From the NCBI RefSeq assembly GCF_963676685.1, contig NC_092346.1, positions 88,908,001-88,972,000 on the forward strand: a stretch of 64,000 nucleotides of DNA, in the 5' to 3' direction. A program made the position numbers and the translations under genes. Below, one piece after another: positions 1 to 64,000 of the stretch (its first letter is position 1; every line of letters starts with the position of its first letter). The stretch comes from Mytilus edulis. Lineage: Eukaryota. The notes beneath the pieces are model-generated. The model searched no databases. It saw only the letters and a program-made list of their open reading frames with translations, and was not told the origin of the DNA.

Positions 1-304
1 TTTTCCCAAACAGTGCAGTCTCAGTAGTAATTGTGCATAAATACAACCTGAAAAACACTCATTTATACAGTTTTCATGCTTAAAATGACTATATGAGAAG
101 ATTTGAGGGTCTATATATGCATTATCACTGACAATAAAGGGTCTTATTTCAAAGCAGGGTTTTACTCTTGAAATGGGGTCTAAAAATTGAAGTTTTAGTC
201 AAATTCATGGATTATAATAAATTTCCCAATTTGATAAAAGTGATGCATATTTTCCCAATAAAAAAGGGTACAGGTTGTTTTGAAAAAAGCCAACAATATC
301 ACTG
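1..304. mobile_element. Right end of a non-autonomous TIR DNA transposon (same family as 31321-33172), cut by the window edge
   Basis: Ends in AACAATATCACTG, identical to the right TIR at 33160-33172; shares the TTTTCCCAA subterminal motifs. Confidence 0.65.
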
Positions 305-659
305 TATGTAAATGTAAACCTCAATGTGTCTTTTTTTTCTGTGTTGTTGGATTGCCATCTCATTTATTCATACCATAAAAAAAATGCTATTAGGACAAGA
401 ATAATGAAAAGCAAGTCTAGTATCCACTGGTCATATTCCCTGCACCTTTTTTAGTAGCAACAGGCCTTTCTCCAACCTTTTTATAGTCTTAAGTTTTGCA
501 TAGTTTTGACAAACTTAATGGAGGAGACCTTCAAATCTGCACAGGATCTAGGTAATTGGCAATCAAATTCTCTTTTCTAAGCCCTATAGATTTTATGTAG
601 TGGACCATGTATCTTGCCAAATATTTTTACCTTTTGTACGACTCATATTCTTGACTTAA

Positions 660-785
660 TCAAGTTATGTATGGGCTTTGCTCATTGTTGAAGGCTATAC
701 AGTGACCTATAGTTGCTAATTTCTGTGACATTTTGGTCTCTTGTGGAGAGTTGTCTCATTGGCAATCATACCACATCTTCTTTTT
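660..785 (-). repeat. Fragment of a dispersed SINE-like repeat
   Basis: Reverse complement AAGAAGATGTGGTATGATTGCCAATGAGACAACTCTCCA; related copies at ~3282-3330 and ~12473-12620. Confidence 0.55.
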
Positions 786-3749
786 GTTTTTTTGTATGTA
801 ATTTATATTTCCAACCCTAATTTGATGACTCTGTTTTAAAGTTGAGTGTGGTAATAAAGTGCCAATTGCTCTCATTACCATCAGGTCTTGTCAATATCTA
901 GACTTCTGTAAATAGGTTTAAATCCCAACCAATTGATAATGAAGCAGTAAATTTGACTATCAATCAATGAAAGACAAATCAGGCTCTCAATGTTTAAGAT
1001 TCTAACGAACAAATATTTAAGTTATCAGAAATAATTAATTGAATATCATTGAAATAATATCTTTTAAGAACATTTGTACTTTCTAAAATTATCATAAACT
1101 TAAAATGTTGCTCTTGAAAACTAAAAGAAAGCAATCTATATCAATCAGAACATACATAAAATCCTCCTATGGAAGCCCCTTATCAAGAAAAATAAATGCA
1201 AATTGGTTGCCATTGATTAGAATGGTTGGCTACAGAGCTGTGTATTCAATTTGTTTCACATTAACAATTTGTATTTACATACAAGGTCGATTAGAACCTT
1301 GTGTGGTAAAATGCCGGCTACAATTTCTCACATGTTTTTCTCCTGTATGTATATTCATATATATTCCAATAACTCAGGTCATAAAACTTTTGGGATTACT
1401 TATGTTTGCAAATGTTGTATTTAATCATATTTTGTAATAAAATAAGAAGATTACACCAAGAGCATAACACAATAAATATCTATTCAGTAAATGCATGTTT
1501 ACTGTAAGTACTTTTAATCAGTCTCTTTCATATATTTTTCTATTATGTACCAACAAAGTTATTGTTCATGTAACAGTAACAACCAACTTACTGTAGCTGT
1601 TTTTATAATCCAGACCTTATGTTTTTATATCAATAAATTGTATGTCTTTATCAATAAACAATATACAAAAGTCATAATGTCCCATATATATAACTCTTCA
1701 TGGCTTTCAGAAAAATTCAATGTTTAACATAAAACTAACAAAACTGAAATGTCTTGCCTGCTTTATTGATAACTTAGTGAATGAATTTATGTGTAAAGTC
1801 TTTAAAATAAAGGGTTAATACAAGTATCATATAATCAATGATCCATGTAAATAAGGTCAAGGTCAAATAGGCAGTCAAAGGACACATCATTCCATACCTC
1901 AGATAACTTTTGCTTATTGTATCGTAGAAATAGGCATAACCATAAAAAAGTATACACTGTCCAATGAACCATGGAAATTAGATTAAGATCAGATAAACTG
2001 TACCAAACAAACCTGTACACCATACAATAATCCATTCACCATATATAGATAAACTTTTGCTTGTTGTATCTTAGAAATTGACCCAAAAAGTTGCAGATTG
2101 AACCAAGAAATAAGGTCAAGGTCAAGGTCAGCCAACATTAAATGGAGATCAGGAAGACAACAAAACAAAGTTATTCAAAATAGACTTTTTCTCTCTATTT
2201 TCTGTTCATTCAGTTTCTCTTTAGACAAATTCTGATGTAGCTTGTCACCAGAAAAGCTGAATTATTAATGCCTTTATAAGAAACCTTTACAAGCTTGTCA
2301 AGGGTTTATCCATAATCATTGTATTTTAAAGGTAATCCAGACAACTTGTGACAAGAACATCATGAAACTGTCATGAACTTTAAATCTGTAGAGGTCATCT
2401 TGATAAACATGCACTTTTACAAGCAAGAGGATAACCTGATATTTTAGGGAAATATATTAAGTAGAGGCTGTAATAAATTATACCACAGCTGCTGTTAAAT
2501 AAATGAAATAAAAAGAACATTATGTACGGTTAGATCACATATTTATTTCACAAATGTAGAAGCAAGTTTACTTTGACATCTTTATATATTTTATTAATCA
2601 GGTAAGGACATTTTTTGAATTGTTAAACAAAATTAAATGTACATGCACCATTTCCGTTGACTGTTATAAAATTCTACTACATGGTAGCTCCTCCCTAATA
2701 ATCAATTTCTAGTTTCCAAATTTTTCTTCAAATTAAAACTAGAGAAATTTCAGCTTATTCCAATCTCGTTATGGCATGTACTTGTTTGACTTTTTATTTT
2801 TATGTTTTTAAGAATTAAGTTTGATTCAAAATTCAAGCATGACAAAAGTTCTAAATTTAAAGTATTACACAATGTAGTATTTTTTTTTGTTGTAAAATGC
2901 TTGTTCTTTTTTTTTTTAAATCTGTTTCTCTGTAAAATTGGTTCTCTGTAAAATTGAAGGACTTCTTATCAATTTTTTTGCCTACTTATGTGGAAGAATT
3001 TCAACCAGATGTGTTGAATTTTATTAAGTTGAGCCCATTTCGGGGTTTTTATATAATTTCTTTAATGTTTGCCAGAGCTTGTAAACTAAGAAATACCACT
3101 GCACTTTATTAATCCTGTCCAAAGCCAGAAACCACTGTATTGTCCTTTGCTTTCACAGCTGAGCATAGCACATTTGTGGTATCCCCTTCTTTAACCACAG
3201 CCATTTCAGCAACAGTACTACTTTGGGGTGGGTGGCAGTGTTAAAAAATAAAATATACTCTTATAGAGTTACTATACAAAAAGAAGCTGTGGTACGATTT
3301 CCAATGAGACAACTCTCCAAGACCAAATGATGTACATATGCTGATTTTCTAGACCTAAAACAAACCTCAGATAACTGGAATTTTTTAACAATATGAAACA
3401 AGTAGGCTTTAATTCGGAAAACTTAAATTGGATCAATTCATCATGAAATGTGGTCTAAGACAAGCAAACTTCGTCAGCTTAAGATTTTACTGATTCTATA
3501 CAACAAATAAAGTTGACAAACTAATTGTAGTAGAAGAAAAAAGTCCCATAATCACCAACTAACAATTGATCACTGCATCATTAAAATGTGGTCAAAGACA
3601 AGTGAACTCAACCAGCTGTAAAATTAACCTATTATACTGATTCTATAAAACATAACAAATTGACCTATACTACTTATAACTAGTAATTTATCTATAAACT
3701 ATAAACATTTGGATTATTTAAACAGTTATGATCAGTTATGTTAACAAAC

Positions 3750-3865
3750 CTAGTGAATTCATCAAGTAAGCCAGGATCTGGTGTGTAGAACTTTACACAG
3801 AAGTCAAGAGGACTGTCTGGCGAGGGGAGCTGCTTTAATAGACCCTTCTCGTGGTCTAACCAACA
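3750..3865 (-). CDS. FERM-domain (FARP1/2-like) gene, coding exon 3
   Basis: ttttcag acceptor and AG|gtttgt donor; 116 nt encoding CWLDHEKGLLKQLPSPDSPLDFCVKFYTPDPGLLDEFT(R), the WLD...VKFY..DP segment of the FERM F1 lobe; phase 0 fits the preceding exon. The next exon was not found in the window. Confidence 0.9.
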
Positions 3866-6800
3866 CTGAAAAAGAAAAGAATAAAAATACTTAAGCAATT
3901 ATTTTGAAAGAATATATATATATATATGCATTTTAAAGTATAAAGCCACAGATTTTATTTGTCTCACCAGTATGACCTTTTAAATTTTCAACAGCATGAC
4001 AGTCAAAAATAGTTGCAGAGGGATTTATTTAACAGATAAATGTTGCAGCATTTGATTTTCAAAAAAGTCCAAAAAAATATGATTTTCAGGTTTACAATAT
4101 AAACATAATTTTTGTCTAATAATACTAATTCATCCTTCAAAAATGCCGCCAAAATCAATAAATGATATAAAACAAAATCTATTTATAGTGACAATATTGC
4201 AGCATATAGGATTGACATAATTAAGTAAGTCAAAAAAGTGAGAAGCTATCTAATAACCTATAAAAAAGTAAGAAGCTATCTATAATCTAATAACCTATAA
4301 ATTTGTGGAGAAAATCAATCTGACTCAAATCTATGACATACATTTATCTATATTAAGATCATATATCAACAATATTTTGCTGTACATATTCTTAAATACT
4401 TGTTTAGTCATATATGGTAACTAGATTACATGGATCAAAATATCGAACCTAGAATTTGTTCTTTTAATTTTTTATTTAGTTATTCGTAAACAACAAATTA
4501 TAAATAGGTTTTTTTTTTTACTACTTAGAATTACAATATGCAAAATCAAAATGTTCATAACATTTAGTTTTTTTTTCTTTCTAAAAATTCTTTTGAAATA
4601 TTCACATTTGGAGGCCTCTATCCACTAATCAAAGTGCTTGTAAGCACTGAAGGGTAAAGATTGATGTTGTAAGTTTAAGATAAAACATATAATTGTAATA
4701 AGAAATTATTGATTTGTGTAGAAGTTATCTTTCTTTGTTCATGGTTCAGTCTATTTTTATAACAAATTCATACACCATGAATTACTCATGCATTTTTCAG
4801 TAAAGAAAAGTTCTCTTGACAACTATGGTAGTCCAAATGCACTTGAATATCTAAGTATCATTAATAGAACACTTGACATTGACTGGAATGATCACTTCAC
4901 TGCACTATTTTGTTTGAACTAGTAGTGATAAATCAGGGAAGTTTAGATACAAATTCAGTACCATAGGGTTTTCATTGCATTTCAAGCAAGCTTTACCCCA
5001 AAAATAATGAAATATTTATAAATGAAAATCCTGTCATAAAAAATATTGTATGAACATGTACAGAACTCAATTCTCAAAATTTATCTTCTTTTGAAAATTT
5101 ACAGGAATAACCACAATAATGTCCTTAGTATTTTTCAGTCATATCTTTTTTTCAAAGGCACCTATTTTCTTGATTTTTTACAACAACTCTGCATACAATC
5201 TTACTGGAAATTTACATTTCAATGCAAAGTTTGTTGGCTTCCTTTACTCAAGAAATAAAAAAAGATACCCCACCAACAACTAAAAATCCACGATAGCTGG
5301 ACCTAAATGGAATTAACATACATTATCTATCTTACATGTACGTATCAATCTTAATATGATCAGAAGCTTTTGTATTTTTTTCTGTTTTGCTTAGAAATAC
5401 AATATATCAATTGTAAAGCCCTAAGTGCTGTCAACGTCAATGATTGAAACTGTTAGCAAGCAATAGCCAGGGTCTTTATATTCATTACAGATTTAATGGA
5501 CAATAAAGATGTTCTAATGCTAACTTTTATATGGAGCTATTCCCTGTATTCAATTACTGAATGAGAGCTATTTTGCTTTAATAAAAAGCTGTATTGGTAT
5601 ATATAAATGTGAAATCACAGAATGCTGGTGAAACTTTACCTAATGCCAGTACTCTCTTTGTTCAAATTGGATATTTGAGCAATGATCTATCTATCACTCT
5701 TAGTAAAAGAAATATTGTAGATAAATATCTTTTAGAGTATGGCTATTGCTCATTACAAACTATTGATTGGATCATCTGGATATAACCTAATTTTGACAGG
5801 TCTTGCATTTGTAACATAAATACAAGAAATGTAGAGGCATTTTTTTTTTACAATATTAGTGACATCTGACAGACTATTAGTTTTTTGTCTAGGATAAATA
5901 TTGATAGATAAAAAAAAATTAAAAAATTGAAGAGCTCAAAAAGTGGTTTTTGTCTTGATTATAAATGTTCAATATTCTATGAACTTATGAGATCAGACAG
6001 TTAGATATTCATTCTCTGAAGACACAAATCAATTGCTTTTACTGTATTTTAATAAAATTAGACGTAACTATATCTCGCTAATCTAAAATGAAAATACCAA
6101 TCAAGAATTTTTGTCTGAACTTCTGGACAATCCTGCAAAAAGATTCTTCAAAATTTCATGTATCCGTGATTTTATTGTCTGCATTTAATCATAGTTGTAT
6201 GTTTCATCAAATTTAATTTCCTTGGGTTAGCATAATAACAAAGAAATATGAAAGTCAACATAGACAACCTCTTATAGGTCTGATAGTTAGATATATCAGA
6301 GGCTGAATATAATCAATACCTGACTAGTATTTAATAAATAAATCAAGAGAGAGAGAATTCTGAAATGCAGGCCTCTACGAAAACTTTTTGATTCACTCGT
6401 CCTACAGAAATGGGACTAATGGTTATCAAAGCATAATTTTCCCAATGTAATGTAACTTGTTGGATATAATACTTATTATATTTTGAATATAAAATATAAC
6501 AGGTCAATGTTTAAGCTGATTTGTTCAATTTCTCCCCTTTATTTTCAGTGGAGTGGCCATGGTAAGTTTAAGTTCAGGAATCCTTCTTCCCATTTGGCAA
6601 AAAACCTGTTCATGCCTATTCTTCAACAATCAGCTCTTCTTCCTTCCAGTTCAGGTCCAAGTTTTGGCATCAGAAGAAAATATCAATTCATTGACTATTT
6701 TGCCTTGAGTATCCTGCCATTTATTGCTTTCTTTTATGTGTAGTACTAATCCAATATGTTTTATTTTATGATAACACTTAATTATTCTTTTTCCGACTAG

Positions 6801-7182
6801 AATCATCTTAATATCTTACACTACAGCAAATTTGGAGAATAAAAATAATCAATATGCTACAATAGGTCATTACTAGTCGAAGCCCATAGCTCATGCTAAA
6901 AGTTTAAAATTAAAATGTAGGTCAAAGTGATCAAATTTTACATTTTTAATTAAATATTTCATTGAGCATTTACTTGCCAGCAATACTATTCTATGAATTG
7001 TAGTTTTTATTTAATTAAATCTTAAGAAAGATTAAGATTTTGTGTGAGACAAAAAAGATCTAAAACAAAAACTAAATCTTATTTTCTAAACTTTAATGTT
7101 GGCTAATTAGGTTCCCTAGATTTAAAGCTGCTGGGATTTCTTAATATTTTGTATTTTTCATAATATGAGAAATGATACCTAC

Positions 7183-7287
7183 CCTAACACCATGTGTATC
7201 ATCATACTGTAGATCGAAATAGTCAGATTCAACCAGTTGTAAATACCGTACCACAGCTTCCCATAATACATTTCCTAATCCCTTGAT
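7183..7287 (-). CDS. FERM-domain (FARP1/2-like) gene, coding exon 2
   Basis: ttttacag acceptor and gtaggt donor; 105 nt = IKGLGNVLWEAVVRYLQLVESDYFDLQYDDTHGVR (FERM L.L.E.DYF.L.Y motif); phase 0/0. Not in the ORF track. Confidence 0.9.
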
Positions 7288-7814
7288 CTGTAAAACAAAA
7301 ATAAAAATATTTTATTTGTGAAAAAATCCATCAATAAATCTAGTTTTCAATATGAAAAGAAATTTTGCCACCGCTTTTATGATCCAACACTGGTTAGAAA
7401 TCCCTATAGACAAACTAGTGAGAGATGAGTTATCTAAGGTGTCACATTTCATCTTTCTTAGAAGATGCTTCAGCCCTAAGATTATATTGCAAAGTTATAC
7501 ACACCATTCAATAAACACAATACTTTACTAGAAGTTTACATCTCAATTCTATTTCCTATTCATAAGGGAGCTTCAATGAAAATTTACAGACATAATTTAT
7601 CTCTTGTTGATACCAAAACACTAGTTCTGGACCAATGGTAAAACAGTTCAGGAGTTAAGGAGTTCAGGAACAATAAGGTCTTTGCTACACATTTGCAGTT
7701 ACGTTGAAAAATTTTACTTAAAAATCTACATTTGAAGAGCTAGTAGACATGGAAAGCTATAAGATGTTTATAACTTTACAGGTATATCAATTCTTTTTCT
7801 TTATATTTACAGAG

Positions 7815-7909
7815 ATGATCACACAGATGAAAAAGAAAAAGAAACTAGCTAAAGTATTAATTCCTCTTCTAGTATTCTTGGTGATAGTCAACACTATTTC
7901 TATAGTAAG
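7815..7909 (+). CDS. Nested GT47 glycosyltransferase gene, coding exon 1 (cytoplasmic tail and signal anchor)
   Basis: Acceptor ttatatttacag just upstream; MITQMKKKKKLAKVLIPLLVFLVIVNTISIV + AG|gtacca. The phase-2 donor joins in frame to the acceptor at 10830. Confidence 0.75.
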
Positions 7910-8312
7910 GTACCAGTACAGAAAATATAACTTACTTTCCAAAACAATGTATCTTCATTAATGGGGTGTATATTCATTTGATATGAAAAATTCAGATTTC
8001 AATGTTTATTGTTTTTACTAACATTAAATAGTATATTCATATATGATTAATGGACAATTCAAAGGCTTTCATCTTACTTTGAAACTGAACTCAATTTGAA
8101 TTAAAAAAATAAAAGAAGACAAAGGTACACATGGGTAAAAGACAAAGGTACAAATGGGTAAAAGGCCAGTAAACTAATGACACACAAACAACCTTTTATA
8201 TGAAGACAGCAAACCAACAATCCTCACACCAGAAAAAAATTCTAACTTGACCTGTTACTTGTCATGATAAAACTATGTATCAATGATCAAATCAATATCT
8301 TCAAGCATGACG

Positions 8313-10307
8313 AAACCAGATGCTCCGCAGGGCGTAGCTTTATACGACCGCAGAGGTTGAACCCTGAACGGTTAGGGCAAGTATGGACACAACATTCAAG
8401 CTGGATTCAGCTCTAAATTTGGATTGTGATTAAATAGTTGACACAGCATAGGTTTCTGACACAGAATGAATGTGTTCTAATGAACTTAAAAATTTTGTTT
8501 CTCTTAGAGCAATTCACTATGCTGTTGAATATTAATCCTCTCAAAAAAATGTTTGAAGAAATTTTCTTTTTTATTTATGAAATTTCAAATGAGAAAAATT
8601 GAACCCAATTTTTTTAATCACATCCCCCTTTCCCTTATTCCAAAACTAATCTCAATTAAAATTTCTAATGGAGTTTGCAACAATAACTCCTCATTTAAAT
8701 ACATCATAAAATATTAAGATGTAAAAAAACTGCTTGTTATCACTGAATGGTAAAGATTATTTTAATTTATCAGTTGGTAGTAAAAAGTGAATATACATTG
8801 TATATTGTATATAACAAAGATTTAAGTTGGTTCTGGACAAAGAAAGATAACTCCAATTAAAAAAAAATCTTGCTTTTGCACAATATTTTGCAATTAGATA
8901 TTTCTTGCTTACTATTCTGGACAAAGAAAGATAACTCTAATTAAAAAAAAATTTGATATTTCACAATATTGTGCAATTAGATATTTCTTGCCATTGCGCA
9001 ATACTGTGCAATTGAAAAGACTTGCTATTGCACAATACTTAATATAATAATTTTAGATCCTGATTTGGACCAACTTGAAAACTGGGCCCATAATAAAAAA
9101 TCTAAGTACATTTTTGGATTCAGCATATCAAAGAACTTCAAGATTTCAATTTTTGTTAAAATCAGACTAAGTTTAATTTTGGACCCTTTGGACTTTAGTG
9201 TAGACCAATTTGAAAACTGGACCAAAAATGAAGAATCTACATACACAGTTAGATTTGGTATATCAAAGAACCCCATTTATTCAATTTTTGATGAAATCAA
9301 ACAAAGTTTAATTTTGGACCCCGATTTGGACCAACTTGAAAACTGGGCCAATAATCAAGAATCTAAGTACATTTTTAGATTCAGCATATCAAAGAACCTA
9401 ACTGATTCATTTTTTGTCAAAATCAAACTAAGTTTAATTTTGGACCCTTTGGAACTTAATGTAGACCAATTTGAAAACGGGACCAAAAGTTAAGAATCTA
9501 CATACACAGTCATGACAGTTAGATTCAGCATATCAAAGAACCCCAATTATTCAATTTTGATGAAATCAAACAAAAGTTTAATTTTGGACCCTTTGGGCCC
9601 CTTATTATGTTGGGACCAAAACTCCCAAAATCAAACCCAACCTTTCTTTTATGGTCATAAACCTTGTGTTTAAATTTCATAGATTTCTATTTACTTATAC
9701 TAATGTTATGGTGCGAAAACCAAGAAAAATGCTTATTTGGGTCCCTTTTTGGCCCCTAATTCCTAAACTGTTGGGACCTACACTCCCAAAATCAATACCA
9801 ACCTTCCTTTTGTAGTCATTAACATTGTGTTTAAATTTCATTGATTTCTATTTACTTAAACTAATGTTATTGTGCGAAAACCAAGAATAATGCTTATTTG
9901 GGCCCTTTTTTGGCCCCTAATTCCTAAACTGTTGAGACCAAAACTCCCAAAATCAATCCCAACCGTTCTTTTGTGGTCATAAACCTTGTGTCAAAATTTC
10001 ATAGATTTCTATTAACTTAAACTAAAGTTATAGTGCGAAAACCAAGAAAATGCTTATTTGGGCCCTTTTTGGCCCCTAATTCCTAAAATGTTGGGACCAA
10101 AACTCCCAAAATCAATACCAACCTTCCTTTTGTGGTCATAAACCTTGTGTTAAAATTTCATAGATTTCCATTCACTTTTACTAAAGTTAGAGTGCGAAAA
10201 CTAAAAGTATTCGGACGCCGGACGACGACGACGACGACGCCGCCGACGCCAACTTGATAGCAATATACGACGAAATTTTTTTCAAAATTTGCGGTCGTAT
10301 AAAAAAA
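8313..10307 (-). mobile_element. Helentron-associated non-autonomous element (HINE/DINE-1-like), apparently complete
   Basis: Inverted subterminal repeats TATACGACCGCA (8341-8352) and TGCGGTCGTATA (10290-10301); inner copy TATACGACGA (10264); (GAC)n microsatellite ~10213-10250; GCTCCGC-AGG-GCGTAGC hairpin 8322-8338; internal tandem arrays; A/T-run ends and no TSD. Confidence 0.8.
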
Positions 10308-10468
10308 GTGTGAAAAAATGATTATTTGAGTGAATTTTCAAAGTCAAGGGACCTTAACTCTGTAACTTGTCATGATAAAACAATACTCCAAATATACCAG
10401 CTGCATGGACATACGGACAGAGTGCAACATAAAGTCTCCTTCGACTTCCTCAGTGGGGGACTAACAAA
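10308..10468. mobile_element. Older HINE-like remnant split by the 8313-10307 insertion (left part ~8235-8312)
   Basis: ACTTGTCATGATAAAAC on both sides of the insertion; GGAC microsatellite and imperfect terminal hairpin AGTCTCC...GGGGACT. Confidence 0.45.
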
Positions 10469-10829
10469 AATCACCAAGTAGAAAAGAAAAAGAGCCAAAA
10501 CAAACAGCTGAAGACTTAAAAGCACAAGACAGAAAACCAAACATAGAAACTACAAACACAGCAAAAACTGAAAGGTATAACTCTGATCCTACCATAGTTT
10601 GCTCTTCACACTTAAATGCTGAGTGTTTGGTGGAGAAGCAGAAAATACACAATATGTAGTTGGTTTCAACAAAGCAGTTTTATATTGCCATGTAATAACC
10701 TTTTTTTTTATATATTAGGACATAATGATTTGACTAGGTCACAAAAACCTACAATGTAACTGTTACTACAGTCTGTATATATATTTTATACTTATTTTTA
10801 TAAATAATATAAATATTTTCTTCTTTCAG

Positions 10830-12189
10830 TCTTTTCTCTGAAGTTGAATTTTACAAACAAAAGCAGAATTTGAATAATGAAATAGACCAGAAAATCACCA
10901 AGCATTCTGTCCAACACACCAGTGCTTCTACATCTTATGAATCAACAGTTCCTACAAACACTTCTGCTTACCCTTTTAGATTTTATATATATGAACTGCC
11001 AAGAAGTTTAAACAAAGACATTCTTGAATATTGTCATAATTATCTAGATAGAAACTGTTTTAATTTTTCCTTGTATGGAATGGGAAGAGAAATAGTATCA
11101 AACCGTTTTACAGATGGATCTATAAGTATATGTGGTACAAATCAATTTAATTTGGAACCAATTATTCACGAAAAACTTAAAAGAAATCCTTTAAGAACAA
11201 GAAATCCAGAGAAAGCTGACTTGTTTTATGTTCCTGCATATATAGGATTATTGTGCATTTGTCAGAATGATAAAGCATCAAAAATGGTACAGACATTGAA
11301 AGATTTTCTGACAAACAGTTCATATTTTTCAACTGGGAAGCTTCATTTTTCAACAGCTTCAAAAATAGAAAAAGAAATGGAAAGCAGTAATTGCCCGTAT
11401 TTGTTTCAGTCTTTTACAAATAAAATTACATATATAACCATTGAAAAGCAAAAAATGTCATACGGACTTGATACTGTATGGCCATATTCAATTATGCATA
11501 AAAACTCAATAATAGTAGCACCATACCCATCATATGGCCATTTTCAACAATCAAAAGAAATAGATTTGTCCACAGTGCCAATTCATGATAGAGACGTGTT
11601 TATTCTACTCCCTGCTGGCGAACATCCATCAAGTCATCAAAGATTTAAAATTATGAACCAATTTGATATTAAAACAAAGTTACCATACAGCAGATTTAAA
11701 ATGTGCCACATAAACCGTACAAACACCATGGTCCTGTTCTATACCAAAGAGTGTGATTATAGTATAAGTAAATCATTATTTACATGGATGCAGCATTCAG
11801 TATTTTGCCTACAGCCTCCTGGTGACTCCCCTTCAAGAAAATCCTTCTATGATTCTATCATCAGTGGATGCATTCCGGTCATTTTAACGGTGGATGGACA
11901 CAATCCGTATGCATTTCAGGAGTTTTTAGATTACTCAACTTTTACTATATCAATTGAGATGGATAAAATTTTAGAAGAGGGTCACAATATTTACAATCTC
12001 TTACAAGATGTTTCAACTATTCAAATTCAGACAATGCATGAAAAAATTAGAAAGATAGCTAAATATATGCAGTATTCCATTCCTAGTCATAAAAGAGAAA
12101 GAGAGAATGATGCACTGCAGCTTATATTTCATAAGTTGGCAAATAAATTTAAGCTTCCTTATGACAAACAATTACAAGGCATAAATTAG
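10830..12189 (+). CDS. Nested GT47/exostosin-family glycosyltransferase, coding exon 2 (stem and catalytic domain); 484 aa with exon 1
   Basis: ttctttcag acceptor at 10829; intact frame with FYIYELP, TNQF.LE.IIH, RT.NPEKADLFYVP, PYPS and FCLQPPGDSPSRKSFYDSIISGCIPV motifs; TAG at 12187-12189; AATAAA at 12303. Confidence 0.92.
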
Positions 12190-14991
12190 CTACAATGTAT
12201 GTGCTCAATATATTTTTTTCAAATTATTTACTGTTGAAACGTTATTCATTGGAAAGACTTTATATTTTTTATGAACACAATTATGATGCATTAAAACTGT
12301 TGAATAAAATTAAACCAAACTATTGAAAATGTTTTTTATGATTTTGTTTTTAATAATGAACATGTATTGGTTAGCATTTATGAAACATTTATAGTCCTAC
12401 ATCCGGTTGATATTATGAACATATATTTTTGCATTTCACAAGATGGGAAAAATGAAGAAATAAATGGGTATAAGAAGATGTGGTTTGAGTGCCTATGAGT
12501 AGTCACAATTTGTAAAAGTAAACCATTATAGGTAAAAGTACAGTGTTCAACTCAAAGCCTTGGCACAAACCGAACAGCAAGCTATAAAGGGCCCCAAAAT
12601 AACTAGTGTAAAACCATTCAAATCTAGCTATTAGTCCCAGCTCAAGTTCATGCTTTTTTCTACAGACAATTTCAATAATGACATCTTTACACAGAGACAA
12701 TTTCAATAATGACATCTTTACACTAAATTGCTTGGAAGTAATTAGCATTGTGTATAAGTTTCATAAGATGAGAGAAATGAAAAAAATCAGTATTTTTTCC
12801 ATTTGTAAAGGGGCATAACTCTAGAACAGTAAAAATGATGCCACTAAAATTCAAACTTGATCTGTGTTTTGTGGTAATAAATTAAACATTGTGAATAAGT
12901 TTCATAACATTTGGTTGAGGCAAACTAAAGTTAGAGAATGGAAAACCAATTTTGGGATGTATGCACATACAGATCATGCCAAGAAATCCTCGCTAAAAAT
13001 TCCAATCGACCTCCTACGGCAGTCATTAGTAGCTTAAGATTTGATTTCATTCAAGAAATTAATTTATGACCTTCATGTACATGTCGCTTAGAACACTGCC
13101 ATATACCAAACGGTCAATATAAATCATCCATGTAATTTGCTCTATGAGGTGTTTGCAGAATTTCAACGAGGCAATTTCTTGGCATGGACAAGGATAAAAC
13201 TTTATGCCTCCTCCCCTACCGCTAGGGCATAAAAATAAGTTAAACAGAAACCGCAATGACCTCATACAAAATAAGATCAAGCAAACATACTGGAAAACAC
13301 TACACAGAAAAATAAGAATTGAGCAACACAGTCCCCACAGTTACAACAGGGTTAAAATCAAATGCTACAGAATAATCCCTATTCCTGGTAACAAGTACAT
13401 CAGTAGTTTTACCCTTTACATCCTACAATCAAGATCATGTGGTAAAGACTAATCTATAATCAACTGCAGTCTTTAGACCGAAAAGGAATTTTATCTTGTC
13501 TTATCATGCAGAACTTCAGATCTTTTCTAATTAACAAAATACAAAGACTATACTAGTCATATGTTATATAATATGGTAAGAGATAAGTTATTAGGCTTCT
13601 TCTGATATATAAAAAAAATCTGCTTGTTTTTCTTCTCATGTGCAATTAATTACTTTGAACAAATCTTGTTCTGCTCCTGTTTTTCAAATTACTACTTTTT
13701 ATATTACTCTACTTCAAACAAAACACTGATTTATAGCTAAATATTTGGTGAGTGTTGGCTGACTGGTATTTACTACCAGCAGACATCATGCTCTGGTCAC
13801 ATGACATACATCAAGTACTTTATAGTACACAATACATATACACTACATAACCAAGTGAACACTTGTATTGTCTAACATACATGTAAGGTATGCTACTTCT
13901 TAGCTTGAAAGTATTCTAAACTGATGTTCAATTTGATAATGAAATAAATAGACGCAAACAGAACAGTATACTTAATATCAATAGTCTATAGCAAGATTTT
14001 TTTTTAATGACCTATCAGAAAATTTCATAGATGCCAATGCTTAATAATTTTCTCAACTAAATATGCTTAAGTTGTGTCACAGATGTGTCAAAAATGGTCA
14101 GATTTGACAATAAAATTTACAACTTTTGTGATGAATGTTTTGTCAATAGAAATAATTTGTTTGGCCAAATAATCTGCATGGAAATGAGATATGCCATTTT
14201 ACTTACAGAACTGCATACCAATTATTATTAACTTATCACTAGTGGTTCCCAATAAACTGACCTAATCACAAACTAATACATGAAAGCTTAGCAAAAGTTT
14301 CAAAGTCAATAGACCATAACTGAGGGGCAGGGCCAAATAATCTCCATGGTAATGAGATGAGCCAATATTAATACAACTGCATATCAAATATCTTTGACTA
14401 CCATTAGTGGTTCACCATAAACTAGACCACCTAATCACAAACTAATATATTGTTGACGCTGCCGCCCCTAAGTGTCAAGCTAGACAAAAAAAAAAGTGCC
14501 ATGTTTATCTGCAATTGAAAAAACCTTTGCAACAAGTATTTTGATGATTCAGTAGGTGGCCATCTGTAAAATTAAATGTCTGTCCTTACATAAATATGCC
14601 CTCTTTTTCTGGTTGTAATCTAGATTTGCCCCTCAATTAATGTCAATTTTTTTTTAACAAAGTTAAAAGACAATCACAGACTTTCATGTAACAGGAAAAG
14701 CTATGATCAAAGAAACCCTCTTGATTAGTTAACAAAGATGATCTGAAGTGAAAAATCAATGGCAAGCAGGGAATTTCCATGACAGAAGACTATAAGTGCT
14801 ATTTACTTTTGACTTGGAGATTTTTAATATGAAAGACAACAGGAAACAGGCAAAGATAAAATTAGGATAAAAAGTCATCAATGTTTCAAAGTTTTTCCTA
14901 AAGAGTTACCTTTCCTTGAAAACAAAATAAAACAATTGCTAATACAACAAGTTACCATTGTTCTTGTAGGATTAGAAAGAATAATTAGTTT

Positions 14992-16975
14992 TGAATGGAG
15001 GAATAGCATGTGTATAAAAGCCACTCTTAGCACTACTGAATAGAGGAATAGCATGTGTATAAAAGACACTCTCAGCACTATCTGAATGGAGGAATAGCAT
15101 GTGTATAAAAGCCACTCTCAGCACTATCTGAATGGAGGAATAGCATGTGTATAAAAGCAACTCTCAGCACTTCTGAATGGAGGAATAGCATGTGTATAAA
15201 AGCCACTCTCAGCACTATCAGCTACTGAATAGAGGAATAGCATGTGTATAAAAGACACTCTCAGCACTATCAGCTACTGAATGGAGGAATAAGCATGTGT
15301 ATAAAAGCCACTTTCAGCACTACTGAATGGAGGAATAGCATGTGTATAAAAGCCACTTTCAGCACTACTGAATGGAGGAATAGCATATGTATAAAAGCCA
15401 CTCTCAGCACTATCAGCTACTGAATGGAGGAATATAAAAGCCACTCTCAGCACTATCTGAATGGAGGAATAGCATGTGTATAAAAGCCACTTTCAGCACT
15501 ACTGAATGGAGGAATAGCATGTGTATAAAAGCCACTTTCAGCACTACTGAATGGAGGAATAGCATATGTATAAAAGCCACTCTCAGCACTATCAGCTACT
15601 GAATGGAGGAATATAAAAGCCACTCTCAGCACTATCAGCTACTGAATGGAGGAATAGCATGTGTATAAAAGCCACTCTCAGCACTATCAGCTACTGAATG
15701 GAGGAATAGCATGTGTATAAAAGCCACTCTCAGCACTATCAGCTACTGAATGGAGGAATAGCATGTGTATAAAAGCCACTCTCAGCACTATCAGCTACTG
15801 AATAGAGGAATAGCATGTGTATAAAAGCCACTCTCAGCACTATCAGCTACTGAATGGAGGAATAGCATGTGTATAAAAGCCACTTTCAGCACTACTGAAT
15901 GGAGGAATAGCATATGTATAAAAGCCACTCTCAGCACTATCAGCTACTGAATGGAGGAATATAAAAGCCACTCTCAGCACTATCAGCTACTGAATGGAGG
16001 AATAGCATGTGTATAAAAGCCACTCTCAGCACTATCAGCTACTGAATGGAGGAATAGCATGTGTATAAAAGCCACTCTCAGCACTATCAGCTACTGAATG
16101 GAGGAATAGCATGTGTATAAAAGCCACTCTCAGCACTATCAGCTACTGAATAGAGGAATAGCATGTGTATAAAAGCCACTCTCAGCACTATCAGCTACTG
16201 AATGGAGGAATAGCATGTGTATAAAAGCCACTTTCAGCACTATCAGCTACTGAATGGAGGAATAGCATGTGTATAAAAGCCACTTTCAGCACTACTGAAT
16301 GGAGGAATAGCATATGTATAAAAGCCACTCTCAGCACTATCAGCTACTGAATGGAGGAATATAAAAGCCACTCTCAGCACTATCAGCTACTGAATGGAGG
16401 AATAGCATGTGTATAAAAGCCACTTTCAGCACTATCAGCTACTGAATGGAGGAATAGCATGTGTATAAAAGCCACTTTCAGCACTACTGAATGGAGGAAT
16501 AGCATATGTATAAAAGCCACTCTCAGCACTATCAGCTACTGAATGGAGGAATATAAAAGCCACTCTCAGCACTATCAGCTACTGAATGGAGGAATAGCAT
16601 GTGTATAAAAGCCACTCTCAGCACTATCAGCTACTGAATGGAGGAATAGCATGTGTATAAAAGCCACTCTCAGCACTATCAGCTACTGAATGGAGGAATA
16701 GCATGTGTATAAAAGCCACTTTCAGCACTATCAGCTACTGAATAGAGGAATAGCATGTGTATAAAAGCCACTCTCAGCACTATCAGCTACTGAATGGAGG
16801 AATAGCATGTGTATAAAAGCCACTTTCAGCACTACTGAATGGAGGAATAGCATATGTATAAAAGCCACTCTCAGCACTATCAGCTACTGAATGGAGGAAT
16901 ATAAAAGCCACTCTCAGCACTATCAGCTACTGAATGGAGGAATAGCATGTGTATAAAAGCCACTTTCAGCACTGC
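14992..16975. repeat. Minisatellite with 52/45/43-bp unit variants and higher-order structure
   Basis: About 40 tandem copies of TGAATGGAGGAATAGCATGTGTATAAAAGCCACTCTCAGCACTATCAGCTAC and its deletion variants. Confidence 0.97.
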
Positions 16976-17129
16976 TACTGTAAATTCAGAAATTATAGTG
17001 AGATTTTTATTCAATGTAACTAATGTGACTTGTTGATCATCTCAATAATAATAACTTGTATTCTGAATTTCTGATATATCTGATACTGATATCATAATAC
17101 AGATTGTCCTAAAAATGCAATAATTAATC

Positions 17130-17510
17130 ACAGAGACGTCCTTCAGCTGGCCCCTAAACAAATATATATACAAGTTCAGTGATAATGAACGCCATACAAA
17201 ACTTCAAATTGTACACAAGAAACTAAAATTAAAAATAATACAAGACTAACAAAGGCTAGAGGCTCCTGACTTGGGACAGGCGCAAAAATGTGGCAGGGTT
17301 AAACATGTTTATGAGATCTCAACCCTCCCCCTATACCTCTAGCTAGCCAATGTAGAAAAGTAAACGCATAACAATATGCACATTAAAATTCAGTTCAAGA
17401 GAAGTCCGAGTCTGATGTCAGAAGATGTAACCAAAGAAAATAAACAAAATGACAATAATACATAAATAACAACAGACTACTAGCAGTTAACTGACATGCC
17501 AGCTCCAGAA
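17130..17510 (+). repeat. Dispersed repeat fragment (SINE-like family)
   Basis: GTCCTTCAGCTGGCCCCT...AGTGATAATG...ACACAAGAAACTAAA matches ~55568-55790; a related reverse copy lies at ~50240-50365. Confidence 0.55.
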
Positions 17511-18352
17511 AGGCTGAGTGCCCAGAGAGAACTATGACCTTCAGCAGGGAGGCACTGTTGTAGCTTCTAAAGACCTGATTCTCAAATCACCTCAATTTTT
17601 AAGGGCAATTTTAAACAAGATATCAGTATTACTTTTTTGTACCTCCTACTTCTAGCTCTGATCACACATCATCCTTACGGAAGATATTTCATCAGTAAAA
17701 AACAAGTAGATATCAGTTGAGCCAAATGTTAAGAAATACTGTATAAGAACAGGTCAGGTACTATACAATTTTGATATGAACTAAAAGTTTTAACAAAAAT
17801 GGCAATTGAATGGTTAAAATGGTGCAAAACTTCTTTTTTTTTTACTATGATATTTCAAAACTAGATTAATTGTTTCAAAATCTAAGGCATTTTTTACCAT
17901 CTCTACAGACTATTAAAACTGAATTAAATTAGTGAAGTAAAAATTAAATAAGAAGACAAGTGCTAAATCTATTTTTAACTTCTGCATTTTGAAATGTAAC
18001 CATATTCCCTACCCTTATTTATCTAAGCTATAACTAAGTGCTCTTAAAAAGCTAAAGTCAATAACTGAACTTCCATTGAGAGCAATTTCATGATACATGC
18101 TCATATAAATTTCATCAATGAACTTATGAATAATGTACCAAATTGGGCAGAGAGGATCACCTCATTCAGAATTCTTATTAATTATTAATCATAAGGTTAT
18201 AACACTAGAAAACAAGAAATTTACAGGTTCAAAAACTGATTCTTACATCATGATAACAATTTATGAATAATCATGGTCATAATGCATGTTTACCTTACAA
18301 GGGCATATGATTTTTTGTTAAGTTGAAATTTTTATTAGTACGTTTACTGTAA

Positions 18353-19949
18353 GGCCAAATAAAATTAATTGATAGATTTTCATCCCCGCCCGCCCCTCTG
18401 AATTCTTCCTGCCCCGATTTTTTTTATTTTTGAAAAAATTACGATTTCCGGATTTTGTTCATTTCCGTTACCGGTAACTGTCGATAATTTCGTTTCATGT
18501 AAAATTTCCTGTTTCAAATTTCGGTTTTCGTATTTCTTAGAGTATTCTTACTGAATGATTAAGTCAATATATTCTGCTGATCTATGATATCATGACAACA
18601 TCATTTACCGAGAATAGAGATTGATTACGAGAAGGGCATGAAATATTCGGGTTACGAGTAATACGCTGTGTTCAAGAACGCAAATCCGTAACCGCAAGTC
18701 ACACCTTCGATCTATTTTATTTATACAATGACTTTGTGTCAAGAAATTTGGACTGTGAATGAAACCCAAAAGCGTAAGAATCGTGGAACACATTTAACTG
18801 GAATAAAGAAATTGACACGAGCATGAACTTTTTAGATTGGTGACCGTATATTGAGTTCAGAAAATCGACAAACGCATTTTTAATTTATTAATTTAAGCAA
18901 GCTCTTAGATTAAGAATTAGCCATGTCTTTCGTTTTTTGTAGAAAAAACAGCAAACATTATCTTTCCCAATACCCATGATAGAGTCATTAAACAACTGTA
19001 TGTTCTACATTGTAACTATATATGAATCTTGCATATTAAGGACCAAAAATTAAGCCTATTATTTCAACACCGTTTGCGTTTTCATTTTATTCTGTACTTA
19101 TCGTTCTAGCATTGCATACCAATGCATTTGCTTCATTTTATTAGGACAACAAAATATTGCTTAGAAAGAAATACATTTGATGTAGGTAGTCCAACTGAAG
19201 AGATAATTTCTCCACATTTCTGCTGTGTTCTATAAAATAGGTTTCTAAAGCGGCAATTACATGTAGAACAGTGGTTGCCAAATCATATATATTTATGAAT
19301 TTTAAAAAGTGGCACCAGCATATGGAGTATATGTGTCTCAATTGATATGTGACTTTAAATCTAGCTCAAAGTACGTTGCTTTTTGTTGAACGAGGAATAC
19401 TGCTTTCTCAAAAGTTGCTAAGACAGGGCTATAAATCAATCAAATTAAGGTCATCACTCAAACAATTTTATGGTCGCCATCATGAGCTGATAGGCCATTA
19501 TGACAAAAGTGTGTCAGCAATCATATATATCTCTGTGATATTCTTCCTCAGTCGTAACAACCTTCTATCATTACCGAGCTGAACAAAGAAATAACATGAC
19601 GGGTGTCGTATACGGGGCAGGTAATGCTTACTCTTCAGGAGCATTTGATTTCACTCCAGGAATTTAGTGGAGTTCGTGTTGTTTCCTACTTATTATTTGT
19701 AACTGTTGATGTAAATGTCTTTTGGTTTTATGAGTCTCTGGTTACTCCTTGGTTTTGATTGTTATTGTCTTATATAAAATACTTTATGGATGTATTTACA
19801 TGATATAAGCTTATTATTGTACTGCATATATGAATAACACGTGACAAGAAGGTTTCATATGAAATAAAATTTAAAAAATAAAATCCTTCCACCCGCCCCA
19901 TTTTTTTCAAAAATTTGGATGAAAATCTACTAATTAATTTTAGTTGGCC
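18353..19949. mobile_element. Non-autonomous TIR transposon (GGCC ends, TAA TSD; Zator or PIF/Harbinger type) carrying a Penelope-like fragment
   Basis: ~33-bp imperfect TIRs GGCCAAATAAAATTAATTGATAGATTTTCATCC / GGATGAAAATCTACTAATTAATTTTAGTTGGCC, with TAA on both sides. Confidence 0.85.
19310..19770 (+). mobile_element. Penelope-like retroelement 3' fragment
   Basis: Translates to PAYGVYVSQLI and LLSQKLLRQGY...LKQFYGRHHELI, homologous to the C-terminus of the relic at 54-55 kb. Confidence 0.65.
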
Positions 19950-21858
19950 TAATATGATTTCTTACATGACCATATTGTGTGTAAAAATATAGTGAAACCT
20001 GCTGTAAAAGGTCACCTCTATCAAGTGAAAGCATGTCTTGTCGATCAACTTTTTTGTACCATTGTAGCAACACCAACTGTTAATTTATTTCTTTTCAAGG
20101 ATTAAAGAAAACTTGTGTTTTTGTGAATATTTGACCTCAATAAAAATTAGTATGCTAACAATTTTAATGACTCCTCAGTATATACATTTTAAATCTATAT
20201 TTAAAGGACAACTGCAGGCTCCTTTATACTTTAAAATATTTAGTTATGACAGCGACCTTTGTGTACTGGTTTTAATGTATAAATATAAAGGCAAACAGGT
20301 AGTTGAGGAGGGATGTATATACCCAAAACACATCACATAGTTTACAGCATGCTCAAAATTTAAAATCTACTGATACACAAATATGAACTCTAGAATTTAT
20401 GTATCCTTATTTATCTTTGATTAATATATATGATACATGAGCACAGACAAGAAATAGGTAGCTTGAATTTCTCATCTTCGATCATCTGTGTATTATGGTA
20501 CAATTTTCCCTTATTTATCATTGTACTCTGTTGATTATAATGCACTACAGAAACAACATGGCTAAAGTAAACACCAAATGTGTAAGAGATATCCCTCTTC
20601 TTTAAGTCAAAATTGTCATTTCCAATTATAGAAAAGAAATTTATTCCTTAGTGATGTCAACAGACACAGACAATGGAGCCTCCCAGCATGATATAATAGT
20701 AAATTGTGAAGGCAGTCTAAATTTGCCAATGTATGCCTTTATTTATTATGATATTGATCTTTTACAGTTATTGTATTGAGATTTAAATCAAATGTATCAT
20801 TATAACAGACAAATATGATAACCTTTTGTGATATAGATTTGTAGATTAACTATTTCACACATGAACTATTGTGAAATACCTTCTTTTGTTATTTCTATTT
20901 GATACCAAAATAAAAACCACTGATTCAGATAATTGTAATTGCTTTATTTTTATAACTCTTAACACTACCTGCTAAACAAATAACCAATAAATGTTGAACC
21001 ATTTCTACTGCGTAAAAAAGTTAAAACATGAAACAATTGTATGTGACCTGCCTTACTATTTTGTATACTTTTATATATGACTTTATAGAAGTTATAGAAA
21101 GATGATTGGATTAGCTTTAGAGAATCTTGATCAGATTGGCGAGGTTACATTTGTAGTATTTTTGTACTGCATTATACAGGAACAGATTTATGAAGAATCT
21201 TTAAAGCCCAGCGGTCAGACATTTCCTCTTCAGGAAAATTGCTTCCTGATTTGTTTCCTAGATTAACAAATGGAAACCTCTTACTGCTTTCTATTGTCTT
21301 CTAAGCTAGTTGACAATTCTTGTCTAACCTATTTCAATGTAATATAATGGTCCTCTGGGGCATAATCAGTCTGCTGTTTCTCAAGGAACAAGAAATTCCT
21401 CTTCATTGTATGGCCTAGCAAATTTAGATTGAGACAAAACATCTGAAAACTTAAATGTGATTGCAAACATGCCACTACCACAAATCTTCATACTAAACTC
21501 ATCTTTAAGGACCTTAGAGGGCACATCCAAATTATATGTTTAAAATCTGTGTACTTTTCCATTTATTCAATATTACATGTATATTATAGTATATATAGTA
21601 TATAATAGTTCCAGTCTAAAAATCTTCTGTAATAGATATATATGGACTAAATAAGGATACTAAGGAATTCTTTGTGAGTTATCATTGATGGCTAATTTTT
21701 ACTCATTAAAAAAGTTTACGAAATTGATATTCCAAGTGGAACTTATACAACTTATTGGCAAAAAAACTTATTTTTGAAAAACAATTTTTGTGTCTAAAAA
21801 AAACTTTGCATGACAATGTATGTGCTTAGAGAAGGTAAAATAATATTTTCAAACTTAC

Positions 21859-21957
21859 AGTAATCTGAAATACATGAACACTTTCATCTAGGAACTTGAC
21901 TCTTAGATTGACTACTTTGCCCTTTGGAGGGCCTCTTTGTGACAATGGGTCACTCAT
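21859..21957 (-). CDS. FERM-domain (FARP1/2-like) gene, first coding exon (exon spans 22010-21859)
   Basis: ttctttccag acceptor at 22011, in-frame stops upstream of ATG 21957, gtaagt donor; MSDPLSQRGPPKGKVVNLRVKFLDESVHVFQIT resembles FARP1 GKLVSIKIQMLDD..FEV. Confidence 0.87.
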
Positions 21958-24334
21958 CCCTCTAATATACTTTCATCTAAGTCATCATACCATGATGATC
22001 TGCTTAAAACCTGGAAAGAAAAAGAAATACATGTATATACAGTTATAGATAGATCTATATATATACATGTAAGAGTTTTCCCCTAACTTCACAAGGATGT
22101 CAAACATATATAGCTCCATTGTGAAGGTTTACATCATATAAAATAAAGAGGTTTACAAATTAACACTTAATGAGAATGCTATTATTTTACAATAAATGGC
22201 TGCTTTTCTCTTATTTTTTCATTTATTTACATGTTGTAGCAGTACTTGACATATTTTTATTTTTATAAAATTGAGAATGGAATGAAAATGAAATTTTATG
22301 TCATATTCCAGAGCTTATGATTCCTATGAGAATTTCCTCCATTGATGGTTGCTACCTTTGTGTTCTATTTAGCCGTGTTCATTGTTCTGTTTTGTGAACT
22401 ATTTGTATAGTCTTTTTCTCTTTTAACGATGCAATAGTGTTGATTATATCACATGTCTGAAGTAACAGTACATGTACCATAATTTTCATTTGCTCCTTGC
22501 CATATCTTTACATATTTTTAAAACTTATTTAACATATATTTGATAGAAAATCAGTCATTGTTTGATGCAAAAAAAGAATATATTTTATTATTTTTTTCTC
22601 ATTTTGTAATAATAGTGTTAAGATGTTTCTGATAATAATAGTTAGAATTCTTGATATCCATGTTCAGAAATCCAAATTTATCAATTCATGGCACCAAAGT
22701 TTGGTAGCATTTGGCTGTTCGACCAATTTTTCACATCCAACATGTACATGTACATTTAGAATTATTTGTAAACAAAATTTAATAAACCCATCAAAGGAAC
22801 AGATTGAAAGTTGTAACAGGTCTTTTTAACATTGCCTAGTTTTTTGAAATGTTTAATATATATGTGACATTGACCTCAAAATGCCAACCCTGAAGTAATT
22901 GCAAGTATGTAACAGTTGCTTAGACATTCATCTAATCAGACACTATAAAGTTATAGGTAAAACAACATTGGTGACATTTAATAGACTTTGATTGCCAGGA
23001 TTAAAAATCTTATCAAATGAAATGGGAGGAGAGAAGCATGAATCCAGCATTTCTGTCTCTCCTCAATTTATTGGATTCAAAATTACTACAATTATATACC
23101 ATTTAATGACACATTTACTCATATTATTTCTAAATGGCATATGTTTATGACTGTTAATGGGTACTTCCCTTTTGGTTAATAAATAAGTGTTTGCTCTATA
23201 CTTGCAATACAATGTTACTAATATGTTATAAACAGTAAGATATTTCATTGCACCAATAATTTGTGACTTACCACCTCACCAGTACTGTACTGTAGTTTAC
23301 ATTAATACACAAGAGATAATTGGTTAAATGACATCTGGTAATTGAAACTTATCTAATATAGATCAATTATTGACTCTTTTAACTTTAAATTACAAAAGAC
23401 AAGATAAAAGTTCTGTTGTAAACATGGAATAACCTGCCAAAATACATTTGTACCTAAATGAACTCTATCAGCTGCTTGTTATTAAATAACTGGACAAATT
23501 CTTAAAGTACAAAATAGTAGTAAAAACAGAAATAAATCAACTGTCCTATGCTATTGCCTGCAAAACATTAACTTAATTTAATATTTAAATAAAAGTGGCC
23601 AAATGGATTGTTTGGAGACATCTGCATCAGATGTGGGTTTTGAAATTTAAGTGGAAGACATCAAAGGATGATTGTTACCAAGATTAGTTAGTTAATGTTA
23701 CATTTTATTTAATATATATAGATTTGAGATTAATGAGTGAACTGCAACAAAACATTTTGCTCACATTCATTTACATAATAAACTCTCTCAAATAAATAAG
23801 TATTTCACAGCAATTTTAGTACTTTTGTTTTACTTGACCATGCATTCCATACACAAACCACAAATATGCAGTGGTCATTTTGAAAGGCACAGTTTACAAG
23901 TGTAAAGGATTCATTGATTCTCCCTGCTTTGAAGCAAGTTTTGTGTTTTCAACAACGATTGTCTTAAGTCAAATATCTCTTTTCTTTTCTCATAGGAACT
24001 GGAAAGTATTTCTTCATTAGAAGATTGCAGCCCATTGCAACAATCCTTTTAATTTTCAACTCATCATGATACTGAATCAATAAAAGGCAATATATAAATA
24101 CAATGTCTGAGTTTTCTAAATAACAATTAGTGAAGCCAAATCATTCACTTGTTGTCAATGTTACTGTATCAACAGTTTAACTTGTCCTTTGGGTGAAGCA
24201 GAAATCTATTACCAAACTTAGAGAAAACAATAGTACTGACGAGTGAGGATCATGATTAAGTAAGAAACAGCAACGTTTCCATTATAAATCTCCTTCCTTC
24301 AACTTCAAGGTATTTTCATAATATATTTAAGCAA

Positions 24335-24480
24335 TGACTGTAATATTTTTTCTGTCTATGAAGAAATAACATAAAAAATGTGGTGCACACTGAATAACGC
24401 ACTTAGCATATATTATTTAACAGTGTGCACCACATTTTTTACGCTATTTCCAATAGACTGACAAAATTATACAGTTATTT
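24335..24480. repeat. Long imperfect palindrome (foldback/MITE-like remnant)
   Basis: AAAAATGTGGTGCACACTG...CAGTGTGCACCACATTTTT core with imperfect arms of ~65 bp. Confidence 0.7.
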
Positions 24481-24654
24481 CTTATAATTTAATTCTAAAT
24501 TCCATTTAAAACCGGCGTAAAACATGACAAAACTGTGTCTATGAGATGATAAACAAAATGACATCAGCCAATCAGAAGACGCGTTACATCCAAAATTAAA
24601 TTATTTGAAAGTATTGATCATTTGTAGCAATCAACTAACAGTGATTTATTTTTG

Positions 24655-26030
24655 TGACCATGCTTCCCTTATGACATATATGCCTTAACATGATCATCCT
24701 TCCCTTACAACAATAGGGCTTAACAAGAGCATGCTTAACCCTTAGGATAAAAGGCCTTAACATGAGTATGCTTCCCTTAGGACAATAGACCATTTAACAT
24801 GAGGATGGATCCCCTGAGGACAATAGGCCTTAACATGAGCATGATTCCCTTAGGACAATAGACCTTAACATGAGCATGCTTCCCTTATTACAATAGGCCT
24901 TAACATGAGTATGCTTCTCTTATGACAATCTGCCTTATAAACATGAACATGCTATCCTTAGGACAAAAGGCCTTAAAATAAGCATACTCCCCTTAGGACA
25001 ATAGGCCTTAACATGAGTAGCTACATTTGTACCCTTAGGACTGACAATAGGCCTTAACATGAGCATGATACCCTTAGGACAATAGGCCTTAACATGAGCA
25101 TGATACCCTTAGGACAAAAAGCTTTAACATGAGCATGCTCCTCTTTGGACAATAGACCTGAACATGAGCATGCTTCCCATTTGACAATCTGTCTTAACAT
25201 GAGCATGCTACCCTTAGGACAAAAAGCTTTAACATGAGCATGCTCCTCTTTGGACAATAGACCTGAACATGAGCATGCTTCCCATTTGACAATCTGTCTT
25301 AACATGAGCATGCTACTCTTAGGACAATTTGCCTTAACATGAGCATGATGCCTTTAGCCAGTTTAGGACACTCGGTCTTAATATGAGCATGCTTCCCTTA
25401 GGACAATTTGCTATTACATGAGCATGCTTCCTTTAGCCAGTTTAGGAATCTGACTTAACATGATCATGCGTCCTTTAGGACAATCTGCCTTACCATGAGC
25501 ATGCTTCCCTTATGACAATTTGCTTTAACATGAGCATGCTTCCTTTAGACAGTTTAGGACAATCTGACTTAACATGAGCATGCATCCTTTAGGACAATCT
25601 GCCTTACCATGAGCATGCTTCCCTTATGACAAACGGGCTTAACATGAGCATTTATTCCTAAGGACAATCTGCCTTAACATGAGTATGCTTTCCTTATAAC
25701 AATATGCCTTAACATGAGCATGCTTCCCATTTGACAATCTGTCTTAACATAAGCATGCTCCCCTTACGACAATCTGACTTAACATAAGCATGCTTCAATT
25801 AGGACAATATGCCTTAACATGAGCATGCTTTCCTTAAGACAATCTGCCTTAACATGAGCATGCTACCCTTAGGACAATAGGCCTGAACATGAGCATGCTA
25901 CCATTAGGACAATAGGCCTTAACATGAGCATGCTACCATTAGGACAATAGGCCTTAACATGAGCATGCTACCCTTAGGACAATAGGCCTGAACATGAGCA
26001 TGCTTCCCTTGGGATATATAGGCCTTAAAA
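24655..26030. repeat. 35-bp minisatellite, degenerate at the edges
   Basis: Tandem CATGAGCATGCTTCCCTTAGGACAATAGGCCTTAA, roughly 38 copies. Confidence 0.95.
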
Positions 26031-28779
26031 TTCATAGTATGATTCCCATAGAGTAAATTGTCAGAGGCAACAGACATAAGTATAAAACATTTGTCTTGGA
26101 ATTAGTATAAAGTATAGATTTATTCAACAGTGAGGAGTATTATACAGACAGATGGTAAAGTAATTTTTTCAGAATATAAAACAATAATACACTTTCAATC
26201 CTCATCTGTATGCTCCTTAAGACTATATGAAAACAAAGATCTGAGAACAGCTGCTTGAATAAACAAAAGTATCATTAATGTAACATTCCAAATTTCTTCA
26301 TGGCTTGCATATGGTGCATCTACTCTTAAAATCATTTCCATAATTTAACTCTTCAGTAAATTTTTAGCTTTGATTATCTGGTCTGAACACTGATAATTGA
26401 AACAGCACAAATTTGTCTGAACAATTGAAGAATTCTGCACCCTAAGGACAAAGTGGAAGACATTTATCTACAAGTTTAACTTGTTTTTCTTTGATAATTC
26501 TCACATGTAATTATACAAGAATGTTGATCAGTAAAGTATCTAATTTTCTGTTCTTAGTGCAACATACTCCTTTACCACTGCCTTGATGTACATATTTTAT
26601 CATGTTCATTACTTTTGCTCATGTTAGGATCATCAATATTATGTCAACTAGAAATTCTTAATCTTTCCTTTTCAGTATTCAGAATCAATATCCAGTATTC
26701 TTTTTCAATTTATTGAACCTATTAACTGTAACAATTGATATTAGCATATATAATATACAAATAACATTCATGTTATAATAACATATAAAAGTAGGCCTAA
26801 AAAACTTGTTGAGCAAGACATGCTAGATGTACAATTTATGTGTCTTAAATCCAATAACTTTTATCTCAGCTTTCTATCCACTTAAGTAGTTAAATTGATA
26901 TTTCAGAAAAAAATCATTAACCGACAAGTTAATTATTTACTATAAACAGTTGGAGAGGGAATTATAACAAAATAAATATATTATCTAACATACTAAAGGG
27001 TTTCTTCAAATATCAATGTAATTGTAGAAGAACTAGAAATGTTTTCTGAAGTTTATTTTGGTTTTTTTTTCTTTTGATGTGGTAAAATCTACAAGTCATT
27101 GGCTCAAAAGACAAATGGATTTACATATACTAGATAATGTACCATTTATGTGGATGGTTGGTAAATGTACTGGTAGGGTCATGAGTGAGACTCAAGACAC
27201 ATCAGGATTTTTAAATACACCTACATGTTAACAAATTATAGAGGCCATCATTAAGTGTACATGTACAAATATATGATGCTAGTACATTTAGTGTATTTTT
27301 GAGAATGAACTACAATTTTTTCTACATCCAGTTCTCATGAGGGGCTGAATCTTTAAAGTTCACATTCAATCACTTCAGAATTAGAACCTTTCTGACAGTC
27401 TTCACATTTAATCACAGGCCAAGCAGCCTAGGCTTGTAAAATTGCTTTAATTTGGGGCCTGTAAAAGTCATCTCTACAGTCTAACAGAATCTAAGTAAAC
27501 GTTAAGCCTGTAGATTAAAAGCCTCTTAGCTTCATTACAGGTTATCAAGAAGCTAAGACTGTTTTCATGTTTAATTTCTGTTGTGTTATAAATATGTGTT
27601 TTGTCATTCTGCAGAAGTGCACGATAAAAGTGTAAATTAAATTTATATAGATAAAAGAACAGTCAAAAAATTGCAGGTCGTATGAATGATGTATTGCTTG
27701 TTTTAATGCAAGTAGCTGGATAACAATTCATAGTATAGTAGAAATGGAGAACTTTTGATGGACACAGTGATGCATCATTTACATAGACAACACAACATGA
27801 TGTAGATAAATCACAACGTGAAGGTTGATACACATCATCTAAGTAGGTGCATATGGTGTAATTAAGAGTTTGTCTTTAATGTAAAAGTTTTCATTCTAAG
27901 GACACTTAATTCATCATTAGATGTTCAAGTGTCATCAAATAAAAAGAAACTTCAAAACAGATATCAGCTTGCAGATTAAATCCTTACTTTGACAATCTTT
28001 AATGAAACTAAATTTTACACACCCATTCTTATAAGAAATAGCAATGTATTAATAATTCTATTAAAAGCCCAGATTCTTTGATGAGTTATTCAGATTTTCA
28101 GACAAAATATCCAAGTTCAGATCCAATAAAAAATTTCTCCAGCTTTTATCAGGACTCCAAAATTAACTGACAGACGTTAAAACAGATCTTCTGAACCTTT
28201 TTTTTTTAATGTTTTTTGTTATTCAGAAACTCACATTTGGTATTTTGTTTTTCTAATGGGAAAATCATTTAAAGTCACCATTAGATTTTTTTCACAAAGA
28301 AAATGCTATCTAAGATGTTGTAAAGATAGTAAAGAAAATGTTACCACCATATTGTTCAAGTTAAGGAGAACACATTATCACAATCTTTTTGAAGTATTTT
28401 TCTAGTGACTAAACATTAACAAAACCCCAGAGAAACCCATGTGTCATCTCTGTTCAAATAAAATGACATCATATATAAAGGTGTTTTAACCTATTCGATG
28501 GTCTTTACCTGAATATGATTTACGCCAGATTATGAGATAATAATAGGAGATATAAGTCATGATCTGCATGTTTAAATGTACTTGTTATAGTTGTATTTCC
28601 CGTTTTTTAGAGTAACACAACTATCAAAATCTACTTCAATGTTGTTTTTTTCTCTTTTGTGCAATGCATGTACATGTAGCCCAAGAACAGTCATATCGTA
28701 GTGCATTTTATTGAGACAATAAATTAAAATTAAATATAATCACACCTGCTCTATTTCAAAAAATTGTTTCTAGTGTCCT

Positions 28780-29255
28780 ACTATTGGGACAACAAATAAT
28801 ATCAAAATTATAGAAAAGTCCAGCAGCTCTAACTCAAAATAAAGACAATTCTATATTAAACTAGGGGGTCTAAAATTCAGTTTGACAGTTTCAGACATGT
28901 ACATTGTACTAATTTTTGGCCTTTTTTAACTAGACCAAATCACTACTTAATATTATGATTCAGCATCTGGGACATTTAATTTACCTACATTGTAGAATGG
29001 CCAGTCTGATATCCGAATAACAACATGTTTAGAATCAGCATATAAAAAAACACCAAAAGTTTAATTTTGAACCCTTCAAACCTTAATATAGACAGATTTG
29101 AAAACAGGGCCCAAAATTAAAAATCTAAATGCACAATACGATTTGGCATATTATAGAGTTGTAAATATAATAATTTAATTTTTGATGTAATCAAACAAAG
29201 TTTCATTTTGGACCTTTTGGAGTCTCAATGTAGACAAATTTAAAAATGGGCCTGT
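28780..29255. mobile_element. Degenerate internal fragment related to the HINE core at 9050-9600
   Basis: Shares TTCAGCAT, TTTGAAAAC(A)GGGCCCA and TCAAACAAAGTTT..TTTTGGACC with the core repeats. Confidence 0.5.
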
Positions 29256-29518
29256 ACTTAGTAAATCTCTCAGTTACAAATATTTGCACACCCTATTTGG
29301 TGTGTATCTCATGCCATATCAGTAGTTGTTGCTTATATATATATATAAATCAGAAATAGTCAATGGAAAAATTATGAAGAAAAAAAATCCCCCTCCCCCC
29401 AAAAAAAATATTTGGTTTAGCGAGTAGTATTTTGTCTGTGACTGACATAATACTTTTTGCAGAGACTTGGAATAATTAGGGTACAAAGCTAGCTAGTTCA
29501 GTATAAAGATACACTTAA

Positions 29519-30112
29519 GGTGGTATGGGAGTCTAAAATAAAAATGATAGAATTTGTTCATACTTTGCCAAAACGTTGTATCTATTGATACATGTTGAAA
29601 AATATAATAAAAATGATAGGTCACCGCGCATTTTCTCAAGCTACAGGACGGGACAAAATGACACATTTTGTATGGATTATACAGGAAAAAACACCATTTT
29701 GTGATTAGAAACTAAACAAAATGATAGAATTGTTAAATACTTCAGGAAAAGATAGCTTTCAGACACTGCTTTGAGAATATCAAAAGAGAAGATAGGGTTA
29801 CCGTACGTTTTTTTCCGGCTAAAATACAAAATAGGAAAATTCCATACAGAATCCTTCAGAAAATGCACTTTTTTAGAGTTACCTCCCCTTAAAATGCCAA
29901 TTTAAAAAAAAAAAAAAAACAACCAAAAATAATTAACATTTGAAAAAATATCAATATTTAGAAGTTATATTCTTATAAATTGGTACTTTTAAATGAAAAT
30001 GTACATTAAACATCTGCATTCCTGCATCAAATTTTGCTAACTTGATGGAAAATCTGGACCTTTGATTCTCTGTTTTTTACAATCCAAGATGGAGGAAGAC
30101 ACCCATACCACC
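29519..30112. mobile_element. MITE with TTAA TSD (Kolobok-like)
   Basis: TTAA-GGTGGTATGGGAGTCT ... AGACACCCATACCACC-TTAA. Confidence 0.85.
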
Positions 30113-30162
30113 TTAATTAACACTTGTCTACCAATTTCCTTTCAAACTATTTTTATAGGTAA

Positions 30163-30415
30163 GGCCATAATAGATAATAGGTTTGTTTGCCCAAACGCTA
30201 CCTACCCAGAAAAAAGCTGCCTACTCAAATTCTTTTATTGTCCTGATTTGAAGAAGTTTTTTTTTAATCAAATAGACATGAAGACTAATAAACATCTGAT
30301 ACTCCAATTTCTTTTAAAAAAAAAATAAAAAAAATGCCTACCTACCTACCTACCTACCCACTGTCTCAACCTTTGGGTAGGATTTGGGCAAACCAAAATA
30401 TTTTTAAGTGTGGCC
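30163..30415. mobile_element. Short MITE with GGCC ends and TAA TSD
   Basis: TAA-GGCCA...TTTGCCCAAA.. / ..TTTGGGCAAA...TGGCC-TAA; internal (CCTA)n. Confidence 0.75.
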
Positions 30416-31320
30416 TAATCAGCATACTAAATTACTGATCATGTAAATAAATATTATTGTAGCTCCCAAACCTTGTAACTAGCACTTAATTAGTCTTCAC
30501 CCCAGTTTAAAGGTCAAAGAAGGTCACATTAAATATTTACAAAATACTTGGTCTCCCAAGGCAGCTGTGAGCCAGTAATTTGAAAACAACTGCAAAGTAA
30601 TAGATAATAATCTATAGTCTGAAGATTCTATTATGCATCAGGATAATTACAGCACATATACTACTGAAAATGTTATAATTTCTTTAGCAGATTGATTAGC
30701 ATTTAATGAACATCTAGAATTGATATAACATATGTTTAGTTTACTGGTTTTATCTGACTGGTTGCTTTTTTATTATTTCAGTATCAACAAAATATTTTGC
30801 TTTCTATAATTACTGGATGCCTTTTTTTCATATACAAACCAGACCAATAATACATTTTTATTCATATATTGTTTAAAACTCGTTAGAAAGTTCTTAAATT
30901 CTTGAAAGAAAGAAAAACATACATGTACTTTGTAAATATTAATACTTGGTTTATATGAAAAAATTCACTTGTTTATAGAAGTACAATGTATGGGATACAC
31001 AAATTATATATCTCACTAAGTAACATTTTCCTAATAAACATATTTGTTGACAGGATACACTAACAGAATACAGCATGTCTCTGCATGCCATACATATGTA
31101 TGTCAGACCATCATCTTTTTAATGGTGCCACAATTGTTCTTTGTGACTTGCAATCAAGTCTTGTATGATTTAAAAATGGATAATCTCTAGCCCCTGCTGA
31201 TAGTTGATACATGTACCTACATTGTACATGTACAAGGACTGTACAATGTGTGTGTTAAAGTGGATCATACATTCATTGTACATACAGATCAACTATAAAA
31301 AAAAATGTGTGAAACCTCCC

Positions 31321-33172
31321 CAGTGATATTGTTTGCCTCAAATTACAGCCGAAATTCTGCCTTTTCCCCTAGAGAAAATTCCCAATTACTAAAAAAAATG
31401 GCTTAAAATTCCTCCCAAAAAGTTTTACATTTTCCCCAAACAGTGATGGCATTGGTAGTAATGTTTGTAAATATCGTAAGAATTGAGTGATGGACAGTTA
31501 GGGCGTGAATTTTTCTTGCTACCTGATTGGAAGATATTACGAGACGTGAATAATCAAAATTTACTGATTGGTTAGGACAATCCAAACCAAGTAAATGTCC
31601 TTCAATCCCGTAGAGTATCGGATTTATCCTCTCTATTTTAGCAATTAGATTTTACACAGGTAACCTTTAGCTATAAATAGGCTAATCTTCTGGAGTAAAC
31701 AACAAGTAATAGCTTTTCTAAAAAGCTTGCCGTATTTTAGCTGATTATATTGAGGGTTTAGAAGTATTATAGGTTATTTTTTTTTTTGGAATATTGCACT
31801 CCAAGCAATATGAATGCATACATGTAGCGTTTTTTTTCTACTAATTTGTGATTTTAGTTGTATTATTGGTGGACCAGAGTTAGAATGGAAGGAGACTTAA
31901 TAATAATTGAGAATGGAAATTGGGAATGATATTATAATAAAATGTATACTGTGTCTATAATCAACTTGATAAAAAAAAAGCATTATAAAATACATGTACT
32001 TTTGAGGATTACAACTTGACAAAATGGACTTCTACAGAATGTCTTTCAAATTTGAGAATGTTACATCTTATATCTTCATGTATAGAAGTGATTGATATCT
32101 TATCCGACTTTTCTCTTAGAAAATGCAATTAGTTTTGACTTAAGTTAAGTGTTGTTATTACTAATTTTCAGATGTAATAATACTTGAAAAAGATGTTTTT
32201 ATGGCAATGGGATTTGGAATGAAATATTAATTACAAATATTTTTTTTCAACATGTTGTCACCTGCCTTCATATATGTTTTAATATATCACTTTGTGATTT
32301 GTAATCTTGACAATTATTTTTTGAAGTTCCAGTGGCGGATTCAGGGGGGAGGGTCCGGGTTGGAAGTTCCCCTTTTTTGGCCGATCAATGAATTTGAAAT
32401 GGGGCATATAGTTGGAAGCCCTCCCCCCTTTTGTCCTGGGTTGGAACCTCCCCTTTTTAAAATGGCTGAATCTGCCCCGAGACCTAAGAATGAGAGCTTC
32501 ATATTAGTATTAGCCTTTTATAGTGCTTTATATTTGGTTGCACGTGTTATCAAGCTTTTGTGACATTGAATATTTATATTTTCATTTCTAATGGCAAACA
32601 TTTCATGTAATACATATTGTCAGGATTATTAGTTAATTTTACTTGTTAATGTTTATTGTCATAATCGGAAAGTGAGTGGCAGATCCAGAAATTTTCATAA
32701 GTGGAAACAGGCTCTCACGTGTGTGGTAAAATTTGTTCATTGATGCACGTGGCTATTCTAGTAAATGAATTAATCTACAAAGCGAGAGCACTTTCCATTT
32801 TCGTCAGCTAAGAGTCGAATAGCCCTTTTTGAAAGGCTAACGCTTGTTATTTTGATATTAGAAAGCACTTTTGAGATCCGCTTTTCTGATCAGAATCATC
32901 ATGGTGTTTGTAACACATGTAGTTTTCAATGCATTAAGTACCATCATTGCTTCTGTTTCTTTCCCCTCTCCGAAATGTTATCTTTCAGATTGAAAATGTC
33001 TGACAACCACAACATACTTGAAAAAACAGTGCAAAAAAGACAGCAAAGGTCAGCAAAAAATCAGAGATGTGTTTAGAATAATATGCAAATTTCCCAATTT
33101 CAAAAAAAAAATATGCATTTTCCCAATAAAAAACGGTAGAGGTAGTTATGAAAAAAGACAACAATATCACTG
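31321..33172. mobile_element. Non-autonomous DNA transposon, CAG termini, 5-bp TSD (hAT5-like)
   Basis: 13-bp TIR CAGTGATATTGTT / AACAATATCACTG flanked by CTCCC at 31316-31320 and 33173-33177. Confidence 0.8.
32330..32479. mobile_element. Short G/C-run MITE nested in the 31321-33172 element
   Basis: CAGTGGCGGATTCAG ... CTGAATCTGCCCCG imperfect TIR, of the same type as 39026-40211. Confidence 0.6.
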
Positions 33173-34121
33173 CTCCCTGCTAAATAGTTACTAGCTTGAA
33201 AACTGGGTATACTATTTAGAAGGACATTCTATAAATGGACATGTACAAATGTACAAATGTACATGGTAGTATAATATAATACAAGTCAACAAAACCTTAC
33301 ACAAGCTTGAACCTTTAAAATACAATAAAATGTTTATAATAATTTAATTAATAGAAAGTTCAAACATCTTTTTAATTATTTAATAAAAACATTCAATTAC
33401 AAATGCCTAAGATTCAGAAAGTTGGTAGAACAAGATATTTTTTTAGTTTTTTTGTTGCAACTTGTGTTATCAGTGAGTACAGTTCTATGCATTATCTTTA
33501 GAGCCTGGGGCTGCCTAAATCTTGTGGTACAGGTTATTTTTTAGCCTATTCTATGTGTATTACATGTATATTTTCTTTGGCATTTAAAAGTGATAATTAA
33601 TCATCTGTGTTTTTTTTATAATCAACATATATCACATTCACAATTTAGCATCAAGTGTGCTAGAGTTGTTTCCCATTAATCAATAAAGCACAATAATATG
33701 ATGGTAATTAAAATACAAGGTTTTTTTGGTAAAACAAGCTATCCCAAAACAGATACTTAATGGTGGATAGTTGTCTCATTTAATTTGAGGTCACACAAAA
33801 TGTTATTTCTATACATGCATGCATATTGTACATACAGTAACATGTATTCAAATGACTAATTAAACACTCAAAAAAAAATGAGTGGGATTTGTGTATCCAA
33901 TACATTACATTGATATCAACTCTTTTTTAAGAGTACAAACTAATTCTACAGGCATCATGCTACAGGCTATAATCACGTTTGCACTAATTCTTCAGATGAA
34001 TTGTACATGTATCTTTCCTTACTGCAATGTCTGCTATGTTCCATAAGTTTACCAAAAGGTTTAAATGAAAGTTTATAATTAAAAGAAAGGGAATGGTGTA
34101 TTAATTCAAAACAGAATATAG

Positions 34122-35600
34122 ATGAAAGACACTTAGCATCAAACTACAGGCCTGTTTCACTTACCTCCATTACATGCAAAGTCCTAGAACACATTGTACA
34201 CAGCAGCGTAATGGACCATTTCGACAAATACAAAATTCTCACAAATGCACAGCATGGATTCCGCAAACGACGATCTTGCGAATCCCAACTCATCATCACC
34301 ATTCATGATATTGCTTCGAAATTAAAAAGTAACAGCCAGGTAGATATCATCCTACTAGATTTTGCTAAAGCGTTTGATAAAGTGCCACACCATCGCCTAC
34401 TACATAAACTTGAGTACTACGGAGTAAACCCTAAAGCAAACAGGTGGATAAGATCATTCTTGCAAAACAGAATGCAAAGCGTTATCCTAGAAGGAGCTGT
34501 CTCTGAACAAGTACCAGTACTCTCTGGTGTTCCTCAAGGAACAGTTCTTGGACCGCTACTGTTCCTGGCCTACATAAACGACATGCCAGAAACAGCAACA
34601 TCATCAGAGACCAAACTTTTTGCAGACGACAGCCTCCTCTATCGGACTATCAGTAACCAAGCAGAAAGTGACCTACTACAGAAAGATCTGACATCATTAG
34701 AGGAATGGGAAGATAAGTGGCAAATGAGCTTCAATGCAAAAAAATGCATTGTAATTAGAATACAACCCAAGAACCGTCCGGTAATACCAACTAATTACAA
34801 ATTACACGGACACACACTGGACACCGTTGAAGCTAGTAAGTACCTGGGAGTTGCTATCAGCAACAATTTAACCTGGGACAGACACATCGACAACATAGTG
34901 GGAAAAGGAAACAAAACACTAGGCTTCATACGACGTAACTTAAAGGATTGTACTAAACCGGTCAAAGCAGCAGCATATTCAACAATAGTAAGACCCTCAG
35001 TTGAGTATGCTTGCACAGTATGGGATCCTACGAAACAGGCTAAAATAAAAGCAATCGAACAAGTACAGAAAAGAGCAGCTAGATTTGTAAACAACAACTA
35101 CACAGACCGCACACCTGGCTGTGTAACAAAAATGGTAACATCTTTAAAATGGGAAAGCCTCGAAGACCGCAGGAAACAAAATAGGCTATGCATGCTGTTC
35201 AAAATTCAACATGATCTGATAGACATAGATAGGCACCAATATCTGACACCAAACGATAGCCGGACCAGAGGAAAAAACCGCTTCTTCCAAGAAAGGGCCA
35301 CAACAGACGCCTTCGGACAATCATTTTTTCCAAGGACCATTAGAGACTGGAACCAACTTCCAACATCAGCAACATCAGCTGACACAGTTGATGGATTCAG
35401 AGCTGCCCTGAAGGCATGCTCTGCTAAAATTTAGACAGTAACATCCTGTAAATAGTTTTAATTGTATATATATAGAGAACGTTTTATCCTGTAAATAGCC
35501 AAGAGAAAACTTTCTGTGTTGTCCGACATTGCGTTAGTTTTCGCGGGACCTCATACATTCAAAATTTGAATTCGGTTCCTTACCTGGAAGAAGAAGAAGA
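34122..35600 (+). mobile_element. 5'-truncated CR1/L2-group LINE with an open RT frame
   Basis: NYRPVSLTS, QHGFRK, LDFAKAFDKV, SGVPQGTVLGP, LFADD and SFFPRTIRDWN; stop at 35434; short 3' UTR and (GAA)n tail at ~35587-35599. Confidence 0.93.
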
Positions 35601-37179
35601 CATGTGCATAGTACCATGTACACATTCTGTCTCAAATGGCAAAATAAGACCGAAAGCTGCATGTTAGTAGAAAAACTTAAATTTCTTAACCCATGGAAAT
35701 CCTGGTTTAAAAATCTTAATTTCTTTAAAGCTTATATACATTGTACATTTTTTTTATTTATTAGAATTTATTACTACAGTACAAGGGTCTGAAAGTCTTT
35801 TTCCAAGAAGTTGACTTGTGCAACTCTATGTAAACTTAATATATAAACATATTGATATTACAGGTCCTCACTAAGTCCATGTGATGAAAATCTGTGTTTA
35901 CTGACTTTATTCTCATTATTTTCAAAAGTGGTGTCCATCTAGATTGTAAAATATTGTGTCATCTCATTCTGAGCACATTTACATGTAGAAACCTTTCTTC
36001 TTCTCGATTTTTCATAAAGGTAAAGAATTAAATTATTTTTTTACTTTTGATGGTCATTATTCTTGAAAAAAGATGTAATAGACTGGCAAGTCTTTGATAT
36101 TTTGAAATTTCTGCTTGTCATTTCCGAGTTGGTCAATTTTTCTTATTTTCGTCGGCATTTTGCGTGTTAATTCTTTTTAAATGAAGTTATTTTATAAATA
36201 ACAAATACATTTCATGCTAGCTGGAATACTGCTTTCTCTCTAACAACCATGAATACACTTAAAATCATGTTCATATGGATAAAATTACAACATTTGTTTT
36301 ATCTCAAATATTCTGGCAGTATTTTCCCTAAGAAATAGGATTCATAGACTTTTCAAAGTAAGATGCGGAACCGTTAGCTCATACATTTTTGTAGCTCCTT
36401 ATGTTATTTTTTTTACTATTTGCGGACCCACAGCTTTGTCAAAGTCACCCTCCTGAAGATTTTTTTTTTTAATATATGCAATAATTTTTTTAAGGTTAGC
36501 TATCAAACTTATATTTGAGATCAGGCTGGAGGCAGGAAATTAGACGTTTATCTATTTTTGGCTTTGGCATATTCCTAAAGACACATGTAATCAACTATTC
36601 ATAGACTAGTTCACAAATTCTATTTAACAAATGAAGCCCCTCAGTTGACCTGACTTGGGGTCATTTGAGGAAAACATGTCATAGGCCATTGTGACATGAT
36701 GTGTATTGTGATGTCAATTTTTTCTAGGAAAAAGGACAGATTAGAAGATCATGCATATTGCAACCAATTGAGTGATATGTTTTTATATGTTTACATCAAT
36801 TTATTGACTCTTCTGACTTCTATGCCTTTGGACTTTTGAAGGCATGATGATGAACTGATGAAAAAAGCAGTTCATTCAGGTTTTATTTTCACTGATATTA
36901 CAAACTTTACATCAAATTTCTATAATAAAATTCATTCATTGAACGGTAAATATGTATGAATATTGTCATTTGGTTGCTTTGAACATCAGAGTTTTAACAT
37001 AAAATGATATTTAACATCAATGAACATTGCAAATCATAACAATGCTGTGCACCAGTTGACACATTCGAGTTCATGACTGACCTGATGTTAAATGTTGGAA
37101 GACCGGTGGGTTTGCTATTTTTTCTCGGCAAATATTTAAACATATTCGTGTCTATGCAATTTAATTATGATATAGAGCA

Positions 37180-37380
37180 AAATGTAATGAATAAACGTGA
37201 AGAATACAAACCTTTCAAAATATCGGAAGTGGAAATGCTACCAATATTTAGTTGTGAGTAAAATTAATTCAACAGCGGACGGAAGTCAATTACAAACAGT
37301 TTCGTATTTACTACAGTACACCTTTCGTGATACGCACCGTATAATGCGCGCGAGCAGTCTGTAGTCGCGTTGAACAGTTT
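37180..37380 (-). promoter_or_regulatory. Candidate promoter and non-coding first exon of the FERM gene
   Basis: Local CpG cluster; ETS-type CGGAAGT at 37224 and 37280; minus-strand donor GAAAG|GTTTGT at 37212/37211; sits at the boundary of the CpG-poor domain. Confidence 0.45.
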
Positions 37381-37500
37381 TCTTCTGTTGTTTATGGCCA
37401 ATTTACACCCTCTGCCATTTTTAGGTCAAAAGTGGTTCACCTTATAGGAATTAACCTATTTATATAAAACATATTTTTTCAATAAATATTGTACCAGAAT

Positions 37501-40345
37501 ATAAATAAATCCACATAAAGCTTGCGGCCCGGACACTATCAATGGCAGAGTCCTTAAAGAACTAAAGGAACAAATCTCACCAATTCTTACATTGATATTT
37601 AAAAAGTCACTTGATACTGGAGAAACACCTAAGGACTGGAAACATGCTAATGTAGCCCCAGCTTTCAAAAAAGGGGAAAAATACAAACCCGTAAACTACA
37701 GGCCAATATCTTTAACCCGCTGCATATGTTGCAAGCTGATGGAACATATTATTACAAGTAACATCATGTCTCACCTTGAAAAACATCACATATTATATGA
37801 TCTACAACACGGCTTCAGAAAATCAAGGTCGTGTGAAACACAATTAATAGACTTCATTCAAGAACTAGCACGATCAAATAATAGCAACACACAAATTGAC
37901 TTAATCATAATGGACTTCGCTAAAGCGTTCGACAAAGTCTCACATCGTCACCTCCTTTACAAACTCAAATTCTATGGTATTGAAAATAACACACTAAATT
38001 GGATTCAGGCATTTTTACAGGACAGAACACAAACGGTAGTCATTAATGGCATTTCCTCCACCTCAGTACCCGTAACATAGGAACAGTATTGGGCCCAATA
38101 CTGTTTCTTATCTATATAAATGACTTACCGGAATATCTAGAACACAGTAAACTTAGACTCTTTGCTGATGACAGCATAATTTACAGGGAAATAAAAACAC
38201 AAGATGATTGTCATAAGCTACAACTCGACCTTGACTCAGCAGCTCGATGGGAGTCAGATTGGCTTATGGCATTTCACCCTGATAAATGTACAAACCTTTC
38301 CATCTCTCAAAAGAAAAATAACTACCGGCATAATTACATCCTCCACAATCACATTCTCGAATCAGTTACATCAGCAAAATATTTAGGCATTACATTACAA
38401 TCAAATCTAAAGTGGAACAAACACATAGACAACATAGTATCAAATGGGAACAGATCACTTGGTTTTCTAAAAAGAAATTTAAAAATTACAAACACAGAAA
38501 CAAAATCAAGAGCATACCAGGCACTAGTAAGACCCAAACTGGAATATAGTTGTAGTGTCTGGGACCCCCATATGAAAGAACAACAGATACAATTAGAAAA
38601 GGTACAGAGACGTGCTGCTCGTTATGTACACAACAACTACGATTACACGAGCAGTGTCACAAACATGCTAAATCAGTTGAAATGGCCACCACTAGCTGAG
38701 AGACGCTTAAAAACCAGACTTATTTTATTTTATAAAGTAATACATTGTCTTGTTGCCATTCCATCGCATATTCTTGAACAAACAGACAGCAGAACAAGAC
38801 AAAATCATACTCAGACATACAGACACATCCAAACTTCCAAGGACACATACAAATGGTCATACTTCCCGCGAACAATTATTCAATGGAATTTACTACCACA
38901 AACTGTAATTGAAACCACCACTGTTGACAGCTTTAGAGATCAGCTAACACCAGCTGTTCTCTCTAGCTTCAAATAAACAATTTCAAACAAAACATGTACA
39001 TATATTTTTTAATCACAATCTGTAACAGGGGCGGATCCAGGACTTCGATGTCTGGGGGGGCACCATGAACCAATATTTTTGTTGTTAAATATATATATGC
39101 GGATTTGAGTGGGTGCTAGGTTTGTTTTTGTGTTTTTTTTGTGTTTTTTTTGGGGGGGGGGGGGGGGGTGTCAAATCATTATTTCTGTATTTCGATATGT
39201 TTTAAGTTTTTTACTTTTGCACTTTATTGCCAATTGATCTTTATTATATTCGACCTAAACATGCATCAAATATTTGCCACTGGACGTTTAACAACCATGC
39301 AACAATTTAAACAATATTTTCTTTATATTTCATCAACTCTATATTCTGTTATCTATATTTTTTGGCCCCGACTTATACTTTTTTGCACATTATTCGAATA
39401 TCTGCAAAACACCTTTATATCTTCATAAATGGTGACCTTTTGCATAGCCTCGTCCATGTACATGCATGGTAATTGAAACAAGACCAATAAAAACAAATAT
39501 AACTGCATGCTTCGGCTTTTAGAGAAATGTTTAAGTCCAAGATTCTGTTACAAACTAAATTTTAACGAAAATCAAGTAGCATTTTATTAATGATTATTTA
39601 ATAGGAAATGTCAATTTATTTTTCCTGGACGAGGGAAAGCATTAGGGTAAAGGGGAGGGGGAGTAAATTTTTTTGTTGATTTCCCTTCCATAAGAGGGGA
39701 ATGAAATATGATATTATTTTAAAAAAAAAACATATCTTCTAAGTTATCAAAAAATAAATAGTTTAATTTGTTGCTAAATAAATTCAAAAAAAGAAAGTTT
39801 TGGAAAAAAAGTACATTTACAGGAAATGTTTGTACCTTTTCTTCAAAAACACAGATCAGACGTTTCACCTGGTAATCGATCTTAATCGGTATTGTATTAT
39901 AAACCAATACAATTTTGTACTATTCCAATCATAATGTAAATGTATTTTGATCTATTTTACATAAAATCTTTTGCATAGACATATTACACACAGGTGTCAA
40001 TATTTACACACCCACCGATAAGTTGTCATAAATCACGCATGGGGACGCTGGTATTAATTAACGGCCAGTTTAAGAAGCCTAATCAAGCTGTGACAATTTC
40101 CGCACTAGATAAGAAGTTTCAGTATCAATAAAATTATGTTAGAAAAAAAAATGTTGACCTGAACTGGGGGGGCACGTGCCCCTTGTGCCCCCCCCGGTAA
40201 ATCCGCCACTGTGTAAATACAAACACTCCAATTGTTATAAAATATTTTTATAAATTTTGTATAAATTTTTGTCAATCACGCATGCGCAACAACATGTATT
40301 CTTCAGTATTGAAGCCTTGTTGACCTTAAAGAAGAAGAAGAAGAA
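37501..40345 (+). mobile_element. 5'-truncated CR1/L2-group LINE, frameshifted, 3' UTR interrupted by a MITE
   Basis: KACGPD, NYRPISLT, MDFAKAFDKV, LFADD and SYFPRTIIQWN across ORFs 37592-38080 and 38089-38976; a small deletion removes SGVPQ at ~38080; (GAA)5 tail at 40331-40345. Confidence 0.92.
39026..40211. mobile_element. MITE with CAG termini and 5-bp TSD, inserted in a LINE 3' UTR
   Basis: CAGGGGCGGAT / ATCCGCCACTG; TGTAA at 39021-39025 and 40212-40216. Confidence 0.82.
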
Positions 40346-40405
40346 ACATATATATTGATATACTGTTCCCAGATTGTACTGAAGGTTTTTCTTGTCCAAC
40401 AAAGA

Positions 40406-42875
40406 CATCCAAGTATTAAAATAATAAAAGAAACTAAACCAGAAAAAGAAGAACTAAATTTTAGCCCAGTACATTCAGAGTTTGTTAAAAAAAAAAAAAA
40501 TCAATAAAATTAACATAAAAAAGGCAACAGGAAAAGATGGAATCTCTTCAAAAATACTAAAATTATCCGAATCTGAAATATCCAATCCAATTTCTAAACT
40601 AATAAATAAATCATTTGAATCAGCTGTTTTCCCAGATAAATTAAAAGAAGCACAAGTAATAACCCTGCATAAAAAATCAAACACCCTTGACAAAGGAAAC
40701 TATAGACCTGTAAGTATATTGCCCATGATTTCAAAAAAATTTGAGAGGTCTATAGAAAATCAACTTGTTGAATACTTTAATTCATTTTTCCCATTTTCTG
40801 TCAGCTTTTCGAAAAGGATATGGATGCCAAACCGCTTTATTAAAAATAATTGAAGATTGGAAAAAGGCTTTAGATCAGAATAAACATGTAGCAGCTATAT
40901 TAATGGACTTGTCCAAGGCCTTTGACTGCCTACCCCATGACCTCCTCCTACTAAAATTAACCATAACCATAACCTTAACTGGCTATCTGAAAACTTTGTT
41001 TTAGATACAAAACTATTAATTTGCGGACACTTGGAACTTTCGAACGAACAAAATATTCAAATTTTCAAACATGTTCAAAATTTCATAAAAAGGTCAAACA
41101 TATTTCTTATGCCTTGATAGAGCGTTATTATTACTGACACTGAACGTCATCATTGTCATCAATCCACAAGTCATCGTCACAGAATTATACGACTTTTCAA
41201 ACTTTCTTTTTCTCTTTTTACTTTCTATCCTCTTTGTTCACCTATCAAAGCTAGTATTATATTGCATAAATTGTTTGTTTTATATGCATGTCCATTATAT
41301 TATACTATTATTGTAACTTTATATTGTATTATGGAGAAGACTTCATAAGTATGATTTACTTGTGTCTAATCCATTTTGCTTTAATTCAGCAAATAAAATA
41401 TGTTTAAACTAAACTAAAATTAAAATCCTATGGGGTTTCCGCCTCATCTCTTAAACTTTTGGAAAACTATTTAACTAATAGAAAACAGTGTGTTAAAGTA
41501 GGTACTAATTCAAGCTATTGGCAAACAATGTTTAAAGGGGTGCCACAAGGGTCAATATTAGGGCCAACATTATTTAATATTTTTTTTAATGACATTTTCT
41601 ATTTCATTCATAAAAGTGAACACTATAATTATGCAGATGACAACACCCTTTCATACGCAGATAACGATTAAGATAAATTAATTAAAACTTTAGAAGATGA
41701 AAGTAAAATTTTGATAAACTGGTTCTCAATAAATAAAATGAAAGCAAATCCAGAAAAATTTCAAGCAATGGCTGTAGGTAAAAAAAACTAAAGACAAAAA
41801 CCTAAAATTTAAATTAGAAGGTAATGAAATAGAGTGTGAAGATAACGTTAAACTTCTAGGTGTAACAATAGATTTTAAACTAAATTTCAATGAACATGTC
41901 TCTATAATATGTAAAAAAGCACCCAAACAATTAAATGTATTAAAAAGAATAGGTAAACACCTGACTAAACTCGGAAAATTAATAATTTATTATTCTTTCA
42001 TAATGTCCAACTTTTTAACTACTGCCCACTAGTTTGGCACTTTTGTGGGGAGGTAAATACAAAAAAGATAGAGAAAATTCAAGAGAGAGCACTAAGGTTC
42101 ATCTATGAAGACCATTCAGCAAGTTATGAAGATCTACTCTGCAAATCAAAATTACCATCTTTAAAAATAAGAAGAATGCGATCTTTGGCGATTGAAGTTT
42201 TCAAAATAATAAATAAAGATTGTCCTGTATATCTCCATGATTTGATTCACTTAAAGGAAAACACTTACTCTTTCAGATACCAGAATACAGCAGATCTACC
42301 ACATGTAAGAACAACTGCATATGGCCTACAATCCTTCAGGTATGCGGGTGCTAGGCTTTGGAATGAGCTGCCAGATGAGCTTCGAAAGCAATCATCTTTA
42401 AATCAATTAAAGAACTTGATAAATTCTTGGTCTGGCAGCTCATGCCAATGCTTTGCCTGCAAAACCACTTAATCTATGTTCATTATTTTTTTGGTTTGTT
42501 GCTTTATTTTCAGCATGGCAAATTTATTTTATTATCTTTACTATAGTGCTTCTGCTGCTTTGTGCTAATTTTAGAAACTTTATGTGATTTTACTGTGCTT
42601 TCTATGTGCAAACCATTTTATTTGTGCTTTCGTTTTTATCTCACAATTGCATGTATCAGTTTAACTTATACGATGCTTAAAGAACTTTTGTGCTGCATGG
42701 TTATATACTGATATGAACTCTTGCTTTTTATGTTTAATGTTGTGTGCATGACTCGATATGTATGTTTTGTTTTACTTGTTGTTATGTCGGTTTTAAAAGC
42801 TCTTTAGAGCTTATGTTTGTAATTGCTTGCTTATACCGACTCTAAATAAAGCTGTATGTCTTATTATGTCTTTAT
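40406..42875 (+). mobile_element. Decayed 5'-truncated L2/Crack-like LINE
   Basis: HPSI, KATGKDGIS, NYRPVSIL, MDLSKAFD, GVPQGSILGP, YADD and GARLWNELP in broken frames; AATAAA followed by an (ATGTCTT)-like tail. Confidence 0.88.
40961..41412 (+). mobile_element. Short 3' end of a fourth LINE nested in the L2-like element
   Basis: TSD ACTAAAATTAA (40950-40960, 41413-41423); removing it restores LLKLKSYG; encodes LLICGHLELSNEQNIQIFKHVQNFIKRS; AATAAA and (TAAAC)n tail. Confidence 0.8.
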
Positions 42876-43992
42876 GACATTACGTGACTTTAGTGACGTA
42901 TAATGAGCGGCCATTTTGAATTATTTTGTCCCATTAAATTGCATAGGTGCTTCAATAAAGTTCAATTTTCTCATAAATTTGACCCGTTTTTTAACTTTTG
43001 CAAATCAATCCTTGGTATTCGAACATAATTATATCTTTTTTTATAATGTTGGTTCTGACAGGTTTTTTTTTGTGTTTTTTTATTTTATCAAATTTAGGTC
43101 TCTGGAGATTCGTAAAAATCGTAACCGTGACTTCGCAAATCGATTCAGAATATAAAAAAAACCATATATCTTGCGAAAAATTCTACTTAAACAGTTTAAT
43201 TATAAATCCAATCTATCGTCGATTAAAAAAGTGAATTTTTCGGGAATTTTCAAAATGGCGGATGATGAAAATGTTGCATCAAATCCTGGATTTTTAAAAA
43301 TAAGACTTTCCTTGATTATATTTAATTTTTCATGCAGAATATCTGATGTTTCTGTTATTTTCTTTGATGTTATATTGATATGATTGATTTCAATATTTCT
43401 TGATAAAAAAATATTATTTCAAGTGTGACACGGGAACATTTATTTTGACAGATATCCAGAATATACTGTTCCCAGAAAATAGTTAAAAATAGAATTTATA
43501 ATAAATTTTTTCGCCTCTTTCTTTAAGGTGTTTTCCCTGTTTAGTGTATAATTTATCTTTCTTTAGAAATATATTTATACATTCCTTTTAGAGAAAAAAA
43601 TGTTTTCGTCCCAAGAGAAAAAAAAAAACAATGCCCAACAATTATTATGGATAAATATGCTATACCTTTAAAATATCATGTCCCTTGACGAACAGGTGAA
43701 CTCTGACTTGGGTTATAATGTTTCATAACAATATATGGTCATATATTTGTCAGGGAGACGTGCAAACCAAAAGCAACCAGGTGACATTAACATTCTGTGT
43801 ATACATGTGTTGCAAGAGTTTAAATTTTGTGATATCATGACAAACGTTTTCATAAATGTACAAATAAATATCTTCTCTTCCCCGTGCCAAATCAGAAGAA
43901 GTATGTATCATAAGAAACTTTGAGAAAATATGAATATTATGAAAATGTCTTTAAATTTTTTTTTTGCTTACAAAGCCTGATAATTATTTTAA

Positions 43993-44656
43993 AGGGGCAC
44001 TAGCTATCAAATTCATGTTCACTGATTTTAGTCAAATTTATAACAATGTAAAACATTTATCCAAACTATTAAAAGTCTAAAATAAACAATTAACAGGCCA
44101 CGGGCATGAAAATACGTAGCTTCGTTTCGTGTGTAAATTAGTCAAGACGCTAGCTAATTAATTATCGAGTTGGCCTCTAAAGTCATCTGATAACCATTTA
44201 AGCGATGTAAACATAAATATAGATATAAATAGATGAAGCAAACTCGTGCTGTTGGATTATTCTAGGTCTGTTTATTTTATATTATAGATGAAAAATAAAT
44301 AATTATCATTGTTTTTACCTGCAGAAGAATGATTTCTTTGTGGATCGAATCAGTCCATCATAGGACTTTTTCACTTTCAATGTTGACATTCTTTTCCTTT
44401 AAATAGCTTTACACATACAATTCACGTGTTATCTATCTCAAGCTAAGAGGATAATTTGAAGTTCACATGAATACGGATTCAATAAGGTCGAATTATTCAC
44501 TTGCAAGTGAATAATTCATAATCAATGGTTGTTTTTTAGCTTATTTTGACATAATTGAACCATACTGGCCGCTAAAAGCGAATTATTATTTCATTAATGA
44601 TTGAGCAAAACAAATAATATATTGATTTTTTTATATATCTCGTAGCTAGTGCCCCT
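43993..44656. mobile_element. MITE with TTAA TSD (Kolobok-like)
   Basis: TTAA-AGGGGCACTAGCT ... AGCTAGTGCCCCT-TTAA. Confidence 0.88.
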
Positions 44657-45116
44657 TTAAAGAAATATTCTAATTCAAATTTTAATTTAAATGTTTTTTT
44701 TTTATTTTAAAAATTAAACGTGATTTCATTGCATATGATTTTATTATTTGTTTTTTTAATTCAATACTTTAAGCAAAATCCAGGCATTCAATATCGATAT
44801 TGAAAGTTTAACTTGTATACAAAAATATTATTGTAAACATTTCAACAGAGACATATAATACAATGGCTCTGATTTCAACAACCTGACAATATTTATCGAC
44901 ACAGTTATCGGTCCTGAATAAGTCTGATATAGTTGGTTATGCTTAAATGATTTTTTTTTCAGTTTCAATAAAATAGTACAAATATGTCTGTAGTTTCTTG
45001 CAATCTTTATAAAATATTTATATTTTTTTAGTGAAATCACTGTTTAAAGGCTAATATGAATTTCTGCACGAAAAAATCCTATGGCTATATATGTTTATAA
45101 AAATAAATGCACTTAA

Positions 45117-45631
45117 AGGGGTAATAGCTGTCAAATTCATGTTCATCGATTTGACTCAAATTATCATATTTGATTTATAGCATACCAAAACGTATTTCAA
45201 ATGTATAGAAAGTCTTAAATAAACAATTAACAAGAAACAAAAAGATAGCGAACTCGTGCAATTTTATTTTTCTAGGTCTGTTTGATTTCATGCTATAGGT
45301 TCAAATTATATCTAAATCATCGTTTTTACCTGTATAAGAATTATTTTGTGTGAATCGAATCAGGTAATCAAATGGTTTACCCTTATTTCACTTTCAAAGT
45401 TGACATTCTTCTCCATTTAAAACTTGAACATGCCTAATTCATGCGTAACCAATTTCTAGCTAAGGGTATAAATTGAAGTTCACATGAATACGGATTCAAT
45501 GAGGTCAAATTATTCACTTGCAAGTGAATATTTCATCAGCGATGTTTTGTTAGCTAATTTTGACAAAATTGAAGCAAACTGGCTCCACAGGCGAATTAGT
45601 ATTTCACTTTCACTTTCAAGCCAGTGCCTCT
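45117..45631. mobile_element. Second, diverged and internally deleted copy of the 43993-44656 MITE
   Basis: TTAA-AGGGGTAATAGCT ... CCAGTGCCTCT-TTAA; shares GAAGTTCACATGAATACGGATTCAAT and ATTATTCACTTGCAAGTGAATA. Confidence 0.82.
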
Positions 45632-45761
45632 TTAATTTCAGCATAATCACGAAGCGTAACGGAGTGATGTGAGTATTAGCGTTATTATCAAAACGTAACA
45701 TTAGACACTAATGTCATCATCACCAAAAGGCAAACTAACTGCATCTTTTATCTTGGATTTG

Positions 45762-45990
45762 GAGGTTTAGAACAGAACATGTTCCAAATGCGACGGAAAG
45801 CACCCTACCATTATAGAACGTTTTACCATGTTTTAAGTACAGACCCTTTCCAATTGTCGAAGGTTATTGACCTGGGATGAGATGTAGATTTTTACCGCGA
45901 GCTTTTCAATCGGTACTTCTAATCGATTGAACACAATATAATATGTTCTGAAGCAATTTTTGAAACACACTAATAACATATCATGACCTG
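45762..45990 (-). pseudogene. Remnant of a small Polinton/adintovirus-like core-type protein
   Basis: Manual translation gives GHDMLLV and GKGLYLKHGKTFYNGR, resembling the G.GLYL...G.G motif of small ORFs next to penton in such elements. Confidence 0.45.
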
Positions 45991-46069
45991 ACAAGCATTC
46001 AATTAACCTATATTTTGATTTGATTCCATATTACGTCTATCAACCCCACTCTTTAAGGTGTTTATACAT

Positions 46070-46620
46070 CACGAAGACGAAAACGTACTGTTAAATGTTC
46101 ACCTCTCAGATCGATTGGAGTTCAATTTCGATCCATCAGAGTAGTACGATTGGTATACAGACCAAGGAGTTCCATCTCGATCCATCAGAGTAGTACGATT
46201 GGTATACAGACCAAGGAGTTCCATCTTGATTCGTCAGAGTAGTACGATCGGTAAACATACCAAGTTTTCAGACCTCTCAGATCGATTGGAGTTCCATCTT
46301 GATCCTATAGAGTAGTATGATCGGTAAACAGACAAAGTTTTCAGGGGTTTGATTGATTTTCATACCAGGTGAACCATTTGGGAAGAAACTGTAGATAGTG
46401 GGTTGTTGTTATCCATTGTAATAGCTACCGTGTGTGTAGATTTCTTTGTTGTAGTCAAGCAGTGTTGATGCTATGGTAGACATCGAACATTTCTTGATAG
46501 CTTTCGTTAAGGTTGGGGCTTTTATTGTACTGTAAATGACACCGATGATGATTTTGATTGGGGTGTTTTTTTAGTTGCAAGTGTCTTTGATATTAGATAT
46601 AATACGTCAGAGCCAGTTTT
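46070..46620 (-). pseudogene. Penton/minor-capsid-like pseudogene, 3' part
   Basis: GSYYNG*QQPTIYSFFPNGSPGMKINQTPENFVCLPI ... LTNQDGT / PIDLRGEHLTVRF, with stops and local duplications. Confidence 0.72.
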
Positions 46621-46644
46621 CGGTGCAATATACTAAATAAGGAC

Positions 46645-46885
46645 GACAACAGTACTGTACCGCTTTTCGAAAGTCATAAATCGATTGAGAGAAAACAAAT
46701 CCAGGTTACAAACTAAAACCGAGGGAAACACATCAACTATAAGTGGAAAACAACGAAACAACAGAAACACTAAAGTGCATAAAAGACCTAAGAAATTGTA
46801 ACACTCATAGAAACGAACTATAAGATAACAACTGCCATTTTCCTTACCTGATACAGGACATTTTAAGAAAACAAATGGTGGGTTG
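46645..46885 (+). repeat. Dispersed repeat fragment inserted in the penton-like pseudogene
   Basis: CAACAGTA..TACCGCT..TCGAA..TCATAAATCGATTGAG family; reverse copies at ~51800-52002 and ~56885-57380. Confidence 0.6.
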
Positions 46886-47078
46886 ACATGACATCAATTA
46901 TTTGTTCATTTTTATAAATTGACTGGTTGCAAAAGTTAAAATTAATCGAAATACTAAGCATTTTCTTATCACAGGCATAGATTACATAAGCCGTATTTGG
47001 CACAACTTTTTGGAATTTTGGGTCCTCAATGCTCTTCAACTTTGTTCTTGTTTTGGCTTTCAAACTTTTTTAATCTGA

Positions 47079-47122
47079 GCGTCACTGATGAGTCTTATGT
47101 AGACGAAACGCTCGTCTGGCGT
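47079..47122 (+). ncRNA. Minimal type I hammerhead ribozyme
   Basis: GCGUCA-CUGAUGA-GUCU(UAUGU)AGAC-GAAA-C(GCUC)G-UC/UGGCGU; intact catalytic core; predicted cleavage after 47116. Confidence 0.82.
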
Positions 47123-47436
47123 ATAAAATTACAAGCCTGGTACCTTTGATAACTATTTACACCACTGGGTCGATGCCACTGCTGGTGGAGTTTCGTCCCC
47201 GAGGGTATCACCAGCCTAGTAGTCAGCACTTCAGTGTTGACTTGAATATCAATTATTTGGCCATTTTTATAAATTTACTGGTTGCAAAAGTTAAAATTAA
47301 TCGAAATACTATGGATTTTCTTATCCCAGGCATATATTACATAAGCCATATTTGGCACAACTTTTTGGAATTTTTGGGGCCTCAGTGCTCTTTAACTTTG
47401 TACTTGTTTTGGCTCTCAAACGGGTTTTTTATCTGA

Positions 47437-47480
47437 GCGTCACCGATGAGTCTTATGTAGACGAAAAACGCGTCTGGCGT
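47437..47480 (+). ncRNA. Mutated hammerhead ribozyme copy
   Basis: Same layout, but CCGAUGA in the core and an altered stem III; probably impaired. Confidence 0.65.
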
Positions 47481-47528
47481 ATAAAATGATAAGCCTGGTA
47501 CCTTTCATAACTAATTGAACCTGGCTTT

Positions 47529-47675
47529 GTTTTCTGCATGCATATTTGCAAAAGATTAGCAAGACTCCAGGTGTACCAAAGCCATTGCATGACTCTTTAG
47601 ATCTTATAAGTTAATAGATAGATTAAACCGGGTATCAACTTGGCTGTTATTTGCAGACACAATGAATGAGAACGA
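47529..47675 (-). pseudogene. Penton/minor-capsid-like pseudogene, 5' part
   Basis: SFSFIVSANNSQVDTRFNLSINL*DLKSHAMALVHLESC*SFANM, directly downstream of the major capsid remnant. Confidence 0.65.
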
Positions 47676-47718
47676 TCTGTATTTATAACATTTTTTTTCG
47701 TAATAATTGTCTAATAAT

Positions 47719-48905
47719 TTATTCACTTTTAAAGACAACATTCATTTATTGTTCGTAAAGACTCGACCTGCAGAACTCTATCTGATATAACCTGTGCCTA
47801 AGTTAAGTGTCAGCTGGATCATTGTGCTCGAACCCCATCCCCACTTGAATGCCAACTACTGACTCTTTTAGCTTTTCAGATTGGCGATGACGAACAAGGG
47901 GTTAATGTTTGAAACGTGTTAGGGTTGAATTTATTATTGCTAATGAGAAGATTCATGTTGAAGAACTTAATAAACAGGTTGGCGGCTTCCTTGTACATTC
48001 TAGAAAATATTGTGCAGTTGGCAGTGACCAAACATGACTGCGTTATGAGTTTGCTCGCTCGTTACTCTTCTCTTTTTGGAAGGCACACGTCTACTCTTGG
48101 CAGATAACAACGGTACCAGGTTTATGATTTAATAAACTTAAATTCTCTACTTTGGGGACCTATCTCATGCGGAAACCACAGATTATTTTAGTCTTGCTTT
48201 GGATTGATTTGTATAGTTTCATATTGTTTTCATTGGAAGGGACCACATGAGGACCGAACCAGAATAGTATAACTTAATACAAGTTTTGCTTGATCGTTAA
48301 CTTGCCAGTTAAGTCCATAAACGATCTTGCCATAATCCACCGCGAAACCAAATACGTTTTTTTAAACAATTTTGCGTAAAAGCGTTCTTTTGGTTGTAGA
48401 GACTTTGCGATGATGTAGCCATGTCTAGCTGCAAATGCAGTGTTTAAGCTTCGGCGTCAGTCGTCGAATCTTTAAACGTCAATTGGTTGAGACCTCGCAA
48501 TTTGCCAAAGTTTTCGGGATAAGTAAACAACCCCAAGATAGTATTAGTACCAGGTATACCTAGATCATTAAGATATTCAGGTATTCAATCTGCTGACCGA
48601 TCAGTTTATAACTGATGCTTTTAAAGAGATACAACTGATGCTTTTGAAGAGATACATGATACCACTGCTTGCAAGGGATACTTGATCTGTATCCGTGTTG
48701 CCGTTTTTCAGGCGTCGTCCTTTCATCAAAAGACAAATTTCATCCTAATGGACAAACGTAACTTGGGTTTCGATGTTTTTCTTATTTAAGCATCAGAACT
48801 TTTCAAGAATGCTTCAGTTTGGGGATCGTACTCATGGACTTGGTATTCTTGAATATAATTAACAAAAGATTAACCTTTTGTGAGTTTAAGTATTTTAGCC
48901 GCCAG
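47719..48905 (-). pseudogene. Double-jelly-roll major capsid protein pseudogene (Polinton/adintovirus-like)
   Basis: Collinear blocks across frameshifts: IQEYQVHEYDPQT, GIMYLFKSIS, GQQIEYLN, TILGLFTYPENFGKLRGLNQLTFKD, AFAARHGYII, KNVFGFAVDYGKIVYGL, WFGPHVVPS, LYKSIQSK, GFRMR, FSRMYKEA, EKLKESVVGIQV, VISDRVL. Confidence 0.78.
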
Positions 48906-49719
48906 GTATTTATTCATTACGATTGAAGCAGCCGTGAATGGTTATAATACCCTCGCCAGAGATTACATTGTTCAAACGAGGAGTATTTTTACTTTTAGGG
49001 GGGATGTTGTTAAAACGGGATTGGTGCTGAGGAGTCTTTGTTTGTGGTATCCTACTTCTCACTCTATGAACTACATGATCTACAGCTTTGGAAGCACTGG
49101 GTCACCCTATCTGTACAATTTTGATCTACCTCCTAATGCACGACTGATAGTATTGCCCATTTAAATAGTAATTTCACATTAATAACAATGATCCATATCG
49201 GTAGGTCTTCATACTGCCAGCCGGATAATGGCATGTAGTTGTTGATGTTTAGGTACAAATTTATAATTTTCTTTAATATTAAATCACTCTTTTTTATGTC
49301 TACTCAGCAATCTTTTCTCAGCAATCTTTTCCCCAGTCTTTTGATCCATCCCTTCCTAAGGGTCAATTAGGTCAGTGGCTTCTGTAATAATTTGATTTCC
49401 CGGATTCTTGTCTCCATCTTTTTTATCGCCATTTTTATCTATGTAGTTAATTTTTACAAAAAGCAGTGTGACACCACATTATTTTTAGCCCCTTTCAATC
49501 GATTATCGCCTTCCTTTTTTCTCGTGATGTCTGAATATCCATTTCAGCATCCGATGTTATTTTTCATGTAGTCAATTAACCTTTTCAGGCTTTCTTTTGT
49601 TTATGTACCTTAATCATAAACTCTTTATCTTTTTTATTCATTTCACTTACTTTATTCAACAGTTGATTTTAAGGTAACCTGCTAACCCCTTTTAATACAT
49701 GTTGTTTTGCCTCTGTTGT

Positions 49720-50091
49720 TACTTTTGATAACTATTTAAACCACTGGGTCGATGCCACTGCTGGTGGACGTTTCGTCCCCGAGGGTATCACCAGCCCAGT
49801 AGTCAACATTTTGGTGTTGATATGAATATCAATAATGTGGTCATTTTTATAAATTTCCTGTTTACAAAACTTTGAATTTTTCGAAAAACTAAGGATTTTC
49901 TTATTCCAGGCATAGATTACCTTAGCCGTATTTGGCACAACGTTTTGGGATTTTGGATCCTCAATGCTCTTCAACTTTGTACATGTTTGGCTTTACCAAT
50001 ATTTTGATTTGAGCGTCACTGATGAGTCTTATGTAGACGAAACGCGCGTCTGGCGTACTAAATTATAATCCTGGTACTTTTGATAACTATT
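49720..50091 (+). mobile_element. Unit-length (355 bp) retrozyme-like monomer
   Basis: Bounded by the direct repeat TACTTTTGATAACTATT (49720-49736, 50075-50091); contains an intact hammerhead. Confidence 0.82.
50013..50056 (+). ncRNA. Minimal type I hammerhead ribozyme, best-preserved copy
   Basis: GCGUCA-CUGAUGA-GUCU(UAUGU)AGAC-GAAA-C(GCGC)G-UC/UGGCGU; palindromic ACGCGCGU in stem III; predicted cleavage after 50050. Confidence 0.88.
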
Positions 50092-51419
50092 GTTATTGTT
50101 CTCTCGTCCCTATCAAATCGTTTTCATTCTATAGTACTTTTAAAGACCGGCATTTTGTTACAGGTTTTTTAATCGTTTAACTGTTGCAACAAATGTATTT
50201 ATTATTTTTTTCCTTAAAAAAAAACACATTTTGTTTAGGAGCCAGTTGAATCCTGCCACCGCGTTCGGGATCTTCTCACTGTGTTGGTGGCCTTGGGCTG
50301 TTTTCTGTTCTTTTGTCGGGTTGTTGTGTCTCTGACGCATTCCCCCATTCAAATTCTCAATTTTTATATAATGTCTACTTGTTTGGTTAGCAGTCGACTG
50401 TTTAAACAACTTATTTTTATTTTTTTTTATTTTCGTATTTCCCCTTTTAATCAGTACTCATGATGTGATGACTATGTTAAATAATAGCAATAAAAATGTT
50501 TACCCTCCTCTGTCCGAGTATTTCATTCCATAGACGACAATCTTTAATTTCTGATGTGGAATCAAATTCTCAAACTCCAATATATTTACTCATCACACAC
50601 CTCATACTTTTCTTGGTACACTTTTGCATTCTCGATCCTACCTGTTAGTAACTCTTTCAGCCTTAATGCCTTTTCTATCTTCTTTCCATATTAAATGTCT
50701 ATTCTTCCATAAAACTTGAGGGATCAGATATAATAGACATATTTATTAAAAATGTATGTTCTTTTGTTTTTTATGGTTAGGGTTAGCGTTAGGGGTTTTG
50801 TAAAATAGACATTTTCCCCTTCTCAGCGAATATATTATTTTTTTAAATTATTTTACCTACGTTTATACATGTCTATTAAATCAACGTTTTCTTAAAATGC
50901 ATTTGACATTAGCTCTCACTTCTCTATATACTACTATTTAATTCAAAGAAAAAATAGTGAAATTCCAAATATCTTCGGGCATAACTCCTCTTTGCAGACC
51001 TTTACAGATCTAGAGTATTAAATTGAGACCTGTTTAGTGTCTAACATTGTATTCTCACGAAGGGAATAACCGTAAAGTGTTATTAAAAATTTACATATAT
51101 TAACCAACCATTAAAAATCTTTAAAAATGAGGAAATCAGAAACATTGTACGTTGAAGATAGTTTTAGACGATACAACCTACTTATTGATCTATACACACA
51201 GTTAGTTAGTCTGTTTCATCTTTAGACTTTCCTGTAATGCCAAGTAAGGTTTACAATAAAAAGTATTTTCTTGTACACAAAAAGGCAAATCAATTGGACA
51301 AAAATACTGGGATAAGAAAGTTAACTCTTGTACATTTACTTTAAATCCAGCATCGATTTCGCGGGTGGTAAAGACAATTTAACTTTTCTGCATATTTTTT
51401 GTCGATGTGACCATTAGAA

Positions 51420-51790
51420 AGTAAGAACAAAAATACAGAACTCCGTGGAAAATTCAAAACAGAAAATCCATAACTAGCAAAATCAAAAGCTCAAACACAT
51501 AAACAAAAATGGATAACAACTGTCATATTTCTGATTGGATACAAGCATTTTTTCAAATGGAAATGGTGGATTAAACCTGGTTTTTATAGCTGGCTAAACC
51601 TCTCACTTGTATAACTTTTGCATTAAATTCAATCATATTGACAATGATGTGTGAACAAAACAAATCGACATAATAAGTAAAAATGTCAAAAACAGGGGTA
51701 CATTTGTCAATATTCTGTTATAATAATCTTAATTACTATAAAAACAAAAAATATGTAACAAAGAGACACATAGAGGCATATAGACAAAGC
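51420..51790 (+). repeat. Dispersed repeat (copies at ~52690-52980 and, reversed, ~55800-56050)
   Basis: AAAAATAC..AACTCCG.GGAAAATTCAAAAC ... GGATAACAACTGTCATA ... GATGTGTGAACAAAACAAA shared by three copies. Confidence 0.65.
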
Positions 51791-52001
51791 AAATGATGCC
51801 CTGTACCAAGTCAGGATAATTACCATTGTTATATTATAGTTCTTTTCTCTGTGTGTTACATTTTGGCGTTGTGTTTCTGTTGTGTCGTAGTTCTCCTCAT
51901 ATATTTAATGTGTTTCCTTCAGTTTTAGTTTGTAACCCGGATTTGTTTTTCTCAATCGACTTATAAAAATTCGAACAGCGCTATACTACTGTTGCCTTTA
52001 T

Positions 52002-52390
52002 TTGTAGACGAAACACACATCTGGCGTATAAAATTTCAATCTTGGTATCTATGATGAATTTAATTACATCCACTGGGTCGGTGACACTGCTGATGAAGGT
52101 TTCCTCCCCGAGTGCACCATCAAGATGAAATGAATGATATTTGATATAGTCACATTTATAAATTAACTGTTTACAAAACTTTGAATTTTTCGAAAAACGA
52201 TTTTCTACCCAAAGAATTAATTGAGCGGTACTTGGCAAAACCATGCGGAATTTTGGGTAATTAATTATCTTCAACTTCGTTCTTTATTTGGTAATTTCAA
52301 CTTTTTTGATTCGAGTGTCACTGATGAGTCCTTAGCGTCGAAATACGTGTTTGGCGTACAAAAATTGAACGTTGGTATCTATGATTGGTT
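52002..52390 (+). mobile_element. Degenerate retrozyme-like unit with a decayed hammerhead (52315-52357)
   Basis: Starts with a partial GTAGACGAAAC...TCTGGCGT, includes CCACTGGGTCG, and ends GTCACTGATGAGTC...CGAAAT...TGGCGT. Confidence 0.62.
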
Positions 52391-52455
52391 TATTATATAT
52401 GACTTCGAGAATCCTATACATGCAATGTCATAATTTTGCATTTTGCATTTTTCCA

Positions 52456-52630
52456 TTATCGTCGTCTTCGACGTCGGCGGCTGCGATAATGTCCTCCTCC
52501 AACATGAACCCTGGTATTACTTCTTTGTTGTCGAATGAATTTACCGACTTCTTTCTTACAGTTCGGGCAAGTGTGTACGACATCTTTGGCACCTTTCCAC
52601 AGAAATGGTAAGAAGCAACAAAGTATAAAA
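52456..52630 (-). CDS. LITAF-domain protein, last exon
   Basis: ttttttccag acceptor, phase 2; (G)FILCCFLPFLWKGAKDVVHTCPNCKKEVGKFIRQQRSNTRVHVGGGHYRSRRRRRRR*. Not in the ORF track. Confidence 0.92.
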
Positions 52631-53394
52631 CTGGAAAAAAAGATTGTTTTCGTTTAGAATGGCTTTATTATGACTATACATAACAAAAAGGTAAAATCAC
52701 AAAAATACTCCGAGTGAAATTCAAAACTGAAAAGTCCCTAATTAAATGCCAAAATCAAAAGTTCAAACACACCAAACGAATGGATAACAACTGTCATACT
52801 CCTGACTTGTTACAGGCATTTTCTCATATAGAAAATGGTGGATTATATCTGGTTTTAAAGCTAGCTAAACCTCTAACTTGTATCATATGACAGTCGCATA
52901 AAATTCCATTATATTGATAACGATGTGTGAACAAAACAAATAGACACAAAAGGTAAAAATGTCACAAATAGGGGTACAACAGCAACACGAACCCTATCAA
53001 AAACTGTAGGTGGTTTCAGATGCTCCGGAAGAGTAAGCAGATCCAGCTCAACATGTCATACTCGTCGTTATATTGTATTTTAACATCATGACGAGTGTCG
53101 TTGATTTTACTGTCGTAAATTGAATAAATGATAAATCTGCAACACTGTAGCCAAGCCAGTAAACACTTGTTGCGACTGTAAATCTAAAATCACATCGTAT
53201 TCCTATGCAACGTTATATGTGAATGTTCAAAACATATGGTCAGATATGAATTATACATATTTTTTATAACGAACTATTACTACGATATAGATTTTATCTT
53301 TTACTTTCGGTGAACAATTCTTAAATATTTATTGTACATCAAATAGATTATAAAAGGAATTCTTTAAAATAATATGTGATGCATAAAAGCTTAC

Positions 53395-53887
53395 CCCATA
53401 GAACCAATCATTATACACCACAACCACGTGCACGAGCCTACAACATATTCTATTTCTGTAGTAATATCTGTCTGACAGTGTGGACATTTAGTACTGACGG
53501 GATGTTCATTTTGTGCTGGACTGTTGGGATCTATGGGCATAGGCATCATCATTGGTACACCACCTTGAACAATGACTGGCTGTCCATATTGATTCTGAAC
53601 AATCATCTGTTGACCAAATGCTACCATACCAGGTTGAGTCATAATTGGTTGTCCGGGTTGATAAATAGCAGGCTGTCCAGCTTGATTTGCCATTGGTTGA
53701 CCAACTTGATTCGCCATTGGTTGTCCAGCTTGATAAACAATTGGTTGACCTACTGGATTCACCATTGGCTGTCCAGTTTGATAAATAATTGGTTGTCCAG
53801 CCTGATTAGTCATTGGCTGTCCGGGTTGATTTGATTGGTTATATTGATTTGGCTGGCCTTGATCTGTCTGTTGTTGTCCATCTTGAC
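53395..53887 (-). CDS. LITAF-domain protein, middle exon (Q/G/P repeats, first CxxC, hydrophobic segment)
   Basis: Open 493-nt exon between aag| and GG|gtaagc; PVSTKCPHC...VGSCTWLWC; the three exons total 693 nt = 230 aa. Confidence 0.9.
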
Positions 53888-53959
53888 CTTAATTAATATG
53901 ATAGCTAACATATTTAAAGTAAAGAACTAACACATAAAAACATATTTGTATGCATATTA

Positions 53960-55190
53960 TTTCACACACTCAAACACTCTGCCACATGCTGTCTTGGATT
54001 CATCCTTACAATGCTATAAGTACAAGCACTCACTTGGAACAAGGAATAAATGAACACTCATTTCATCCCATATACAAAGAAATATCATTTGACAAGGATG
54101 AGATTTTGGCGAATCATAAGTCCTTCGTGTATTCAATGAATATTACATTGAACAACAAATCGGAGGACTTTCCTTGTTTGTATTGTATATACCTAAGCTT
54201 CACAACATTCCGTAAAAAACAACAATACATTACCGGCTCATTTGCATGTTTCACTGAAGTATTGTCCATTAGATTGACTAAAATTCTGTTTGCAGTGAAA
54301 GAGGGTCTTTAGAAGTAATGTGAAACTGTTTACTTGCGAAGTGGGTGTGGATTCTTAAAAATTCTATAGAACTTTTGGATAATTTTAAATCTCGGAACTT
54401 CTGACATTAGTTAATTCAAAACTTTTGATTTTTCCACCCTGTATACCACCATTCCTCATGTGAAATTAAAAAATCGCATTAAAGAAAAAATCCACAATGC
54501 CTTTCGACATAAAAATGGTAGCATACTAGCATTACTTTGGGATACCATATGGCATATTTTGTTAATAGTGAACAAAAGGGTAAAAAAAATGCTACACAGA
54601 GGAACAAGTGAGCAGTATGCTGGAGTTTTTTTTTTTATCGGCAACCTATTTGTTGAATTTGGATGTAGACTTAAAGAAATAACAGACACAGCTTTTTCTG
54701 CCATACTTTTAGACTTATTCCTCGAATTTGACATACACAGACATCTCAGGACCAGAATTTATGACAAACGAGACGATTTTAATTTTGAAATTATTCATTT
54801 CCCCCACCTTAGCAGCAATATACCAACTTTACCTGCATATACGGGATAAACATTTCCCAACTTATTCGGTACTCAAGAGCTTGCAGTAAAACGTCACCAG
54901 TGTTTGAGCAGAAAGTTGATGAACCAGGGGTATGTTAAAAAGAACGTCGAGTACCAAGACCTTGTTGATAAATATTCCGTATCAACTTCACAAATAATAC
55001 ACGATGGTCTTGAAGTATAGATTCTGCGTACTAACTTCGTTTATAATCTTAGTAAAAAAGTTTAGTGTTCTTTTATTTGTCAGTAATACTGTTTGGTCTG
55101 TTTTTGATGATATTCATTTAACGTGGCTCTGTACTTTGGCATCCTGTCATTGTGTTGTTTGTATTAGCTTGTGTTTCTTTGATACATAAT
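53960..55190 (+). mobile_element. Decayed, internally deleted Penelope-like retroelement RT in LITAF intron 1
   Basis: PKLH, VKEGL, WILKNS, TFDFSTLYTTIPH (54421-54459) and IYDKRDDFNFEII.FPHLSSNIP in broken frames; the catalytic YxDD segment is missing. Confidence 0.8.
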
Positions 55191-57488
55191 GGCGTGGCCC
55201 TTTTTTTAAGAAGAAATATACAATAAGCATATAGACAAGCGACAAGAAGGACAAGGTAAAATTTTATTTACATTCTGCAGAGGATATACCTAAAAGAACT
55301 ATAGACTATATTGTATATCTCTACCTATGTACATTCTGACGTCAAACACGCGATTCTAAAATCTTTCAATCCTTTATGGGTGGATTTAACACCCATGAAT
55401 AAAATACAAAAAATAAAAAAGCAATGTATGAGGTTTTTTAAATTAAAATATGCCTTTTTAGTGCTTCTTTGTTACGTGTTTTTTTCAATTTTTATTTACA
55501 TTTTGTTTGTTTTTTTATTGATATTAAGATTATAACACAATGTTGACTGCTGTACCCCTAATAATGATAAAATTGAGAAGGAAATGGGGAATGTGTCAAA
55601 GCGACAACAACCCTACCATAGAGCAGACAACAACCGAAGGCCACCAATGGGTCTTCAATGTAACGAGAAACTCCCGCACCCGTAGGTGTCCTTAAGCTGG
55701 CCCCTTAAAATTATGTATACTAGTACAGTGATAATGGACGTCATACTAAACTCCGAATTATACACAAGAAACTAAATTAAAAATCATAGATTACCCATTA
55801 TGTCTGTTTGTTTTGTTCACGCATCGTTGTCAATATAATGTAATTTGATGCGACTGTCGTACAAGTGAGAGGTTTAGCGCTATAAAACCAGGTTCAATCC
55901 ACATAAGAAAACGCCTGTACTAAGTCAGGAATATGACAGTTGTTATCCATTCGTTTGATTTGTTGGAGCTTTTGATTTTGCTTTTTGATTAGGGACTTTC
56001 CGTTTTGAATTTTCCTCGGAGTTCAGTATTTTTGTGATTTTACTTTTCACTTGCAAATTTATGAAGCAAATTCATGAAGCTGTTCCGGATCATACGAGTA
56101 TTTGGACCGTACGCGTACCCTCCGGACCGTATGCGTATACTCTTACAGTCCAACCATACGAGTACTGTGGGACCATATGTGTATACTCATACAGTCTAGT
56201 ACAGAATGTTCCTTTTTTGTTTTTATCTGAATTGTTTAGGGTTTGTTAATGCCAAACATGGACATAATTTTTTATTTATTTCGGGACTGCTCTTTTTAAA
56301 ATTTATTGAAAGTTTATCACAATCTTAACCATACAGGCATAATGCTATTGTCCAAATCCTTTTTTTTTTTTATCAGAATCATTTTTTGGTTTCCAAAAAT
56401 CATGGACTTGAAAGGAATCAAAAGGGATCACTTTTTGAGCTTTGACGGAATTACTTCTGATTTTTTTTTACCACGTACACATTTCCGAAAAGTTATTAAG
56501 CCTACGCGCAGATAAATAATAATAATAATAATAAATAAAATTCTTTATTTAACGAATAAGTTCTTTATTTTCGTTTGCAGAGAAATCAATGTTTTTTGTT
56601 GAGAAGAGCTAACAGTGTACTTCTTTCTTATATTACTAGTGGTCAGCATTATAATATAAAAAATGGTGATGTAGACCGACTGCCAATGAAACATTTATTC
56701 AACATAATTCAATTAAGCAGATTTAAGCTACTATATGTCACCGTACGGACTTCAACTATGTCAGAGTCAAACCAAAGCAGAACAGGCAGCTATGAAAGTC
56801 TTTAAGACCCCGACATAAAAAGTGTAAACCAATTCGCATGATTCATGAAATGATAATAAAATGATATAAAAAATGATACACGTCTTCCTATTTATTTGTA
56901 TTGTAGTCCTGTAATATTATGTTGTCATTTCAATGTTAATGTTAACATTGCCATTAAAGTGTGAGGTTTGGCATGCCACAAAACCAGGTTCAACCCACCA
57001 TTTTTTTCCTTTAAAAATGTCCTGTACCAAGTCAGGAATATGGCCATTGTTATATTATAGTTCGTTTCTGTGTGTGTTACATTTTAACGTTGCGTCGTTT
57101 GTTTTCTCTTATTTTTGAGTGTAAATTCACATTGCGATAAGACGTGTCACGGTACTTGTCTATCCCATATTCATGTATTTGGTTTTGATGTTATATTTGT
57201 TATTCTCGTGGGATTTTGTCTGATGCTTGGTCCGTTTCTGTGTGTGTTACATTGTAGTGTTGTGTCGTTGTTCACCTCTTATGTTTGGTGCGTTTCCCTC
57301 AGTTCTAGTTTGTTACCCCGATTTTGTTTTTTGTCCATGGATTTATGAGTTTGAACAGCGGTATACTACTGTTGCCTTTATACTAATTATATAATATAAA
57401 AAATGTCCAGTATTTGACTGTCTACAAAAAATGCGCAATAAATTGCAATTACTACCTCTTGCAATGTACTCTTTATCATAAAACTTAC

Positions 57489-57513
57489 CAGCACCTTGTT
57501 GTAAAGTTGACAT
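57489..57513 (-). CDS. LITAF-domain protein, probable first coding exon
   Basis: ATG TCA ACT TTA CAA CAA GGT GCT G|gtaagt (MSTLQQGA-G); perfect donor; phase 1 matches the acceptor at 53887. Confidence 0.7.
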
Positions 57514-57587
57514 CACGGTACGTCAGTACTCCAATCTTTTATAGAGTAAAGTTTGCTTTGATAAAGTTTAACAAATTAAGATATGTC

Positions 57588-57618
<31 letters not shown>

Positions 57619-60600
57619 CACAATATGTTCATCAAACTGTCATGGCGACATAGAAACATGCTTTTGGATTGTTTCTTCGTGGTTAAATGACTTTTGTATA
57701 TCGAGAAATTAATTTTCCCATGGGTCGTGTTTAAAAGGAAATAACGATTTTTTGCTTTCATCCCATTCGTTAAATTTTAATTGATGCTGTCATTTCGTTC
57801 AGTTGTTGTGTATTATTCATGTGCCTTTATACTTCTGATAATCATTGTGAAGCTTGAAAGTATCATGTTATGTAGGTATTTTATTTCCTTTCAGTTTTAA
57901 ATGACACGACATCAGTGTTAAATTTCAGGTGAAAGATGCATGCTAAGATAAATGGATACTGCAATTGAGGTATATACCAATAGCATTTCAAAATAAAATT
58001 AATTCACTAAATGTTGAAACCAATAAACTATTATCATTAAATAATTAAACAACGTAAGCTGACACTTTTCCTCGATCAACGACGAATGTACGAACAATAA
58101 ACTATAATAATACAACTAAATAAATAACACTGTAAATCTCTCTGAGACAAACTTCTTAAAAACAGAGTTTGGTCATCTATCTTTCACTCTCTATAGAATG
58201 GACCTTGATTTAAAACAGGCTGGACCGGAGTTTTTAGTAAAAAAAAAAGGAGGTAGAATGAGGGACTTTGCAAATAAAAAGGCCGAAAAATAATTTATGT
58301 ATAAGTTGTAAGTCAGGATATGAAACTAATATAAAATAGGTAAGATCGAATACAGTGAAAAATAAAAAGACAGGACAGAGGTTACAACTTAAAAAAAAAA
58401 TGTGTCATCCTAGCCAACCCCGCCCCATAAAAATCAAGTAGTAGCTCCCTTATGTAGATCCTGATTGGTCGGGATTTCTGGGAATCAATTCTTAAATAAC
58501 TTAGACAGCTTTCCTTTCATCTTCACGCTTCTACAGTTTCTTAGTTTCTTTTTGTGGAACTTTCCATAAAACATCGCACGATTAAGATTAACATTAAATG
58601 ATAAGGAAATGATTAATTACTCAACGCGTATTCTTACTCTTTAGATTTTTATCTCCCATGGCCATATGGACCTTGTGAGCTATTAATGCCTCGAAGTGGC
58701 GTACGCTGTCGTCCTCGTTGCCATAAACATATTATAATATTATCCCTAGAATTCTTACTTAGTTGAGTTGATCTTAGGATATATACTATGAAGGAGCATA
58801 AAGGTTAAATGGAGCTGTACAAATAAAGTTATGACTTACCAATAATTTTAGATTTTAACAATTAAACTAAACACTGGGTAGATAAAATGTTGTCAGCATG
58901 GCCTAGGATAAAATGAAGTTGTACCGATGAAGTTTTAATTTAATTTGGATTCTAACCCAAAAAAAACCCACTAAAACCGGGTAGATAAAAAGCCGCCAGC
59001 ATGGCTTAAGACTTAATTTGTTTATTTAATATACACCACAAAAACACATACAAACACAATAACGTATAAACACAACTGACCTTTTTCTCTTACGTTGAAA
59101 TACATTGAATAAAACCAATACACAATCAACCGACTGAAATACAGGCATCTGTATTAAAGCTTAGTAGCGTGGACACAGGATCTGTTTATTTAATAGTTTA
59201 AACTAAATATAAATTGTCAACACTAAAATATATAATTAGACGCATTAAAATAGGTCCATCACATTATATAAATTATAAGTCCGGATATTTAGTCAGTGAA
59301 ATAGACATATACCAATCCGTCCGTCCGTCCACGGTTAAGGTTAACACATAGCTATATAGGAGGTCTAAATGTTCGACGCTAGAGTTTATCAACTTTATCG
59401 ACTTTTGAATTTCAATATAAAAACTATGGGTCACTGATGAAATTGCTTGTAGGGAAACGTTGGGTTTTTCTTCTTATTGAGGACAGTAAATGATAAATGG
59501 TTGACATTAAGTAAGAGAATTGCTTTTCATAAATACTTCCAAAATGTTTAATAAATATAGGGGTCACGGACCTCAATTTCTTCACAAATAAAATACAAAA
59601 AACACAAATATTACTCCCAAATTCTATTATATACTCTTGATTTTACAACATGCCTACAAAAACAGAAACTAGTAATTTTAATTAAAAAAAAAATTCGAAT
59701 GTTTTTATGTTCTTTAGATTGCTATGTCTTAATATAATGTCATTATTATGATATTATTGGGAAAGCAACATCTTGATTCTAAAATAAGCATTGAACTTTT
59801 TGTAAGAGGTCGTTGTAATATTTTAGAAAGTGATTTCTGAGTTATGCCGCATTGTACAACCACGTAATTTTATCGCAACTTTCGGAAATTGTACCATCGA
59901 CAAAATTCATCAGAATTTAAAATATTTATAAATTAAAAGCATTCCGTTTCTTTTAAAATTTATTTGGCTGCAAGGTTATAACTAAATATACATTAGAAAC
60001 CAGGGAACGTAAATTATACAGAACTTATGAGTCGATGCTATACATACCGAGTGATAATAAAACTGATGTTGAATTGGTGTCGCTAGGAAGTCTAATATAT
60101 CGTCTAGTGGTGTGTTTTTTACCACAGCGATATAATATAGATATGCATTGCCTTATTCTAACCTACCGATTACTGTCAATATATAAAAATAAGGAGTTGC
60201 AGTATGATTGCTACCAAAGTTGAAATGAAGTATGACTTTCTACCAAAGTTGAAATGAAGTAGATGTAAGCAATTACGAGTAAAAGGCCCGACATGAAAAG
60301 CGAGAAAACAAAACAATTTACGAAAAACAAATATAACAGACATGAACCAACTACAACTATTTTACTACAGGCAGAAACTAACATAATTCTGCGTGGTAAA
60401 TCATGTTTGTGAGCGCCATACTCCCTAACCTAGGGCAGTGGTGTAACAGTACAAAAAAAACTATAAGGATAAGTAGCCATTGGCTTTACTGGATCGACCA
60501 AGACGAGGCACAAAAACAGCTAACATAACACAATTTATAACTCAAATCACCTATCTAAGAGTACTCGCAGTTACTGGAAGCCTGTTCAAAGCCAGTCACT

Positions 60601-62484
60601 GCTAATAAATGAATTATGTTCTCCATGACGAAAGTATCAATCAGTTTACGTCCAACAGATTTATCGTAAAGACGTTTCAAATTGACAGAGAGATTTACTG
60701 ACATCAGATAACAGTAGTCCTTTTTATTGAAACATGATATATTTGTACTCCATTTAAATAACATATTCTTGATGGACTTCTTTTATTATCTAGCTTATGA
60801 GAGATAAAAACGATGCATCCCTTTTTTTTTGAAACACTTAAAATCCGGAGCCTAACATGACAGAAAAATTGCACTTTGATACAGTATGTTGTATTTTGTG
60901 TACCGGTCGGCTATCATTAATTTGAAGACAATCTTAGAGAAATAAAATAAAATCTCTATGAAAAACGCCACAACCAACTGAATTCAAATATTATATAAAA
61001 AAAATCAGTTAAAGCTATTTTCGTTCAAAGGTCCGTATTGAAATGGGTATTGTCAACTCGAGGTTATGTCAGCCCACTGTACAATTTTAAGCTCCCCATC
61101 AACGTATTATATTTCATAATGTATGAATGCGAACATCTAAAGAGAAGTTAATGAACTTCTGTGGAGATCATTAGCATTGAACTTAAAACTTTCTACTAAA
61201 ACTAAATTAATTGCCTACATCACTTCTGCACAAAACATTTGATATCTTCTCAATGGAATAGTAAAGCGTTTCTGTTGTTTTATGTTCCACAGTTCAATGA
61301 CAAAGTTTACTTTTGAATCTTTCATTAGTATACAATTTCTATTTAAAGGTGATACATCACTGTAAAAACAATAGAAAAAAACCGGCACACCAAGGACGCA
61401 AAATGTATAGATTGTAATACTAGTAGTATCATTTTTATTGTGACATTAAAATACCATGGCGGTTAAAAATTATTGCTCTCAATCATTCTAATGAATTTTT
61501 TTTAATATAATATTACGAAATATGTTGATATAATCGATATTGGGAAGTAAAACTTCAAACTTTTATTTTAAACTAAAACTGGTGGTAAACAGAACAAACA
61601 TTGACAAAACCACGGTAGGGATTATGTTTCCCCCCGAGTAATTCGGTCAACCGTTTTCGCGTGCAGACCGTTTTATTTTCCAGTGAATTGTAATACGATA
61701 AAATCGATTTAGTCTTATTTCAGTGCGAATATCATGTATTTCCGTAATATACCAGCATTTTATTGAGAAGAAACAGCATACTATTTCATTTCAATAGTTT
61801 TTAAAAGAAACAAAATGTTTTACGTTCCTGTAGTAGAAATGAACACTTTAAATTTCAAATGTGAATGTTTAAGAATGTTAATATTTATATTGTGTCTGAA
61901 AAGTCGCTCATAAATCCATACCTTGCAAATGTTACTGTTTTACATGAAGATATGTGTGTGAATCTTTCCTTTATGTTTATATTTGGTGAGACTATACAAA
62001 AATATTGAATATTGAATTAACGTATACTTGAACTCTATCTATCTTTAATAGTGATAATCCAAAAATGGTATTTTAATTAACTAGTCAAAAGAGGGGTAAA
62101 GGACAAATCATTCTTCTGGATAAAAGAGCAGCCGACTTTAACCCATCAAGTCTTTGTTAATGTGCCTAAAATATACAATTACCATTTTGTAACGTTTTAT
62201 AGTGCTTACCAAACGGATGTAAACACTATTTCCAATTAAGATGACGTGAAAGTATTGAATCGACTGCTATTTGTCTTCTGATACTATCAATGACGTCATT
62301 AGTTTGATATTCCCATGGACAATTGGTGTTTTTTTTATGACTATATAAGTATGCCTCTAATTATCTTAATAGAAATAGTCAGGGAAACTAGAAAATGTAC
62401 CCAAAAAAAATGTATTAATTGAATAGCAAAATTGGAGAGCGAATTATTTTTTTTCTTAGAAATTTATATCTTTCTCCATACGAT

Positions 62485-64000
62485 ATTCGCTTCAGTTTGT
62501 GCTGAATGCTTTACAACTAAAAACCCTTCAAAAATGCTTAACAACAAAACCACGCTTTAGTTTTTACTCAATGCTTTACAACAAAACACTCTTCAATTTG
62601 TACTCTATGCTTTACAACAAAAGCACGCATTTTTTTTTACTGAATGCTTTACAACAAAACCACGCCTCAGTTTGTACTAAATGCTTTACAACAAAACCTC
62701 GCTTCAGTTTTTACTCAATACTTTACAACAAAACCTCGCTTCAGTTTTTACTAAATGCTTTACAACAAAACCACGCTTCAGTTTTTACTGAATGCTTTAC
62801 AACAAAACCACACTTCAGTTTTTACTAAATGCTTTACAACAAAACCACGCCTCAGTTTGTACTAAATGCTTTACAACAAAACCTCGCTTCAGTTTTTACT
62901 CAATGCTTTACAACAAAACCTCGCTTCAGTTTTTACTAAATGCTTTACAACAAAACCACGCTTCAGTTTTTACTCAATGCTTTACAACAAAACCACATTT
63001 CAGTTTTTACTAAATGCTTTACAACAAAACCTCGCTTCAGTTTTTACTCAATGCTTTACAACAAAACCTCGCTTCAGTTTTTACTAAATGCTTTACAACA
63101 AAACCACACTTCAGTTTTTACTGAATGCTTTACAACAAAACCACACTTCAGTTTTTACTAAATGCTTTACAACAAAACCACGCTTCAGTTTTTACTCAAT
63201 GCTTTACAACGAAACCACGACTCAGTTTTTACTCAAAGCTTTGCAAAAAAAACAAGCTTCAATTTGTATTCAATTCTTTACAACAAAACCAGACTTCAGT
63301 TTTTACTGAATACTTTAAAACAAAACAACGATTCAGTTTTTACCCGAAGCTTTACAACAAAACGACGCTTCAGTTTTTACTCAATGCTTTTACAACAAAA
63401 CTACGCTTCAGTTTAAACTCAATGCTTTGCAACAAAACCAAGCTTCAATTTTTACTCAATGCTTTACAACAAAACACTCTTCAATTTGTACTCTATGCTT
63501 TTCAACAAAACCACGCTTCAGTTTTTATTCAATGCTTAAAACCAAGCTTCAGTTTGTATTCAATGCCTGTACAACACAACCACGCTTCAATTTGTACTCA
63601 ATGCTTTACAACAAAACCACGCTTCAGTTTTTACTCAATGCTTTACAACAAAAACAAGCTTCAATTTGTACTCAATGCTTTACAACAAATTACGCTTCGG
63701 TTTGTACTCAACCACTTTCAACAAAACCACGCTTCAGTGTGTACTTAATACTTTAAACCAAAACCAAGCTTCAGTTTCTACTCAATGCCTCTCGCCAAAA
63801 CCACACGTCAATTTCTACCCAATGCTTTATAACAAATCCACGCATCAGTTTTTACTCAATGCCTCACATCAAAACCATGTTTCAGTTTGTTCTTGATGCT
63901 TTACGCACAATTATCGTATCAGTACATGTACTCAATGCTTTACATAAAAAAAACCACGCATCAGCTTGTACCCAATGATTTACAACAAAAACACGCATCA
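62485..64000. repeat. 37-bp satellite/minisatellite running off the window end
   Basis: Tandem AATGCTTTACAACAAAACCACGCTTCAGTTTTTACT(C/A/G); homogeneous at ~62640-63200, degenerate on both sides. Confidence 0.97.

Follow-up and report, generated by a model that had tools for sequence, protein, structure and literature searches.

Evidence for a broken, internally deleted Polinton/Maverick remnant with capsid and penton pseudogenes in a mussel genome

Do the broken reading frames on the minus strand of a 64,000-nucleotide stretch of Mytilus edulis DNA (the window) belong to a virus-like element and, if so, what is left of it? Bivalve genomes hold 107,631 viral regions, 58.5% of them Orthopolintovirales, and bivalves are the lineage richest in such regions, according to the cited portion of a preprint (10.1101/2025.04.19.649669). 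Mavericks are recorded in every mollusc genome analysed in the section of PMC10294476 used here. Alpha adintoviruses are defined in PMC8502044, whose Fig. S2A lists a Mytilus mussel contig among them and whose cited part gives a PLA2-like gene as a mark of the Alpha virion module. Judged by title or abstract opening, none of the papers found deals specifically with mussel Mavericks, in a search with most subscription literature and Repbase outside its scope.

The initial annotation, made from the sequence alone, proposed a fossil endogenous dsDNA virus with capsid and penton genes, possibly of a distinct bivalve lineage. As checks it suggested a frameshift-aware search of the reverse strand, a search of the host genome for intact copies with pPolB and integrase, and a phylogeny of the major capsid protein (MCP). 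We found that profile, alignment and family comparisons agree on such a virus fossil. The region is very probably a broken, internally deleted Polinton/Maverick remnant, with unbroken relatives elsewhere in the genome, which likely underwent neutral decay after an old germline insertion, and its description as an Alpha-adintovirus-like Polinton/Maverick fossil with major capsid and penton is supported. The relic itself is an ordinary fossil of a kind already known, and likely without function today. Its features are listed below from the 5' side; relative A is an unbroken copy described later.

49717..50091, no strand: copy of a 355-bp host repeat, the 5' limit of element homology (85% identical to copies at 46882-47516)
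49097..49712, minus: pPolB gene fragment, N-terminal region (profile, tblastn, alignment, DNA matches)
49090..49105, no strand: internal deletion joint, about 8.0 kb lost as measured on relative A (where homology ends and starts)
48919..49098, minus: 3' half of a conserved basic ORF of 114-118 aa, located 5' of the capsid gene in the family (tblastn)
47731..48905, minus: major capsid (double jelly-roll, PY/hexon) pseudogene (frameshift-aware alignment 48899-47731, profile)
47523..47721, minus: penton (PX, minor capsid) pseudogene, 5' part (nhmmer E 4e-22; 37.3 bits)
46630..47521, no strand: host-repeat insertion splitting the penton gene (self-matches in the window and matches in unrelated loci)
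46060..46629, minus: penton pseudogene, 3' part (nhmmer E 6e-27, 2e-15 and 7e-10; 50.5 and 19.0 bits)
45798..45971, minus: 3' part of a conserved 192-aa ORF that follows the penton gene in the family (tblastn, nhmmer)

Virion genes on the minus strand

The order of these genes along the minus strand (core ORF, capsid, penton and next ORF) is that of the family. They had been described as hidden from the ORF track, and no in-frame ORF of at least 90 aa covers them; the three motif blocks quoted for them were recovered by three-frame translation in minus-strand frames where the initial annotation had placed them.

A near full-length pseudogene of about 1.2 kb had been proposed at 47719-48905, and the frameshift-aware search of the reverse strand bears this out, with an alignment spanning 48899-47731. 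Compared with relative A, 358 of 428 codons are aligned with 58% identity, and the damage amounts to about 7 stops, 12 frameshifts and deletions of up to 22 codons, where the stop and frameshift counts vary with aligner penalties. A capsid profile built from 61 natural homologs matched seven collinear segments of the minus strand, from 48896 to 47759, with scores of 8.7-39.4 bits; the maximum was 6.6 bits among 100 shuffles and 4.2 bits in the rest of the window. The Pfam model PF21738 misses the relic in all six single frames, which fits its heavy frameshifting; in the mussel's own genome this model gave 128 match pieces from the 126 of 233 candidates scored, the relic locus being absent. The 1.2-kb segment is also found at nine other places in this genome, with 65-80% identity.

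The capsid fold was examined on the protein of relative A rather than on the relic's own product. That protein matches PF21738 with E 4e-64, and its predicted structure (pLDDT 78.7, pTM 0.81) is a double jelly-roll. The model matches the capsids of iridovirus, PBCV-1, mavirus and Sputnik with E of about 1e-15 to 1e-14, and also PRD1 and viral models including adintovirus and MELD virus entries. The small basic ORF next to the capsid gene was identified by tblastn to relatives A and B (E 1e-8 and 2e-10) and by an alignment score of 105, compared with at most 36 in 20 shuffles; from its position and composition, the product is likely a virion core protein.

The second gene had been read as split by insertions (47675-47529 and 46620-46070), and penton homology indeed occupies 47721-47523 and 46629-46060, the penton profile reaching at most 5.3 bits in 100 shuffles. 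The 3' part has lost about 30 internal codons and shows a 49-bp tandem expansion at 46101-46337. The sequence that splits the gene, about 0.9 kb long, consists of roughly two 355-bp repeat units, which form tandem arrays genome-wide, together with a second dispersed repeat at 46647-46861, and its insertion is later than the element. When the first 60 residues of the PX protein of Polinton-4_NV, as given in two supplement rows of PMC4028283, are compared by eye with the penton of relative A, about 38 agree. A single-sequence model of the penton fold had a pLDDT of 32, and profile searches of PDB and Pfam were blank; an Atlas search returned viral clusters with no names, and the 4944 relatives at E 0.001 or better are nameless.

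A third small gene had been placed at 45990-45762. A gene remnant is present there, but its homology extends only over 45971-45798 (tblastn E 3e-7; nhmmer E 9e-8; score 97 against at most 35 in 20 shuffles). The 192-aa ORF to which it belongs may possibly encode a pX-like virion core or membrane-active protein. Its Atlas neighbours are unnamed Preplasmiviricota and mollusc clusters, and PF05829 (Adeno_PX) scores 0.84, in 20% of members, which we take as a lead only. The ORF that comes next in the family scored 28 at the relic, against a shuffle maximum of 38.

A cellular or LINE origin of the locus was rejected, since all pieces of the relic have their counterpart in a Polinton gene. Elsewhere in the window, an RT-bearing LINE at 34079-35434 is unrelated to the relic. 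A phage DNA search gave no match, and Rfam none within the window.

The pPolB fragment, the deletion joint and the unbroken relatives

The initial annotation recognised no pPolB, integrase, ATPase or terminal inverted repeat. With regard to pPolB this was wrong: a broken N-terminal piece of the gene, without the catalytic part, lies upstream of the virion genes. It corresponds approximately to residues 270-497 of the stop-to-stop frame of relative A, and is interrupted by stops and frameshifts. The profile match at 49498-49097 reached 26.7 bits (at most 4.0 in 100 shuffles), tblastn gave E 3e-5 to 9e-5, and the alignment with relative B over 49710-49097 scored 107 (at most 44 in 20 shuffles); furthermore, DNA matches at 49321-49499 and 49529-49712 connect the fragment with the pPolB region of another copy, at G000:C10:23.70 Mb. 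It likely comprises the end of a terminal-protein domain and the start of a vOTU domain, names that follow the pPolB layout in the cited part of PMC11071308 and not a profile; of the OTU domain, the relatives show the Cys motif only. The fragments of small upstream ORFs noticed near 49370-49410 are homologous sequence, but they form part of this pPolB piece and not separate ORFs; the profile used the neighbouring frame there, and the frame originally read resembles the family protein by eye. Beyond the repeat at 49717-50091 no 5' end of the element was detected (score 46, shuffle maximum 47).

The pPolB homology stops at 49097 and that of the next gene begins at 49098-49095. The genes lost at this joint are the rest of pPolB, the putative protease, the integrase, the PLA2-like gene, the A32/FtsK packaging ATPase and three further ORFs, and the 8-kb middle part of the family has no match in the window. 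There may be a microhomology of 2 bases at the joint, a length that carries no meaning. As the initial annotation had observed for integrase, ATPase and terminal repeats, we found none of these, nor a protease, in the window and 10 kb on either side. An inverted-repeat scan around the relic returned host repeats only, terminal and 3'-region models gave nothing better than E 0.12 at the relic, and neither a target-site duplication nor AGT-ended terminal inverted repeats were seen around it; both terminal repeats have been lost. Because searches for integrase, ATPase and terminus found none here, we file the locus as a remnant and not as an element; complete members of its Polinton/Maverick family have all three.

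The search of the host genome for intact copies with pPolB and integrase yielded two unbroken relatives of 13-14 kb each, relative A (G000:C6:4619608-4632916) and relative B (G000:C10:82981823-82996125). Their inverted repeats, 111 bp in A and 137 bp in B, are 100% identical, their ends are AGTAGT...ACTACT, and both are flanked by perfect 6-bp duplications; their G+C content is about 52%, and that of the flanks near 30%. A third, imperfect copy (G000:C3:22882915-22897632) has repeats of 94.6% identity and 5 of 6 duplication bases. The family gene order is pPolB, a putative protease, an ORF, integrase and PLA2-like gene on the opposite strand, ATPase and two ORFs, followed by the small basic ORF, capsid, penton, two ORFs and one opposite-strand ORF.

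In relative A, pPolB matches PF03175 (E 1.7e-26, in a 1449-aa frame) and the ATPase PF04665 (Pox_A32; E 6.8e-7); the integrase of relative B matches PF00665 (rve; E 1.6e-10), for which relative A has a homologous ORF, and the PLA2-like gene matches PF08398. Seven of the 14 proteins of the relatives scanned with Pfam, including the putative protease, had no match above the curated cut-off. This last protein, a 137-aa ORF after pPolB in both relatives, may be an adenovirus-like maturation protease, to judge from His/Asp/Cys motifs, although Pfam gives no match. The capsid genes of A and B differ in 118 codons synonymously and in 46 otherwise, with 33, 18 and 137 differences at first, second and third codon positions.

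We infer the insertion mechanism of the relic from these relatives, because it retains neither an integrase nor a terminal repeat or target-site duplication of its own. Its ancestor would have integrated through a retroviral-type integrase, copied itself with a protein-primed polymerase, and packaged its linear genome via an A32-like ATPase into a capsid of double-jelly-roll hexon and penton. An old germline insertion would then have been followed by neutral decay with internal deletion.

Decay, age and place in the family

Of 97 highly conserved capsid residues, 64 are still present in the relic; seven better-preserved copies retain 87-100%, and a similarly decayed copy on C9 retains 50 of 78. 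Where five references agree, the relic has mismatches at 53 of 229 first positions, 53 of 255 second positions (a roughly equal share) and 42 of 77 third positions, and G/C-to-A/T changes outnumber the opposite ones about two to one (76 vs 36). Random decay at 0.18 per site, with 66% of residues kept and 7.4 stops, reproduces the 66% and 7 stops of the relic, which fits neutral decay at about 0.18 substitutions per site. The codon-position pattern, with its third-position excess, points to a divergence that took place before the ancestor lost its function.

Of 120 matches, 25 were tested against the relic capsid; nine capsids from the resident group gave scores of 586-708, and the other 16 gave 377-461. 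The DNA of the relic is 60-64% identical to the best-preserved copies. The nearest capsids form a tight group at 73-97% identity, followed by a drop to 62% or less. This group appears mussel-like because its named members are Mytilus proteins, most members being nameless. The suggestion of a distinct bivalve lineage holds in so far as the nearest capsids are such a group; however, a Mytilus Alpha adintovirus is already listed in Fig. S2A of PMC8502044.

The MCP phylogeny, a capsid DNA tree, included 24 stretches: the relic, eight neighbourhood copies, 14 further PF21738 loci and one IMG/VR outgroup, leaving out one short copy and 108 weaker PF21738 matches. The relic and the C9 and C6:26.25 Mb copies (support 95) fell outside the other 20 (99). 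Upon purine/pyrimidine recoding the 20 stay together (89) and the relic and C9 copy are joined at 77, but the three-copy group is lost; long-branch effects are possible in this tree. Among 19 diagnostic columns, the relic has 11 family-type and 4 outgroup-type residues, and with outgroup guides the counts are 9 vs 5, 11 vs 5 and 9 vs 6. The relic likely derives from an older subfamily than most copies, its placement in the tree being moderately resolved.

All or part of the stretch is carried by 20 of 24 listed runs, 16 of them with at least half of its words. The carrying runs are labelled organism A, B or C, or mollusc or food metagenome, and the best two may be the source. Among four runs examined, the deletion joint is bridged by contigs of X3 (organism A; 6 differences in 862) and X4 (organism B; 7 in 1064); in run X18 (organism C) 16 of 30 bins are covered and the joint is not bridged. 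Other individuals and the second organism label differ from the relic by 0.7-1.4%, an identity of about 99% that includes the joint. Since X3 and X4 bridge the joint with few differences, the deletion and most of the decay are older than the separation of these alleles. The sharing provides a weak date only, because the labelled organisms may be so closely related that they hybridise.

The relic likely lies between genes: upstream on the same strand there is a LITAF-like gene, whose apparent last exon is separated from the relic by about 2.8 kb. No RNA data set is among the listed runs that carry the stretch, and the one RNA run examined yielded a single contig of 357 bp; neither is evidence on expression.

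Alternative readings and known systems

The deleted form might once have been mobile, as a short non-autonomous derivative with virion genes that was copied in trans by complete elements. The genes for replication and integration are those that the deletion removes, with the virion block kept whole, and large internal deletions also occur in the copies at G000:C10:23.70 Mb and C3:88.82 Mb. The joints of those copies differ from that of the relic, however, and the relic's own joint was found once, with no second copy among two candidates, both scored, or among the 40 of 302 scored in a wider scan; no termini survive at the relic either, and we regard such mobility as very unlikely. The greater difference at third positions (42/77) than at first and second (about 0.22), and the branching of the relic outside the main 20 copies, might instead suggest a separate lineage outside the resident family, a Polinton-like virus or other double-jelly-roll virus. 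This pattern fits an older subfamily, though, the capsid scores favour the resident group, and both the arrangement of the genes and the pPolB piece agree with the resident family, so that a separate lineage is likewise highly improbable.

Co-option by the host could have made the relic a source of small RNAs against active relatives, or regulatory DNA near the LITAF-like gene, a reading in line with the retention of the locus in several individuals and organism labels and with its position downstream of that gene on the same strand. Any old insertion would nevertheless be expected to persist in close relatives, protein use is excluded by stops and frameshifts throughout, the decay fits neutrality, and at 60-64% DNA identity small RNAs would hardly target the best-preserved copies. 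Co-option is in our judgement extremely unlikely.

Within the preferred reading, a decayed remnant of a resident Polinton/Maverick family, it is tentatively conceivable, if on balance doubtful, that the relic is a dated, shared fossil from an older wave of a still-mobile mussel lineage. G+C-rich intact copies with identical repeats and capsid genes under purifying selection are what would be expected if the lineage re-enters the germline from a virus phase. If true, the relic and the unbroken copies would together form an extended time series of a single bivalve DNA virus. Decayed copies such as the relic are numerous in this genome, which has at least 128 capsid-domain match pieces, and the relic's value is modest, as a calibration point and an old insertion across organism labels that is too decayed for Pfam; it shows more than one wave of the family in the mussel host lineage. 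The more useful by-product is the unbroken relatives, which make particle formation by animal Mavericks testable by observation in an accessible animal.

As to known systems, relatives A and B resemble Alpha adintoviruses in their PF03175-type pPolB, rve integrase, FtsK/A32 ATPase, PLA2-like gene, hexon, penton and inverted repeats, and the nearest named homologs are Mytilus proteins. Unlike the Mytilus contig in Fig. S2A of PMC8502044, here compared by its map label only, the copy in the window is a deleted fossil. Polinton-4_NV of Nematostella vectensis (13,070 bp; PMC4028283) shares the YSFFP block found in the relic, a similar length, and capsid, penton and ATPase, but comes from another host phylum and is compared through two alignment rows of that source. 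Vertebrate Mavericks, as presented in the cited part of Barreat and Katzourakis 2021 (PMC8097293), have intronless core genes, 5'-(AGT)2...(ACT)2-3' ends and 6-bp duplications, and few intact copies among many degraded ones, as in the mussel genome. They are described there with two convergent modules, whereas in the mussel elements one strand carries pPolB, the putative protease, ATPase, capsid and penton, and the opposite strand carries integrase and the PLA2-like gene. Finally, IMGVR_UViG_3300027549_000010 (L077) has 58% capsid identity and, by ORF inspection, the same gene inventory, but in it the penton and next ORF precede the capsid block.

Unbroken members of the resident family

Two unbroken members of the Polinton/Maverick family to which the decayed relic of the window belongs are present in the same genome (G000). 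In each of them the terminal repeats match exactly and the 6-bp target-site duplication is free of mismatches:

G000:C6:4619608-4632916 (L031-L032), relative A, 13.3 kb
G000:C10:82981823-82996125 (L034-L035), relative B, 14.3 kb

Because the repeats are identical and the duplications perfect, both relatives are probably recent insertions. Their capsids share 89% identity. The PLA2-like and integrase regions are held in a single stop-free frame of 573 aa in relative B, and are split over two overlapping frames in relative A.

Decay within the family and possible other Polinton families

Across the copies of the capsid gene in this genome, G+C declines with decay: an unbroken copy has 54%, lightly broken copies have 41-47% and the most decayed 36-38%. 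The drop is mostly located at third positions. A further remnant of the family that is also heavily deleted (G000:C3:88824100-88827300, L068) is found on the other strand at a distance of about 130 kb from the window, and its deletion joints differ from those of the window relic.

A profile search with PF03175 (pPolB) gave 136 match pieces spread over many contigs of the genome, many of them within open frames of 1250-1870 aa; at roughly two dozen loci the frame is close to 1250-1280 aa long. These open-frame matches far outnumber unbroken capsid genes of the double-jelly-roll profile PF21738. The genome seems also to hold other Polinton families, with different capsids or without capsids, which possibly expanded recently.

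Further genes, open frames and repeats in the window

The following further features were located in the window:

10813-12189, plus, Exostosin GT47 glycosyltransferase domain in a single 458-aa open frame (E 8e-36)
14992-16973, long minisatellite array, period 52 bp
24655-26028, long minisatellite array, period 35 bp
34079-35434, plus, LINE reverse-transcriptase remnant (PF00078, E 2.5e-33)
37505-38976, plus, LINE reverse-transcriptase remnant (by inspection)
40458-42472, plus, LINE reverse-transcriptase remnant (by inspection)
46882-47516, 49717-50091 and 52003-52385, 355-bp repeat
52490-53888, minus, LITAF-like gene (PF10601, E 6e-9)
62533-64000, long minisatellite array, period 37 bp

One exon of the LITAF-like gene is a Gln/Pro-rich repeat, and its apparent last exon lies near 52650-52490. 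The three LINE remnants lie near one another. An Rfam search of the window matched nothing for the 355-bp repeat, which occurs genome-wide as single copies and tandem arrays and is also inserted in further decayed Polinton copies.

Follow-up and report, generated by a model that had tools for sequence, protein, structure and literature searches.

The locus raises two questions: what its repeated hammerhead ribozymes belong to, and which enzyme moves them. The second has been open for animal retrozymes since 2020. Penelope-like elements (PLEs) were named as candidates only (PMC7229834; 2020 review, PMC7761336), and the repeats were said to lack any conserved motif by which the helper could be recognized (PMC7761336). 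Our approach was to compare the insertions in the window, a 64,000-nt stretch of Mytilus edulis DNA, with the rest of the genome and with published elements. These comparisons support the view that the window insertions are copies of a non-coding retrozyme family with units of ~355 bp, and a Naiad enzyme quite probably copies the family by way of a hairpin that the two share.

Retrozyme insertions and hammerheads in the window

The initial annotation described a cluster of retrozyme-like units arising from three separate insertions of different ages. Retrozyme identity was supported by the presence of a hammerhead in each unit, 355-bp tandem repeats, dispersed copies, and the non-coding character of the unit. 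The spacing of 358 bp between the first two cores, the 355-bp unit, and the 17-nt direct repeat (49720-49736 and 50075-50091) were all as described. Separate insertions of different ages were also supported by identity to the nearest sampled genomic relatives: 89% for insertion A (240/269 and 315/352), 98% for B (349/356), the youngest copy, and 81% for C (259/319). As a cluster, however, the group is unremarkable. In the 1.37-Gb genome the exact core pattern is present at least 15,450 times, ~0.7 times being expected per 64 kb, and one of the four window cores matches it. Nor are the insertions exceptional as copies: the mussel repeat to which they belong is very common and carries a self-cutting RNA motif. 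Coordinates are given in Table 1.

Table 1. Positions of retrozyme and Naiad features in the window
Feature	Position	Strand	Remarks
Insertion A	46887..47514	+	~1.8 retrozyme units, 5'-truncated, family F1
TTGA flanks of insertion A	46883-46886 and 47515-47518		Possible short target duplication overlapping 5' microhomology
Hammerhead core 1, type I	47079..47122	+	Predicted GUC cleavage after 47116; loop III differs from palindromic consensus
Naiad-type hairpin, insertion A	47164..47220	+	84% over 63 nt to Naiad2 5' end
Hammerhead core 2	47437..47480	+	U4 to C, second pair of helix III missing; activity predicted to be weak or absent
Insertion B	49720..50091	+	One full 355-bp unit plus 17-nt terminal redundancy
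TTGTTA at insertion B	49716-49721 and 50090-50095		Possible target duplication overlapping both ends
Naiad-type hairpin, insertion B	49743..49800	+	7-bp stem, 6-bp stem, irregular apical stem; z -3.2; putative reverse transcriptase binding site
Hammerhead core 3	50013..50056	+	Family consensus; predicted GUC cleavage after 50050
Fixed 3' end of family	50082..50091	+	GATAACTATT; candidate reverse transcription start, 22 nt upstream of next unit's hairpin core
Insertion C	52003..52390	+	~1.1 decayed units, F2-type tail, 3' boundary approximate
Half hammerhead, 5'-truncated start of insertion C	52003-52030	+	Fifth, partial core of the window
Hammerhead core 4, degenerate	52315..52357	+	Stem II broken, GUU site
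Decayed, 5'-truncated Naiad1 (RT fragments and 3' end)	54043..56047	+	tblastn E 3e-56; blastn 77-85%; context only

All four annotated cores proved to be type I hammerheads on the + strand at the positions claimed for them. A structural hammerhead descriptor picked out these four and no others in the window, and had no hit in any of 200 shuffles. The Rfam model RF00163 matched 50013-50056 (33.0 bits, E 0.00024) and 47079-47122 (29.9 bits, E 0.0024) on the + strand, although both scores were below the gathering score of 34. The core at 50013 is the only one in the window that is intact and matches the family consensus; because its helix III region is palindromic, it could also form a hammerhead as a dimer. 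The term "minimal", which had been applied to these ribozymes, was wrong: in the minimal hammerheads of PLEs helix III is absent (PMC7761336), whereas the family core has a 2-bp helix III, the second pair of which shows covariation, and a GCGC loop. Across families, two-sided changes were present in 5 of the 11 hammerhead pairs. Plain energy folding of the four 60-nt cores did not give the hammerhead fold and was not used as evidence.

The repeat element itself is already known. It resembles the M. galloprovincialis non-LTR retrozyme (Cervera and de la Peña 2020, PMC7229834) in its mussel-type genome, tandem units (350-390 bp), type I hammerhead without the usual loop-loop nucleotides, low GC-content (38%), absence of an ORF, and high expression. 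Likened by description, the window repeat very likely belongs to the same family (clone Mg353, MN642551-MN642576). Differences from that description are the number of families, at least four here, the fixed 3' end, and the Naiad hairpin.

Array structure and family RNA

The family unit has a 355-bp period, within the range of 150-450 bp for metazoan non-LTR retrozymes, and a GC-content of 0.38, below their limit of 45-50%, and contains only short chance frames even with no start codon required; arrays reach 11 full units. The 3' end is fixed: among the 81 F1 arrays with both ends visible, 66 ended at unit positions 348-355 and 15 elsewhere. The 5' starts of F1 arrays were scattered over all seven 50-nt bins. 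Target duplications were short or absent, with 5 nt or more in 16 of 65 cases, little above the 58 of 400 in controls. Arrays of 2-11 units were found at unrelated loci, and the units of one array shared private variants, with a mean of 5.5 differences within and 15.8 between arrays. In the 11-unit array L409, the units had a mean of 1.5 differences from one another and at least 10 from any outside unit. In array L414, 358- and 355-nt units alternate; one monomer circle therefore cannot make such an array directly. The proposal of a circular template has indirect support only, the better part of it from the sharing of private variants within arrays; terminal redundancy alone does not show a circle, because hammerhead-less Naiad also forms tandems. 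Folding of the monomer circle paired 63% of its bases at -77.7 kcal/mol, not more stable than 60 shuffles (-73.2 +/- 5.4 kcal/mol).

At the family level, the retrozyme is expressed as abundant RNA. The X21 reads included 5339 family reads in 8.7 million, with a sense to antisense ratio of ~6:1 over the hairpin and 476 head-to-tail joints. Only 117 of the 5339 were at least 99% alike to the window locus, and flank coverage there was zero. Reads ran across the predicted hammerhead cut without a dip, and there was no pile-up among the ends listed. This pattern fits circles or uncut RNA equally, and does not tell circles from multimers.

A hairpin common to the retrozyme and Naiad

A ~60-nt hairpin lies directly after the fixed 3' end of the arrays and is present in each full unit; that of insertion C lacks its 3' arm. 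It is the best-conserved part of the four retrozyme families. Relative to F1, families F3, F4, and L180 were identical at 55, 50, and 50 of 59 hairpin positions, as against 116-121 of 211 in the middle and 24-31 of 44 in the hammerhead (85-93% in the hairpin versus 55-57% in the middle for the distant families). L180 came from a metagenome pattern scan that gave 120 loci, of which those with a GC-content below 46%, namely this one, were inspected. In the hairpin alignment 96% of cells were paired and 3 pairs had two-sided changes, a count reached by 103 of 500 shuffles in this small alignment of related sequences. Naiad1 was left out of the pair count, because an extra inserted hairpin caused MAFFT to misalign it.

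Comparison of the retrozyme unit with the 3370-bp Naiad2 unit gave the hairpin as the only significant match (55/63, E 3e-18; next match, E 0.058), and its position there is the 5' end of the element. Naiad2 is a young, intact element of the same genome, with a 995-aa ORF (L355:1302-4286) containing an N-terminal GIY-YIG and RT, three tandem loci that are 97-99.7% identical, and 138 exact 5' hairpin cores genome-wide. The hammerhead pattern was sought in Naiad2 and not found; its tandems form without one. For Naiad1, the best local alignment with the unit was the hairpin core, equaled in 0 of 200 shuffles in seven of eight comparisons and in 4 of 200 in the other. The link was traced through the starts of published Naiad consensus sequences and Naiad2; a blastn comparison of the unit with 43 loci containing Naiad1 did not pick up the hairpin, returning only retrozyme insertions and stubs. 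In the supplement of PMC8557442, 11 of 12 matches to the core 10-mer were at Naiad 5' starts. Among published Naiad consensus sequences, 11 open with the hairpin; they come from bivalves, hemichordates, and one fish. In Naiads it lies just before the start codon, and the exact 10-mer was present in only 11 of the 54 sequences listed.

The two elements also share an end register. RNA reads depart from the retrozyme sequence at 50091, with the hairpin core 22 nt further on. In Naiad2 they do so at L355:1220-1221, 21-22 nt short of the core at 1242, although the upstream sequences of the two elements differ. The Naiad2 reads were mostly 3' fragments on both strands, and therefore do not show full-length Naiad expression. 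Naiad as published (Craig et al. 2021, PMC8557442) has several traits in common with the retrozyme: a 5' hairpin, a fixed 3' end rich in T, extensive 5' truncation, copies in tandem and occasionally inverted, and weak target duplications. It differs in encoding an endonuclease-RT of ~1000 aa and having no canonical hammerhead, whereas the retrozyme has a hammerhead and no ORF.

Among the 858 PLE candidates in this genome, 150 were scored. The hairpin pattern was absent from five C-terminal-endonuclease PLE families (8 loci with ORFs of at least 500 aa, of 12 fetched), and no retrozyme unit flanked an RT-endonuclease ORF as part of the element in those five or in two Naiad families. Pfam did not recognize the decayed RT fragment in the window. 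The repeat adjoining insertions A and C was not regularly followed by the hairpin (8 pattern matches, 2 of them retrozyme-like). Rfam contained no family for the hairpin; a mir-242_2 match elsewhere was far below its cut-off. A reading of the hairpin 5' arm as a Pol III B-box was dropped, as the sequence is not kept in oyster Naiads. The words "hairpin" and "stem-loop" do not occur in the main text of PMC8557442, and neither the hairpin nor the Naiad-retrozyme link was found in print. For Naiads as a clade, the hairpin offers a first candidate cis-element. The initial annotation included neither this hairpin nor the fixed 3' end, both of which point to the mobilizing enzyme.

Proposed copying by Naiad and its alternatives

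At the family level, the reads show transcription on the hammerhead strand across unit junctions. Tandem hammerheads would then cut out monomers, which a host ligase would close into circles; monomer excision and circle closure have been shown for the M. galloprovincialis retrozymes (PMC7229834). The Naiad endonuclease-reverse transcriptase would bind the hairpin, nick AT-rich DNA, and prime internally 21-22 nt upstream of the core. We infer internal priming because the hairpin and end register are shared, and by analogy with PAc (PMC11167929). Copying round the putative circular template would stop at variable points, yielding 5'-truncated fragments, monomers with short redundancy, and near-identical arrays. 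Because the shared signal is downstream of the cDNA start, the template would have to extend past it, as a circle or a multimer. With somewhat less assurance, we favor a reading in which the hairpin is the binding and start-positioning signal of the telomerase-related Naiad reverse transcriptase. It would act as a portable tag that makes any circular RNA a template for tandem insertion; retrozyme circles, outnumbering helper hairpin RNA by two orders of magnitude, would be written by rolling, internally primed reverse transcription.

Naiad could instead act through the hairpin on a linear multimeric or read-through transcript, or the arrays could grow at the DNA level, the hammerhead and circles serving RNA abundance and not copying. 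Naiad2 makes tandems without a hammerhead, PAc hammerhead mutants still insert (PMC11167929), array L414 alternates 358- and 355-nt units, and homogeneity within arrays could also come from local duplication or gene conversion. We nevertheless regard this alternative as unlikely: the hammerhead has been kept, with compensatory changes, in families whose middle parts are only ~55% alike, the RNA in mussel occurs predominantly as circles (PMC7229834), and arrays of 2-11 units with private variants lie at unrelated loci.

It is very unlikely, in our estimate, that the hairpin serves as a promoter, or in stability or translation, as an inheritance from a Naiad 5' UTR, with the fixed 3' end set by the adjacent T-rich run. 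Its place just before the Naiad start codon, the overlap of PLE promoters with the hairpin region (PMC8557442), and the letter-for-letter conservation of the apical sequence, like that of a DNA element, would fit such a role. However, the stems covary as RNA pairs, including G-U (in the hairpin alignment and, by eye, across phyla), the end-to-core distance is equal in Naiad2 and F1 despite differing upstream sequence, and a non-coding unit needs no translation signal. It is highly improbable that a hammerhead-bearing Penelope/Neptune-type element or a LINE mobilizes the family and that the Naiad hairpin is a relic of origin: a relic would not surpass the rest of the unit in conservation across four families. 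Such elements with minimal hammerheads do occur in this genome (L398/L404, L401, and L403/L406), Xenopus retrozymes match PLE pLTRs (10.64898/2026.07.22.740005), and the PLE families were only partly sampled, at 150 of 858 candidates; but the hairpin pattern is absent from all five families examined, and the retrozyme matches at their loci do not recur with the element unit.

Copying by Naiad through the hairpin would give the helper question a named candidate with an intact ORF, an RNA signal, and a predicted start nucleotide, and the question is therefore testable in one reconstitution. It would also support the idea that hammerhead RNAs parasitize PLEs rather than serve them. SINE-LINE partnerships are similar in that the non-coding parasite has nothing in common with its helper except the sequence that the RT recognizes. 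[quoted passage not shown]

PAc, a Poseidon element (Frangieh et al. 2024, PMC11167929), offers a likeness by inference in its internal RNA initiation, AT-rich targets, and protein-binding RNA near the ORF start. It differs in belonging to another PLE clade, in being autonomous with its own hammerhead, and in initiating 111-118 nt inside the ORF. PAc hammerhead mutants had no effect on insertion in vitro (PMC11167929), an observation counted against the main explanation.

The insertions fit the known mussel retrozyme, and a general link between retrozymes and Penelope elements has been reported in a 2026 frog preprint, in which Xenopus retrozymes are related to PLE pLTRs (Li, Clavereau, Pollet 2026, bioRxiv 10.64898/2026.07.22.740005). 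Those retrozymes are likewise non-autonomous partners of PLEs with similarity at the termini. That work covered frogs only, with molluscs not sampled and Naiad detected only in a coral; here, the candidate helper has no hammerhead, and the similarity is confined to a single structured RNA of 63 nt from the 5' end of Naiad, adjoining the common 3' end.

Hammerhead cores and retrozyme families

A structural descriptor was set to accept only sequences that combine the hammerhead core and stem II with the first pair of helix III, an NUH site, and a 6-bp stem I free of mismatches. It found only four cores in the window, at 47079, 47437, 50013, and 52315, all on the + strand, and gave 0 matches in 200/200 shuffles. 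These were the four cores of the initial annotation, from which the half core starting insertion C was absent. Two checks proposed there were also carried through: Rfam model RF00163 scored two of the four cores, just below its cut-off, and the genome-wide count of one exact core pattern gave 15,450 matches in the 1.37-Gb genome (14 large contigs; reversed control, 0). Because this pattern has so many genome copies, the window is not special; the locus is ordinary, and the element is real and of a known kind.

The three insertions of the ~355-bp family (A, of F1; B; and C, with an F2-type tail) were 89%, 98%, and 81% identical, respectively, to their nearest sampled relatives, and only core 50013 matched the family consensus. 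The element is almost certainly a retrozyme. Compared by description rather than by sequence, it agrees with the mussel retrozyme of PMC7229834 in the size and GC of its unit, in its arrangement as tandem arrays, and in the type of hammerhead; that paper demonstrated cleavage of the mussel retrozyme at ~0.1 per min and its abundance as circles.

Coordinates of insertions and other features in the window
Feature	Position	Strand	Remarks
Insertion A	46887-47514	+	~1.8 units
Insertion B	49720-50091	+	one unit + 17 nt
Insertion C	~52003-52390	+	~1.1 decayed units, begins with half core
LITAF-like gene, two exons	53391-53888 and ~52456-52620	-	PF10601, E 6e-09; last exon read from sequence
Decayed Naiad1 copy	54043-56047	+	
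Naiad1 3'-end fragments	51418-51780 and 52685-52987	-	
Dispersed repeat adjoining insertions A and C	46647-46886, 51796-52001, ~56886-57381	- (first), + (second)	
Broken LINE-like reverse transcriptase	40458-42472	+	RVT_1, E 0.0013
Tandem arrays	9068-10201, 14992-16973, 24655-26028, 62533-64000		periods 135 and 161, 52, 35 and 37 bp
30-bp inverted repeat	24361-24452		

Thirty loci taken in genome order contained at least four retrozyme families (F1-F4) with differing hammerheads, in which 5 of 11 hammerhead pairs were altered on both sides. The palindromic helix III region was kept in F1, F3, and F4, a feature of the sequence that would allow dimeric hammerheads in these families. At L100 and L290, a retrozyme copy was fused directly to an inverted copy, as reported for insertions of Penelope-like elements (PLEs).

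A metagenome contig (L180) carried at 785-1200 a divergent ~340-bp unit with a hammerhead and a hairpin, built like the mussel retrozymes. This unit looks to be within an animal gene intron; the adjoining sequence resembles a glutamate receptor exon.

Array ends and RNA

Array ends were determined in 81 F1 arrays that showed both termini and had an identity of at least 88%. The 3' end fell at unit positions 348-355 in 66 arrays and elsewhere in 15; this sample was non-random, coming from whole-unit, hairpin, or hammerhead searches, none of which forces the common 3' end. The 5' starts were scattered over the entire unit, and target duplications were short or absent, barely exceeding the control. 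Together, the fixed 3' end, scattered 5' starts, and weak duplications are the pattern of target-primed reverse transcription, apparently starting at a fixed site ~40 nt past the cleavage site and not at the cleaved end. Units differed at 5.5 positions within arrays vs. 15.8 between arrays (12 arrays, 54 units). One array (L409) had 11 near-identical units, and in another (L414) two unit lengths alternated.

Reads from three RNA runs aligned to insertion B (X21, 5339; X22, 6069; X24, 2704), with zero coverage of the flanks. Hairpin first mates were mostly on the minus strand (1296 vs. 220 plus in X21; 1383 vs. 253 in X22) and therefore, under usual stranded libraries, represent RNA of the hammerhead strand. 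Because few reads were 99% alike to insertion B, expression is that of the family rather than the locus. The head-to-tail joint 50074 -> 49720 was crossed by 476 reads in X21 and 491 in X22, counts equally compatible with circles and multimers.

A hairpin common to retrozymes and Naiad elements

Immediately downstream of the fixed end, a 65-nt stretch is predicted to form a long irregular hairpin (z of -3.2 in insertion B and -1.1 in the mutated copy of insertion A). Its core 10-mer had 12 matches in the PMC8557442 supplement, which lists 54 Naiad PLEs and in which line breaks may conceal more; 11 of the 12 were at the starts of Naiad consensus sequences (seven bivalves, three hemichordate families, one fish). 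At these 11 starts, the outer stems, judged by eye, vary in sequence and stay complementary. The hairpin pattern had 9431 exact matches in the mussel genome (control, 0), and the 30 + 30 loci examined were all retrozymes or Naiad 5' ends. One of them revealed a second family, Naiad2, with 3370-bp tandem units 97-99.7% alike and a 995-aa ORF 55% identical to that of Naiad1, whose ORF start almost exactly equals that of Naiad_Mgal as given in PMC8557442, which marks the genome as that of a Mytilus-type mussel.

Retrozyme and Naiad2 were identical at 55 of 63 nt in the hairpin, with no other significant similarity between them; Naiad similarity was not detectable in the remaining 290 nt of the retrozyme unit, and a search of Naiad2 for the hammerhead pattern found none. 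Among retrozyme families the hairpin was the best-conserved segment, exceeding the hammerhead in sequence identity. In twelve aligned hairpins 96% of cells were paired, with three two-sided changes, a count that stays within the shuffle control. The genomic 3' ends of Naiad1, Naiad2, F1, F2, and F3 all lay in a T-rich run just before the hairpin, and the distance from read ends to the hairpin core was equal for F1 and Naiad2. The hairpin pattern was absent from five other PLE families with a C-terminal endonuclease.

From these sequence comparisons, we consider it very likely that the retrozyme depends on Naiad through the hairpin. In PMC11167929, the protein of PAc, a Poseidon PLE studied in vitro, initiates cDNA within its own RNA at a site set by RNA structure, and cuts AT-rich DNA. 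By analogy, the Naiad protein would bind the hairpin and prime upstream of it. The Naiad signal would then lie downstream of the cDNA start, so that only templates extending beyond one unit could be primed; this need would account for the partial tandems of Naiad and for the advantage of circular RNA to a parasite. For the retrozyme, a hairpin and a hammerhead would then suffice, and its template was probably circular. The unit may have originated as a Naiad 5' end to which a hammerhead was added, or the derivation may have gone the other way.

What is new here is a specific, testable helper link between retrozyme and Naiad. No printed Naiad-retrozyme or Naiad-hairpin link was found in a search with Repbase, Dfam, and subscription journals outside its scope, nor was one reported in the consulted portions of PMC7229834, 10.1101/721605, PMC7761336, PMC8557442, PMC11167929, PMC10294476, and 10.64898/2026.07.22.740005; the supplements of the last might list a coral retrozyme-Naiad match.

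Minor observations

F3 (~350 bp) and F4 copies at L082, L089, L094, and L247 had a hairpin identical in kind to that of F1 and differed in the hammerhead (inverted stem II in F3, UUC site in F4). Minimal hammerhead-like motifs occurred near the ends of some PLE families with a C-terminal endonuclease (L398, L404, L401, L403, L406). The Naiad2 hairpin core was repeated with an 83-bp period at G000:C10:3660635-3660832 and G000:C12:78783759-78783956. Two Naiad1 copies had a 29-nt retrozyme 3' stub at one shared place in the 3' UTR (L061 3590-3618, L072 6538-6566), which therefore moves with a Naiad subfamily.

The inverted repeat in the window is probably not a microRNA, its score with mir-242_2 being 31.8 bits vs. 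a cut-off of 56. Insertion C ended ~65 nt beyond the stop codon of the LITAF-like gene, on the opposite strand, and this end is probably within the 3' UTR of that gene.
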